This document shows, in pieces, positions 1 through 64,000 of a DNA stretch of 64,000 nt (positions are counted from its first letter, which is position 1; every line of letters begins with the position of its first letter). The notes under the pieces were generated by a model, which was not told the origin of the DNA, ran no database searches, and saw only the letters and a program-made list of their open reading frames with translations. The translations under genes were made by a program, and so were the position numbers. The stretch lies in the NCBI GenBank assembly GCA_045837725.1, contig JBEWZL010000175.1:1-64000 (forward strand), given 5' to 3'. Source of the stretch: Vermamoeba vermiformis (taxonomy: Eukaryota).

Positions 1-1749
1 TGTTGCTCCTTGCATCAAAGTCAAAATTCTTACCAAGCTTGTGAACAGCAAGCAGTTGGGATGCCTCCTTGGAAAAAGCAGCCTTTTGTTCTTCTGAAGC
101 TGTTTCATAAGTCACGTTGGCAGCTTTGGCTAGCAAGTCGCACATTTGATCAATCAAAATAACCTTGTCCATTAGGTTAAGCTCCAGAAAGTTCTCTGTG
201 TCGTTTTTCTGCAAGTCCATGCCAACACAAAACAAATCCTGAATCAAAAGTTTAGATCAAGCAGATCAAAACTATTTCTACTTACTGGTTCATCCTTGGG
301 AACTAGCACTTTAACTTGAAATGCTTGCAGCAGCTCCCACAACATGAAGTAGTGCACTACAACAGCACGGTGCTGCCCTAAAAGTTCAAAGGTTAATCAA
401 CATAAAACAAGGTTGTGATCGCATACCAATGCAAACAGCATAGCTGATTTCCCCTGTTTGCTTGTGCTGAACAGGCACAATTGTTGGTGCTCCTTGGCTA
501 GTACTCCACGGAGTGCAGTTCACCATCAAATTTCGCACATGATCTAAGGACAGGGCACGGATGTTGAGACTGCATCCAGAAAGTTAGTTAATACAAACAA
601 ATTGAATTAGCAACTTACGCTCGTCCTTTTACAATACTATCAGCAGCAAAGATTGGCTTTGACATTGTGACTGTTGTTGCACCGTTTTGCAAGTCCTCCT
701 GACAAAATGCAACATTGAAGTGCGGCAACCTAAACAGATATTAATAATTAATTAAAGTTTTTCAATTTCACTTACTTGAAGCGATTAGGCCGGTTGCAAC
801 AAGGATTTGCACAGGGCTCTGTTGTTGGAGTAGTCAAAGTCGTCACAACAGAATAGTTCTCCATGTCCAGCTCAAAAGTCTGCAAAAAAAAAAAATGATT
901 ATCCGTGCATGGAATAAAATGACTATAGGTCGAGGCAGGACTCTAATGGCCGGCCATAAAAGAAAAATTAAAAAAAAAAACTGCCCACACCTGGATTCGA
1001 ACCTGCTCCAAGCACTGTAGCAGGCAGGACTCTATGGCTGGCCATAGAGGAAAAATAAAAAAAACTGCCCGCACCTGGATTCGAACCTGCTCCAGTGCTT
1101 TGGAAGGTGGGCCTCTATGGCCGGCCATAAAGAAAATAAAAAAAATTGCCTGCAGCTGGATTCGAACCTGCGCCTTTGAGGCAAATAGCAGAACTCTATG
1201 GCCGGCCATAAAGAAAATAAAAAAAAAACTGCCTGCACCTGGATTCGAACCTGCTCCAAGAACTGCAGCAGCAGGACTCTATGGCCGGCCATAAAGGAAA
1301 AATAAAAAAAACTGCCCGCAGCTGGATTCGAACCACAATGACAGGTTCGAGTCCCTCTGTGGCAATTGATTTTTTTTATTTTTGTTATGGCCGGCCATAA
1401 ATTTTGGTCTAAAAGTTGGTTCTCTGATCCGGACTTTTACGCAAGAAAGGCAAAAATTATAATTGATGGGCCATTTATCTTTATGATTAGATGTAAAATA
1501 AGTTAAAATTGCTGCATTTATTAAAAATAAATGTGCGTGATTTTTTCCGGACCAGATTTGATTTTAAAAAACCTTTTAATTTTATGCAGCAGGCAAAAAT
1601 ATCTTTAAAAAAACATTGCATAATATAATTAAGATATTTTAATATTATTTAAGCGCTTTGTTATAAAAATTACTTACATCCGTTGGTAAGTCCGGCAGCT
1701 TCTTTTGCACCAAAGTCTGTTGGTGTCGTGTTGCGGATTCTTCAGCCAT
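1..1749 (-). CDS. ParB/Sulfiredoxin-like domain protein, multi-exon, runs off the left edge
   Basis: Manual splicing gives a continuous frame: exon 1749-1678 (MAEESATRHQQ...), an ~800-nt intron, then exons starting at 879, 729, 569, 377 and ~238. The protein contains LNIRALSLDHVRNLM...PTIVPV...YAVCIGQHRAVV...DLQKNDTENFLELNLMDKV, resembling the ParB/Srx N-x-R, G-x-H-R and downstream N-helix motifs. Confidence 0.55.
933..1400 (-). repeat. Tandem array of ~82-bp units: TATGGCCGGCCATA palindrome, variable core, B-box (GGTTCGAATCC), T-tract
   Basis: Palindromes at ~946, 1033, 1116, 1197, 1280 and 1386. The five intervals each carry CTGGATTCGAACC and an A-rich tract on the + strand. The array lies in intron 1 of the ParB-like gene. 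Confidence 0.92.
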
Positions 1750-2009
1750 GATGTGAGAGTTGTGGTTGCGAGAGTAAACAAGCTTAAAAAAAGAAAGAAA
1801 TTTTTACCGTTACAAGTCGCGCAGATCAAAATTGAACAGCTGTAGAAACACAACAACACCTGCCTTTTACCCTAATTTTGGTAAGTAATATTAAATGTAA
1901 ATGTTTTTTATTGATTGCTGGTGTCAGTTCACCAGCAGTTCGTTGTACATGCTTAAATCCGATCCAAAAACTAATTTTTATTTTCAAAATTCAGGACTGA
2001 GCCAAAAAT

Positions 2010-3233
2010 ATGAACTTTGCTGACAAAATAATTATGCTCTATGCAGGTGAGTATTATTATATTTTTGTTCTGTCATCTGTCTCGGTGAATCCTGACATCT
2101 GGCATTTTTCAGGCAAACCTCCAGGATATAAACCAACCGAGGAGGAGAGTATGTACTTATCTTGTTATTGACACCTGTTTTACTAATTCTACCTCCTGTA
2201 GTAAAGAGGGTGAATGCGCTTGCCCGTGCCAAGTCCAAATCAAAGAAGCAGTCTGAAGGTAATACTGTTGAAATCTTATCGTTCTTAGTCATTCTAACTG
2301 TTAATAATAGAAACTTCTTCTGAGAGTGACCTCAGTGTAAACCGGTTTTCCCCACAAGGAGGTCCCACGAATGCTATTGATGTGGATGAGGTGCACGACA
2401 CAGCTTCTATTCCCAACCCTCCAGCCTCCCCTGCGCAATCCCCTCCCCTCATTTTTACTGCAAATGTCAATAGCTCCAAATTAATTGCGGAAATGCAGAA
2501 AAAATTCACCAACTTGGAAGTTATTGACTTGCAGTAAGTACAAATATTGTTAAATTGAATGTATGCTAATTGCTTGTTTTAGTGATCCAAATGGAATTTA
2601 CCACGTACTGCAGCCATACGCTATGCAAAGCATTGTGCAAATTCCTGTAAGTATTTCTTTTAGTTTTTTAATGCAATGCAATAGACACAAGGCTAACCAC
2701 ACAAATGACAGGTAATTAATTCTGCAAGGATTTCTGTTACTGTTCAAGGGCTTTATGAGTGCTTCAAGTTGTTTAAGCACAATCCAAACATCGACATGGT
2801 TATGTTGCAAAAACATCAAGAAAAGATCGTGCGCAAAGAGCCAGCAAAAGATTTACTTGGTTGGCAATTGGTAAGTAACTTTATTTTTACTTCAAATATA
2901 AGCTTATATTTAAATTACATGACTTTACAGGGGGAAAAAAGCACAACCTTAGTTTCTGCCGAGATTGCGCACCATCTGTTCCACATTTTGCCATACTTAT
3001 GGGTGATGGAGAAATCAAAGCCAATTTGCTTGAAGTTTCTTCGTGATTTTCTTAAGGATGGAAAAAGGCTCCTGCTACTTGACTCTGCCAACAATTTTGA
3101 TATCAACGACTATTCCTCCCCTGTTTCCGTTGCGACTCTTGTTAAATTAATTCTTGAAGATCAGGCACAAGCAATAATAGAGGATATCAAGAACACATAT
3201 GACAATGTAGATCTGAGCATGTATTCTCTGTAA
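2010..3233 (+). CDS. Hypothetical multi-exon protein, divergent from the ParB-like gene
   Basis: About seven exons with canonical splice sites (MNFADKIIMLYA...; last exon GEKSTTLVSAEI...SMYSL*), followed by AATAAA. No recognisable domain. Confidence 0.6.
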
Positions 3234-3460
3234 ATAAATGAAGTTCATGCAAATTTCTTTTTGTTGGATCAGGCCTTTTTGGAACCTGTGGCAGTGCACA
3301 GGATAGAATAGAATATGATACAATAGAATATACATGAAGGGATAGCAATATTTGGCATTAACATGGTGAGAGTTTGAGAATTTGGAAGAGGCGGGATCTG
3401 CTCAGCAGAAATGTTAAGTTCAAGTTGCAAGAAGACAACCAAACAGCAAATTTCGAATAT

Positions 3461-3749
3461 TATGGCTGGTCATAAAGATAGACATTATGCCATGATAAAC
3501 TTGCAATTGAACCCAGGACTTTGGCAGGAGTCAATTTATGGCTGGCCATAAAGTAAAAATAAGATATTTGCCCACACCTGGAATTGAACCTGCGCCAATG
3601 TTGCAGCAACTCTATGGCCGGCCATAGAGGGAAAATAAAAAACTGCCCACACTTGGATTTGAACCTGCGCCTGGATTCAAACCACGATGACAGGTTCGAG
3701 TCCCACTGTGGCCATAGATTTTTTTTATTTCTGTTATGGCTGGCCATAG
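3461..3749 (-). repeat. Second, more diverged copy of the palindrome/B-box array
   Basis: TATGGCYGG(C/T)CATA at ~3461, 3537, 3614 and 3736. It has the same terminal cassette (GGATTCRAACCACRATGACAGGTTCGAGTCCC) and the same orientation as 933-1400. Confidence 0.88.
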
Positions 3750-4050
3750 ACAAACAACGAAATTGCCCACACCATGCTTCTCAGGCCTAATTTGTCACCA
3801 CACCATTTACAAGCTTCATTTTAATGCAGCTTTTATTAGATGAAAATCAAACCAACTACACTAAGGCAATATTAAACACTTTGCCTGCAATGCAGTCAAT
3901 GCATCACTTGCGTAAGCCACAAAGCCATCTGCAAAAATCCATCAGCCCAATCACAGTATGTAAGTACTGTCAGAGCTCGCTTTGACACGGAATTCAAATT
4001 GGTCACTCCAGAACTACCCCAGTGCATCTGTGCCATGGTTGCAAAGTTAA

Positions 4051-4254
4051 CCCCCTTGTTGACCAAGTTTGACCAGACCCCGTCCGCGCCACGGGGACGC
4101 CCCCTTGTTGACCAAGTTTGACCAGACCCCCGTCCGTGCCACGGGGACGCCTCCTTGTTGACCAAGTTTGACCAGACCCCCGTCCGCACCATGGGGACGC
4201 CTCCTTGTTGACCAAGTTTGACCAGACCCCGTCCGCGCCGCGGGGACGCCCCTG
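4051..4254. repeat. Four ~49-50-bp tandem repeats with a CCCCGT/ACGGGG hairpin, ending in CCCCTG
   Basis: Unit CCYCCTTGTTGACCAAGTTTGACCAGACCCCGTCCGYRCCRYGGGGACG occurs four times, then the sequence switches abruptly to AT-rich DNA. Confidence 0.95.
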
Positions 4255-4502
4255 TAAAAAAAGTTAAAAAGTTAAACCCTAAAGTGGAAGTTAGCCCTAC
4301 ATAGTATACTAATTAACTTACATAACCTCCGCTAGCGTATTTTCTTGGATTCGAATCCGCTCAAGTTGCGGATCGTTCGTATTAAATTCGATTTGGAGGA
4401 TTTAGCTCGCGATCTAACTTAATGAGGAGCTTCACTTCGCTTTGATCTGACCATAGTACGTATAATGAGTAAATTAAACAACAATAATATTTAGAGGAAG
4501 CG

Positions 4503-5732
4503 CTTACCTTGATATCAAGCAATTAATCGCGCTGACTTTCAGGGATCAACGCGGGCCCTGAGGATAAAAAAATTCCTCCTTGAAAATACTCACAGAAGAG
4601 TTAGTAAAAGTATTATAATGACTAATAGCCTAAATAAACTTACCTTAATGCTTCCAACTTTGTTTTTGTGTCACCAATCCGGGTAAGTTGCGGATCCGCT
4701 TTCTACGTAACGTCACCGAATTCAGTGACTCTGATTTAAAATATTATATTAGCATATACGATTGATTGGGTTATGCTACTTACGGGTCTGTAATTTGTCA
4801 TGAATCAAAAAAAAATGCTCGCGTCAGATCGCGCCTCCAACGATCGTAAAAATAGCCAACGTGCTCTTACCTGAAGTAAAAACAATATCGATAAGTATGA
4901 TATGTTATTTAACGCGTTCTACTTACTTGTAGCACGATCAATGTCGGAAATTCGTGCACCAGATCGCGTTCCCGAATCCACGCAATTTTGGAATCAACTA
5001 ATTGCTCTGTATAATAAACGATATTAGTACCTTTATATACCAATATAACAATTATTTAACTTACTTGTAGCGCGATCAATGCGCTACGTGAAAATTTATC
5101 TTGAGTTGTGGTGCTCGATCTGCGTCTGTTCTCGTAAATAACCCTTCACTCATTTCTAATTTGCCAACTAAACAATAAAATGATATTAAAATAATTGTTA
5201 CATATGTTTTATAATGCAATTTACTTACTCTTAAGCGTTCGTGGTCGCGCCAAGCAAAATTTATCAGATCGAGCCCGTACTTCTTGATCAACTTCATCGG
5301 GCTCGAACGTTCGTGGGAGCATTCCTACTAATACAGCGCGTTAGTACTTGGCTTTTTAATTATTAATATAAACTTACCATCGATGTCTTATTCTTTAAAT
5401 GGAAATTGTTGACGCGCCCAAAGTCGAGGATCTGGAACGTTCCCGAGTCAATTAGACTATTCCTGTATTATAAAACGTTAGTACTACTATAATACTATCG
5501 ATTTATACCATTAATATTTCTAACTTACCCCTAGATGTAAATTTTTATCGCGTGAAGATCGCGATCTAGATCCGTTCTCATGTTCACTCAAGGCCTAATA
5601 AATAGAGTTAGATTGTAGAATTTTAGATATTTAACTATCCAAATGCACTTACCGGTCAAGAAAACTTTGGCATGTCACGGATCGAGTTTTCGATCGGCTC
5701 AGCGGTCTGGGTCCGTGCCTTCTTCATAAAAC
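4503..5732 (-). other. Array of ~9 short exon-like units with canonical splice signals and no continuous ORF (lncRNA or pseudogene)
   Basis: Minus-strand GTAAG donors near 5652, 5528, 5377, 5228, 5064, 4926, 4783, 4643 and 4507, with branch-point/AG acceptors between them. The exons checked do not join in frame or contain stops. Confidence 0.55.
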
Positions 5733-7140
5733 CTGCAAAATTACGATTAATAAAATATATAAACGATAATGTAAATAACTATTTAACTTTGGTTCGAGCG
5801 GAAAGCTCGATCCGAATATCAATTAATTTTTTTTAACCTTGAATTTAAATTTCAAAAAGACGCGTTCATCGCGTCATATTCGTTATTTTTATTAAAATAA
5901 AATAGCTTACTAATTATTTCGATGTGGCCAACGAGTCATCTGATCGCGGACAAATTGCTGACTCGTTTGTTGCGCACCAAGGACGCTGAAAGTCGTTTGA
6001 ATCTAAGTTCGCATCTAATTATAATCCACATAACTCGCGCTGAACGGCCGTTGCTACCGTGGCGCGCCACTGTGTGCTGTTTTCCTCGATAATTAACAAA
6101 TTTTACGACCCTTGTGGTCGATATGTTGCATTGCTGATGCGAAATAACACGGGGTCGACCGTTTTCACATCAGCTCTCGATCTAAATAACTCGCGCTGGA
6201 ACGGCTCTGATGCCGCGGCGGGTTGCTTTCAGCTGCAATAAATAATAAATCGACGCTTGTGGTCGATCTGTCAAAGTTTTTTGCGTAATTCAATAGCAAC
6301 GGACACTTCCTTATTTAGTCCTGCCAAAAACCGACCTCGCGTGAAAACCGACGTGCGTCGAACAGCACGTGCCGCCAAAAAATGTTTGTGCTGGGATAAA
6401 TCCTGGCACTGCCGACAAATTTACACACACGAAACTTGCGGAATAAACACCCACCAACACCACGATCACCACAATGGTCGTGTAATTAATTTTATTTTTT
6501 AATTTTCTTGCACTTATCGTTGCGTTGTTGAACGCAACAGCAACAGTGGCTGTAACTAGGTTACTGGTTGTGCCGATCGGCTGCCAGTTGCCAATATGTG
6601 CTCGTACAGTGCGTAGTGCACTGAGGTGAGTTTTTCCAGCCTCAATTAAATAATTACGGGAGAATTAATTTAATATTTAGTTTTTTCATCCGGTTGGTCG
6701 TAGGTCACTCGCAATGTTCTTCGAGCTCACTGTGGAGCTTCTGCAACCAAACTACAAATGTCATGCTTTTAGGTTGGTAGCTCACGAGTGTGCAGAATTC
6801 GTTAAGCAAAATAATTTTAAATCCGTGTGTTCAGATGCACAGCATCTAACATTCACTGTTCGTGTAGGGCTGACCCCACCAAGTACATACATATTGCATG
6901 GTAAAAGACTTGGAGTATTGGTACTGCTTGCAACTGAGCCTCCAGCACTCGGTAAGTCAGTTCGAATTAGTTTTTTTCACATCTCTAACGAATCTCCTAG
7001 TGCACGTTCAAGCAGAAGTTCTCCCGGTACAACGAATTCTTACGCGTGGATACTTAATTTACGAATATTTATGAACATGGTACAAGCTGCTGTTGGCACA
7101 TTACAACCCAGGGTAAGTTAGTTTTTTCAGCAACAAATTT

Positions 7141-7380
7141 TGGACATTGTTTTTTTCGACATCGTCTCCCACTGGAGACGACCTCTGTTGGACTTAGTTT
7201 TTTTTCGACATCGTCTCCCGCTGGAGACGACCTCTGTCGGACTTAGTTTTTTTTGGACATCGTCTCCCGCTGGAGACGACCTTGAAAGGTTTAAATTTAT
7301 TTTTGTTCGTGACCAGCGCGGTCACGGGCTTTGGACATTGTTTTTTTTTACATCGTCTCCCAATGGAGACAACCTTGAAC
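7141..7380. repeat. Tandem ~50-bp repeats with an 8-bp hairpin TCGTCTCC-N4-GGAGACGA and a T-tract
   Basis: Three adjacent copies from 7141 and a fourth diverged copy at ~7332. Confidence 0.92.
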
Positions 7381-7550
7381 TACTTTAATTTAGTTAACCA
7401 GTGTGGTCATGAAGTTTTTGACTTGCCAGTTGTGTTTTATTCTAACTTTTTACATTCAGGTTTTTAATTATTGTATTGTAAAATAAAAACTCTTTCAATA
7501 TTTAATGTCTCTGGTGGTGTTTAATTAGTCTAGTTAGCTCCTGGCAACTC

Positions 7551-7680
7551 TCAATAGTGCTCAGTGGCTATCGTCAGCGCTCGACGACTCCCGTCAGTGC
7601 TCGACGACTCTCGTCAGTGCTCGATGACTCTCGTCAGTGCTCGACGACTCTCTTCAGTGCTCAGCGACTCTTGTCAGCTC
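7551..7680. repeat. 20-bp minisatellite (TCGTCAGTGCTCGACGACTC), about 6 copies
   Basis: 20-nt periodicity is directly visible. Confidence 0.92.
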
Positions 7681-7816
7681 ACAAGCTACTTAGAAACGTG
7701 TATTGCTTCCATTTGGTCAAAAATTCCAAGTGATCCAACAATATACTCCAAATTCTGTTGCTTGTGAATAGTTTCGAGGGCTAGCCCTGTTTGGCCAAGC
7801 CCTGTAGTATATATGA

Positions 7817-7922
7817 ATGACCTCTCACGTTGTCGCCTTGAAGGTAACGACCTCTCATGTCATCGCCTTGAAGGTCACGACCTCCAATGTTGTTGCCTTG
7901 GAGGCGATGACCTCTGGTGTTG
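7817..7922. repeat. 30-bp minisatellite, about 3.5 copies
   Basis: Units of the form AYGACCTCTCAYGTYRTCGCCTTGAAGGT. Confidence 0.85.
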
Positions 7923-7959
7923 TACAGAGGATATTTCATGCGTTGGCCATTCGACTTAG

Positions 7960-8661
7960 TATTTTTTCCATAACCCAAACATCCGTCAACCCCAAGTATA
8001 TATAAAATAACTTTTGACCTTTTCGTGTAGGAAGAAATATCAGCAAATGCTCTACGAGATGCCTTCGTTGACAACCTTGATTGGGTGGCAGCACATTACA
8101 TGCCCTGGCTTAACAACGCACGAAAGAATATGACACAAAAAGAACTCAAGTACTGCAAGGCGCAAGTAAGCTTATTCTTTAACAAATCACCTTAATTAAC
8201 TAATCTTTATTGCAGGCCTCTCATTATTGGCATAATGAGCGCAACAAAATTAATGCGCACATTTTGTCGCTGCTTGGCAATTCACGCGCATCTGAGCACT
8301 TGGCAGAGATTGTCAATGATCACCAATACCTTACAACTGACGAATCAGGTAAGCAATGGCTCCTTCAAGAATGTCGTGTCATAATGGACCCCAAGTGCAC
8401 TGTGCACAACAAGTTGACGCCTTCGACTGCACTGACAAAGCACGTGATGGACAAGATAATTGCCGTTGCAGGTAAACAATTAATACCTAATTAAAAACAA
8501 TAGTACTAACACAGTGTATAGGAAAGTCCGTGGCTAAGGCAGAGAAGGCCTTGGCTCAATTTGCAAAGCGAGCGACATCTGCGATCGCGGAAAAGCACGG
8601 TTTTGGTGAGCACTCTGAAAAACCAGCAAAAAAGATGGGCAAGAAAAGAAGTATTAGATAA
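7960..8661 (+). CDS. Hypothetical protein, 3' exons only; 5' exons may lie at ~6470-7112, upstream of the repeat block
   Basis: In-frame spliced exons EEISANALRDAF..., ASHYWHNERNK..., KSVAKAEK...KKRSIR*, with a basic C-terminus. Convergent with the transposase. Confidence 0.5.
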
Positions 8662-8685
8662 AAAATAAAAATTGTTGATTTTACT

Positions 8686-11086
8686 TCAGTCAAACAAACT
8701 ATCATTGAGCTGAGTTGCATAGTTTTGAATGGTTCTAGGGCGATGTGACCGACCATATTCTGTTGTTGGAATGTTTTGAAACTGTTTTGCAGTCCAACCT
8801 TTTGTTGGTGTTGGTTGTGTTACAACAGGGGCATCATAGTCATCAGAGTCTTCTTCGCTGCTGGGTTCGTTTCCAACACCTACCACAGAAGGCAGAGTTG
8901 CCTTGGACAAAACTGAAACAGTTGTTGTGGAGTTCCAACTGATTTGTTTTTGTTTGGGTAAAAACATCATTGGACTTCCGACTATTCGAGCTGGTGATTG
9001 GTCCACGGTTGGACCACATCGTGTTCGTTACCCTCATGTGCTTACCAATAATGCTGTTCCGCTTCTGTTAACTTGTCATAGGTTCTTCTTGTGGCAGCTA
9101 TGATCTTCTCGTCAATTTTGTGCGGTTTAATCATGTTAGGCACTCCTGGGGGTATTGCCATTAGAATTGTAATAGGCTCGCCGTCGGCATCTCCCTTCCA
9201 CTGTTCATCTTCAATAATAGGTTAACTTTAATACAAATATTCATATTAGTCTACAAACCTGTGGAGGTGAAGTCTCGCCATTTCATTACAACATGGCCAT
9301 GCTCGTTCAATGTCAGCCAGAACACGTGCGGTTTGGTGTGGCCTGCAAGTTTTGGCAAGTATGGCGACAACCAGGATCTTAAGTCCCATATTGTCTTTAC
9401 ATAGTGAATTGCTGGTGATTCGCTGTAAGTTGAGTCAACGTAGGCTTGCACATCTTGCATAGAAGCTGTTTTCAAGTTGTGTGATTTCAATCCAGTTGCA
9501 AACGGTACGTTTTGCTGGTCAATGTCAGTGTGGGTGTGCCCTTGCAGGAGGCAGATGAAGAAGATATCCTTGGTGAGTTTTTTCAGCAGAATGACTGCAA
9601 AAAACCCAAGAACAAATATATTCTTGTTTTCACGCCAGCAGTTATCAGATTGAAAAACCAGCTTTGCAGGAATTGTATGTCCATCAGTTACTTGGCCAAA
9701 GAGATGCATTGCTAATAGGTTCATGCTATAGTTGCTATCGTGATCAAATTGCTGTGCAATTGAAATGTATAATTGTTTGACACCCAAGTTATGGTTGATG
9801 ACTCCTGAAACTTGCAGGCGCAGACGTGGGAGACGAAGCCAACTCTTTGGAAAGTTACACCATGCAATATGGGGTAACAAAACACCAGAATATCCATCCC
9901 ATATGGTTTGCCACAGAATTGTACAGTCAATAGCTTTTCGAGAGTCATACGTCAATCGCTCAAGCTTTTGAAGTGTGTTATGGTCCTTCAACTTTTGCTT
10001 AATCTGCTGAACCCGAATCACTGTTTGCTTGTTTGCTTGATTCAGCTGACTAATTTACTTGTTAGCATTTCGCAGAAAAGTTTGAAGCACTTACATTTTA
10101 AGTTCTATGCACTCGTCACATTTGCCCAATCTGGTGTTCTTTGGGAATTTGATCCACGTGTATTGTCGCATTGTCTTATAGAACAGTTTTTTGGAAGGAG
10201 GCTCTTGTGGCTCCTGTGCAACCAAGTCATCATATAGAAGTGTCTTGCTTAGAACAATAGGGCAGTGCCACTCGTTAGAGTCTGGTTGCTCATCAAAGAA
10301 GATGTTCACTAGACCAAGGAGAAATCGATGAACCTTGTCTGTTTGAGGAGTTTGATAAGTGCGCAAGCTGTTTCCATGAGGATGAACAACGACATCATTG
10401 ACCTTGAGGGACCGTAGAGCTGTTGTTATTTTCGTGCTGCTAATTCCAAGAGCCTTGGTAAAAGCAGTTCTACAGACCACACGTCCTTCTAACTTGTAAA
10501 CGATCTTGACTGATTCTTGTGTGCATATCGATGATGCCCGCAATACATCTAAAAGCCATTGTGATCTGTGTAAGCATTAATAATTGCCGCAGTGACTACA
10601 CTGTCGTACCTGTCATGCTCGTTTTTAGCTATAAAGGGAAGTCGAATACGCTTTAACTCTGCCTTAGAGAATGAACGCAAACATTGCTGATTACAGCACT
10701 GTTCATGCGACAGATTATCAATTTGTGACCCGCGAATTAATTTGACAGGAGGATGTCGTTGCTTGACGTTTCGATTTGGTGAATTATACTGTCTCTTATA
10801 TACAGGTTGATATACTGATGCTAAATTGTCATTCCAGTCTATTTGAATCGTAAGTAAAGCACTGCATACAGCGCGTAAAACGCTTACCGTCGAAAACAGC
10901 CGCCAAATCAACATCATCCAGTTCATGCATATTGATATCAACAGTAGTATTGTCAGAAAATACATCTTCCAAATTGGTATTCTCCCACCAATTGTCTGAC
11001 AAAGAAGCGAAAATTAACAATTCGAAAAAATTAATTAATTATTAATTTGATATTGGACTTTACACACCTAAGCCAGCACTGCTCAT
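8686..11086 (-). CDS. Sola/DUF7869-type DDD transposase, spliced
   Basis: Motifs CCNQQC, VCRTAFTKALGIS, KCDEC, WDG, FQSDNCWRENKN and GHTHTDIDQ. The three ORF blocks join in frame through canonical short introns. The C-terminal ~150 codons are uncertain. Confidence 0.82.
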
Positions 11087-11370
11087 ATAGGATACTATTA
11101 TCTTTGGCAATTATATAGCTAGTTAAATCCTTAGGCTACTGGTCGTAGGGCAGTAGGAAGCCTGGATGAGACAGTTAATTACTTCTACCACTGTTTGCAT
11201 TCATGACTTACCTTAAATATAACCTGCAACCTTGTGGCTTGTAATGGGAACCATAAATAAGTTAACAAAGCTATGATTTTATTAAATTTAAGCTGACATG
11301 TCTTGACAGCTGTCATGGCGTTTTTTATTGCACCAAGTAGTATTGAATACCACCATTACTAACCACCACA

Positions 11371-13224
11371 ATGGAGCAGTCAATAGAAGCGATTTTGACA
11401 GGAAACAGTTCTAATATACTGCAATTACAAGTAGTGAAGATATATTCGCCATCTGTGAAAGACAATCAAAGCTTTTACAAGTAAGTTCCATTTTATACTA
11501 ATTATTAATACCTCAATAATTTCGAATGCATTGAAGCCATTTCCGATTTATTTGGAGAGGTTTTAGATCACATCCGAAATTACGCAAATCAAAAAACCCC
11601 ATCGAATTTTGTTTATTACAAACGGAGAAATAATTGCCGCAATTATTACTCAAAAATCGTTTTTTTTCTAATGCTATCAGCAATCTATATCACATCTGAT
11701 CCATCACTAATTTCGTGGATATTATCAGAATGACCCTTTCAGATGGTAAATACACTGTTTTAGCAGTGTTACACCACTCCTTGTCTTCATTGGTCAAGAA
11801 TTCCGTTATTAAAGAGGGTTCGATAGTGCGCGTCGCCGACTGGGCCATTGTACGAGTCGAATCAAGCAACAAGTACGTTATTACTATATCAATGCGGCAG
11901 TAATTAACCAGTTTGTTTTAATAGGAGAGTACTGCGAATCAATGCGAAAGTAACTGCCACTGGGCACGAGCGCATCAAAAATTACAAGGACCTAGTTGAA
12001 TGCCCAGCGGTTACTATTGTACGTGAACCTTTAATGGTGAGTGAAGAGGACGAGGGTGATATTGGCCCTGTTTACACTGGAGCTGAGACGATTCCAAGAC
12101 CTGAAGTGACTGCTGAAGAACACTGGGAACGTAAGTCGGTTGCCATTTTCTTGCTGTAATTAATCGTCGCACAGCATTTACATCAAATCACCTGCGCTTT
12201 GTTACTTCTGTGGGCAAGAACTACATGTACATCGAAGACTCTGCTCCACTGAAAAATGTGCATGCAAACTCTCCACCACGCAAATGTGACGTCTATGCTG
12301 CAGCGGTAATTAAGACAACTCAAACAAATGACTACTGTCGAGGCTACACCCTTAGCTTTGACGATAAAGAGGCAGTCATTGTTGCTGTGGTAATTCTGAC
12401 TACTGGTTCGGCCATCAAATTGGCAGTGCTAGACATCACTTCTGGCCAAATATCTTTTCGTGCTCCAGTTCCTGGCGAAGTTGTCCGCAAAGAGTACCGC
12501 TTCTCATCCAGTATGGCTTCAGCTTGGCAGCAGCACATGAATTCAGCTAGTGCCAAACTCGCTGCAGCAAAAGAAAAACGAGCAAGCCGCACGCAAACAA
12601 ATAACAAAGCATTGCCCCGCAGATCTGCTCCGCAACACGAAACCAAAAGCAGTGAAAGCAGTGAAAGCAGTGATAGTGAAGTTGAGCTTATTACGAATTC
12701 AAAGAGGAAGGCCAGTGCTACTGCTGAACCTCCCGCAAAGCGGCAAAAGGTCGACAAGCATAAGTATCAGTTATCCGACCACTTGATTCCTGACGAGGAG
12801 AATCAGTCTAATGGTGCGATGAATGCTTTGGCAGATGAAGTGCGGTCGCTAAAACAACTGTTGGATGCGGTCAACCGCCAGATAGCGGTGCAACGCCAGC
12901 AGTTGCAAGATTTCAAAGATGAAGTCGAGTGCAAGCAAGATCTGAACAAGAAGTTATGTTCCCAAGTGGCTTCAATGACTGAGGAGTTGTCTTCAATGAA
13001 AGCAGAGGTTGCAAAACTAACCTCGAAAGTTACTGTTAGTAATCAGTCTGAGAAGGTAACAACATGGATTTACCCCTCGAAGTGCTAATCTTTACCAGAT
13101 TGTTTACGTCCCTGCTCCTCGTCCTGTTGAAACTCGTTACATTCAAGTCCCGGAGTATTACCAGCCCGAACCAAGCATAATACGAACTCCAACCCGTTAC
13201 AGTCCCTACAGCCCATACCACTAG
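11371..13224 (+). CDS. Protein with an N-terminal RPA70N-like OB fold, a low-complexity linker and a coiled coil
   Basis: Spliced N-terminus SIEAIL...LQLQVVKI...YKMTLSDGKYTVLAVL...LVKNSVIKEGSIVRVADW...RVLRI matches the RPA1 N-terminal domain pattern. No RPA DNA-binding OB folds are recognisable after it. The 3' end is uncertain (up to ~13419). Confidence 0.65.
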
Positions 13225-14232
13225 GTTGCATGACCAGTCGGTCAACAAAAATTTCAATAAAAAAAGCAATTTTTATTTTTTATCAAATACAACTTTAAGA
13301 AAAAAAAGAGCAACAAGAAGAGGCACGTTAGTGAAGAAGAGTCCGAGTCAACATCGGAATTGGAGATCTCTTCAGATTCGGATGAGCAACCTCGACTGGT
13401 GCTATCCAAGAAAAAATAGAGGCCTTATAAGTTGTATAAGATTTATTATTAAGTAAAACGAATATTATTACCCACAAAAACGCTCTTATTGTAAGCTATC
13501 CTATCGCTGGCAGCATTGCGGACCTTTATCCATTTTCACGGTTTGGATGGTATTTATTTCTGGCTGTGGTGCCTGTAGAATTTTTTCCAAACCAATTCAA
13601 TTCTATACTTCGGTGCTATTTCCCGACGGGCAAAAATAAATTTTTAACAGGTCCAGGGCCGTCCGTTTGCAATGACGACCATTTTTTATTTTCACTGAAA
13701 ACCGTTTGTATTTTGGCGGGCAAACAAGCCGCTATTAATTAAATTAAACAACGGCACAAGACCACGCCTCATTATTATTGTTACCACTGCGATTAAGTAA
13801 ACTGAGAATTGGATTTACGATGTTAATGGCACGTGGTTGGTAAGCGGACAGTTTCTTACCGTTGCTGCCGATCTCATCCGGATGAGCGAACGCAAGAAAA
13901 TCCTAACAAATTAATTCTGTGCATAATCAAATATTTGGCGATATTAATAATTAGAATTCTGGTGCATTTTAAAAATTAAATTATTAATATTATTTTCAAC
14001 CCAATATTTACACGTAATACTGTATGCAACGCAAAACGTAATTCAAAAAGAGCATTGAGATGTAGTGCACCGGACATATTGTAAACGGTTTTACGATTCA
14101 CACCGATAAATCAACGTGCGAATTTTCCTTCACGCGGAAGAGTTCGTGTGATAGATTACAATTACGCACACACACGGTGCACATAGTTTTGTCCAATATG
14201 TCATTATTCTTTATAATTTATTATACGCAACC

Positions 14233-15477
14233 ATGCAACCGCGATCCAAAAGGAAAATTATTGTACTTTTAGCGTTCTGCGCAGGAGTTCTAGTATTTCT
14301 GAACTCAATATTAACTTGGCACCTGCCTTCTGCCAGCCTCACAATTGGTAAAAGGAGCGTAAGTTTAATTAATCTCTTTAATTAATCAAAATTCACCGTG
14401 TAACCTCATTTTTTTCGAAGCGGGCTAATGTGCTCCTGGTTATCGCTGTTCCCTCGGTGGAAAATCATTTCGTAGAGCGCAACAGGCTGCGAAAATTGAC
14501 GAAACAATATCCTCAAGTGCTATGCCCGTTTTGTACGAACAAACGCGATGAAGATCCGCAGGTAAGATCGATCTACTTTTCGAACCAACGAATTTATCTC
14601 GGTTTATTCAGGTTCAACTTCTATTTTTCATCGGAAAAAGCGCACAAACGAACGAATTCGTGCACTTATCTGAAATCAAGCAAGAGGCGGAGCAGTACGA
14701 AGATCTCGTTTTGTTGAATATTACGGAGAATATGAACGAAGGCAAAACTTGGGAAGTGTTTAATTGGGTGCACTCGAATAGGAAAGCAGATTTTGTTATG
14801 AAGAGCGACGAAGATTCTTTTGTGAACATTCCGGCCTTGGTCGACCGCTTGCATCATTTTAAACGGACATTTCCAAAAGAATATGGTAAACATTGCAATT
14901 TATAACGAATTACGCATTACGCATTCTTACGTTTGACACAGGCAAGTTGTATTATGGATTTCCTTGGAACTACGATGACGTGCCTTTGACATCGCAGAGT
15001 GCCATAATGATCGGTATGGGCTACACCGTGGGTTGGGATTTGGTCGAACATTTTGCGACGGATCCAAACGTGCGACAAAACATCGTGGGATTTGAAGACG
15101 GTGTCACGCATCAATGGCTCATGAACCGCACTGACGTTCTGCGCATTGGAGATAGACTCAGATTTCACGATCCACCAGGCTTCAATGGGCCAGTCTCGTG
15201 GACTTACCGCTGCGATGACGTGGTCATTCATCGATTGAAAACAAACGAGCTGTGGAGCGAAGTGAGAGAATTTTATCGGAGTTGCTGCGGACCGATCTTC
15301 GATGGACCAAGAGGCGAGTGTCGCGGCAGTCCGAAGTCCAGCTCATGCTGCGGACCAAATCGTAGCACGTGTGACCGCACATGTAGCTTGACATTGCGTC
15401 CAGTGGAAATCATTGAACCATTCACAAATTATCTTGCGGATGAGGATCTGGACTACCTCGGTCCGTCTTCAAATTAA
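14233..15477 (+). CDS. GT31-family beta-1,3-galactosyltransferase-like type II membrane protein
   Basis: N-terminal TM anchor, then EAEQYEDLVLL, ENMNEGKT, FVMKSDEDSFVN (DxD), GMGY and FED motifs. Confidence 0.88.
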
Positions 15478-15536
15478 TGTAATATAATTCTGTAAATAAA
15501 CACTGTCGAACGTATTATAATTTAGCTATCTTACAT

Positions 15537-17638
15537 TTATTTCCGTGTGTCGCGGATCCATTCGTAGGCAAGTTCTACTGCACGATCCAAAGTATCAGCG
15601 TGTTTTGCGCGCAAGTTATCGCCATTGCAATCCGGAAGATACGACGCCATTGACGACCATATATTAGACAGCTTCTTGTAGGCATTATCGACGTATATTA
15701 CAGGCCTACCAATGAGAACTGACATGATGCTCGCGTGCAATCTGTCGGTCACGATAACACTTCCACGGCTGAGCAGTTTGTTGCCCATCGCCACTCGGAA
15801 TATCGGCAAAATATCCTTGGGAATGTCCTGTGCCGAAAGATTCGGATACAGCCGCCTGTAGTCGTACAGGGCGCTGTGGTTCTCTTGAATGCTCTTCTGG
15901 GTTGGATAGCCATCAACAGGGAAGTCCCAGATCTCGTACGACAGCTCCTTTTCGTTCGCAAAACTCTTAGCCTTGGTAATGTGCGTGTCATTGATGTTCT
16001 TCTCGGTATCTGAACGGAGCAAAAAGAGGATGTCGACTATTGGCGCATCAGCGGGAGCAATTGGACCAATCATGAAGGCCATGTCGGGAACGAAGACTGA
16101 TTCTGTGTTGGGGAATTTTTCACGTGCGTACTTTAGCGATGGAGTGTCGCGCAACAGGAGAGTTAATTTGCCGTGCTTTTCAAACGCAGCTCTATCTTGC
16201 AAAGCATATTTCTCCTCGCGGTAGCTGATTGATTGAGGCAAGAATATCACTCTGTTGCTCGTCTCATTCAATACTTTCAGTCGGAAGTCCGCATTTTCCC
16301 TCCACCAATCCCCGAAATTTCCACCGCCGTGCAGCAGCACGGAAACGTTCTTCGAATACTTGTAATCGATAATTAGTTACATTTGTTATGAGGAAGTGGT
16401 ACGTACGTTACGCAAAGTTTCCAATTCTCGCTGTTCAGGATCACGAGGAGTGACGACAGGGAGCGATTGCATACTCATGAATAAGTTGTCGCCGTGCCAT
16501 ATGAATGAGTCGCCAAGGTTCCAATGTAGCGGCACATCCATCAAGCTCAAGGCCTCTGAGCCTGCGATCAGCTTGGACAAGCGTTCATTGATCATCTTGC
16601 GTGCCTTGAAAAGACATTGTAATCGCTGAGCGTCCTTTTCTTGAGCAATCGGTATCAAAGACGCGTTGTATGGCACGTTGTAATTCGAGTCTATCGACGA
16701 TACGTTGAGTTGCACAGGACCTAGCGTTGATTTGGAAGCCACGGCTGTGATTCCATGAGCGTAGACAAGAAACGCAGTGCACACTACAATGAGAGCTAGT
16801 GCATTCAAAGTTTGACTGTAGTGGTTCGCGTCGACGTTCAAAGTTTGTGGCGAATCTTCTGGCGATGCCTTGATACGTCGCAAGAGGAAGTACCCAATGA
16901 CCACCAAAGCTAACGCTACCACCGTCAGCAGGTCTACTGGGATATGGACCATTGCGACAACTGCAATAGCTGCGAGACAAATTACTTCGTAGAATTTGTC
17001 AGACATGCGCTTATGAAGAGCATAGCCTCCCCCAACCGCTAACATCGCCCATGATTGTGTAGACCAGTTGAAATTCAACTCGGCAATCGCTAATGGGAGT
17101 GCGAGGACTGACAACAATGCATTGGAATAAAATTGAGTGTATGTCGCTACATTTTCTTCCAGAGTTTGTTCTTTTACATGTGCCAAGTAGTTATAAGCGC
17201 ATCCAAGTAATAAAGTCAAGCCGTCGATACGCTATTGAAGTAACAGTGCTATTAAGGGCATAACATATATTGCACTATTAAGTTTCGATAGTCGCTGTTC
17301 AAATAATCCAAAAAGCACTTGGCTAGCGATCTGGGATAGAGATGAGATCGATTTTCGCATTTATTTATTGTTTTACCTGCGATATGAAAAAGCCATGCAA
17401 AGATGAGTATTGAAGAGCCATGAAAAAAGCAATAGTTGTTGAAATATTGAGAAGCACATCCCTTTTCTTGAGTGCCACGATCTGGACTCCACAATGTTTT
17501 GCCGAGCGTTAGACCAGAAAAAACTGCTGAAATAATAGCGCTTATCCATATTACAACATTTACAACATTATCTTTCGCTAGTTGCGTAGAAAACAATAAA
17601 ATGCACTGGACGTACAATAAATATGACAAGCCAGTCAT
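15537..17638 (-). CDS. Polysaccharide pyruvyltransferase (Pvg1-like) preceded by a multi-TM nucleotide-sugar-transporter-like region
   Basis: NLGD, HGGGNFGD, PQSI, LRD, PDMAF and TDRLHA motifs. The N-terminal hydrophobic region has ALQY and FYSNALLS motifs, one frameshift (~17500) and one in-frame TAG (17232-17234). Confidence 0.85.
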
Positions 17639-17892
17639 GGTTGGTGCTCAATTCGCCATCGTAAATTACAAAATCCTAGTGTACAACTCATACTGGTATT
17701 CCTGTGCATTGCGTTTCGTAAAAATAAATTACGAGATCTCCAACAGATCCGCATCGGCTCACAATTTGTCGTTGGTTGACAGTGCCGATAAGTTGCACCG
17801 AGAGTGCTACGACATAGAGGGTCAATTCAAAGAACGGCGACAGAGTTGGTAAAAATAAAATTTTATTGTTTGCGGGTACAGCTTTTTCGTGA

Positions 17893-20800
17893 TTATTTTC
17901 TCTTGTCTCGGTTAATCAATAACATTAACAAATATGAAAAGACTCTGAATGTCACTGCTATAAAGGCTATAAAGATGTGATCCCATTGGATCTGTTCTTG
18001 TGTCAATACGTAATCCAAAGCCTCAACTCCCTTTTCCACTTTGAAAATATCTTTCCACTCCCATAATTCTGAAATTTAAATTAATTAACGTTGAACTCTC
18101 GCGTAACTTATATTCGATAACATACCTCGCAGGTACAACAGCTCATTCGCCCAGCGTAAAAACGACAAATTCGGCATGAACTTCAACACGACGTTCATTT
18201 TGGCGAATTCTTTCAATCCGGGACGCAAACCTATTCACAAATATTAGTGAATGACTTTTTACAATAATACGAATGCATACCAGAGAAGACCATGCAGATC
18301 AAAATAGCTACGACGGATGCGACTTGCGCGATACTCGGGCGAACAATAATCGATACAAAATAGCCAATCGAGTAAGAGCAATAGCACGTCAAGAAAAAGC
18401 CGAGGTACAGGTCAAAGAAGCCCGCGCGAGGAGTGAGCAGCGTGTAGATGATGCCCGTGAAGAAGAGTGGCATGAGCAGCAGTACGGGCATTTGAGCCAA
18501 ATCTTTGCCGAGGAAATAAGCCAAAGATGATGCACCCGAGGCATTCTCACGGTAGAAGATGAGCTTTTCTGGACCGAAGACTTTCAACGCACTAGCTGCG
18601 GATGTGAGCGCGAGCACCAACGCTGCGAGACCGTAGATTTGCGCTATTAAATTAACGATCGTAAGCACAGAAGTGTATTACGACAATACGAACAACTTAC
18701 GATAGGGATCATCGAGGGGCAAATCGCACGTGTCTTTAAGCACATCGATCTTCAAGTCACGACAGGCAATCTCGGGCAAAGGTCCATTGTAGGTCTTGTT
18801 CATGAACACAGCACCCAACAACGAGCCTGACAAGAAGAGCAAAAAGAAATCGATCAAAATAGCTCTGATGTCACGCATTTGTTGGATGAAACTGCGACCG
18901 GCAAATCGAGCGAATTGAGACACAAAGCCAGCCGTGCGACGCTTCAAGTACTTCTCTTTCACTGGCGCGGATTGAGGCAGCAATGGCTTTTGATCATCTT
19001 CACCATCGTCATTCTCAATTATGATACCATTGCCGTGACCATTTTCGACTATAGGAAAAGATTGTTACTACATGCCCAAACAATTAAATCGTTGTTATTC
19101 GTACCGTGACCGTTTTGATACTCGCGCTTGTGAGTCTCCCAAAGTCGAGGCAAATCATCCGTAGTGAATTCAGGGTGGCCTTCACGAGGCTTAAGGCCGG
19201 AAATGACGTCCATGAAGAAGTCAGCAGGGTTGGAGTGAGCAGGGCAGTGGAAGCCGAGTTGTTCGAAGTAGGCCAAGGCAGACTCACTAGGACCAGAGAA
19301 GACGACTTTGCCGCCCTTGCCCATGAGCATGACATCGTGGAACATTTGGAAAATCTCGTAGCGAGGTTGATGGATAACGGCAATGACCGTCATACCCTTT
19401 TCAGTGACACGACGCAACGACTCACAAACTTCTTTGGCAGTACTGGCGTCGAGACCACTCGTAGGCTCGTCCAAGAACAGCACCGTAGGATCAGCGACCA
19501 ATTCCATACCAATGTTGACACGTTTTCTTTGACCGCCAGAAATACCACGTTCGTTCTCATCACCAACAACCGAGTGACGCACATCTAACGATTGAAATTA
19601 GTCTCTAGCCGACAAAGTTAACCTAACAAATTGAGCGTACCGTAAAGACCGAGCAAGTCAATGACACGGTTGACAGTGCGACGCTTTTGCCTGCTTGAGA
19701 ATTCTTTGGGCAAACGCAAGTTGGCATAGAACGACAAAGTTTCTATAAGCACATTAGCTCATGTCGAATACTGAGACGAGTTACGTACCTTTGACAGTCA
19801 AAGTGCGCAACATGATATCATCCTGCGGCACGAAACCAGTGATCTTTCTCAAGCTCTCAATGTTCGATGGAGCACCGTTGATCAGAATTTCACCCGTCAA
19901 ATTGCCGTGGTACATCTTGCCAGCCAATGTCGTGATGAAGGTTGTCTTACCAGAGCCAGAGGGACCCATGACAGCTGTGAGGGATTAGATTAGTCGCAAG
20001 GTACGACAGTACTTAGTTAGAGTTGGTGTTTTACCTGTCAATCGACCGTGCTTAATTTCACCGGTGACACCTTCGAGAATTTTCAACTTGTTCTTGCCAG
20101 ATTCAATTTCCAAACCAAGTTCGTTGAATTTAAAGTCGACATAGAAGGGCTTCATGCCACCCAAGTACTCGATGCGGTTCTTTGAGATAGCAGCGCCATT
20201 GATCGAGTCCAAACCGCCGTTCGAGTCGATGCTTTCAGGGCTCTTAGCAGCCAAGGCAGCCAAACGGATCTGTTCGCGGATCTTGCGGTTTTTGTCTTGC
20301 ACGTGTTGGAAGATCTTTAGGGCTGAGACCAAAACAACGATTGCTAACAACGTGAACACAACAATGCCAAAATCAAGCGAGGGTTCCCCGGTGCCTTCGG
20401 GACAGTAGGTAAAGATCGAACACGCTGCACATGATTAGATGGATCCGCACTGATATATTATGGACAAAACTTACACTTTGGTGACACGCTTCCCACGTTA
20501 CAGAAGTGACCGCTAGGGCAGACTTTCTTTTGGGCAGGGTCGGGACAGTAATTGCCGGCAGGACAAGGCTTGGCTTCGACAGTACCAGGTGGACAGTATT
20601 GAGCTATTTACACGTTAATTAGGCTCTAGGTAGTAATTGATTCAACTTACTATTATAACAGGCTGTAATGTTTTTCGGGCCGTCGCAGTAATGTCCAGCA
20701 GGGCACGGTTGATCGAAAGTAGTACCTTCAGGACAGTATGAGCAAGAGCTAAAGTTCTTGGCGTCACATGAACAAGCCTTCGGGAACTCAACTGAAGGTT

Positions 20801-23367
20801 CGGTACAATAAGCTCCTGCAGGGCACTTTCTGTCTTCACCATCGTAACGGCCAAGATTGCAGTACTCTCCCCACGTACAGTTCATGAAAGTAGCACGGGA
20901 GATGCTACAACAAAGCGTTAGCAAGCAGCGATTGTACACTAATGACAGTCTTACTTGTTTCGCTCAACAACGTAATAGCCGGGAGGACTCGGAATGGGTG
21001 GCAAGTACGGAGCAACGCACACCATGCCGTCTGGACATTTCTTCGGCGCGGACTAAATGTCGCGTTAGAACGTCATGCAGACAGACAAAGTGGCTTTAAC
21101 TTACCAGTCCCTCATCAAAACACGTCGTGTTCAGGTTTTCAGAGTACGGGCAAGTGATGGGCTCGCTCGAATTGTAAGGGCAGTAAAATCCGTACGGACA
21201 CTTGCTCGGACCAAGCTTGTTACAATAATAGCCTGCTGGACATATTTCCTACGGGCTGATTAGCAACAGTTAGGCACTTCTAAGTTGTGCTTACCAACTG
21301 ATAAGAATTGAAAACATATTGGCCGGGAATTAGCGGAGGCTGATCATTGGTGAAGAATGAAGGACAGAATAGCCTTTGATAAGTAATTAGTTATGATTAG
21401 TTGTATGGCTTAAGAAGTTGCAATACTTACACTCCAGGACAAATACCAATGTATTGCACAAAGTCAACTAAAGAAGGCATACGATAGTTGGAGTCGTTAC
21501 AGTTCTTGTCAAGAGTGTGGAAGCTCGAGTCTGCAGAGTTGTAAAGCTCACGATCTTTCCACGTGATGTTTTTCAAGTCCTCGCAAGTGTGGTAGTATCG
21601 GATTGCTGAGAGTAACTCCCAAAGCGGCTTTTCCATTCCTATAAACATGTATGCACCGTTATATGTCAAACCAATGAGCGAAGGCTTCGTCATGAACGTG
21701 TGATTGCTCATGTAGTCCAAGCCAAATGAGAAGTAATCAGTCTCTGCTGAGACAGCGTAGATGTACACTGTGCGGTCTTTCACCACGAAGATGGCCTTGT
21801 ACGGTGTGGTCGTTGATTCTATGCCACCGTAGAATGTACCAAAAGAGGGTACATTGCGGAAGAACACGTATTCAGGCTAGGGGAGGTGTGGTCAGCTAGC
21901 TGAGGTTGCCACAATAAGTTCAGTCATGACTTACATCGTACGCTGAAATGTTCAAAGGCAACATGAAGACAGACGTGTTCATACATTGGCCTACTCCAGG
22001 GTCGTTGTAAAAACCGAACTGACAAGCGCTCGGTACTGGTTGATTAGCAGGGTTATGTGTCGTCCAATTGGCGTTACCAATAACGAATTGCATCATCAAC
22101 ATGCCGTTCAAGTACTCTATTTCGTCATTCTTCTCGTGCGTCAATACCCACACAGCCTACAGTAGCCCGCAGATCAGTAACTTGCAAGTACGATCTTGAA
22201 CAAACTTACACTGGCGGGAGCCGCAAAGCCTGATGCCAAAGTACGATAAGAGGTCTCCGAATAGATTGACGCGTGCTTGATGGTTGCGTTCGAGTAGTAG
22301 AAAAATGAGGGTGAATTAACGTCACCAAATGGTAATGAACTGTCTGATGGTCATACGTTAGCTATAAGGGCAATATTATGCTACAAAACCCACCATCAGG
22401 GTCCTCCGGGTCAACGGCAAAAATGTGCACGACGGTATCGTTGGCGAGCATCAACAAGATTCGAGTATTGGGGAATGCATACGCTGACTGTGGATCTTGA
22501 TAGTAGAACTCGTTAAGCTCCATTTGCAGAGCTCCAGTAGGTGAAGCTGAGTTCACAGTCCAAGTCATATAATCGGGCATAAACACGCCGACTCTTGACA
22601 CGAAGTAAGTGAACTTCAAGACGTATTGCTGCGTCGTTTTGTGGCGCCAAAGCATCGTCATCAAATACGGCGCATCTTCAATCGGAATGTTGCCTTGTGC
22701 ATATTCACCAGCCCACACATAATCTGCATCCTCGATGGAATAATCTGTCCAATTGTACACGTGCTTGAGCTCCATTTTCAAATCCATATCAAACGTCACT
22801 AACATCACCGTCGAACTGGACGTCGAACCAATCAAAACGTGTGCATACGAGCCAATCATAAAGCTGCGCACGAAATTCATGTTCTTCATTGGCACGGGAG
22901 GTTTGTGCACAGTAAACTTGTGAACTGTTAGTTGCGTCCTTCAAATTTTATGTAGGTATTACTTACGTTGCCGGTCTGATTGTTAAGCACGACAATGTGA
23001 TCGTTGGTAGTTGTGTACAACAGACCAGTAGGACCAACAGTCGTCTCAACAAAACCGAAAGCATTGATCATAGTGCACGTAGAAGTGAGCCCTTCATTGC
23101 TGCTGCACGTGTAATTTCGATAATCGATAGTGTAATTGAAAACTCCATATCCCGGGTATTTATAAGTATTTGTGTAACGACACCTACAAAAATAGGAATT
23201 AGATCAGACATTGTTTGGTCGTAAAAAGCGTTGAAAGGATCTTACCAAGTAGGATATGGCACTTTATTAGTAGACGTTGGATAGCAAAGTTCAGGCTGTT
23301 GCGCTGAAGCTTTTTCAGTGAAGAAAAACCAACACACGAGGCAGATCAGAACAGTTTTGGCGATCAT
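17893..23367 (-). CDS. ABCG half-transporter with a very large N-terminal extracellular, partly Cys-rich domain
   Basis: Signal peptide at 23367, CPAGxYC repeats, a TM helix, Walker A GPSGSGKT, ISGGQRKR signature, LFLDEPTSGLD, and a C-terminal ABC2 membrane domain. Confidence 0.93.
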
Positions 23368-23905
23368 TCGTCTATTTATACGATTAAATTAATATTTGGA
23401 ACGATTAATATCATTCTCGCTAGATCGACAATTGATTTTTCTGGATCGCTTGATCAAAAGCATAAAAGAAAATGCTTCGCTAATCATTTCATAAATTTAT
23501 TATAAAGTCTATATTGGGTGGCTACTGTACGATTTTTGAGCAATTTGTAAAGGTTCAGCACCAAATCCGAAAGATCGAAAACGTATCTGCGTCTGAAAAA
23601 GATCCTTCGCAAGTTTTTAATAATTATAAAATTCAGAAATGCATGTATATTAAATTGCAAGCCTATTTGTTCTGAACTTACCTAGATCTTAATACATCCG
23701 CAGGTCAGAATTGGTTCCTTCCTTCCTATAAGCCGTTGCTATAGGTTATTTGACTAGAACTCCTCGTGTTATCTACAATGAGGTGCAAGAACAATGGACC
23801 AGGTACTTCCCGAGCGGCTAAGATTTCGTGTTTGGAAATATCAGTCGATCTTTCCAACCTGGAACGACTAACAGCTTTGTTTGGCTTTATTACCACCAAC
23901 CGAAT

Positions 23906-26900
23906 TTAAATTACAAATATTAAAATGAATTGAGCGAAGAACATAAAGGAAATGACAAGCGGAACAGCGCTTGGCGCAGTGCTCGTGCGAGATGGTGCAG
24001 TTGGGGTTACCCAAGGAGCGTAAGGATACACCAGCGGGTTACGTGTCGGTTCTACGTTGATATGCATAATATTAGACAACATAATACAGCAATAAAACTA
24101 TTTTTCACCGCGACGATCTTACCATCAGGATCGTTGAAACTCAGACTGTCTTGCAAAAATTGGCCAGTGCAATTTCCTAAAATTAAATAAGAAAATATAG
24201 AAATTAAAGGTACAACTTACGAATTTCTTGCTGGAGTGTAAAAGTCAAGAAATGTAGATCAGCGCTGGCAACATTGATACGCTCGCCAAACTGCGCGTTA
24301 TCCGTCGTATAAATTACTTTCTCGGTCTTATTCGTAGCCGTCTCGTAGAGCACAGTTACGTAATCAGCGCCAACCGCAACGCCACGACCTGTCACGTAGC
24401 ACAGTTAGCACTGGTACTGGTGGCGCGCGAGTGATGAAGTAACCTACCAATGCCTCCGGCACCAACAGGAGTCCACAACAAGCGGCGAGTGAAGTCAGAG
24501 TTCACGATCAACAAGTAAGCATCGCCAGCGTATGGGCCAACCTAAATCATATCATTTAGCCCCTCACAATCAGATCAGACGTGTGAGCGTTACTGACCTC
24601 TTTACAGTTCAATCGGCTCAAATCTCTTCCTGGAATACAACAAGCAGCTGATCCTGCGATGTAGACTTTGCCGTCGGATGAAACAAAGAACGAGGCATCT
24701 TTTGCGCTACAGACTTGTTAGCTAAGGTAACAATAAATATGGTACGTACTTCATAGTATTGCCAACAGCGGTACTCGGTATACGAGGGAAAGTGTACTGT
24801 GACATTACTAATTGACCGTTGTCAGGGTTGACTTTGCCGTAGTTCAGCAAGTGAGGAGCACCTTTCATGCCCCACGGTTGCGTGTACAAATCAGTTTGCA
24901 CGTCGATTCTCTTGTTGAGATCAAAGCCATTGCGAGTGACTACCGACACGGGACCAGCACTCTCGGCCAAGTAGTAAAGATAGCCTTGGGTAGGCTCGTA
25001 GAACAAATGGTAGACACGTGTATCTGACTGTAGACCAGCATCCTACAATAGATCTGTCAGCAAGTGCATACACTTCGAGGCAATGTTCACGTACATTTAA
25101 CTCTTGGAGAGTATGATCAAAGGTCTTCCAAGCCCATTCGAGTGGTGGACTGATCTTGTAGGCTCTGAGAATGGCTAGCTGAAGATTGGGATCGATCTGA
25201 TTGTAGCCTCCGACAAACACTTTGTTTTCTTCGCTACTGATTTCCAACGAGAACACGCCGTTGTTGCTGACATCTGTGACTGCCAGCAATTGAGCGCTGT
25301 CGTCGTACAGGAAGAGGTTCGTTTGCGGAAAACCTGAACCCGCAGAAGAATTTACGGCAAGTACTGCGAAATAGTCGTTCGTTGCCATAGCAATCTTGTA
25401 CTCTCGGTCATTGGGAGTATCAAGCTGACAAAGTTAGTCAAAAACCAAAGAACTGAACGGTTACCTTATGAATAACTGTGACAAGATCAGCACTGAGGAT
25501 AAGAGTGCCTTCAGAGAGGGTCAAAGCGATGCGTTTAGTTTGACGCGATTGGTCAGCAGAGTTGATAGAGGAACCGACGCGAACTGCTTTAATCCAAGCA
25601 CCAGTGACCGCATTGGCCACCAAAACGTAACCATTTGATGTTGTCGTGCCCCATCCAACATTAGAGATCAAGTTCGATGGAATACCTGCGGGCGTTGTGT
25701 TGAAGTTGGCCACGAAGATAACTACCTCTGCGCTGTTCATCTACGAAACATGTTAGACTCGTTCGAGGTGTTGTAAATTAACTTACTTCTCCAACGAAAG
25801 CAGCTATGGCGTCATCCTCGCCAGTAGAGCCAAAGTAGGATGCATAATCGATACTCAAACTACGCGTGAAACCAGCAGATGTTGTAAGGTCCAGAACACC
25901 AGTGGATTCGGGGAAAGTGAAGCGAGCAATGCCTAAAAAGATTCGGGAATCATCGCCACCAGGGCCAGTAACGTTCCAAATCTCCGAGAAAACTGTTTTG
26001 CCCCCGTTTGGCGAGAACATGTTCGTGAAATACGTGTTAGGCATGTCATAGGAGACTGAGGACAAGAGGCCAGGGAGCTCGTAGCGGTTGCCTTCAGAAA
26101 ACAGATAGTTGTCGAACACCCAGAAATCTTTGTTGCCCCAGTGCTCGGTCAGTTTTTGCCAGGCATCGCCACGGAACCAAGAAATGCCTGAATAGCAAGT
26201 AAGATAAATCAGACGGGAGCACGCAGCGCATACCTTGTTCAGTTGAAAGATAAACTTCTTGCCCGTTTGAAGAAGCGCGAATACGACCAAGGGGACCGCA
26301 ACACGCGCCTAATTGATTTCTAAAATCTAAGTCGTAGGTCACGTCGTGCCAAATTGTCCTTGTGGGAGACCATCGATAGACCTACAGAGTCATTGTCAGA
26401 AGTCATGTCAGATATCTAAATCACGAATCTCACCTTCTTGACAAAGGCTGAGACGGTATAGACGGCTCCGTCATTAGTAGCAGCGAGATATTGAGCACCA
26501 CCCGCGTAAGTTTCAGGAATGGGATCAGCTATTGAACTCAGCTCCACCCAGCCTCCTGCTTCGTTGGCGATGTCGAACACTTGAACGTCGTTGTTTTGCG
26601 AACCTCCCATCGAGTATATCTTGCCATTTCTGAGCTCCTATAGCACACGATTAGATGGAGGGGCGAAAATTTGGTGACTCACGATATCTTCGATGTTCCA
26701 CTTTGGCTTTGGGAGCTGTGTGTAGGTTCCGTTGAATACAGGCACGAATTTGTATAACCTAATATAATACCATTAGGTTCTTATCATTACTTAATCGCTA
26801 TTACGTACTCGTTTCTGGCAACGTAACAGAAAGTTTTCGTGCAAAAAACATCCGTATTGCCATACGGACTCACTCTGCATAAATTAGGTTAGTAAATGGC

Positions 26901-27537
26901 GTCAACCATTGAAATGCCAGAAATATAATACTATATTAGAGGCTTGAATGTTAAACAAAAACAACTTTTCGATCCGGATGTGGTTTACCTTGGCATCAAA
27001 TAATTCCAAGATGAATTGTCGTCATTCCACTCGAACACTCCTGATTTTGTCTATAAGATAAAATGACGTCAGTTGAGCCCTGTAAATGCACGGCAATGAA
27101 AACTTACATAACAGCAGTTGGCAGTCTGATTAAAATTCGCCTTCTTCTGGGGATTTATCAATACATAAAGCTTTTCTATAGAATAGATATTAATATTTTC
27201 AGGACGAATCGTGGTCATTTCCATACCGTTAATAGTAAAGAAGTTTTGGACGTCGTATGGCTTCTCAAGCCCGTTGTCGCTAAAAATCCACTTTAGTTTT
27301 TCGTCACCGGAGAAATCAAATGCGTAGGCTGTTGTAAAATACATTAGGATTGTTTTTAAGCTGAATCTGGATCATATTTTGAATTTTTTATCTTCCGCTT
27401 TAATTTCAGCAAGTACATGGTTATATTTTAACCCTTGAATGACAAGTAAAAGATGACGCTGAAGATTGCGCTGAACACTTACTCAAACAAGCGAAGACCA
27501 CGAGAGAAGCCAGCGCTCGAGCGAATGAGTTGGGCAT
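23906..27537 (-). CDS. Large secreted or surface protein with Kelch-like/beta-propeller repeats and a hydrophobic C-terminal tail
   Basis: Signal-like first exon MPNSFARALASLVVFACL, a Kelch-like IYSMGG...VQVFD...W segment, many beta-rich exons, and a Pro/Thr linker with a hydrophobic end (GPI-like). Confidence 0.65.
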
Positions 27538-28554
27538 TGCAAGGCAGTTGTTGGCGTTGTGCTTTTGCAATAATGAAGTTCAAATTTAACTGGAGTTGTT
27601 GTTTTAGCAAAGCCAAACCAGCTCAGAAGCACGTGGTTAGAATAAATATTAATTAAATTTTAACGCGGAGCGGAATTGTTTTAGCATTTCGATAGACCCT
27701 AAACAAGTGGTGAAGGCATCAACAATGCCATATTTGTATGCAACAATATTATACGTGGTGATTACATTAATTTGACGGTGATTAGATCAATCAAATTACT
27801 TCAATTCTACAGCGTAATTGAGAGAATTTTAGTAATTATTTTGCTCGTTAAAATGAATATTCCATTACTTATTTCGCACTTATATAGTTGATTATTTGAA
27901 TAAAAAAAAAAAAAAGATGAGATGAAGGAAAGGAAAAAAGAAACTGTTATCACCTGCCGACCAAAATACAATAACAATTGCAAAAGGGAAGAACAGCGTT
28001 TACAACCATTATTAAACGCCTACCTCATCTTGTTCAAACCGATGTACGTCTTTTCATGCGTGAAGAGTTCTACGAACGTTGTTTAAACGTAAGTGCTGTT
28101 GTTTTCATGAACGAACTAACAAGATAAGATTTAGGTCCAACCTCCAAAAAGCCGCGAAATGAATCTTAAACCCGGTGATTACCCGAGACTGTAATCGTTA
28201 TCAACTCCTTGGCCTCGTTTGTAACGTAGAAGGTACGTCAACATAACTTATTGATTTCAAACGTCTTAGTATTTACTCCTTATTAATGCTATTTTTAACT
28301 TTGAGCGAAATTCACAACGTTTCTTCACCTTTTTAAGGATTGTTGAGCTGTCAAACTGATGTCAGTCAGGGTTCGACACGAGACTAAATACGATAAGCAA
28401 TTAGTCTCACTTTATCTACCAACCGACATACACAACGCTTTCAAAATTATAGTTTCGAGAAGCATTACGCTAAAGGTAAAACTCAACGGGTAAGCAGTAG
28501 TCAATTGCAACTTCATTGCATGTATAGTAATTCTGTCGTATAGGCACAGCAACA

Positions 28555-31258
28555 ATGAATAAGGCAATCATATTCGTACTAATGTTGCATGTAATTTCGG
28601 TGCTTGGCGTTCTAAGGATCGTCTCCGTCCAGCCGCTTAACTCGACTTTGACCTCAGCTAAAATTCTACGTGATGGAGAAATATTATGGTCTGAATTGAT
28701 CAACGCCCGGGGCGGAGTTTTGATTAACGGAACTTACCATCCCGTTGAATTGATTTCAATTGACATTGGTGCACCTACAGATGCGCAAATGTCTCAAAAT
28801 GCCATTGATGCGATTAGAGCAGTCGCTAATGGCACTTATGGCGAAGTTCACGCAATGTTGGCTCCCTTTTCAAGTTCTTTGACGGAAGTGCACGCGACTG
28901 AGGCGGAGAAGCACAAAATTCTAAGCTGCGCTGCAGGTATTTCTTGATAAATTCAGATGCTTTTACACAATTAAATTTAAATAATTGCCCTATGGCCCAC
29001 GCTGCAGGGAATCATAATATCGTTACCGATGTTTAAGGACCTTTTTTAGAAAATTTGAAATAGTAAATCGGCCGATACTTTTTTGGAATGTGACTGATTT
29101 GAGACGTAACTAACGACTTGAATTATTCATCAACAGGCGGATCCTCTCCATCGATTTTCGAGTGTGACAATAACTTACGCACTCCTTGCACATCCGTTCA
29201 GGGTCGCAGATTCGAGTACTTAGTCGGTGTCCAGCCGAGCGCAACGAGTATCTTCCCTCCCGCAATCTCACTAGCCAGAGTTAAAGGAGCTAAAACCATC
29301 GCGGTATTTCGCGAGACCGGCGCTAATGAAATCTATTTCCAAGCAGTTCGGACGGGTGCGATCGAAGGCGCTGAGGATAACAAAATGGACGTAGTCCTCG
29401 ACATTACTGTTCCTTATGCCGCCAAGCTTACTGATGAAGCGAGAACCAACATGAAGCAGGTTATCGCTCAACTACAAGAAGCACAGCCAGACGTCGTAGC
29501 TGGAGCTGTTTTTGCCCCTGGATGCCATGCTTTTATTCAAGCTGCTCAAGCAATGAACTACACTGCCCCTGCATTCTTGTTATCCGTTTGCACAAGCGAT
29601 GCTTCAACTTACCGAAACGTACTTGGAGATGCGGGTCGATACGTCACTGGTACGACCTTATGGGACAGACGTTTGTCGGGAAGAGTTTACAAGGAAGACG
29701 GTTCGAGATCATTGCACTTCTTCCCCTCCACAGTAAGTTAATTTTACCGTTCTATTTTAATCACGCGACACGCTAATAATGGATCGTGGGATCTTTGCCA
29801 TTAAATTACAATTTTAACTCTCGTTTTTATTTATAGGATGGCAAAGCAAGTCCTCAACTATTCTTTGACGCCTTTGTGGCAAGATTTGGCTATTCCCCTA
29901 GCTACCACGCTGCTTGTCAATTTGCCTGCGCGTTGGCCATTCAAGGTTCTGCGGAGTTATCTAACTCATTGGAGCCTGAAAATATGCATAATATGATCAA
30001 CAGAATTAGCCAACCTACATTCTATGGTCAGCTTCAGTTTAACTCATTTGGTCAGATCGTGGAAACCGAAGTTGGTGCGACACTGCAATTCAACGGAACT
30101 AATGATGATGTCATTGTCCTTCCTATAGCTGCTTCGGCGAACGAATTGATCTATCCCATGCCTGCATGGAACGAGCGACAGGAGTTGATCGCGTGGTACA
30201 GCACTACAGAAGAGCTTGGCATCGTTATCGTCGCGGGCATTGGCATCCTCGCGTGCTTCGTGATGATGATTTTATTCGCTTCGTGGCGCGACAGACCTCA
30301 AATCATTGCCTCGTCCTTGCTATTCGTGGAGTTGATTATCCTTGGTGCTGCCATGATCTATGCCTCGCTCTTCTTCTGGGTCTTAGAAACAACGACAGCA
30401 ATGTGCAACTTACGCTATTGGCTCAGCGGTGTTGGTTTCGTGCTCATGTTCAGCGCTTTGCTAACAAAGGCGTGGCGTGTGTGGCGCATCTTCCACGAGC
30501 ACAGTCTGAAGATGATCAAGTTGACCAACATGTACTTGCTGCGTATTATGGCCGTGGCGCTCACCATTGAGATGGTCGTGTTGGCTGTGTGGTCCGGCGC
30601 ATTCACTCCTGAAATGGAGACAGTTGTTGTGGACGAGAACAGACCGATACTCAACTACCGCACGTGCTCTACCGAAAACTCACTGCCGTTTGCTATTGTG
30701 CTAATCATCTACAAGGCTTTCTTGATCCTCGCAGGAGTCATCTTGGGCTTCTGGTCCCGCAAGATCCGCAGCGAGTACAACGAGTCCAAGTTCATCTTGA
30801 TTGCCATGTACAACATCACCTTCGCAACACTGATCCTACTCGTGTTATTCGCTATTGGAATCACTGATCGATATATCGACTTTTTGATCAGATCCATCGC
30901 TATTCTTTGGGGTGTTACGGCTACACTGTGCATTTTACTGATCCCAAAGATCTACTACGTTGCCACTGGATCGAACGATCCCACGAGGAAGAGGGCTGGA
31001 TCTACTTGGAGCAGCACTTCTAATCACTCTACTACCGTCCCTGAGACCTACGAAGCAGTGCAAGAGCAGCTGGAATTGCTGTCAAAGCGCGAGCAGCAGT
31101 TGCGCGAGAGATTGGCAGAGCTTAAATCTCAAGACAGAAAAGTGAAGGGAAATGACTCAATGAAGTCTGGTAAAAGCTCCTATAACACTGGCAGGTCCGG
31201 AAACTCGTCAAACAGCCAGATGAACAGCGTGACGAGCACCAAGGATGTTGAAATTTAA
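28555..31258 (+). CDS. Class C (GABA-B-like) GPCR with a periplasmic-binding-protein ectodomain
   Basis: Signal peptide, type I PBP fold motifs, 7TM with KAWRVWRIF, YNESKFI and LLIPK, and a coiled-coil tail. Confidence 0.93.
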
Positions 31259-31433
31259 GCAACGCGATATTTAATGTATATAATTGTATATTTAGTAAAG
31301 AGAGTTTTATTTACGAATTTGGTAGGTCTCCAAGATACGGTCAATCAGGGATGTGCCCTGGTTGGGACTCCAGTTACTCCACCTTGATAATTGAGCAGTT
31401 TTAAAATCTGTAACCCACAAATACAATTGCAAC

Positions 31434-33910
31434 ATGTCATTCAAAAAGCCAAGCAACCCCGAGGGAGACGTCAAAGCCAACTGGACAGACGAATCTGCGT
31501 TCAATGTCGATTTGGCTTTGAAAGAATCGCGGTACGTGGTCAATATGCGCTATTATAATTCATTTTTCGCTTAACCACGACTTTATTGACATTAGTTTAA
31601 CCGAAAATCTTTTTCAGAGATTGGATTGAAGCCGCGACCCGCGAGAAATTCCCAAGCCCCGATTTCGCTACCTCGACAAAGAATGGTGTTTTATTGTGCA
31701 AATTGCTGAATCAGATCAGCGCAAACATTATTCCAAAAATTAATCAACAGAAGAACGCTGTTGCAGAGCGAGAAAATATTTCATTTTTCTTGGCCGGCTG
31801 CAAGAAATTAGGTCTTAGAGAAACTCAGTTGTTCACCACTAATGACTTATACGAAGGTAATTTTTAAATTATTTAAAAATCGTGCACCAAGATTTTTTGT
31901 TGCTCATCTGTAAATTTCGAAAACTAACGCGGCTGCATCACTTAGGACAACGTTTACGTACAGTCGCTATTACACTCTATTGGTTGGGTCGTGCTGCTCG
32001 CGCACGCCCGGATTATAAAGGTAATGTGTCAGATGCGAGGTAGCATTTAATTAATTATTTTGAAATAGGTCCTCAATTGAAATTAACTGCATTTGCTAAA
32101 ATGATGTGCAGTCGCTGCAAAAAACAAATTACAGGCGATAACTACGTCGTGACGCTCGACCAGCAATGGCACACTGAGTGCGCTGCTTGCGACAGTTGTT
32201 CAGCGCCATTAACAGCTGACGGCTACTATCAAGTAAACGACAAAGTTGTTTGTCCGACGTGCTACGACAAGAAGGGCCACGGACATGGCGCTAATGACAA
32301 AAATGGAAACAAACACGGTCACGGACACGATCACGGTCATGGTCATGGTCACGATCACGTAAGTTGCACTCTTACCATCTGCGTATTGTTTGTAACACAT
32401 GCGTCTAGGGTAATGACTGCGAGGCTTGTGGTGAGCCTTTGACTCCGTCAAACAAAGCCAAGAAGACTAAAGACGGTCGCAAGGCCTGCAATGACTGCGT
32501 GTGCAAGGGTTGTGATGGATTGATTGAGGGTACGTGCTTTGTTATGTTTGGTCGTGTAGTTAACTAACTCACGTTCCGTTCAAAGGTCCATTTGCTACTG
32601 TTGGCAAAGATAAGTTCTGCCGTGACTGCTTGTGCGACCATTGCAATCACCCCTTCGAGCCTACTTCCAAGGACTTCAAGGTCGTGCAAGGCAAGAAGTT
32701 GTGCAAACACTGCCGATGTGCTGACTGCGACAAATACCTCGAGAAAGGATACGTTGAGCAGCCCAAGGGCTCGGGCAAAAACAAGTGCTTAGACTGCGCT
32801 AACAAGAACCTTCCCAAGAGTAAGTACTTTAACGAGGCATACACCAATCTAACGCGCATTGTAGATAACAATCCTGCCTTGAACTGCAAAGAGTGCTCGC
32901 GTGGCATTGCTCCTGGTGAGGAGTACTACACTGACAACACGGGCAAACCAATTTGCAACAAGTGCAAGGACCATGTGACCAAGCCTAAGACTCACTCTCA
33001 CTCCTCACACGACAACTGCGCCAAGTGCAAGAAAGCTATTACTGGTCCTGGTGTTGAAGCTCTCGACAAGAAGTGGCACAACAATTGCTTCAATTGCGAG
33101 TACGTACTTATCCTATTCATTGTGAGATACGTATTAACATGTTTTTAGCCGCTGCGGTAAGGATTTCCCTGATGGAAACTACGTTGATTTGAACGATCGT
33201 CCTTATTGCCGTCCTTGCGCCAATCAAGTTGGCAATTCATCACCAAAGGGTGGTCACAATCACGGCAACGGCAACCCGACTGGATACATCGTGAGTTTCA
33301 AAAGCTTTCGCTATTAACCGCAATCCTAACGTTGATATTCGCCGACAGGAGGGTGTTACACCGTGCGTGGCTTGCAATAAGCCTTTGACAGGCCAAGTCG
33401 CTGAAGCGTACGGCAATTACTGGCACTTTCGGCTGCTTCAAGTGTACCAAGTGCAAGAGCTCATTTACTGAAGGCTATTACAAGCACCAGAACATGCCTT
33501 ACTGCCAACCTTGTTATCACTCTGTCGCTGGTACTGATACATGTGCTCGATGCAGCAAGCCGGTTGATGCTAAGGGCGTCAAGTTACGCGACATGCAGTT
33601 CCACGACAACTGCTTCACTTGCGCGCAGTGCAACAAGAACTTGAAGACCGCCAATGATGGTGTCTATTTGGACGGAAGCAAGCCCAAGTGCGGTACTTGC
33701 TATGGCCCTAACACCAAGACAGTTCAAAAGGGTGAAGAGTCATCTAAGACATTGCATTATGGCACGCGTCAAGCTGGCTTTACCGTTGATCCGACTACCG
33801 GTCAGAAAGTCATTCGCTGCCCGAAATGTCAAAAGAGCTGCGGTGCAGATAACAAATTCTGTCCTTCTTGTGGCGTAGCGATTACTGTTAAGAAGTACAT
33901 CAACAACTAA
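31434..33910 (+). CDS. Calponin-homology plus multi-LIM domain cytoskeletal protein with a C-terminal zinc ribbon
   Basis: CH motifs (KNGVLLCKLLN, ENISFFL, LFTTNDLYE), repeated CxxC...WHxxCxxC LIM domains, and a terminal CPKC...CPSC. One apparent frameshift at ~33428. Confidence 0.9.
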
Positions 33911-34058
33911 GCAATTGTACAGTAGTTTTTACTCGGGTAAATAAAAAGATTTACACGTAGCTGCGGATAATTGCATTTCTTTTAACCGCGTAATTTTTGA
34001 CAACACAAATCTAACGTGGTAGAATTAATGCAGCAGGGTGTTATTGTTCGTTCTTGCC

Positions 34059-37000
34059 ATGGGAGATAACAACACAAATCCAGTTCCGGATCAATCAGCT
34101 GCCAATCAGCATGACAGTAACACACATGACGAACAAAAACACCACGCCGACGCAAATATACACGACAAACGAAGTACCCACGAGCATGACACCGAATCTG
34201 GAGGTAGGTACTTGTTGGCCAGTCTTAAAATTTGGCAATAAATAATTAAAAAATGTATTTAATTGGTACATCAATTTTTCTGACCCCAAAAATTAAATTT
34301 TTTTGGATGCGATCGTGTTACCGTTTTCATGAAACATTCAATTTGCCGCGCAAGGCATTTTACTTACCAGCACGCATTAAAATAAATAGGGGTTTCTGGA
34401 CTCGATGAAGCAATTAGTGATGGTGAAGACAGCGAGCACGGCGAATCTGCGGTGTCACACGATGAATCTCCAAATAAGCCAAACAATCCGCCTTCAGACA
34501 TGCCAAAATCACTGGCGTCAATATTCTCTAATGGGCCCGCTGATGCTGTTTCTTCAGAGCCAAATCCACCAAGAATCTCACGGTTAGACGCGCAAAAATT
34601 CATTATTGAAGAGGAAAGCGACGCAAAAGACTCGCCAAGATCGAACAACAGTAACGGTACGTATATTAAATATGCCTCGAAATTTACGGTGTTGATTTAA
34701 AATCTCAACTAATTATTTAAAAATCAAGACTACCTCCAAACGGTTGACAGCATTGCCGAATTTGACTTGCGCCACTTGGGTGCTTCTAGAGTAAATATTC
34801 GACCCACAATCAACCAAGATAGCCACAAAGACCTTTCCTCGGATTCAGATCACGACCACGTCTTGCTTGATGATCGCTCAGACTTGCATACTGTTGTGGA
34901 TATTCCAAGTAAGTGTTTGCGGATAAAATTCTCCCACAATGTTTACTTTTTGGTTTTGACCACCCAATTTGACACCGTTGCGAGACATTTTTCTGTTGGA
35001 CCAGTAGCTCAAAAGTAGAGCCCTCGCCTGCCCTTCGGGGTATCATCCTGGTTTTCACAAGAAATTGTTGAATTCTCTGTCAAAAAGTTCTTTAATACGA
35101 GTAGTTGTGGGTGCAAGTCCCACCTGGTCCTCTTCCTTTTTGGCCCACGATCAGATACTTTTTTCCCCTGGTCCATTTCTTTTTTTGCCTTCGCGCAGAG
35201 GCATTTATATTTTCCTTGTGCTAACGATTACCTAAGGTGACGATCAAGAACATGGGGATTTTGGCTACGAACAGACAGTATTTGGGCACTACAACACTGA
35301 TCTGCAGAACCAAGCCGCTGAGGCTGTCAGGCTGGCCAAATTAAAGAAAGAGAAGGCTAAGAGAAAAGTGCGTAGTTTTTTCTATTTGACTTCGTATTAA
35401 TACTTCAAAGGCCGCTGTGCGAACCGACATTACGCTTGAAACCCCGTGGAGGAAGTTTCGTCGTTGGTTGCTTCGGTTCTTCGCACCACTAAGACACCCG
35501 ATAGTGTTTTTAGTCATTTTAGGCGCTATTGCAGCTCTAGTGGGTGTGGCTATGGATACTTTTATCGCATTTATTTTAGATTGTAAGTACGACTAGCGCT
35601 TGCGCGAGAGACACTAACACCTTTTATAGTGCGCACGTTTTTAATTTCGTTAACAACGGTGACCTCACTCCAATATTTTATCTGGGTCATGCACATGTTG
35701 GTTTTCTTAGGCTTTTCAATGTTCATAACACAGGTGATCAGCATTCAAGCTGCCGGTAAGCACGGTAACAATTTGGCTAACAAGTACATTAACACGTGAT
35801 CTACTAGGGTCTGGTATACCCGAAATGAAGTGCATATTGTCGGGCATTCAATTAGGCTCTTATTTAACGCTGAAGACACTTCTAGCAAAGATTCTTGGCC
35901 TATCCACAGCGATTGGCTCGGGTCTATTTGTGGGCAAAGAAGGTCCGTTCGTGCACACATCTAGCATTATAGCCAATCAACTCTCGAAGATTAAATTCTT
36001 TCGAATCCACAACGTACGTCGTAATGATTGTGGATGAGTTACAGGGCTGACTGTTGGTTTAGAATCCAGCACTGAAACAACAAATGTTCGCAGCAGCTGC
36101 CGCCGTTGGTGTTGCATCGAACTTTGGCAGTCCAATTGGAGGTGTATTATTTAGTATCGAAGTAACGTCAACGTACTACCCACTGCGTAACTACTGGTTT
36201 GCATTTGTTGCTGCTACTACGGGCGGAACTTTGTTCAAAGTGATGACAAACAGCTACGCCGGTCAACGTAGGTATTCCATGCTCAACCTTCCACGTGCAC
36301 TAATATTCTTTAGCGCTTCTTCGTGCGTACTTGCCAACAGCATTCCCCGATGCCATTGCAAAGGCGAACTGGTGGGAGTTCTTGGTATTTATTGCTATGG
36401 GACTCGTGGGCGGTGTATTGTCAGCCGTGTTCATTCTTGCAAACTCGAAGTGGATCAAGTTTAGACGCGCTTATGCCAGCAAATACAAGATATTAGAGTA
36501 CGTAGCAAAGTGACCCTTTTTTTCTTCGATCTTAAATTTCTTTGCAGTGCCTATCCTTACGCTGTCCTAGCAGCTTTGTTTACCGCCTTAGTAACCTTCC
36601 CATTACACGATGTTCGCGTAAGTCCCGCCGTCCTCACATTGAAATACCATTCTAAATACAATCGTTTAGCTGGGAAGTTTTGCAGCGTTGAAGGATTTGT
36701 ATCAAGACAGTCCTCTCGTGCCTTATCCGCACAGCAAACTCAACTCTGACTGGAGCGATTTCAGCGTGTACTTGTCACTGCCAATCTTCATGTTCATGCG
36801 CGTAAGTAGTGACGTTTGCTTATATTTGACGGATATTAATCCGTTCTCTGAAGATGATATTGCTCATTATCGCGCTGTCGATCCCTGTTCCTGCGGGAGT
36901 TGTCATTCCTGTACTGGTCATTGGAGCGTCTTTCGGCCGTATCTTCGGCGAGGCTGTCAGCTACTTTGCCGGTGGTATGTCGTTGAGCCCTGGAATCTAC

Positions 37001-37925
37001 GCTATTATTGGAACTGCCGCTATTGGTGCGGGCATTACGCACACTTTGAGCATCAGCGTTATTTTGTTCGAAATTACCGGACAACTCAACTTTGCATTGC
37101 CTGTCATAGTAAGTGGCATCGTATTTAATAATCCATTCTATTTTTCGTACTAATAAATTCAGATTGTTGTCGTTATTGCGCAAGGAGTATCACAAAAGCT
37201 ATCGGTTTCAATCTTTGACAGCATCTCACTGATACGTGGCTTGCCTTATTTACCAGATCTCGGTCTAAAGTACGTCATTATAGTGCACGAAATTGAGGTA
37301 TTAATTAATCGTTCATCGGTAGTACTGTATCGAAGACAGCAAAAGATATTATGGAACCGAATATTGATCTATTTTTGACAATGAAGACGTCCTTGAGGGA
37401 CATGAAAGAATTCTTGAAGGACTGGGCAGAGACGCCAAATTATAGAGCTACCTTCATTCCGATAGTCGATAGTGCTGGTAAGCAAACAAGGAAAGATCCG
37501 TTGTTTTCATTTTTTGCTAACCGATGGAATTCCAATAGAAACTAAAACGCTCGTTGGAACGACTACTCATGAGGCGTTGTTGACCTTCGTGACAGCATTG
37601 CAGTATGAAATTAATAAGGAGAAAGGAGAAGAGGCAAGCGAAGTTGGAGCAACTCGAAGCTGAGGGCAGATCGACACAAAAGTTCTTGGAGAAACAAAGA
37701 AAGCAGAAGTTTGATATTAGAAAGCGCATTAAGAAGCTAATTCAAAGTGCACCGATCCAGTTTCAGTTGGATACTCCGCTGAACCAGATTCACTTGTTCT
37801 TCATCACATTGCGCTTACCAAATGCCTTTGTTACGAAAAATGGCAAGCTAGTTGGTATGATTACTAGAGATGCTCTTCAGAAGTCAATAAGTTTTGGCAA
37901 CGAGACGGTTTTTATGAACGTTTGA
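34059..37925 (+). CDS. CLC-family chloride channel with CBS domains
   Basis: [32 protein letters not shown] and LPYLP motifs, followed by a CBS pair. Confidence 0.95.
34998..35131 (+). tRNA. Non-canonical tRNA(-like) gene with a ~62-nt anticodon-arm insert, inside a CLC intron; anticodon ambiguous (GCC or UUA)
   Basis: Perfect acceptor stem GGACCAG/CTGGTCC plus T73, D stem GCTC/GAGC, anticodon stem CTCG/CGAG, 5-nt variable loop, T stem GTGGG/CCCAC with loop TGCAAGT, and TTTTT at 35137-35141. Confidence 0.8.
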
Positions 37926-39810
37926 TTGCCGTTTTTGTGCAATTGGTTGCAATGCCCAGATTAGATTGAAAAAAGCACAGTTGTGTTGGGCACTTCACTA
38001 TTGCATCCCAGGTTTTAAAATGCTGGTGGTGGGATTAAAAGTGTTGTAACGTTGTACTTGGAAAAATTCCCAATCATGTATGTTTTGTAGGTTAACCTTT
38101 CTTGTCTTGAAGTAAAGTTGATTCTGTTGCATCCAGGTGACCTTTTTCAGATTCTGTCTAAACAAAGGTTATGAGGTTAACTTCATATGAAGTTAATTGA
38201 CTTTGTCCCACCTCACCACCTTCTACAGGCTCTACATGGCCAAGGATTACCAGTTCAATAACTCGTTTGGCTGTTTCACTGACAGGTACTAGGTTTCTTT
38301 TTGCATCAATGTACAAGAGTCCACGATCATAAATGGCTTGAGTGAATGGGTTAAGATCTGTTCCAGCTGAACCACAATATTGAAGCTGAGAAAGAATGAG
38401 CTTAAAATCTGTAGCAGCACCCCCTTCTGCAGCTTCCTTAATAGAGGCCAGTAGACACTTGTGGTATGCAGCTGCCAGTTCAGCACAGTAACCGTTGAAG
38501 TTGCCAGCTTTGCAAAGTTCTTGAACAGCATGATAAAGGCCACCCAGATGCAAATACAAGTAAGTCATCTTTTCTTCCTTATCACTTCCAGGAATCTGAT
38601 CCCAAGGCAAGTTATTCACAGGCTACAGAGAAAATAATTAGAACACATTTTTGAAGGCAAGTTTAATCTTACAGTATTTTCACCTTCAAGATAGCATTTG
38701 TACTCTTCTAATGTTAGTGGAGGAAGGTACTTGAGGCAGCCTTGATACCCAGCAGGCAGGTTATTCTCAAACTTTGAATGTGCTGAGCCAATAAACATTA
38801 CAAAGTTTGCAGCCTGTAAGATTAGTACAATAGTTAATTTATAAGTATTCATAAATTAACATACTGCAAAAGTTTGAAATGAAGTGTATATTTCATAGTT
38901 CTCAGCATTTTCACTGTACTGCTTTGAGTAGAATTCATTGTGTTCATCCAATATCAATACTGCACCAGGTAAGGCAGTAAATTCTGTCCAAAAGTGATTC
39001 AAGTTTGCACTTCCTTGACCAAGCAGAGTGCAAAACACATTCTCAACAGTTTTGCTTGTCTCAATCAGGTCTTTGTTCAATTGATAGAATGTTATAATTG
39101 CACTCCGTTTTGTCAACTTATTTCGGCAATTAGGCTGTAAAATCAATTAGTCCAGTTTGAGAAAGATTGATATAACTTACATAGTAAAACAGTGGCTTTT
39201 GCATGACATAAGCAGATGTTGCAATCATTACACCAATGCCTGATTTACCAACGCCATGAGGGCCTGAGGGAACAACTTTTTCTTTGTTAAGTGGGGATTG
39301 AATTGCATCGTAGAATTGTTGCCAAATATTCAAACGATTTTGTGAGATAAAAAATTGCTCAACGTCTTCATATCCTTTGACATTTTGAAAGGCAGTGCCA
39401 GGAAGTGGCTTAAACTTGTTGAGTGCCTCCTTCATTTGTGCAGGATCCGTGAGGTATTGGTAAGCATCGATATTACGTGGAAAAGGCATTGCAACAGTTG
39501 CCCGCCCTTGTAAATTAACGTAATTACTAATTATTGTTGTAAATTAGAAACATACCCATTGCCGTCTTGAACTGCTTATGCGGGTGCTGAAGTTTGTACC
39601 GTACTACCTCTAAAACTCGCGTAGGTCGGAGGAATCCTTTTGAAGTGAGAGCGGGACGCAACGTTTGCCAATCGATGGCTTCGAGGGCATATTCTATCAA
39701 GGCTTCGCTTTCGTCGCCAAGGATATTTGCATCGTGAGCGGTGAATCCGTTTTCGCTGGCCCAGATCACGACGTCCTCTTTTGACCACTCGGCGACTGCA
39801 ACAATACATC
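37912..39810 (-). CDS. Crinkler/RHS-like effector: SAM-like header, P-loop NTPase and PD-(D/E)xK-like nuclease; 3' part frameshifted
   Basis: EWSKEDVVIWA SAM-like start, Walker A SGPHGVGKS, Walker B VLILDE, and C-terminal LLIP...WDAIV...CFFQS. The start codon was not resolved. Confidence 0.65.
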
Positions 39811-40959
39811 AGCTAAATGGCTTAGTGGGTAATTTTGTACCTACGTTGCGTAATAGACTTTCGGGACAACCGATCTGATAAGGAGCGATGAATATTTAGT
39901 TCAATTCTTGTCTCCTGGGCAGTAGAAAGCGTGCACACTAAACATTTTATTAAAACAAAACACTCAAATTTACCAAGGAAGCACGTACTTTTGATCGATA
40001 AGGGCCTTATCGATTTGAAGAGCACAGTTTTGCTTGAAAATGACCAAAAAGGCTTCGTTTCGTGAAGAGTATTTTCACAGGGCTTACGGGGGAAAATAGT
40101 GGCGATTTCTGATAAATTAAATTAATTGGTAATTTGGGATGCGGATGCAAATATTTCGTACTTGGTTGGTTGGCGCTTGTGTTCCTTGTGCGCTGTTTGG
40201 CTCCAAGTAGTCGAAGACTTGCACTATATTTGATCGTATGCAACATGTTGTGGTTGTCTGCAGAGTAGAAAGAAATTAATTGATGTTTTGACCTCCACGT
40301 AGTTTTTCTGGTCCCGCTCGGACAAGAGGAATCAACACTTATTGTGACTCAATTGGTAGCATTGTTCATGTATATAGTAATACGAATACGATAAGAGGCC
40401 AATCAAGCTCAAAGCGAATTCGTGTTGGCATCCAAGTCGATTTTATCTCCAAGAATTTTCTCTGACACATTTAGAGACCGAAGACCATAAAAGGTATAAA
40501 TCATAACATTGTAATCAATCGTTGATAATTTTTTTAGAATTAAATTATGCATAGGAATCGATATTGGCGACAAATTTTATTTTCGCTCCATCTGGCTGGC
40601 AAAAAAAAAGAAATTAAAAGATTGTTGCTCAAGGAGGCCAATACAACTTTAAATATCGTTATTTTGCTTTTTTCTGATTTTTGCAAGAGTCGATCTGATT
40701 GCGTGCTACTAGTACAGCGCCAACTCTAACGCGCTGCTTCGTGCGTACTTGGCAACGATGCTATTGCAACGCGAACAGGGATGTCTTATTGCCACGGGCA
40801 ACGAGACGTTTTTCATGAACGTGTAAAGGCACGTAAGTGCTTAACCTAGAATTCTAATATTTATTAACTACATTAATCCTGTAGTTTTGGTAACGTCATG
40901 TAACGATTTCGATGAACTCTATCATTAGCGGCGGCATCACTGGACAACGTTTGCGTACA

Positions 40960-41297
40960 CGTTATTTTGTTCGAAATTACCGGACAACTCAACTTCGCCT
41001 TGCCGGTCATAGTAAGTGGCATCGTATATAATAATCCGAGTGTATTTTTCGTACTAATGAATTTCAGATTGTTGTTGTTATTGCGCAAGGAGTATCACAA
41101 AAGCTATCGGTTTCAATCTTTGACAGCATCTCACTGATACGTGGCTTGCCTTATTTACCAGATCTATCTACAGTAGGTCAACATATTAAAAAATATTCGA
41201 AAATGCAATTTTAATAATTTATCGGCAGTACTGTATCAAAGCCGGCAAAAGATATTATGGAACCGAAAGTTGATATGTTCCTGACAATGAAAACGTC
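40960..41297 (+). pseudogene. Duplicated internal fragment of the CLC gene (copy of ~37057-37391, introns retained)
   Basis: Exon sequence is near-identical ([17 protein letters not shown] / [14 protein letters not shown]...LPYLPDL), with more diverged introns. Confidence 0.92.
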
Positions 41298-41487
41298 GGT
41301 AATATATAATTTTCTTAACTTTAAAGATTAAACTTGATCCAATAGTTGTGCTAACATTAATATTGATCCTATAGTTGTGCTAATGTCATGTAACATATTC
41401 TATGAATGGTTCAATTACTTCAACGACAGCAGCTTTTCGAGCCATTCTTGGATCTGAACACGTGCTTGTCTGAATCAATTCACAAAA
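41298..41487 (+). repeat. ~190-bp near-identical copy of 43407-43596, upstream of both paralogous surface-protein genes
   Basis: Direct match starting GGTAATATATAATTTTCTTAACTTTAAAG. Confidence 0.92.
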
Positions 41488-41563
41488 TCAAAAGATTTCA
41501 AAGATATAAAAACGCAACGGTGAATGCATTTATTTACCAATAGCGACTGGTGATATCAACAAC

Positions 41564-43031
41564 ATGAGCACCAACAAGGTTTTAATCGCTTTCTTTGCTT
41601 TCTGCACCTTGTCGGTGGCCTCGAGTATCGTTGTAAGTAACCTTCCATTTAAATATTCAACGTACTTATTCTTTTACGGCAGGAGATACAAGCCACTCCC
41701 GCCTCTTCCGTCGTCAATCAGTATCCGTTTTTCTACTACGCTGGTTTGGATGGCGTCGGTGATCTGGCCTTCACCTCTCATCTTGCACAAAACGAAGCTA
41801 GAATTCTGAAGCGTGACATTAATGGCACGTACAGCCCCTTTGCTGGCATGTCACTTCGAAACATGTCCTTTGCAGTAACTACCAACGGCGACTGGTTCGG
41901 ATCAATATTCAAGGACGGCATCGAACTGTTCCGCGTTGACAAGAACGGCCAAGTGCACGACTCTTCCATCATTGATACTACTACAGCCTACTTCATGGCC
42001 AAGTTGCACGAAGATGGTTCGTTGATGGTCGCATTCGCCGACTACATTCTCACCTACGAATACGTCAACAGCCAATGGGTCGTTACTCAAAACTCCAGCT
42101 TTCCTGGCGCTGAATTCTTCGTTTATTCCATTTTTTCTGCCGGAGTTCAAGACAACGCACTCATCCTATTCAACAACAAGCAAAATCCTGACAACGCTAC
42201 GTACAACATCTACATTATCACACGCCAAGCCGACAAGTCGTGGAAGATCATCGAGACTGTGGCTGTCAATGACTCATTCATTTCGCAGGCACGGGCGTTC
42301 TATTGGGATGGCGCCAACACACTCATCTGCACGATACTCATGACAGCTCAAGGACCGCCATTTGGTGCCGTGGTCGTCTTCAACAAGGTCAACGGAGAAT
42401 GGCAGTTGTCACAATGGTTTTCTGCCACCAGTGTTGGCGTCACTGCTATCGGTTATTTTGGTCTTGGTCCGCTCGTTGCACTCGACAACAACAATGTGCT
42501 AGTTCCAGCGCCTGGTGATGGTGTCTCAGAGTGGTGGCATCTTACAGCCGAACACAGGCTCCGTCTACTTGATGCAACGAAATCAACAGAATGAATGGAG
42601 CTTCATCGCAAAGTTCAAATCCAGTAGCGCAGTTTTTAGTGCTGGCTCTGTCCAAGAACGACAAAGACGTGTTGATCCTGGGCTGCGCAGTGAATGATAC
42701 CTTCTTGTGCTCGCTCTACACCGTCCCTGCCTGCGTTGTCGAGCCGATCGACTTCACGTGCCCACAACAGCGAGATTCGTGCAGCACTGACTTGGACAAC
42801 TTGGTTACCGTTAACAATCCTTCGTGCGGTCAGGTGGCTACCAGCTATAGCCACATTACTACCAATAAGAACGGAATCACGGTGGATGTCACTCTTAGCA
42901 GGCCTTTAGTTGCGGATGCAAAATGTAGTGTGACTTTGACATGCAACGAGTTAGCAAGCGTATCTTCTGGCCACGTGTTAGTTAGCTCACTAGTATTTAT
43001 TTCAGCCTTGACGGCTTTTCTTGTTCTTTAA
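41564..43031 (+). CDS. Secreted/GPI-like beta-propeller surface protein, paralog A (two apparent frameshifts)
   Basis: Signal peptide, FG-GAP-like G.V.VF...W...FG segments, a Cys-rich juxtamembrane domain and a hydrophobic tail. Frameshifts at ~42520 and ~42646. Confidence 0.75.
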
Positions 43032-43669
43032 AATAGAAAATAAATTTACCTAATCACCAACACTTAGGAAATATAATCTTGTCGTAACCGGCGAAATAGC
43101 TGAAGATATTAATAGCAGTTGCTGTTTTCAAAAAGGATGGATCTCATATAAATCAAGCGTTTTATAATTTGCTCGCGGTAAATAATATTTCATTGCAAAA
43201 AAATTAATCATTAATATCGAAACCACTATTATTAATTGTATTTAATAAATAATCGGAGAATAAGTCAATTAAATTAAAAATTCAGATTTGACTTCTCTGT
43301 AAAATCCGCTAACGAGAGTTTATTCCATCAGTTCAATGACGGTTAACTTCTTTGGCCGAGGAGTTATTCGCAAGAGTGGACAATATCAACCTGGCATGCA
43401 CGAAGAGGTAATATATAATTTTCTTAACTTTAAAGATTAAACTTGATCCAATAGTTGTGCTAACATTAATATTGATCCTATAGTTGTGCTAATGTCATGT
43501 AACATATTCTATGAATGGTTCAATTACTTCAACGACAGCAGCTTTTTCGAGCCATTCTTGGATCCGAACACGTGCTTGTCTGAATCAATTCACAAATCAC
43601 AAGATTCGCTTGGTTTTAAAAACGCAACGGTGGACTTTCATTACTCAACAACCCTTTAACAACGGCAAC

Positions 43670-45179
43670 ATGAGCATAAAGAAGCTTACAGTTATTTTCC
43701 TTGCCTACGATTTGCACCTTGTCGGTGGCTTCGACTATCGTCGTAAGTGTTGGTTAACCATCTGCATTCAATACATTGCGTCACAAATTAGCAAAAAAAA
43801 TTAACTAATGTATGGAGTAGGAGATGCAAGCTACGCAATCATCTAGCATCACAAATGCAGTCGCATCATTTTACTTCGCGAATTTAGCCGGAGTCAATGA
43901 TATTGCGTTCACGACCGATAAAACTTCCAACGAAGCGAGAATTCTGAAGCGAGATTCGAGTGGAAATTATAATTTATTCGCAACCAAACAACTGCAAAAT
44001 ACGTCACTGGTAGCTACGACTAATGGCGAGTGGTTTGGAGCCATCTACTCCGAAGGTATCGAACTGTTTCGCGTTGATCAGAACGGCCAAGTGCACGACT
44101 ACTCAATCCTAGAGACAAACACCGAAAAATTTTCAGCAAAGTTACAAGATGATGGCTCGCTGATGGTTGCATTCACCGACTACATCCTCACGTACGAGTT
44201 TGTCAACAGCCAATGGGTCGTTACTCAAAACTCCAGCTTCCCTGGCGCTAGTTTCTTTCTCTCGTCGTTTGTCTCTGCGGCTATTCCCAACAACGCATTC
44301 ATCACTCTGAGCACCAAACAGAACTCCGACAATGTGACATACAACATCTACATTGTGGCGCGTCAAGCTGACAAGTCGTGGAAGATCGTCGAATCAATTG
44401 CTGTAAATCAGACTTTGCTCACGACGGGCCAGTCGTACTTTTGGGATGGCAAGGACACGTTCATTTGCACTGCTGCTAGCTTTGGTGGCGGTATTCCTTA
44501 CGGCTCAGTGTTTGTTTTCAACAAGAACAATGGACAATGGGAAATTTCACAATATTTTTCTGCCGCTGAGGTCGGTGTCTCTGGTTCTGGATTTTTTGGC
44601 GTCGGTCCTCTAGTGGCATTGGACGACAATCACGTGCTCGTTCCTGCTCCTGCAGACAAGTTGACCTCGGAAGATTTTCCACCGGGCACTGGCTCCGTCC
44701 ATTTGATGCAACGCAATCAACAGAACGAATGGACCTTCGTTGCAAAATTCAACTCGAACATGAGTATGTTCGGTACTGGCTTGGCCAAGAACGATCACGA
44801 CGCTTTGGTCTTCGGGTGCACTCCAGACTTTTCAAACGCACGGTTGAGTTTCAATTGTTCACTTTTCACCGTTCCAACTTGCATCGTCGAACCGATCGAC
44901 TTCACGTGCAATCAGAAGCAAGACTCGTGCAGCACCAACTTCGACAACTTGGTTGTCGTCAACAATCCTTCGTGCGGTCAAGTCTCAACGAGTATTGATC
45001 GTGTTTCTGGTGACAAGAGCGGCATTGTTGTGGACATTACTTTGAGCAGACCGCTTGTTGCTGACGCCAAGTGCAGCGTGACTCTCACTTGCCCTGAACT
45101 GACAAGCGTATCTTCTGGCCACCTATTGATCAGCTCTATGGCTTTAATCGCAGGATTAATTGCTGCTATTACTTTGTAA
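43670..45179 (+). CDS. Secreted/GPI-like beta-propeller surface protein, paralog B
   Basis: 451-aa open exon colinear with paralog A. The signal-peptide exon has an apparent 1-nt frameshift. Confidence 0.8.
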
Positions 45180-45199
45180 ACGCCAATAAAATCTATTTA

Positions 45200-45360
45200 T
45201 TATTGTAAAATGACCAGCGACACGAACACTAAAATCGTAAGAGGAGCATTGATCACAGCAGATGACACCTCGGAGCTCTTGGGAGTGCCATTTGAAGCTG
45301 ATGGGGCACCAGTAGGGCTAGAGGGAGAGGAAGATGGATTGCGGCAAGGAGGGAAAGAAT
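45200..45360 (-). CDS. Terminal exon of a small surface protein (Ser/Pro linker and hydrophobic tail); upstream exons not resolvable
   Basis: CRNPSSSPSSPTGAPSASNG...APLTILVFVSLVILQ*. Confidence 0.35.
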
Positions 45361-46261
45361 TAATATAATATCTAGTTAAGAATAAGATAATAGTACTTCT
45401 TACTTCCACACAACTGTTAAGGTCCATTCTTCTTCCACCACCAGGAATAGATGCACTGCCTTGACGACGCTGCTGCCATTGCCAACAGTAGTAAGCAATG
45501 CCAGCACCAAGTGATGCATTGCGATGATAGCGCCAGTACCACAAGCCTTCTCTGTTTCGCAGGGGCAGCCAGAAAGAAACAGAGAAATCAACTCCAAGAA
45601 GGAAAGAGGATTTGAGAAATAAGTAAAAGGGACATGCCGCTCTTAACCAATTAAATTAATTGATCTTACCAGGAGTAGGATTCGGCCGTATTGTCCGACA
45701 AAGTAACTTGTATGCGCAACAATCGTGCTGGTGCGGCGCTGCTGTCAGGGTACAAAATTTTGCGTGAGTGAATTTCTCTAGACTCTGCCCTCAGCAGCAC
45801 CACTATCAGCAAACGCAATACAACCACACTAGGATATTTGTATTATTTGACGATTGGGAGGCCAGAGGGAAGGGGCAAGGCTCCGAGGTAGAAGAGCAGC
45901 AAAAATGACTCGTCAAAAGAACGGCAGGAATGGGAGTGTTCTGCGGCATTTCTTTCTCGTCCATTGAAAATTCTACCAGATTGTTGGCTTTTCGAGCAGA
46001 AGTAACAGTAAGTTTCGCGCACAAAATCCTAAGTTAGATTCCTGCGGACTCCGGAGCGAAGACCACACAAGAGCAGCGTCGGAATAAGAACTAGAGACGA
46101 GAAAAAAAGACGAAGCGAAAAAAAATAAAAGGGGCGGTTTTGAAACCTACAAGGCCGTTAATTGTTATGGCACGAAAGGATTGTACGTTATTTAGTTTTA
46201 TTTATTACTTCATAAATATTACTAGAATAAGTTACAGGTTTTATAAAAATTGTTTGTTTAG

Positions 46262-47275
46262 GCGAAGCTGCAGAGAAGTTTTCTTTGGCCGCGAAGTATT
46301 TCTCCAGTGCAGTAAATAAATTCGGATCAAATCAATACCCAGAGGCGGTGAAATCCAGATTGCGCCAAGGTACTACCCTTGCTCAAATTCTATATGAGGC
46401 TTATCAATTTTAATAATGATAATTTATATAATAGAGGCAATAGCGTGTCTAAATCAAGTAATATCAATCCATGAAGGGAAACCAGATCAACTTGCTTCGG
46501 CGGAGAAACTCGTTGCGGATTTGTATGAAGCAGAGGTACGTAGTTACGCTATATGAATAATATTCTTCGAATAATTCTCCTTATTATTCATATTTATGTA
46601 CTAATAATCCGAGTTAAGAACCAATACGAAGCTGCAGTCACGCATTACCACAACGCTGCGTATTATTTTGCTTTGATTAACAAGAATAGGTATATTAAAG
46701 TTACTAATGTTAAGTATTATACTTAATAATAGTATTTATAGCATGAATCGAGGATGTATGATTCGAGTAGCGGATCTGAATGCCTATCTCGAAAAGTACG
46801 ACACGTCGGTGCAGATCTACGAACAAATTGCTTCAGAACTCGATGATATGCATAAATATAATATACCCGAGTTGCTTTTTAAAGCGTCGATTATGCGATT
46901 ACTGCTACAGGTAAGCTTGAACTTCAACTATTTTATGAATCGAAATAATCGAGATCTTTTAAAGAATATTTACTATTATATAATAAGATTATTATCATTG
47001 TATGAATTTTTATTCTTCTTTTGATAATTAAATTATAGGATTTGGAGCGAGTTGAAGCGGCGTTAGGGAAGTACAGCGTGATGTCGCCGTACTTTGCTCA
47101 AACACGCCAGTTCACGTTGATATCGAAGTTAAGACAAGCCATTGCCATAAATAGCGCTGATATGTTTTCGAGCGCGATTGTTGAATATGATTCGGGTGCT
47201 TGTATGGATCGTTGGTACCAGATCATGTTTTTGCGGATGAAGCAGCGGATCGTTGCCCCCACTGAGCGCATTTAA
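46262..47275 (+). CDS. Divergent alpha-SNAP (NSF attachment protein)-like gene; 5' end unresolved
   Basis: EAIACL..., ADLYEAE, CMIRVADL...YEQIA, KY...LLFKA, PYFAQTRQ and EYDS...MDRW follow the SNAP family pattern. Confidence 0.8.
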
Positions 47276-47447
47276 GTCGCCAATACTTTATGTAAATAAG
47301 ATTCAATTAGCCATTGTAGCACCAATTTATCAATTTTATCGCGTTTTTAAATGTTTTTGACGGTCAAAACCGTTTTGACGTTCTGAGTCTTTTCTAGAAC
47401 GTAGTTGCAGGCAATTTGTTATTAAGAAGTCCTCTCCGAGACAATAA

Positions 47448-49248
47448 ATGGTAATATAATTTGATATTACTATATTAAGCACTATCTAATGTTATGTAAC
47501 GATTGTAGAGCACTTACAATTGGATTACGATATTTCCCCAAACTTACAATACGTCACAATACGTCCATGACATTCCTAGTCCATTCGAACATCAATTTAA
47601 TGTGAATTATGAGGATTGGAGACCAATCAAGCTTCTTCGGATTGACATCCAAGACAGATTTTATTTGAAAGAATATTCTCTGATTTATTTGGAGACAGGC
47701 GAGATTATTAAAGGTAATAATATTTTTTATTGTATTTTTTACAATTTTTAACGTTTAAAGATACGCTTCAGGAATTGACATTGGCGATAAATTTTTTTTT
47801 CGACTGATCTTTCCAGCAAAAAAAGGAGCTTACAAACTCGTAACCAAAGGAGGCAAATACTGCTGTAAGTACCTAAATATGATCGAGTTTTTTTCTTATT
47901 TCGTTCGGCAGATTCCGTGCTTATGCTCGAAAGTACTTTGGAGTTGACAGACGAACCTATTTGCAAAGCGCGTAGTCCTTTCAATATCCTCGTGAGCTGT
48001 CCTATTAAAAACGAGCCATTATATAAGCAAATCACGTACAGAAAAGTCGGCGCAACGGAATGGGAGTAGAGTAGCATTAACTGCAAAAAAAATTTCTTCT
48101 AGAATTAACGTTCTTTTGGACAGAAATATTGGCCTTACAACTGATTGGTAATAGTATACATCTTCATTGGTATTATTTAATACTAAATGACGTCCAGCCA
48201 AATTCCGGTCGATGTGGATCCGACCTGGGCGTACGAAGTCAAAATGAAGCTAGTTGTTCCTGATTTATTCGAGACTGAATATACACCTATTACAACTACG
48301 ACAGTACATCAAAATTGGGCCAATCAAAGACGGCCTAATATTGATTTCTTCGACACAACTCTTCAGTTTCAAATTTGTATGCAATGCTGGTTATCGAAGT
48401 AAGTTACAAAAATATTATTTTAAATACTAATGGTCCTATATATGATTAGTGTTTCGATGACGCTGCGATACAAGCGACATGGTGAGGAAAATTGGAGTCA
48501 AATTGAAAAAGCACCGTATTTATCCAATGTGCAATATCAATTAGAAGAGCTTGGACGTATTACGTGGAGTTTAGAAGACAGATTATATGATCAATTAATA
48601 GAAGACGATATGACTATCGATTGGCAGCTGGTATTCAAAAACATTGAGACCAATCAGATAGTAGAATCGGATATTCGGACTGAAGTGCTGCATAAACGAA
48701 ACAAAGTTGCAACAGGTGAAAGTTTAACAACTTTAACGCGATTTGGTCGTCATAAAAACGCATCGTCGTTGATATATCTGTGCCCTGATGGACAATTTTG
48801 GTTCACGCAAGATATTCGACAGTACGCCGCAAATAGAAGTGTCATTGGCGTCGATCAGATCGGTTTTAACGGACGTTATATATTGAAGCGAAAACAAACG
48901 AGCAATATCATCACACTTCTGCCGAAATTTCATATCAAACTTTTCGAGCCCTACGAATATGACAACTTGTCAACGATGCTGTTGCCAGAATTGGTCAAAC
49001 TAATTATAGGCTACGTTGTTACGCCGCCATATCAGTTCTACACAAACACGTTAAAGCATTTGGTAGAAGTAAATCGAGTCTGCAAGCACTGGTTCAATCT
49101 GTTCGCAAAAGTACAGCTGCAAGTGAAAGGAGAGTTGTCGGATAATTACGGACCGAACAGGCGCACTTGGGATGATGACGCGCCATTGAATTTTGATGAC
49201 TGGCTGTCAGATTTTAAGTATAGTTCGACTGGAGATTATTTTTCTTAA
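47448..49248 (+). CDS. Hypothetical multi-exon protein with a C-terminal F-box-like motif, paralog 1
   Basis: Shares PIKLLRIDI.D.FYL..SLIYL and VDP...YE.K.K motifs with the next gene. LLPELVKLIIGYV...NRVCKHW lies near the C-terminus. Confidence 0.65.
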
Positions 49249-49390
49249 ACACTTAATAAATAGTTATTAAAGCAGTGTTAAAAGTGATCTGCTGTGTTCA
49301 AAGATCACAGTTCAAAGAAAAAATCAAGATTGTTTTCAATAACGAAGCAACAGCAGCACTTATAATGCCAACACTTGAACGCCAATTATA

Positions 49391-51163
49391 ATGCTCGCTA
49401 GTCAACCGAAAGTCCTGATGGCAAGTGGAATTAACTGGATCATAGTTATTCCAGAATCCTTGTCTACGAGCAGTAGGGACAAAGAAAGAAAGCAATTTGA
49501 ACATTATTTCTCGGTGGATTATGACGATGATAAGCCAATTAAGCTGCTCCGGATCGACATCTGGGACAACTTTTACTTGGACGAATTTTCTCTCATTTAT
49601 TTGGATACGAACGAGAATTTAAATAGTAAGCTTGCTCTTACATATAAATAATATAATTATCGTATCAGATTATTAATATTTTTAGTGGGCATGGTGCTGC
49701 GAACCAATTTTCGGAGCACTTTCGTCTTTCCACCACGAAAAGGACAATACAAAATAGTAACCAAAGGAGGAAGTTACAAATGTAAGTCTATAATTGGTGT
49801 CTAATCAGCATTAACTTATTTTTAGATTGTGTCAGACTGCTGGAAAACGACGGCCCGTTGCAAATCCGACCAGATCACAAGGCTCTAAACAGTTATAAAG
49901 TGTATTTATCCATACCTATGGAGGAGGAACCATTTAAAAAGCAATTTGCATACCGAGTTGTCGGCTCAGATAAATGGGAAATACTGCCTGACCTCTGGTA
50001 ATTGCTAAATCCACTCACAAACTCGTTTTTTAATTAAATTTCTAGTACTAGCAGTGAATATTCTACTAGGGGGTAATATCATATTCAGTGCTAGAACTTT
50101 CGAGTATTACTAATTCGTTACAGACACGTTGTTTTGCAAGTCGATCCGCAACAAAGCTACGAAACTAAGGCGAAAGTATTGGTCGAGGGTTTATTCGATA
50201 CTGAATATAGCGAGCCATCTATTCTAGATGATCATAAGACGTGGATCGATCAGTTTCGACCGAACGATCCTTTGTTTTTGCTCCACCACGGCTTACGATT
50301 CGAAATGAATTTCTATTGTTGGCCAACTGAGTAAGATATTCATTGAATATCAATATCGTTATATCTAACTTAAGTATATTAGTAAGGATCTTATATTGCG
50401 AGTTAAGTTAGGCAACGAAGAAGATTGGATCTCATTCGAAAAATTATACAAAAAAAGTCGAAGAAAAATAGAATATAGTGAACCTATAGTATTCGATTTA
50501 AGCAGCATTTACGATCAACTACCAGACGACGATGAAACATTTTTTGAATGGAAGTTAGTTTTCCGAGATCAAGCGACCAAACAAGAGCATGAAGGCGAGG
50601 TTAATTTTGATTCATTTACAAAACGAGAGAAATTTCAAGGCAGCGAAAGAGTTAAAAAGACTTATGTTTTCCAAGAAGATTGCGTAGATGCGAGCACAAA
50701 AATCCATTTGTGTAGAAACGGTGTATTTAGATTTGAGCATCCTCGTATTCGTAAATTAGTGCTGAAAGGAAGATATCGATTGAAAGCATTGGACGGTAGT
50801 GATACAGAAGTAGACATTATTTTCGTTCCAGATCGACCTCGAAGAGTACGTCATTCGTACGAATTGTCTGATAACATTATGATGAATACTGATACCGATA
50901 ATAATCATCCGATTTGGTCGCTATTTGACGTCGCAACGATGATTTTTAAAACAGTGTTTTCACTGAACGAAGAGAACGAGGATAACTACCCATTAGAATC
51001 GTTGATATCGATCAACTTAATATGCAAGCAATGGTACAAGATATTTTGGCAGTCTTTTGAACTCCACGGCAGATGGCACGGCAACCGGATTAAAATATTT
51101 GGTTGGAAACAAGGTGACGAAAAAACCGGAGAATTTAACCAACTAAGAGATTTAAATAAATAA
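49391..51163 (+). CDS. Hypothetical multi-exon protein with a C-terminal F-box-like motif, paralog 2
   Basis: Colinear with paralog 1, with LFDVATMIFK...NLICKQWY. Confidence 0.65.
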
Positions 51164-51850
51164 CAGTTCATTTCTCGACATGTTTTGCTCATTAAGCGTT
51201 AGAGGAAGGATTCAACTCTGGTTCGAGCGGCAGTTTCAATCCAATCAAAGACGGACACACGCACTCGTTACAAGTTAAGTTCAAGATAATGATATTATTA
51301 ACACGCTCCTAACATTGTAGGAAAACTTCGATGCTGCTGAGAAGTACAATAGTCATCTTTTAGTGGAGGATCATATAACGGATCTTACCCGGATTTGGAT
51401 CAAAGTTGCACTGTTGACGGAGATTGACTCAGCCACAAGGTACGCGATAAATGCCATATGAGTAACTTATTGATAGCGACAAAATACTATTCTAATAGCT
51501 ATAATATGAGATTTCTTAATTCCACTCGGATCTGACGCAACGCGAAAACTCAACTGTGCTAGAGCCTATGGATATCGAGTGAGTAGAATAGTATAGATGT
51601 TATAAACACTTCTTTATTCTACCATTACCTCCGCTATAACCAGCGTCGGATGCATCAGAAGTCCAACTGGTGATCTGTTGATGGATTCGTTTAACAGCGT
51701 TAGAGCAGCTATTTCGAGTCTTTTCGGCTTTGGGGCAGCAGTGTGAGTCATTTAATATCCAAAGATATGATTCGATGCCTGCTCCTGTTTCGTTTTTGCT
51801 AAAACAAGGAAAACAAGTTTCAGGCGATAACAGTTAATTTATTTCATTTC

Positions 51851-53720
51851 ATGATGGAATTCAGCACACCCTACGAGCCCGGTCGTAAATACATCTCCCT
51901 TGCGTGCGTTCAATGCCGAGAAAAACATCGTCGGTGCGACGGACAACAGCCTTGTCTCAGATGTAAAAGCTGGAATCTAGAGTGCTCTTACACAAAAACC
52001 AAACCACGAGGAGGAAATCATCGGACTCCTAAAATTAAAAAAGAAGAACGTTCTATCGCCGTTCAAGAAACAACAGGTAATTTAATTTAACGTAATTTGT
52101 AAAAAAATCATAATAATCTATTTGATAATTAATTCTAATGACGTTAGTACCATCAACGGTTACTACATCTACCGCTATCCCAGCTTCTGTACCCTCGATG
52201 GATATAACAATGTATACAAATTACTACGCCAATGCGTTTTCTCGATCCGAAATCTCAACCCCTCCTTTGGCCTTGAATTTCCCGTCAGATTTAGCGCTGT
52301 TAAGTAAGTGTAATTAGCTACTTATATTTAATCTACCTTAATTCAGATCCGGCGCAAACATTTCGCGTGGATGCAACGCTTGCTTTGACAGCACTGACAC
52401 TCGGTCACTTAGCTCAAGGCCACATGTTGATGGATCAGGCTAAGTATGGCGGGTATATTAGTAGTAACATATCTAATATATTAGAATGTTCCTTCCGCAA
52501 GCTCTTTCGAGTTGCACGCTGGATGCCGCGGTCGGATTCAACAGTTTAGCAATGTGCCACACGATGGAGTTTGACTTTATGCCGTCATCTAATTTCTTGA
52601 AATTATCTAAAGGCGTCGCTTCTACGCTTTGGAAAATGCTGCGAAGAAATATCTTATACCTGCAAAAAGTTGGCGGACTCGCGATCCAGGCAGCTTTTCA
52701 GGGCTTGATGGTGAAAATTCTATCGCTTCATTGCGAGTTATATTTTGCGGACTCCATGTATGTATCACTCACGCAAACGACAGTCACCAAGTATTTCTAC
52801 CTAACGAGTTTTCATTTTAGCAAAGTACTCCGTCGGAAAGTCGATAATTTACAAACTCTTACGGACAAATGGAACTTGGAAATGCCTCAAATATTGACGC
52901 TAGTTAAGGTAAGTTACGACGATAATATGAATTGTAATTAACGACTATTTGAAGTCACTTTACGGACTCTACCTCGGCGACGTTGAGAATTTGATGGAAA
53001 CGATTGAAGCGATCGAAATTTCAGCCACTGATTTTTCCCTAATCTGGAAAGAGTACCCATTAATCTTAAGTTGATATAATGGTCCTAACAACAATTTTTC
53101 AATAGCGGAGGTGCCTCGATTCTACTCCCGATGGTTCGCTCGTTAAAATACAGTTTGCTACGACAACCTGGCGCCGCACGTGCTGAGTGTCAAGCGATCA
53201 TTCGCTGGTTTGACCAAACGTTGACTTTAACCCCGTCGACTGTGCAGCTAATCAACGCCGTTTGTTTGCTGTGGAGTGCTTTGGGTTTAAACGACGAATT
53301 ACACCAGGTAGCGTTTTTTTATTCCCGTACTTCGACCAATAGTTAAATGTCTTTATTATATAGGTCCTTAATATTGCAGAAAGACTATCGGTTTTCTTCC
53401 CTGGGTGCAAATTTATCGTTGAAAGATTCAGAAGCTCTCAATCATCGAACAACTACAACGATCAATTTGCAAATTGGAACCCTTTCGTGTCACTAATCAA
53501 CAATTATCATATGAAGAATTCGCCGAATAATAATAACACTCTCAACAGCACGGTTTCAGTGCAGAACGAACAACTCGCTCAAGCGCATCCGTTCATGACG
53601 GCTGAGGCACCTTCGCCTTCATTTAGTTCTAGCGATTCGTATTCACCCGATGTTAATCTGCAGTTCAACCCTGACGAATTTATGTTTGAGGACTTGAAGA
53701 ACTCGATTGACTTATTCTAA
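51851..53720 (+). CDS. Zn(II)2Cys6 binuclear-cluster transcription factor, paralog 1
   Basis: ACVQCREKHRRCDGQQPCLRCKSWNLEC, followed by a multi-exon helical domain and an acidic tail. Confidence 0.88.
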
Positions 53721-53868
53721 ACGTAGAACTAAATTTAACTTATTTGTAAATAAAATCGTTGCGAATATCTCAGCGGAACAAATTGACACTATCTGAAGAT
53801 TTTATCGATATTTTGATTTTAAAAAATGTTCTGTTTACTTCTAATGTTTCATCTGTTCGTGATCGTCA

Positions 53869-56441
53869 CTACATTGAGACCAACTGCCATCTTCCATCGA
53901 TTTTCTTTTCCCGCACAATAATTACCTTGCCGTACACAACTTTGGTTTCTGCGCTCGACTCTGTGATTGCAACTTCGTCGAATTTCCAGCCTTGATAAGG
54001 CGTGTTGAAACAAATTGGCTTCACGACATTTTTGAACAATTCATTTGCCGTTTTGTTCTCAGGTAATCGATCTCTATTAGAAGACATAAAAAGCATCACG
54101 AATTGTTCATCCTTCTGACAAGTGGTCTCCAAGTACGAGCTCAGCACACGTGATGTCATGTATTCTTCTCTCCCGACATTGGTGAAGAAAAATTGTGCAA
54201 GCTGATGTGCAGCTATTTCATGGACCTACGAATTTGTATTAGCATGATCAGGAAATGCACTGAAAAATATCATATCTTATATCTATAATAACGCTTGAAA
54301 TTCCAACTCCGGATTTGAAGAGACTGACTCGACAAAGATATTGCTGGATCTTACCGCCACTTTTCCGTCTACGTCCATCAAGTCCACTTTGATCTTACGA
54401 TTGACTTCAGAGTCGATAAAACTGATCCCGCGACAGCCTACACTTTGAGCGACGCCAATCCGACCATCACTCAACTAACATAAAGAGTTAGTTTTCCAAA
54501 AAAGGCAACGGATCCGGATCTAGATCCGAATGATGAGCATTTTCCCGCTATCTAACTTACTATTGATATATTTCCAGATCGACTTTGCGTCATTGCTAGT
54601 GTGTTAATTAGAGACCCGTCGCTCATGTCGTAAAAGTACAGTTTGGTGTCGCGATAAATAAGCCACATATTGTTGTAGATCATTGTGATCGGGTTCCTCT
54701 TCTAAAATAAATTAAAATTAAGAAAGTTATGTGTTTTTTTTGACGTACCACTTGTCCCGTCGGATAAACAATTTCAGTATTGTCGATAAAATTCCACAAA
54801 ATAATTTGCTCTTCTAGTTGGATCACGACCTTAAAAAACCAACGATATGAGATGATATTATGAGGATATAATATTATTAGTATAAACAATATACCTGATT
54901 ACGTGTCATAAATCCGAATTTTTTATCTCGGCTTTTGATTTGTCGTTTCCATTCTTGTTTCGTCAAAATATCAATGACCGTCAATTCTAGAGTGTTTGAA
55001 TCGCACTAACAAAGGCATAATTAACCTTAATTAAAATTAAATAAGAGAAAGAGGTTACTAACTACGGCCAAGTAATTGTCGTACATGCGACGCCAATATT
55101 CCGAGAAAGGCCTTTGAATTGGCCAGGAAAATATCGCATTGCCTGTCTCTCCGTCATATACAATAATCTTTGGGCTGCAAAAAAGGTTAGTTAATTTTCC
55201 GAATTTTGAATTTTGAAAAAAGAAAAATTCCCGTGCGAACATCGATTTTCGTTAAATTATTGAATTTGATGGGCTTCAATATAATAATACCATCAAATTT
55301 TAGAAACTGTGTCGCTATATTATATTAAGGCATAAACATCTTATATTATTTGAGGTCTGTTGGGACTTACTCCGGCTGCACTTGCAAAATTCCAATGAAA
55401 TTCGAATCAAAGCAATCATTCGGAACTAGAATTTTATCATTCTCTTGCTTTTTTAACATTGTTTCGTCATCGAATATGATTTTCGAGTCCAGCACTGTCG
55501 GATCGAACTTTTTAACTTTGATCCATTTGTACGTAGGTCCATAAAAGTTGCAATGCTAAAAAAATATGTTAATCGTTACCGTCGCATTTTGTCGTAAATT
55601 CTTACAATATTGGCCAAGTAATGGTTAATAAATAAAGTTTGCTGCAGATCCGCCTACAATTGTTCAATTAGAACATTCCATTATAAAAATAATTATAATA
55701 ATCGTTTCATACCCTAGTAGCCTCTCCATTAACTAGATTTATGAAATGCGAATCTGGTCGAGTGAATTTTGCGTGGGTGCTAAGAAGATTGTTAACTACA
55801 TCCGCAAAGCGTTTAAAATAAATTGAATCGTACCTGTAGGATTCACAAACCTCCCAGTTGACGAGGCAAAAATCTTTATATAAACTATAGTTATCAAACC
55901 TTAGCGTCCTTTGTTGTGTAACCTCTTTAGCAACCAAAGTGCGAACTACACATCTGCAGTTTTGTTAGCTAGGCCTATGATAAGACCTTATTATTAAATG
56001 TTTTTTACCTTCCGCTTTTGACGTTGTCAGGAATAAACAGGAGATCCACTACTTTAGTTTTCCAATTAACGGTTCGCTCATCATACTCCACACCCCCAAC
56101 GGAAAGCAATTTATACATATTCTATATATGAATGTCAGTTACTAATTAACAAGGATTCAATTCGTTTGCACGAGCAGGGTTCAGAAATTAAATTTGTTTC
56201 AGAAATAAATCTTAAAAAATGTCTAAAATTCCAATAATTTTGTTATTCTACGCATTTAGAGCTTTAAGGTCATTAATAAATAACGGGCTAAGCAAAATAT
56301 TTTTACCTTCCAGAAATGCAAATCCGCATCAACTCCGTTCCAGCTCTTACACGTCCTACAAGCACTTATAATTACTTTTGGCGACATTGTAAAGAGTAAA
56401 ATGCGCTCGAGGAGCTCTATGGGGATGGTGTTCCACTCCAT
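53869..56441 (-). CDS. F-box protein, multi-exon, with a beta-rich C-terminal region; 3' end approximate
   Basis: N-terminal IPIELLERIL...CRTCKSWN...FWK and many short canonical introns. Confidence 0.7.
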
Positions 56442-56648
56442 CACGAACAAAATCAAAATTTACCACTGTTCAGTCCGGCACAAATTTAAGGTTAATCGCA
56501 TCGAAGGGGCAAGCGGCGGTTACATGTGACCTCAGTAAGTAGTATTATTTCTTTCTTAATCATTAATTATTTGATTCGTCTTACTGTATTTTCAGGTTTT
56601 TTCGATTTTCATTGCCGTTGCAAAACTTCATTTTATCTAATTGTAAGT

Positions 56649-58759
56649 ATGGACAACAATGCCAGGCAGCAACAACGCAAGCACGTATCAATAGCGTGCA
56701 ACAAATGCAGAGAAGCGCATCGCTGCTGTGACGGAGAAATACCTTGTCGAAGGTGCCGCTCACGCAATCTGCAATGTGTTTACGACAAATCAAAAGAAAA
56801 ACCTCGTAGAATATTGGACAAAAATGTAACATATGTATATCCTACAAATGATAGCTCTGGAAACGCTATAATAGCCCAAGGTAAATAGTTATTTATTTTT
56901 CATAATATTTAGATTTTTTTACAAATCACTTAATAATTCATATTTATAGCTAGCTCGATACCAAAAGCCGTACCACAGGCCGATATCAATGCATTTTTAA
57001 ATTATTATGCTTTGGAGTTCAACAAGAGCGCTCATTTTTCGTTGACATTACCGACGTCATGCACGCTCTTGCCACAATCTTTTCCACTAAGCCTTAACAA
57101 TATAAGTACGTCCACTATTATTTTATTACTCAGATTGCCAACCTCGATTATAGGAGAGGATCAAAAGTTTCGCGTGTGCGCTACATTAGCGTTGACTGCG
57201 CTGTAGTTTAGGGCACCCGACACAAGGTCACGTTTTGATGGATCAGGCCAAGTAAGCTAACCTCTAAACCACGCGTATAATTAATAATTATATATGTGCG
57301 ATAAACAATCACAAAAAATAGCTAATGTAGTCATTTGTTCGAGCCAGATCTGCGACTTTTTGTAAATTTTGATAATTTTTCCGACCTGCATTTGCGATTA
57401 AAACTGTATAAATCGTGATTGCCTAATATAATTCTAGGAAATATCTGCCCGACGCACTTTCAAGTTGTACCGTGGACTCAGCGATCGGCTTTAACAGTTT
57501 AGGATGTTGTCACATGATGGAATTTGAATTAACACCGACAACGAACTATTTAAAGCTATCTAAAAGCGTTGCATTAACGATATGGAGGATGCAGCGACGA
57601 GATGCTAATAATAGTATTATTGAAGCTATGAGTACCGCGCCTATTGTTATTCATTCGCTTTTGAAGAGTTTGCAGCTTAATATGACCTCGTTTAATTCCG
57701 ATGGAAATTTAGATTACGCAGTGTACGTTAAAAGGTCTAATGCTAAAAATAGCTAATTTCCTTATTTAGCAAGTGGACACGGAAAAAGTTAGATCAGCTC
57801 TCGGATGTGGCGCTAAAAACTCAAATGCATTATACTGACCTTAATACCCTCGCTACTGTAAGTATAAATTCACTATATTTATCCGCTAAGATTAATATTA
57901 GGGCCTATTCTCGCTATACATGGCCGATGTTACGAGTGTTTTTCAAGCAATTCAAAATGTCGAAGTCGCAGCGAGAAATTTAGCCTGGAAATGGAAAGAG
58001 TACGTTATTATATCGTAATAATATTTATTATAAGCATTAATATTCTTATTGGCTAGCAATTCGGATATTTTTGTGCATATGGTCAGATCGCTCAAATTCG
58101 CTTTGCTACGGGATGAATTAGCAATGAGAAATGAATGTGGCTTATTATTGCAAGTATTTGATAGCATGACCTCGCACAATTCTAGCTCCATGACTTCAAT
58201 GTACACCACTGCATTGTTGTGGTCTGCTTTGGGACTTGAAGACGAACTTCAGCTGGTACGTTCCAACCTATAAAATAGTACAATATTATTATAGACTCGT
58301 GCATATTATTTAATATCGGAATAAGCAGTAATATTTTGACCTAGATCCCAAATCCAACATTTTTTCGATGTCGATCCATTTTTTTGTAGCATTAATTTAA
58401 TTTATTTTGGTTAGTTGGTATTAATCGCTCAACGAATGTCTATATCATATCCTGGAGGCAAATTTATCGTTGAACGATTCGGCAAGCAAGGCGGTCAGAG
58501 AGCAATTGACAGCGAATTGAAATGGAACCCATTTAAAGAGCTGCTAGCAAAGTTTAATTTAACGAATAGCAATAGTAGTAATCAAGACGGCCATATACCA
58601 CCTCCAGTATTAGAACAACAAGGGTCGGACATTAGTGAATCAAAAGAAGTCGGTACAACGGCAACGGATCCGCTCTACTTTGCCTTTGACGAACTGAACG
58701 ATGGTGATAATACTCTTTGTAATAATTACTATGCTGAGAGCTACTTTGCATCTTCTTAA
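56649..58759 (+). CDS. Zn(II)2Cys6 binuclear-cluster transcription factor, paralog 2
   Basis: ACNKCREAHRCCDGEIPCRRCRSRNLQC. Shares ATLALTAL, GFNSL..CH.MEF, MVRSLK and LLWSALGL blocks with paralog 1. Confidence 0.88.
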
Positions 58760-58908
58760 TGTAAATACATGTAAATAACGCTTTAAATTTTAATCCTGTT
58801 TAATTTTATTTTTTTTTTTTTTTTTTCCGAAACTCCGGCGATCTGCCCACAAACCAGAAAATTTGGTTTTTTCAATCAGTTTACTTTCAGCTACACGATG
58901 ATAACACG

Positions 58909-61214
58909 ATGGCGAGCATAATTGAATTGCCCTACGAGATACTATGGGCAATAATCGAGCAGCTTCCCGGCAAAACAATCTCCATCTGCGCTCAAGTTTG
59001 TAAACGGTTTTCAGAAATAGCAAACAACGATACACTATGGAAAAATATATGCCATAAAAAGAAGTGGGATAGTGTTGCCACTAGTGTAGCAGCAGCGCTC
59101 AATCAGTCCACAAAAACGAAATCTGAAAAAACAAAAAACCCTTCAAAACCAAAGAAAAAATCAAATAAGGACGAAACTGTTATTAATTGGAAGAAAATCT
59201 ATAAGTACATTGATTTGGACCAGAAACTAAAATTACGGCTACTATACAACGATTATTTTTTTGTCAATCAATATGATCTGTCTTGGCGCGCAGAATGTAA
59301 GCTAAGAAATACATTAAAAATACGATCACTAATGTTAATATATCAGTTTATATTAATGGCAATCAATATGGTCCTCTACCTGAAGAAGCAACCGTGCGTG
59401 GTCTCGTCCGACATTTGACGGATCTGATCAGAATAGAACGCGGTAACCATCCATAACTTTATATTAATATAATAACATATTTTGTTCTAATATTCAAATT
59501 AAATATTATATTGATCGCCGGGCAATTTTTTTTAACCCTCCGTTCTTCAGATCTCCTCGATTTTGACGACAGTCATGGCCGTCAATATGACTATCACTTG
59601 CCTAGCCAAGGTAAATATGATATATATAATCTAGTTATATGACAAAATGGACTCACAATTTGTGATCGCGCAGATCCGCTCTTTCTCCACGTATTTTTCG
59701 TATCGTACCGAACATTCACAACACCAACGGAAGTATTTGAACGACTTTGGGGAAGGTAAATAATAACATCTTATTACTGTAATATAGATGATTTAATCGA
59801 TACTTAGGTACACGACAATTGCGCAAGATCCAAAAGAATCAAACGAGCAATTCGAACAACGAAAAAAAGTTATTATGGATCAGTAAGTCATAAAAATATG
59901 ATGTATTGGTCTTATTAAAGGCTATTTTATAGTGTTGTTGACGCGTTTGTACAATGGATCGTAAACTACGACTTTGTTGAAGTTGGGTTGTCCAAATCCG
60001 TCGATTTTCAAAACTTTTACTCCCATGCAGCACCCGAACATAAAGAGCGTATTAAAAGAGCCCTTATAGATGTACGTAGATAAAAATAGCGAATAAGGTA
60101 TCGACTAACTGTTCGGCTAGTACGAGAAGAAGATTGGCAAAGTATTCGCGTACGACGACAGCTATAAAATTACAATGAAAATTCCAGCGCCAATTCTGCC
60201 AAAAGATTACGAAAAACATTTTTTGCCTAAATTAACCGATCTTGGCTCGTTAGAGCTCGCAAGGTAATGTTTGGCAACGTAGATCCGGATCTGAAACCTT
60301 TCGCTTACACTAATTAATGACCATGTATTATAGACAAATGACGATGTTTGACTTTAAGACTTATCGGCAAATTAATCGCGAAGAATTTACGACGAATTGT
60401 TGGAAGACACAATTGACCGTGAAAATTGAACGCGGGGTCAAACACGAAGAAGGCGCTATTAGCATTTTATTAAGGAGACAAAGCAATGTATGCACTATAT
60501 TATAATATGAAACTAATATTATGGCACTAACAATGTTTTTTAGATGACGTATTGGGTTCTACGAGATATTTTATTGATTACTGATTATCAAGCACGTGTG
60601 GATCGAATTACGTATTTTGTGCATTTAATGAAGGTACGGACATGCAAATGACACGTGTCAAGAATGTCAAACTAACGTGTCAATTACCAGCACTTGTTAC
60701 AGATGAACAATTTTCATTCAGCTTATTCAATATTTCGAGGGTTAACGCATTCGTGGTCGTTGAAACTAACCAAGAACGTGGTCGAAATTTCGATCGTCGT
60801 GCCAATCAGAAGAAAAATTCTTAGAGCGCTGCAAGAGACTGTTCGATCCAGTCAATAATTTCCTTCAGTACAGAAACCTGCTCGTTGAATGTAAAAATCC
60901 TGTACTGCCACTCATAGGTATTACTAAAATAACTACTACCGACCTCTATTTACAGTTCTAATATTTTTTGTGCAGTTGCAACGGTGGCGGAAATTGATCG
61001 GCTAGATCTATTCATGCACAAATCGAATAGCGTTGTTAATTTCAGCAATAGAGTATGGTATTGGGACACCATAAGTCAATATATGAAGCATCAACTAGTT
61101 CCGTACGCCTTCGAAAGGTTGGAGAAGATCCAGATCGAACTTAACAGATACGCTGAAGCTACAATAGCAAATAGCGAAATTGTTGAATTATTCGATAAAC
61201 TAACAATACATTAA
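58909..61214 (+). CDS. F-box plus RasGEF (REM and CDC25) protein
   Basis: LPYEIL...VCKRF...LWK F-box, SYRTFTTP REM motif, and ELARQMT, MNNFHS, NF..YR and VNFS CDC25 motifs. Confidence 0.85.
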
Positions 61215-61351
61215 GCGCGATATTATATAATTATATTTTTATGATAATTACAAGTTTTGTGACTTTTGATACACAGGAAAGAAAATGGTTGAATTGGATC
61301 TGGCTTGGCTAAATAAATACTAATGTCTTATTATTAGATAAGCCATTAGTA

Positions 61352-64000
61352 TTATCTACATGGCCACACATGAATAGTATTATCTACTCCTCCTGTTACC
61401 AAATGAGGATTCCTAAAAAAAATTTTATCGTTAGATCGTACTACCCTTTACAACCGATTTTAATTAATATGGAGCCTTACCTTTTACAAAACTCGATGCA
61501 TTGAATGAAATGAGTATGTGCATCAGGGATTAAACGGATCTGTCGTAATTCTTGCAGATCCCATACTCGTATTGAACGGTCATCGCTGCACGAGAACAAA
61601 TAGCGACCTGAGGGATGGAATGCTAGCCCTCGCACCCAGTTATCATGGCCAACCTAAATAGCATTATTTAGTGATTTGGGTTATTGTTGAAGAAACGAAG
61701 ATCAAATGTTTGTAACGGATCTTCCAAATAAGGAAAACGATATTCGTACGAGCTAAAATGAGAATAGTATTGCTTAAATGTGCTTACCAAAGTAGTTATA
61801 CATCTTCCAGTAGCTGTTTCGCAAATTTTAATCACTTTGTCGCGGGATCCAGATGCGAAATAAAGACCAGGTTTGCTGCTCTTTTCGTCTTGCGGCTTAT
61901 TGGCTGCTTCTTTTAATATTCTTTCTTTTTCATGCAAGTCCTTGCCATTCATCGAATCTTCCAAGAATTTATTTGCCGTCATTGGAGCAAACGCGATGCA
62001 TTCAACTGCATTAGAATGATCCCTATAAAACTCATTAATACGATCACGATTCGCTGTATTAACGCCCTTATATTAATTCAATTATATTTTGCTGTAATTA
62101 TTACCAAACTAAATTTCGTTACAAAATTTGAGCTTGTTTTCAACGAACGGATCTCGATCGGATCTTGTTGAAAAGAGCAGCTATTGAATTATAGATTCTT
62201 ACCTCATGACGGATATATTTTTGCCTGTTTTAATGTCCCAAGCTTTGACTGTTTGATCGGACGAACAACTTAGTAGCAATGAGCCATCTTCGCTTACTGC
62301 AATCTTTCGCACCCATTTGTCGTGGGCTTCAATAGTTTTAACACAATATCTTTAATAATACGTTAGTATCCATCATATATCGCGATATAAATGCTATGAT
62401 TTGACCGGTTTAATTAATTCTAATTGAAAAAATTTGACGAGAAATTTGTTGCGAAGGCCGATGTTTAACGTGATCAGTAACGATTGTATTTCCTTTTTAG
62501 GAAATGTCTATGACATCAGTAACACGTACCCGGTAGCTGTTTCCCAAATCTTAATAGTTTTATCGCGTGAAGATGAAATCAAAAAATCTCCGTTGGGTGT
62601 AAACTTGACGCACGAGACGGTGTGCTCGTGTCCGTGCAGTGTTTTGACGCACGTGTACGTCGAGAAATCCCACAATTTAATCGTCAAATCGTTCGAACAT
62701 GATGCTGGATGTCAAGGTCAGTATAAATAAACGACTATAATCTTCTTTCATGCGTACCTAACATTTTTCCTTTTGGTTCAAAATCGAGGTCCCGTACTGC
62801 TCCTGTGTGACCCTACAACAGAAAATTCATCAGTATTTACATCACAAAAGCGAATAACACTAAAATTAATTAAAGATACGGTCCTAGTATTGTCATTAAT
62901 AATAATGAAGCTAAATTAACGAGATCTGAATCTTTTGTTCGTAGTAGCCTTAAGGGCCGATTAAATTATTAAGACGTCATAATGCTCTATATTATGGCGT
63001 AGAATATAATTATAACGTCATTCTCGTGCATCAGAATCGGTACCTTTAGTGTCTGTTGAAACACGCCTTCTTCGTAGTCCCACACTCTGATCATTGCGTC
63101 CTCACTCGCGGAACACACCACATCGAATTCAGGGTGCGACACGAGACTGTTAATGGCATCGCGATGTCCTAATTAGGAAATGTAAGTATCAAACGCAAAG
63201 ATCATCAGTAATATTTTTTTCCGTAATAATCGTACTTGATTAGCATCAACTAATATTTGCTGTCATTTTTCGTCGTATAATAATACTATATTTGGCAATA
63301 TAACAAAAGATTACAAATTGGCGCGTGATTTAAATGTTCGATAACGCGAAGCATAATCGATGGAAATATCGTTCAAATGTATTAATTGTAGGGAATCATA
63401 TAATTACCTTTTAATACATGTCGTGGCGGTCCTCGTGGCAGTGTTTCTTTTGATTTTTCTTTGCCTGTCTTCTTTTCTTTTATTTCTTCCTCATATTGCG
63501 TTACTTTTGTTTCTAACTCCATAATCTAAGCGGTATAATTAATTAGTGGTATTATTACACCGAGATTTTGTGTGAGGCGTTACATTAAAAAAACGGACAG
63601 ATTCAATCCAAAGAAAAATAAATTTAGAAATTTAATACGCTCGTTTATATTGTGTATTTGTATAATTACGTCAATATGCTTTATTATTGCGCGATAATTA
63701 CCTTTTTTTGCAACCGTAGAATGGATGCCCACTTCTTTTCAAGCAAACCATTTTTTTTCGGATCTATATCAACATTTGCCTCTTTTCTAAAAGCTTCAAA
63801 ACTATCTTCAAATCCAGCAGAATTTAAATAGTCCAGAATTGCTTGGTTCCTAATTTAATAGAGGGCGTTATTATTTTATTCGATAATTAAATCTGAAAAA
63901 ACTTGATCATTAATTCCAACAGCTGCTTTATCCATATTAACTTACAATTCTTGACGTTGTCTATTTGTTAATACGGAACCAGATCGATCCGTAGACTTTG
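61352..64000 (-). CDS. LIS1: Lissencephaly-1 homolog (LisH, coiled coil, WD40); start lies beyond the right edge
   Basis: [52 protein letters not shown] and a terminal WPCR*. Confidence 0.93.

Follow-up and report, generated by a model that had tools for sequence, protein, structure and literature searches.

A palindrome-rich tandem repeat resembling the tail of a tRNA gene in a predicted intron of Vermamoeba vermiformis

B-box clusters and palindrome-bounded arrays described elsewhere

The repeats IR-L and IR-R of the fungus S. pombe carry five B boxes each; they are inverted copies of about 2 kb on either side of a heterochromatic domain of 20 kb, and TFIIIC has been shown to bind them without Pol III (PMC7474672). 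[quoted passage not shown] CeRep3, a family of suspected tRNA pseudogenes, accounts for 214 of these overlaps; the sites concerned are interspersed and have both A and B boxes (PMC6950938). A different kind of architecture is found among non-autonomous DNA transposons with internal tandem repeats, as HINE, pearl, DTC84 and Cg_HINE contain arrays of up to about five repeats with ordered variants, palindromes at the repeat junctions and a palindrome at the element's end (PMC3879986, PMC7492417). HINE, pearl and DTC84 elements also possess conserved modules on the left and right that contain subterminal inverted repeats, and they have a microsatellite, monomers of 140-180 bp and a high copy number (PMC3879986, PMC7492417).

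The window analysed here, a stretch of 64,000 nucleotides from V. vermiformis (GCA_045837725.1 JBEWZL010000175.1:1-64000), holds an array near its start (locus A) and a second, more decayed copy of the same family (locus B; Table 1). Features of both classes of system recur in locus A, and it is, on balance, probably a neutral, low-copy, palindrome-rich tandem repeat made from the 3' half of a tRNA gene and its terminator, and probably not a gene.

Table 1. Positions of the repeat loci, their parts and the predicted host gene, counted from the first nucleotide of the window
Feature	Position	Strand	Basis	Remarks
Host gene, predicted exon 1	1678-1749	minus	open frames and GT..AG signals	contains ATG
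Host gene, predicted exon 2	776-879	minus	open frames and GT..AG signals	
Host gene, predicted first intron	880-1677	minus	open frames and GT..AG signals	hosts locus A
Locus A, complete tandem and inverted repeat array	933-1404	minus	TRF, repeat finding, nhmmer matches with unit profile	
Head unit A0	1293-1398	minus		palindrome, A-run, inverted arm resembling a tRNA 3' half, 9-nt loop, direct arm, T-run
Unit A1, 83 nt	1210-1292	minus		core akin to A4 core
Unit A2, 81 nt	1129-1209	minus		second subtype: GGCGCAGG ... GGCAA
Unit A3, 83 nt	1046-1128	minus		core contains the A4 core's 3' part, inverted
Unit A4, 88 nt	958-1045	minus		palindrome with one change, ATGGCCAGCCAT on the minus strand
Unit A5, truncated last unit	933-957	minus		palindrome and initial 8 nt of an A4-type core; unique intron sequence follows
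Junction palindrome ATGGCCGGCCAT	946-957, 1034-1045, 1117-1128, 1198-1209, 1281-1292, 1387-1398			one mismatch at 1034-1045
B-box-like GGTTCGAATCC	993-1003, 1077-1087, 1158-1168, 1241-1251, 1324-1334	minus	motif search	993-1003 in A4
B-box-like GGTTCGAGTCC	1344-1354	plus	motif search	
Locus B	3462-3781	minus	motif searches, nhmmer	second, more decayed copy of the family; fragments at both of its ends
Locus B, head B0	3626-3747	minus		
Locus B, unit B1	3550-3625	minus		
Locus B, unit B2	3474-3549	minus		

Structure of the array, its head, its cores and its second copy

Locus A would lie in the first intron of a minus-strand gene, the model of which, like those of the neighbouring genes, is predicted; translations of the two exons gave no Pfam match at E<=0.01. 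Two proteins of the window have look-alikes in animal families, DUF7869 and GABA-B-like receptors.

The array is present far beyond chance. The B-box-like motif GGTTCRANTCC occurs exactly nine times in the 64-kb window against 0.22 expected, and six of these occurrences fall within the array, while the palindrome ATGGCCGGCCAT, with at most one mismatch, is found nine times against 0.06 expected (six in the array, five of them exact). This palindrome forms the centre of a 20-nt block that is 90% self-complementary. TRF describes the tandem part (933-1334) with a period of 83, 4.8 copies, 80% matches and a score of 478, and a repeat search resolves five direct copies at spacings of 84, 81, 83 and 83, six copies of a 16-nt palindrome block and, at the array end, an inverted half-unit (1342-1404 on the plus strand). 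A first-pass annotation of this DNA had missed that the array finishes in an inverted half-unit, within the head, as well as the entire second locus and the dependence of most cores on one another.

Read on the minus strand, the unit runs from ATGGCCGGCCAT through AGAG, a core of 22-23 nt, GCAGGTTCGAATCCAG and (G/C)TG(C/T)(A/G)GGCA(G/A) into 8-11 T. The order of these parts had been described correctly, as had the four cores quoted from the plus strand, though A2 departs from the segment 'GGRGCAGG' given for every unit and has GGCGCAGG instead. Identity among A1-A4 is 94% in the flanks (236 of 252 positions) and 56% in the cores (79 of 141), so the repeat-spacer-like pattern of conserved flanks and variable cores that had first drawn attention to the array is real. 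In A0-A4 the T-run directly follows ...GGCA(G/A), the position of the oligo-T terminator in a tRNA gene, again as had been proposed.

The segment 1281-1398, comprising A0 and the adjoining palindrome, forms a hairpin of 118 nt when folded as single-stranded DNA (-38.7 kcal/mol, z -8.96), which none of 200 shuffles equalled, and it has T-runs on both strands. In a bolder variant of the landing-pad proposal discussed below, this head would be made by Pol III as a hairpin RNA. The inverted arms of locus A are unequal, with five units facing a half-unit, and the same asymmetry recurs in locus B.

The variable cores were the reason for supposing that the array might be a battery of guide-like segments, an idea that fares poorly once the cores are compared with each other. 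In local alignments against shuffles, the cores of A1 and A4 are direct relatives (20 of 23 positions identical, p<0.0005), as the first reading had already suspected, and the core of A3 matches that of A4 in reverse orientation only (16/18, p=0.002). The cores of B1 and A1 match with p=0.018 forward and 0.033 in reverse, and the beginning of A5 resembles the A4 core; the A2 core has no significant kinship to any other (all p>0.1). Tested against shuffled cores, the duplex between a core and the 3' arm of its own unit is significant for A4 (p=0.003) and A1 (p=0.014), marginal for A3 (p=0.06), and not significant for A2 (p=0.19) or B1 (p=0.23). By their sequence, then, the cores of A1 and A4 are inverted and degenerate copies of the 3' arm of the unit itself. 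A cross table in which every core was combined with the arms of other units had no diagonal excess, so there is no unit-specific matching and the hairpin relation is a generic one. Taken together, the kinship among cores and their complementarity to the arm indicate that in each unit the core is what is left of the partner arm of a small hairpin, in decayed form, and not an independent insert, a reading that leaves the A2 core unexplained. What sets the two unit subtypes apart is found mainly in the core, and because the T-A versus C-G difference between them amounts to at most one event, no structural claim is drawn from it.

In a CRISPR-like repeat-spacer array, the spacers are expected to show no relation to one another or to the repeat; here A1 is related to A4, A3 to A4 in reverse, and A1 and A4 to the arm. 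The contrast between flanks and cores and the unexplained A2 core would suit an array with acquired, guide-like cores, yet three of the four cores in locus A go back to a common ancestor (in one case through inversion), two match the unit's own 3' arm, and the units form no structured RNA. A search of the cores against other sequence, which had been suggested as a check, was carried out within the 64-kb window and found no match for any core; the best outside hits were either exact over 10 nt or had one mismatch over 13-14 nt (E>=0.59). Acquisition of guides is thus an extremely improbable origin for the cores.

Locus B has the same head followed by two to three decayed units. By blastn, positions 934-1399 of locus A align with 3513-3750 at 75-78%, and the similarity is confined to this part, with unrelated flanks. 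The head is best conserved (70/77 identical to locus A), followed by B1 (63/83) and B2 (41/81). Each of the minus-strand B boxes of locus B (GGTTCAATTCC, GGTTCAAATCC and GGTTTGAATCC) has lost one consensus base, which is the pattern expected without constraint. The 35 substitutions between the two loci comprise 20 transitions and 15 transversions. Methylation-driven CpG decay of locus B was considered and rejected, with an observed/expected CpG ratio of 1.11 in the window and 8 of the 35 substitutions in CpG context. In the predicted gene models, locus B lies about 230 bases behind the stop of a divergently transcribed neighbour gene, and the two loci, which are direct repeats and not inverted relative to each other, bracket about 2.1 kb that hold the starts of two divergent genes and the entire second gene.

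Searches of public metagenome and genome contig collections returned no match to further copies of the family. In one DNA sequencing run, 238 contig pieces gave a summed depth of 734-1243 over 1033-1328, against 64.9 on the left flank and 122.8 on the right, and this excess of some 6-19 times the left flank is not a copy number. One contig of the run joins the A-run to a diverged unit absent from the window. The depth and this contig together indicate that more copies exist, but few, and that the family is small. Another observation from the same run is a contig that joins 934 to 1271, skipping 336 bases, which may be a shorter allele or only an assembly path.

The family may be related to a mobile element. 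As a refinement of the neutral reading, and not an exclusive rival to it, locus A could be a non-autonomous DNA transposon with internal tandem repeats, of the foldback or HINE/pearl-like kind, in which the head hairpin would be the terminal palindrome. The layout of an end palindrome beside a central array of few repeats is indeed present (118-nt hairpin, 4.8 repeats), and a series of no more than five repeats next to a terminal palindrome, with a palindrome at each repeat junction and ordered variants, parallels the layout of DTC84/pearl and of HINEs, including Cg_HINE (PMC3879986, PMC7492417). The combination of head and array recurs at the second locus between unrelated flanks and in at least one contig from elsewhere. 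Other diagnostic parts are missing from the comparison of the two loci: A and B resemble each other in the repeat alone, with no common left or right flanking modules and no subterminal inverted repeats; TRF on positions 1-5000 gives only A-rich runs beside the array and no microsatellite; the unit measures 83 bp as opposed to about 140-180 bp; and no target-site signature is readable from two copies. The depth excess is modest, and both loci end inside units, as ordinary tandem repeats do. The 118-nt palindrome is also much longer than the 'short palindromic sequence' attributed to HINEs (PMC7492417), and DTC84 is without complete Pol III boxes, unlike the locus A unit with its perfect B box (PMC3879986).

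A looser parallel is offered by the inverted arms of the locus. Foldback transposons such as Drosophila FB, Tetris and Galileo have terminal inverted repeats built of tandem subrepeats. Locus A may resemble them in its inverted arms of tandem subrepeats and in the unequal repeat numbers of these arms, but differs in that a single arm is amplified (five units versus a half-unit), in its length of <0.5 kb, and in having no known transposase or defined termini. On this evidence, membership in a transposon family of either kind is somewhat unlikely.

tRNA likeness and signals for Pol III

The resemblance to a tRNA gene is confined to the 3' part of the unit. Its 22-nt sequence GGTTCGAATCCAGCTGCAGGCA is identical at all 22 positions to the T-arm and acceptor end of a tRNA-Arg(TCT) in a phage contig, the sole match of a degenerate-pattern scan of viral contigs, confirmed as a tRNA by ARAGORN; the match shows the kind of sequence and not its source. 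ARAGORN found no tRNA gene in the window and none in either locus with -ps, -ps80 or -mt, and Rfam gave no match to RF00005 at E<=10 over 600-1800 or 1040-1300, though the same library does detect a tRNA-like gene at 34998-35131. Downstream of that gene there is no ATGGCCGGCCAT or similar sequence, so the palindrome is not a general feature of tRNA flanks. Every unit shows an A.A mismatch in its T stem, and the putative RNAs of 62-63 nt fold no better than shuffles (z +0.64, +1.11, -0.13 and -0.26; 200 shuffles each). The description of the units as tRNA mimics is accordingly not supported, beyond the likeness of their 3' part to a tRNA tail; the pairing that had been proposed between the 5' GCCGGC and the 3' end does exist, but extends over 3-5 base pairs and no more. 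A PBS-like or retroelement reading was also considered and dropped, as the complement of the tRNA-like end has no TGG in front of it and the A-rich 'tail' is antisense to the B box.

Upstream of the B box, whose consensus is GGTTCGANTCC, a type-2 promoter of Pol III has an A box, TRGCNNAGTGG, at a distance of about 30-60 nt. The B box assigned to every unit by the first-pass annotation is borne out exactly in five of five minus-strand units, with one more on the plus strand. The same annotation had seen no good A box, and none that is usable could be found in the array: even the relaxed pattern TRGCNNARNGG, allowing one mismatch, occurs only at 1173-1183 and 1354-1364 on the minus strand, in both cases adjoining a B box within about 5-10 nt. 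The relaxed pattern is not enriched in the window either (95 found, 106.5 expected).

A battery of small RNAs of about 60 nt, each transcribed by Pol III from its internal B box to its own T-run, is therefore to be weighed against these counts. Each unit does present an exact B box, 8-11 T after an acceptor-like end and a T/A-rich stretch upstream, and Pol III can use weak A boxes. No A box lies at a workable distance, however, and the predicted transcripts show neither a detectable tRNA-like fold, with the stability of shuffles, nor unit-specific covariation, so that working units of this kind are very unlikely. Three cDNA RNA-seq runs, which are not small-RNA libraries, gave 41, 32 and 8 reads and zero depth on both predicted neighbouring exons. 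Nearly all of these reads (40/41, 32/32 and 8/8) match the stretch over part of their length, with runs of A or T at the unmatched ends, so the three runs weigh neither for nor against transcription.

The same signals could instead serve TFIIIC alone. The array presents B boxes without an A box and without a detectable Pol III gene, which is the sequence pattern of extra-TFIIIC sites, and on this reading the B boxes would bind TFIIIC without Pol III while loci A and B would act as a chromatin boundary or a nucleosome-free architectural element. Five exact copies of GGTTCGAATCC at the 83-bp period, GGTTCGAGTCC on the other strand and the position of the two loci, about 2.1 kb apart, on either side of divergent gene starts are consistent with such a role, and precedents are at hand in IR-L and IR-R of S. 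pombe and CeRep3 of C. elegans (PMC7474672, PMC6950938). The fission yeast elements share with loci A and B the five B boxes per element, the absence of a tRNA gene and the arrangement of two elements flanking a domain, and CeRep3 shares the apparent descent from tRNA genes with the B box kept (PMC7474672, PMC6950938).

The differences are substantial as well. In contrast to the inverted S. pombe copies, loci A and B are direct, unequal and partly decayed arrays, and unlike the interspersed CeRep3 copies, which have both boxes, locus A is a tandem array at 83 bp with junction palindromes and no A box (PMC7474672, PMC6950938). All minus-strand B boxes of locus B lack one consensus base, and the arrangement around the gene pair could reflect plain local duplication of the repeat. 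A role as TFIIIC sites is thus unlikely. The more specific proposal, that both arrays are selected TFIIIC landing pads forming a boundary or loop anchor around the divergent gene pair, a tRNA-tail repeat domesticated in the manner of the fission yeast IRs, would have to be regarded as decidedly doubtful. On the neutral reading, any binding of TFIIIC to these B boxes would be a by-product of the repeat's origin.

Origin of the repeat and its possible meaning

The neutral reading, which we regard as the probable one, makes locus A a low-copy repeat derived from the tail of a tRNA gene. The 83-bp unit would have originated from the T arm with its B box, the 3' acceptor strand and the oligo-T terminator, and GCCGGCC would perhaps be a remnant of the 5' acceptor. 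The family is built as inverted repeats. In the head, its best-conserved part, two tRNA-tail-like arms stand opposite one another with an A-run on one side and a T-run on the other, and ATGGCCGGCCAT palindromes form the bounds. The array may have grown when one arm was duplicated, the junction palindromes being the place of slippage or unequal exchange. The likeness of the flanks would be due to gene conversion and recent duplication, while the cores, as decayed partner arms, would have been altered by inversion, indels and point mutation; structural differences between cores would halt conversion tracts, so that the cores would stay different. We infer that locus A most likely encodes nothing.

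This account returns to a caveat attached to the original proposal, that the array might be a diverged minisatellite, which is the reading favoured by the present analysis. Locus A has in common with minisatellites its 83-bp unit, its short intronic array, end units that are cut short and possibly a variant length (the 934-1271 joint), but unlike ordinary minisatellites it would descend from a tRNA gene tail, it bears an inverted copy at its end, and its divergence is concentrated in the 22-nt core. Several observations count against neutrality. The five of five perfect B boxes and the exact placement of the terminators would also be expected of functional Pol III units, or of TFIIIC sites under selection, the A2 core is without significant kin, and the subtype difference is explained by inference alone. 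The family itself is defined by comparison of two loci.

If locus A is merely a decayed tRNA-derived repeat, its import is small, as it would add one more tandem and inverted repeat made of tRNA debris. It would also caution against calling a gene from a perfect B box with oligo-T behind it. Should TFIIIC bind there, the B-box clusters near a bidirectional promoter would provide a compact and testable model of Pol III-independent functions of TFIIIC. The concentration of change in a 22-nt core, brought about in part by inversion, would make the array a small, clean example of hairpin-driven rearrangement within a repeat.

Head hairpin and RNA reads at the predicted host gene

The core of the hairpin formed at the head unit of the repeat array (locus A) gave a weak miRNA-precursor-like match to mir-1789 in Rfam. 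Scoring far below the gathering value, this match mirrors only the shape of the hairpin. Across positions 700-1800, zero reads from RNA runs X21-X23, which share their species label with the DNA run, fell on either predicted exon of the minus-strand gene inferred to host the array; this leaves two options: the samples do not express the gene, or a diverged strain is included under that label.

Features of the window discussed in this section
Feature	Position	Strand	Details
mir-1789 match	1312-1368	+	22.9 bits (gathering 88), E 0.046
Tandem repeat	4051-4252		50-bp unit, 4.1 copies, 92% matches
DUF7869 frame	9251-10054	-	267 aa, E 2.2e-45
PF04230 frame	15537-16376	-	279 aa, unbroken, E 4.1e-19
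tRNA-like gene (Rfam)	34998-35131	+	43.3 bits (gathering 29)

Neighbouring repeat and a tRNA-like gene

Approximately 300 bases past locus B, the more decayed second copy of the repeat family, lies a GC-rich tandem repeat with a short inverted repeat inside every unit. Further along the window, a tRNA-like gene matched by Rfam and not detected by ARAGORN carries an insertion of ∼66 nt within the anticodon region and an atypical T loop, and is followed a few bases 3' by a T5 run. Candidate readings are a tRNA with an intron and a pseudogene.

Base composition and coding frames

Over the whole window, CpG is not depleted (observed/expected 1.11) and TpA stands at 0.78, a pattern pointing to scarce or absent CpG methylation in the genome that carries it. 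The frame encoding DUF7869 has uncharacterised animal proteins as its Atlas look-alikes, and the gene is therefore probably transposon-related. The second frame encodes a polysaccharide pyruvyl transferase domain, a family that is mainly bacterial; as the window around it is otherwise animal-like, this gene may have been acquired.

Follow-up and report, generated by a model that had tools for sequence, protein, structure and literature searches.

A tRNA-like element with an insert in its anticodon arm, nested in a spliceosomal intron of a CLC channel gene

An intron in the window (the whole 64-kb stretch of DNA analysed here) contains a tRNA-like element that is split in its anticodon arm and that, cut in one particular way, would carry the anticodon UUA. 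Is it a splice-dependent ochre suppressor, as a sequence-only reading had proposed, a working tRNA of a more usual kind, a tRNA-like RNA with another role, or a tRNA gene copy in decay? An organism with TAA as its main stop codon that bears a conditional read-through tRNA would be notable; the evidence points away from such a tRNA. Overall the element is fairly ordinary, with the look of a tRNA copy in decay and not of a suppressor of stop codons. Its parts and surroundings are listed in Table 1.

Table 1. Coordinates of the element, its parts and its host intron
Feature	Positions	Strand	Basis or remark
Host spliceosomal intron, 328 nt, GT..AG	34909-35236	+	RNA contig joint, X4/X8
tRNA-like gene, positions 1-73 plus insert	34998-35131	+	Rfam RF00005; ARAGORN with introns allowed; fold
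Acceptor stem, 5' strand	34998-35004	+	7/7 pairs with 35124-35130
D arm: 4-bp stem, 7-nt loop AAAAGTA	35007-35021	+	Single G in place of the usual two
Anticodon stem 5' strand (35023-35027) and loop positions 32-37	35023-35033	+	GCC 35030-35032, C37
62-nt insert, if cut at canonical 37/38	35034-35095	+	No significant structure of its own, z -0.22
Position 38, anticodon stem 3' strand ACGAG (35097-35101), 5-nt variable loop	35096-35106	+	C31-A39 mismatch
T arm: 5-bp stem, loop TGCAAGT, G55 = 35113	35107-35123	+	Rfam alignment, ARAGORN
Acceptor stem 3' strand and discriminator T (35131)	35124-35131	+	ARAGORN
T5 run, possible RNA polymerase III terminator	35137-35141	+	Sequence; function predicted
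Diverged second copy of 35123-35162 (tRNA 3' strand, trailer, T run)	35167-35206	+	Period 44 nt, 29/40 identical

The tRNA-like body and its host intron

We identified one Rfam match in the 64-kb window, to the tRNA family RF00005; it scores 43.3 bits, where the gathering threshold is 29 (E 7.2e-06). The alignment spans model positions 1-71 of 71 and handles the insert as a 66-nt gap. ARAGORN, when introns were allowed, called the element tRNA-Stop(tta) with a 62-nt intron and exons of 53% G+C; its default mode gave no tRNA at the element. In the minimum-energy fold (z -2.1) the acceptor, D and T arms are all retained. Judged from its sequence, the tRNA likeness of 34998-35131 exceeds chance, and the element is genuinely tRNA-derived.

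The acceptor, D and T stems keep every one of their 16 pairs, including 4/4 in the D stem (35007-35010 with 35018-35021) and 5/5 in the T stem (35107-35111 with 35119-35123). The sequence-only reading had seen these perfect stems and the T5 run downstream correctly, coordinates included. Among tRNAs the elbow bases G18 G19 (D loop) and T54-T55-C56 (T loop) are near-universal. From this set, expected in a working elongator tRNA, the element keeps G19 and has A18 and G55. At the acceptor end, G1-C72, G2-C71, A3-U70 and U73 presumably do not fit glycine identity, and U73 with G1-G2 may resemble tRNAs of the glutamine type. The stretch 35023-35039 may resemble the anticodon arm of tRNA-Gly(GCC), and the body tRNA-Cys; the anticodon and the acceptor end presumably do not agree on one amino acid.

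The suggestion that this tRNA is hidden in an intron was borne out by RNA. In contigs of runs X4 (depth 43.4) and X8 (depth 8.5), position 34908 is joined directly to 35237, and 34909-35236 is skipped. Each of the three ORF pieces tested downstream of the host intron matches Voltage_CLC. The element is thus inside a spliced intron of a CLC channel (Voltage_CLC) gene, in sense orientation. The presence of tRNA genes in introns of protein-coding genes is common in several eukaryotes. Those genes and the element are alike in placing a sense tRNA-like unit in a spliced GT..AG intron, and the nesting seen here is not unusual. An origin as a mitochondrial fragment was rejected given the G+C content of the exons (ARAGORN) and flanks that carry no organellar sequence.

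The insert and the anticodons it could yield

The claims that an insert of about 62 nt splits the anticodon arm and that GCC lies in a hairpin both held: the predicted fold places 35030-35032 in a local hairpin with a UUCG loop. In this fold the anticodon bases pair with the 5' part of the insert, away from the 3' cut side. We tested 11 removals of 62 nt, and all 11 leave a 7-nt loop with U33; a purine falls at position 37 in eight of them, and the anticodon is UUA, GUA, GCA or GCC, determined by nothing but the position of the cut. The two alternative anticodons first proposed, UUA and GCC, are therefore both among the outcomes, but there are four rather than two. As expected beforehand, removing 35027-35088 yields a 5-bp stem with every base paired and TTA in the loop, and removal at 37/38 yields GCC with C31 opposite A39. 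The loop left by this canonical removal has C37, so that it offers neither a purine at 37 nor a fully paired stem. Since every 62-nt removal gives U33 and a 7-nt loop, the tidy UUA loop carries little information.

To act as an ochre suppressor with low-level reading of UAA, the transcript would have to lose 35027-35088 (or 35028/29/30 to 35089/90/91). The k=4 removal, after which the stem has five pairs and the loop carries U33 and A37, favours this idea, as do the tRNA-Stop(tta) call and the possibly glutamine-like combination of U73 with G1-G2. However, the choice made by ARAGORN reflects loop scoring only, given that U33 is common to all removals and a purine at 37 to most, and UUA needs a cut at 30/31 to 33/34. 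Passages of one study (PMC10485636) describe the tRNA endonucleases of fungi, animals and amoebozoa as removing 37/38 introns only. Canonical cutting would give the anticodon GCC, because positions 34-36 precede a 37/38 intron. An endonuclease able to cut elsewhere is conceivable on principle. As to lineage, a GPCR search led to relatives on genome-scale contigs, and the only clusters retrieved from the Atlas were GABA-B-like ones of animals.

We found no splicing signal that would guide a cut. According to the same passages (PMC10485636), a canonical intron has a bulged 3' site and a proximal anticodon-intron pair, in which position 32 meets the third nucleotide upstream of the 3' cut; the pair is described as critical for excision. 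At the canonical 37/38 site of the element this pair is C opposite U, and only one of the four central-helix pairs can form. Like the bulge-helix-bulge introns of archaea, and of red algae as that study (PMC10485636) mentions, the UUA, GUA and GCA readings need an intron outside 37/38. The element differs from them in having no 4-bp helix with 3-nt bulges at any examined 62-nt site. With a bulge-helix-bulge defined as a helix of 4 bp between two 3-nt bulges in which the cuts lie, the helix was absent at all four proposed cut pairs, and the three UUA-giving sites had 0, 2 and 1 of 4 central pairs. Geometries with 4/4 pairs remove 13-75 nt, never 62, and would not restore a 17-nt arm.

Stop-codon usage in the window also counts against a suppressor, as do the degenerate elbow and promoter-region bases of the element. 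TAA terminates 13 of the 20 long ORFs, including ORFs with 7tm_3 and LIM domains, which agrees with the earlier statement that wholesale reassignment of TAA is not indicated. The element illustrates neatly how an ambiguous insert can give rise to a 'suppressor' call when a tRNA finder is free to place introns at any position.

Other origins or contents of the insert were considered and rejected. Inspection by eye revealed no box motifs of a C/D-box guide RNA. Nor did it favour a transposon inserted into the anticodon loop: terminal inverted repeats are absent, and the junction repeats nothing beyond the dinucleotide CT. A second tRNA within the insert was dismissed, as 34900-35250 contains no second Rfam tRNA match with E up to 1; the only other Rfam row there is TCL6_1, with 16.4 bits against a cut-off of 60.

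A related copy in RNA and searches for others

RNA reads reveal a diverged relative of the element with the same kind of insert, and at least one member of the family is expressed. Seven reads of run X21 (five distinct starts) derive from this copy and cover 35084-35135, with 90-95% likeness or lower. They continue into a recognisably related insert, which is still unremoved. In six of the seven the first mate is on the minus strand, which indicates sense transcription if the library is of the usual stranded type. The copy may be a paralogue, or it may represent the element's own locus in a strain that has diverged. Run X21 listed no joints.

All seven reads carry T35091A, G35110A and G35113T. 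The related copy consequently has A at the would-be U33 (35091), a broken 52-62 pair (35110 = A) and the usual T55. Within 36 exon bases, it differs from the element only at structurally critical places, and the two inserts differ by several substitutions and small gaps in about 40 nt. Each copy has a defect of its own (G55 in the element, the broken 52-62 pair in the relative), which looks like drift rather than constraint. The odd elbow bases (AAAAGTA, TGCAAGT) pointed out by the sequence-only reading are real, but its view of a selected, reciprocal 18/55 change does not sit well with a relative that has T55 and a broken T-stem pair. The X21 reads of this relative do not extend to position 18. 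The proposed splice-dependent UUA suppressor fares no better. A suppressor would be expected to have a mature UUA in a loop kept in relatives; here a cut signal is missing, UUA arises by a non-canonical cut only, and the related copy has A for U33.

The element copy itself had no X21 reads at 95% identity or above, and run X23 yielded no reads whatever. This is weak evidence of silence: X21 also had no reads on the host exons, and RNA-seq of the general-purpose kind rarely captures mature tRNA.

Metagenome, prokaryote-genome and viral searches with parts of the element yielded no homologous locus. Within the 64-kb window, a self-search with the element and the whole host intron gave matches of at most 16 nt. 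A metagenome scan with the 3' 18-mer found 20 loci, none with the insert. By eye, two of these (L005 and L017) are tRNAs of the ordinary sort that encode CCA and have UUU as anticodon loop; the search pattern itself dictates their shared acceptor and T arm. The other 18 are unrelated to the element. A 20-nt word from the insert occurs at 11 bacterial loci among prokaryote genomes; the similarity is confined to the word itself, and ARAGORN with introns allowed finds a tRNA in none of the 11. Two viral scans gave no matches to the element. Degenerate further copies, which had been held to tell against the suppressor, are weakly in evidence through the one diverged copy in X21, but there are no copies elsewhere in the window.

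What the element may be

On balance, we consider the element probably a decaying tRNA-derived gene copy, most likely non-decoding. In effect it would be a pseudogene of a tRNA, or else belong to a small family of tRNA-derived repeats. A18, G55, C37, the C31-A39 mismatch and the lack of a default ARAGORN call speak against a working elongator tRNA. Since the pair needed for the 3' cut is missing, the element may not be spliced at all. We propose that the ancestor would have been a tRNA gene that already contained the insert as an intron and whose T loop was normal, and that a copy was carried into, or arose within, the spliceosomal intron of the CLC gene, in the same orientation as the gene. 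The element copy may have gained G55 later, and the C31-A39 mismatch, C37 and the unusual D loop would have arisen in it at some point; its 3' end and trailer would have been duplicated locally. Transcription, if any, may start from its own weakened internal promoter or occur as part of the excised host intron. A transcript cut by the usual eukaryotic endonuclease would carry GCC, and no UUA suppressor would be produced.

Several observations speak against decay: the intact pairing of the acceptor, D and T stems with an Rfam score above the gathering cut-off, the T run at a normal distance downstream, and the related copy present in RNA with its insert retained. Like tRNA pseudogenes and low-confidence 'suppressor' predictions, the element is found with relaxed settings only, as tRNA-Stop(tta), and has universal bases changed; unlike them, it has unusually clean stems and an insert-sharing relative in RNA. 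Odd, low-confidence intron-containing tRNA predictions are described for early-diverging fungal genomes in parts of another study (PMC10946435), and the element appears to be of a similar kind. With tRNA-derived SINEs it has in common a tRNA-like head with internal promoter regions, an intron location and at least one diverged copy, but it keeps the full acceptor 3' strand and a complete cloverleaf, and lacks an unrelated body and tail and a clear target-site duplication. For a repeat family the count is low: X21 supplies one further copy, and the remaining 63.8 kb of the window supply no other.

We consider it unlikely that the element is a selected tRNA-like ncRNA, or a source gene of tRNA-derived repeats, whose body is kept for RNase P/RNase Z or Pol III, whose insert is never removed and whose role is other than decoding. 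Such a role might be small-RNA yield or compaction of the long host intron, as the acceptor stem would join the ends of 134 nt within the 328 nt. The stems are intact while elbow and decoding-loop bases are altered, consistent with this idea, but the insert has no significant fold. The insert is common to the second copy and still present in its RNA reads; even so, the T-stem mismatch and insert divergence of that copy suggest weak conservation. For a repeat, no tRNA-unrelated SINE body, A-rich tail or clear target-site duplication is visible, and the window holds no further copy.

Rather less likely still is a working intron-containing nuclear tRNA, transcribed from a Pol III internal promoter and relieved of 35034-35095 at 37/38, which would read GGY with GCC or be charged according to its U73 end. 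The element resembles 37/38-intron nuclear tRNA genes of fungi and other eukaryotes in its cloverleaf (Rfam score above cut-off, perfect stems), in a single 62-nt insert of plausible length, and in its T5 run, 5 nt past the discriminator. It also resembles them in the pairing of the anticodon with insert bases, as introns often show, although here this pairing involves the 5' part of the insert and not the part beside the 3' cut. It departs from them in C37, A18 and G55, and the C31-A39 mismatch and the acceptor end, which presumably does not fit glycine identity, add to the difficulty. The insert-sharing relative is present in RNA as pre-tRNA-like, insert-containing fragments, but its T-stem pair is broken, and the element copy has no reads. 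Passages of PMC10485636 would have canonical cutting fix GCC, yet the proximal pair that they call critical is C opposite U here, and the bulged 3' site is missing.

More doubtful again is a lineage-specific family of tRNA-shaped Pol III RNAs with a perfect cloverleaf, a shared, unremoved insert of about 62-64 nt and A18 and G55 tolerated or selected, which would be a new tRNA-like ncRNA and not a decoder. The insert-containing small RNAs that it would have in cells are hinted at by the short X21 fragments, and a rare non-canonical splice to UUA, GUA or GCA would be formally conceivable within it. The ochre suppressor, which lacks a cut signal and whose U33 is not kept in the relative, we regard as highly improbable. 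That a tRNA-derived copy sits within a Pol II intron is of modest interest, as is the hint of a small family with a shared unspliced insert.

The host intron may itself record how the element came to be there. It is longer than the next intron (328 versus 43 nt), and the identity of the 3'-end duplicate beside the element was reached by none of 200 shuffles. A T7 at 35180-35186 accompanies this duplicated 3' end and trailer. The long intron and the adjacent duplicate fit a history of insertion or rearrangement. The introns contain GTAAGT and CTAAC motifs, which by eye we read as 'fungus-like'.

A tRNA-derived element within an intron

The element studied here is truly tRNA-derived and intronic. 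It gave the sole Rfam family match in the 64-kb window (RF00005, tRNA, at 34998-35131 on the plus strand), with a score of 43.3 bits where the gathering cut-off is 29 (E 7.2e-06); the alignment spans model positions 1-71 of 71 and takes up 66 nt in the anticodon loop as inserted sequence. ARAGORN in default mode found no tRNA anywhere in the window; with introns allowed, its single call was tRNA-Stop(tta), interrupted at 33/34 by a 62-nt intron. In the minimum-energy fold of the 134-nt element (-38 kcal/mol, z -2.1; energy matched by 5 of 200 shuffles), the acceptor, D and T arms all form, and U33-C37 belong to a local hairpin capped by a UUCG loop. The insert region alone has no unusual structure (z -0.22; 78 of 200 shuffles fold equally well). 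The description of stems, loops, insert and T5 run in the sequence-only reading is accurate.

Features of the tRNA-like element and the anticodons produced by 62-nt removals (window coordinates)
Feature	Position	Strand	Detail
Acceptor stem	34998-35004 with 35124-35130	+	7/7 pairs
D stem	35007-35010 with 35018-35021	+	4/4 pairs; loop AAAAGTA
T stem	35107-35111 with 35119-35123	+	5/5 pairs; loop TGCAAGT
Variable loop		+	5 nt
Discriminator T	35131	+	
T5 run	35137-35141	+	
Cut	after 35025-35029		anticodon UUA
Cut	after 35030		anticodon GUA
Cut	after 35031		anticodon GCA
Cut	after 35032		anticodon GCC with A37
Cut	after 35033-35035		anticodon GCC with C37

RNA contigs from two runs, X4 and X8, skip 34909-35236, joining 34908 to 35237 (GT..AG, 328 nt; depth at the joint 43.4 in X4 and 8.5 in X8), and all three downstream ORF pieces tested match Voltage_CLC (E 3.9e-15 to 3.6e-19). 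Therefore, as the earlier 'intronic' label had it, the element sits inside a CLC channel gene, in one of its introns and in sense orientation. The two exons flanking this intron match no Pfam family. This intron greatly exceeds the next one in length, a 43-nt stretch also skipped in X4 (35368-35410); an upstream intron of ~70 nt is placed by eye only, from the loose end of an RNA contig and the sequence text. The CLC gene is immediately preceded by a LIM-domain gene (32564-33910, plus strand; LIM E 4e-08 and 1.1e-14).

The segment 35167-35206 duplicates 35123-35162, which comprises the 3' strand of the acceptor stem together with trailer and T run, with a period of 44 nt and 29 of 40 positions identical. 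When the 381-nt region was dinucleotide-shuffled 200 times, the best value averaged 22.4 (sd 1.1), peaked at 26 and never reached 29; thus, we conclude that the locus underwent local rearrangement. In the second copy, CTGGTCCA has 8-nt complementarity to 34997-35004 and precedes a T7 run, which suggests that a longer transcript could close an alternative acceptor stem.

Anticodon readings and splicing signals

The start of the anticodon arm is set by the D arm (35023) and its end by the T arm (35101), so that a 17-nt arm demands the removal of exactly 62 nt. We enumerated 11 removals of this length. All yield a 7-nt loop with U33, and eight have a purine at position 37. A five-pair anticodon stem comes only from removal of 35027-35088; in all others with a normal stem, C31 stands opposite A39. 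The two alternative anticodons proposed earlier, GCC and UUA, both correspond to possible cuts, but there are four readings rather than two. The tidy UUA loop is therefore one reading among these, a product of the bases that happen to precede ACGAG.

Bulge-helix-bulge geometry, in which 3-nt bulges holding the cuts flank a 4-bp helix on either side, was scored for all cut pairs in 35018-35049 x 35055-35103. At the canonical pair 35033/35095 just one of the four central pairs is possible, and the proximal anticodon-intron pair is a C opposite U, leaving the RNA without the pair required for the 3' cut. The three cut pairs yielding UUA allow 0, 2 and 1 of the four. Geometries with all four pairs do occur, removing 13-75 nt, never 62. 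There is no bulge-helix-bulge at the required sites, whichever type of endonuclease the organism has. According to a review (PMC10485636), the four-subunit endonuclease of animals, fungi and amoebozoans recognises the tRNA body, from which the eukaryotic enzyme gauges splice sites, and excises 37/38 introns only; the proximal anticodon-intron pair is held there to be critical for excision. Under this rule the anticodon would be positions 34-36 of the 5' exon, GCC.

Stop codons were counted in 20 of the 21 ORFs of at least 160 codons, excluding one antisense to an ABC-transporter ORF. They comprise TAA (13), TAG (4) and TGA (3), some of these ends possibly falling within introns, and TAA terminates both the ORF with a complete 7tm_3 domain and the LIM-domain ORF. 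The count agrees with the earlier view that wholesale reassignment of UAA is not indicated and, because TAA is the main stop of long ORFs, a tRNA that suppressed UAA efficiently would carry a cost here.

A diverged relative and the status of the element

Elsewhere in the 64-kb window, neither the element nor any stretch of its host intron recurs. Scanning metagenomes for the 3' 18-mer returned 20 loci, none homologous (two were ordinary tRNAs, their resemblance imposed by the search pattern), an insert-word scan of prokaryote genomes gave 11 chance matches in bacteria, none with a tRNA, and viral scans gave no match. Paralogs or orthologs, for which the sequence-only reading had proposed a search, are represented by one diverged, insert-sharing sequence, seen in raw reads of a third RNA run, X21, whose species label is shared by the best-matching DNA data set.

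Seven of the ~13 million X21 reads examined match the element region, all on 35084-35135 and with five distinct starts; six are 90-95% identical to the window and one falls below 90%. T35091A, G35110A and G35113T occur in all seven, and six extend upstream into a consensus clearly related to the insert, with substitutions and small gaps. There is therefore a second, diverged insert-sharing sequence, and its transcripts retain the insert. The first mate lies on the minus strand in 6/7 reads; under the usual stranded protocol, the RNA is plus sense. Across an 801-nt stretch including the host exons, X21 contains zero reads of at least 95% identity. Run X23 had no aligned reads at all, so its silence carries no weight. 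The relative may be a paralogue, or it may come from this locus in a diverged strain.

The relative has A at 35091, the base that would serve as U33 in the UUA loop. At 35110 (position 52) its A faces C62, a broken T-stem pair, and at 35113 (position 55) it has the usual T. Since the relative carries T55, G55 is private to the window copy, which weakens the proposed selected, reciprocal 18/55 change (the reads do not reach position 18). The copies differ at 2 of 36 exon bases, both structurally critical, with one defect per copy; in this single pair of sequences, the differences look like drift.

On balance, we favour a decaying copy of a tRNA gene, probably no longer decoding. The intact stems and the expression of the relative with its insert retained speak instead for a selected tRNA-like RNA or the source gene of a repeat family, which we consider possible but unlikely. 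A working GCC tRNA is improbable, given C37, A18 and G55, the anticodon-stem mismatch and the missing proximal anticodon-intron pair; the acceptor end is also, we presume, at odds with glycine identity rules. The splice-dependent ochre suppressor proposed earlier is very hard to sustain because no splicing signal supports it, canonical cutting gives GCC, the sole relative does not keep the UUA loop and most of the long ORFs counted end in TAA.

According to PMC10946435, tRNA introns of Mucorales are confined to Tyr-GUA and Ile-UAU genes, and tRNAscan-SE yields additional low-confidence intron-containing calls in related fungi. If the organism belongs near these fungi, the element would fit among those calls.

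Other genes in the window

An ORF at 9251-10054 (-) matches DUF7869 (E 2.2e-45), which we take to accompany eukaryotic transposon proteins; its neighbour on the same strand (10091-10576) is unmatched. The minus strand also carries a polysaccharide pyruvyl transferase-like ORF (15537-16376, E 4.1e-19) and an ABC-2/ABCG-type transporter fragment (19049-19597, E 3.5e-20). By eye, two pairs of neighbouring plus-strand ORFs have the look of tandem paralogues, 41653-42594 with 43821-45179, which share stretches such as the NEARILKRD and GIELFRVD motifs, and 48424-49248 with 50369-51163; none of the four matched a Pfam family. A class C GPCR is encoded at 29103-31258 (+) (7tm_3, E 2.1e-49), and the ORF upstream resembles a periplasmic-binding-protein-type ligand domain. 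GPCR homologues of 58-87% identity lie on JGI contigs of up to ~590 kb; therefore, genomes of relatives exist.
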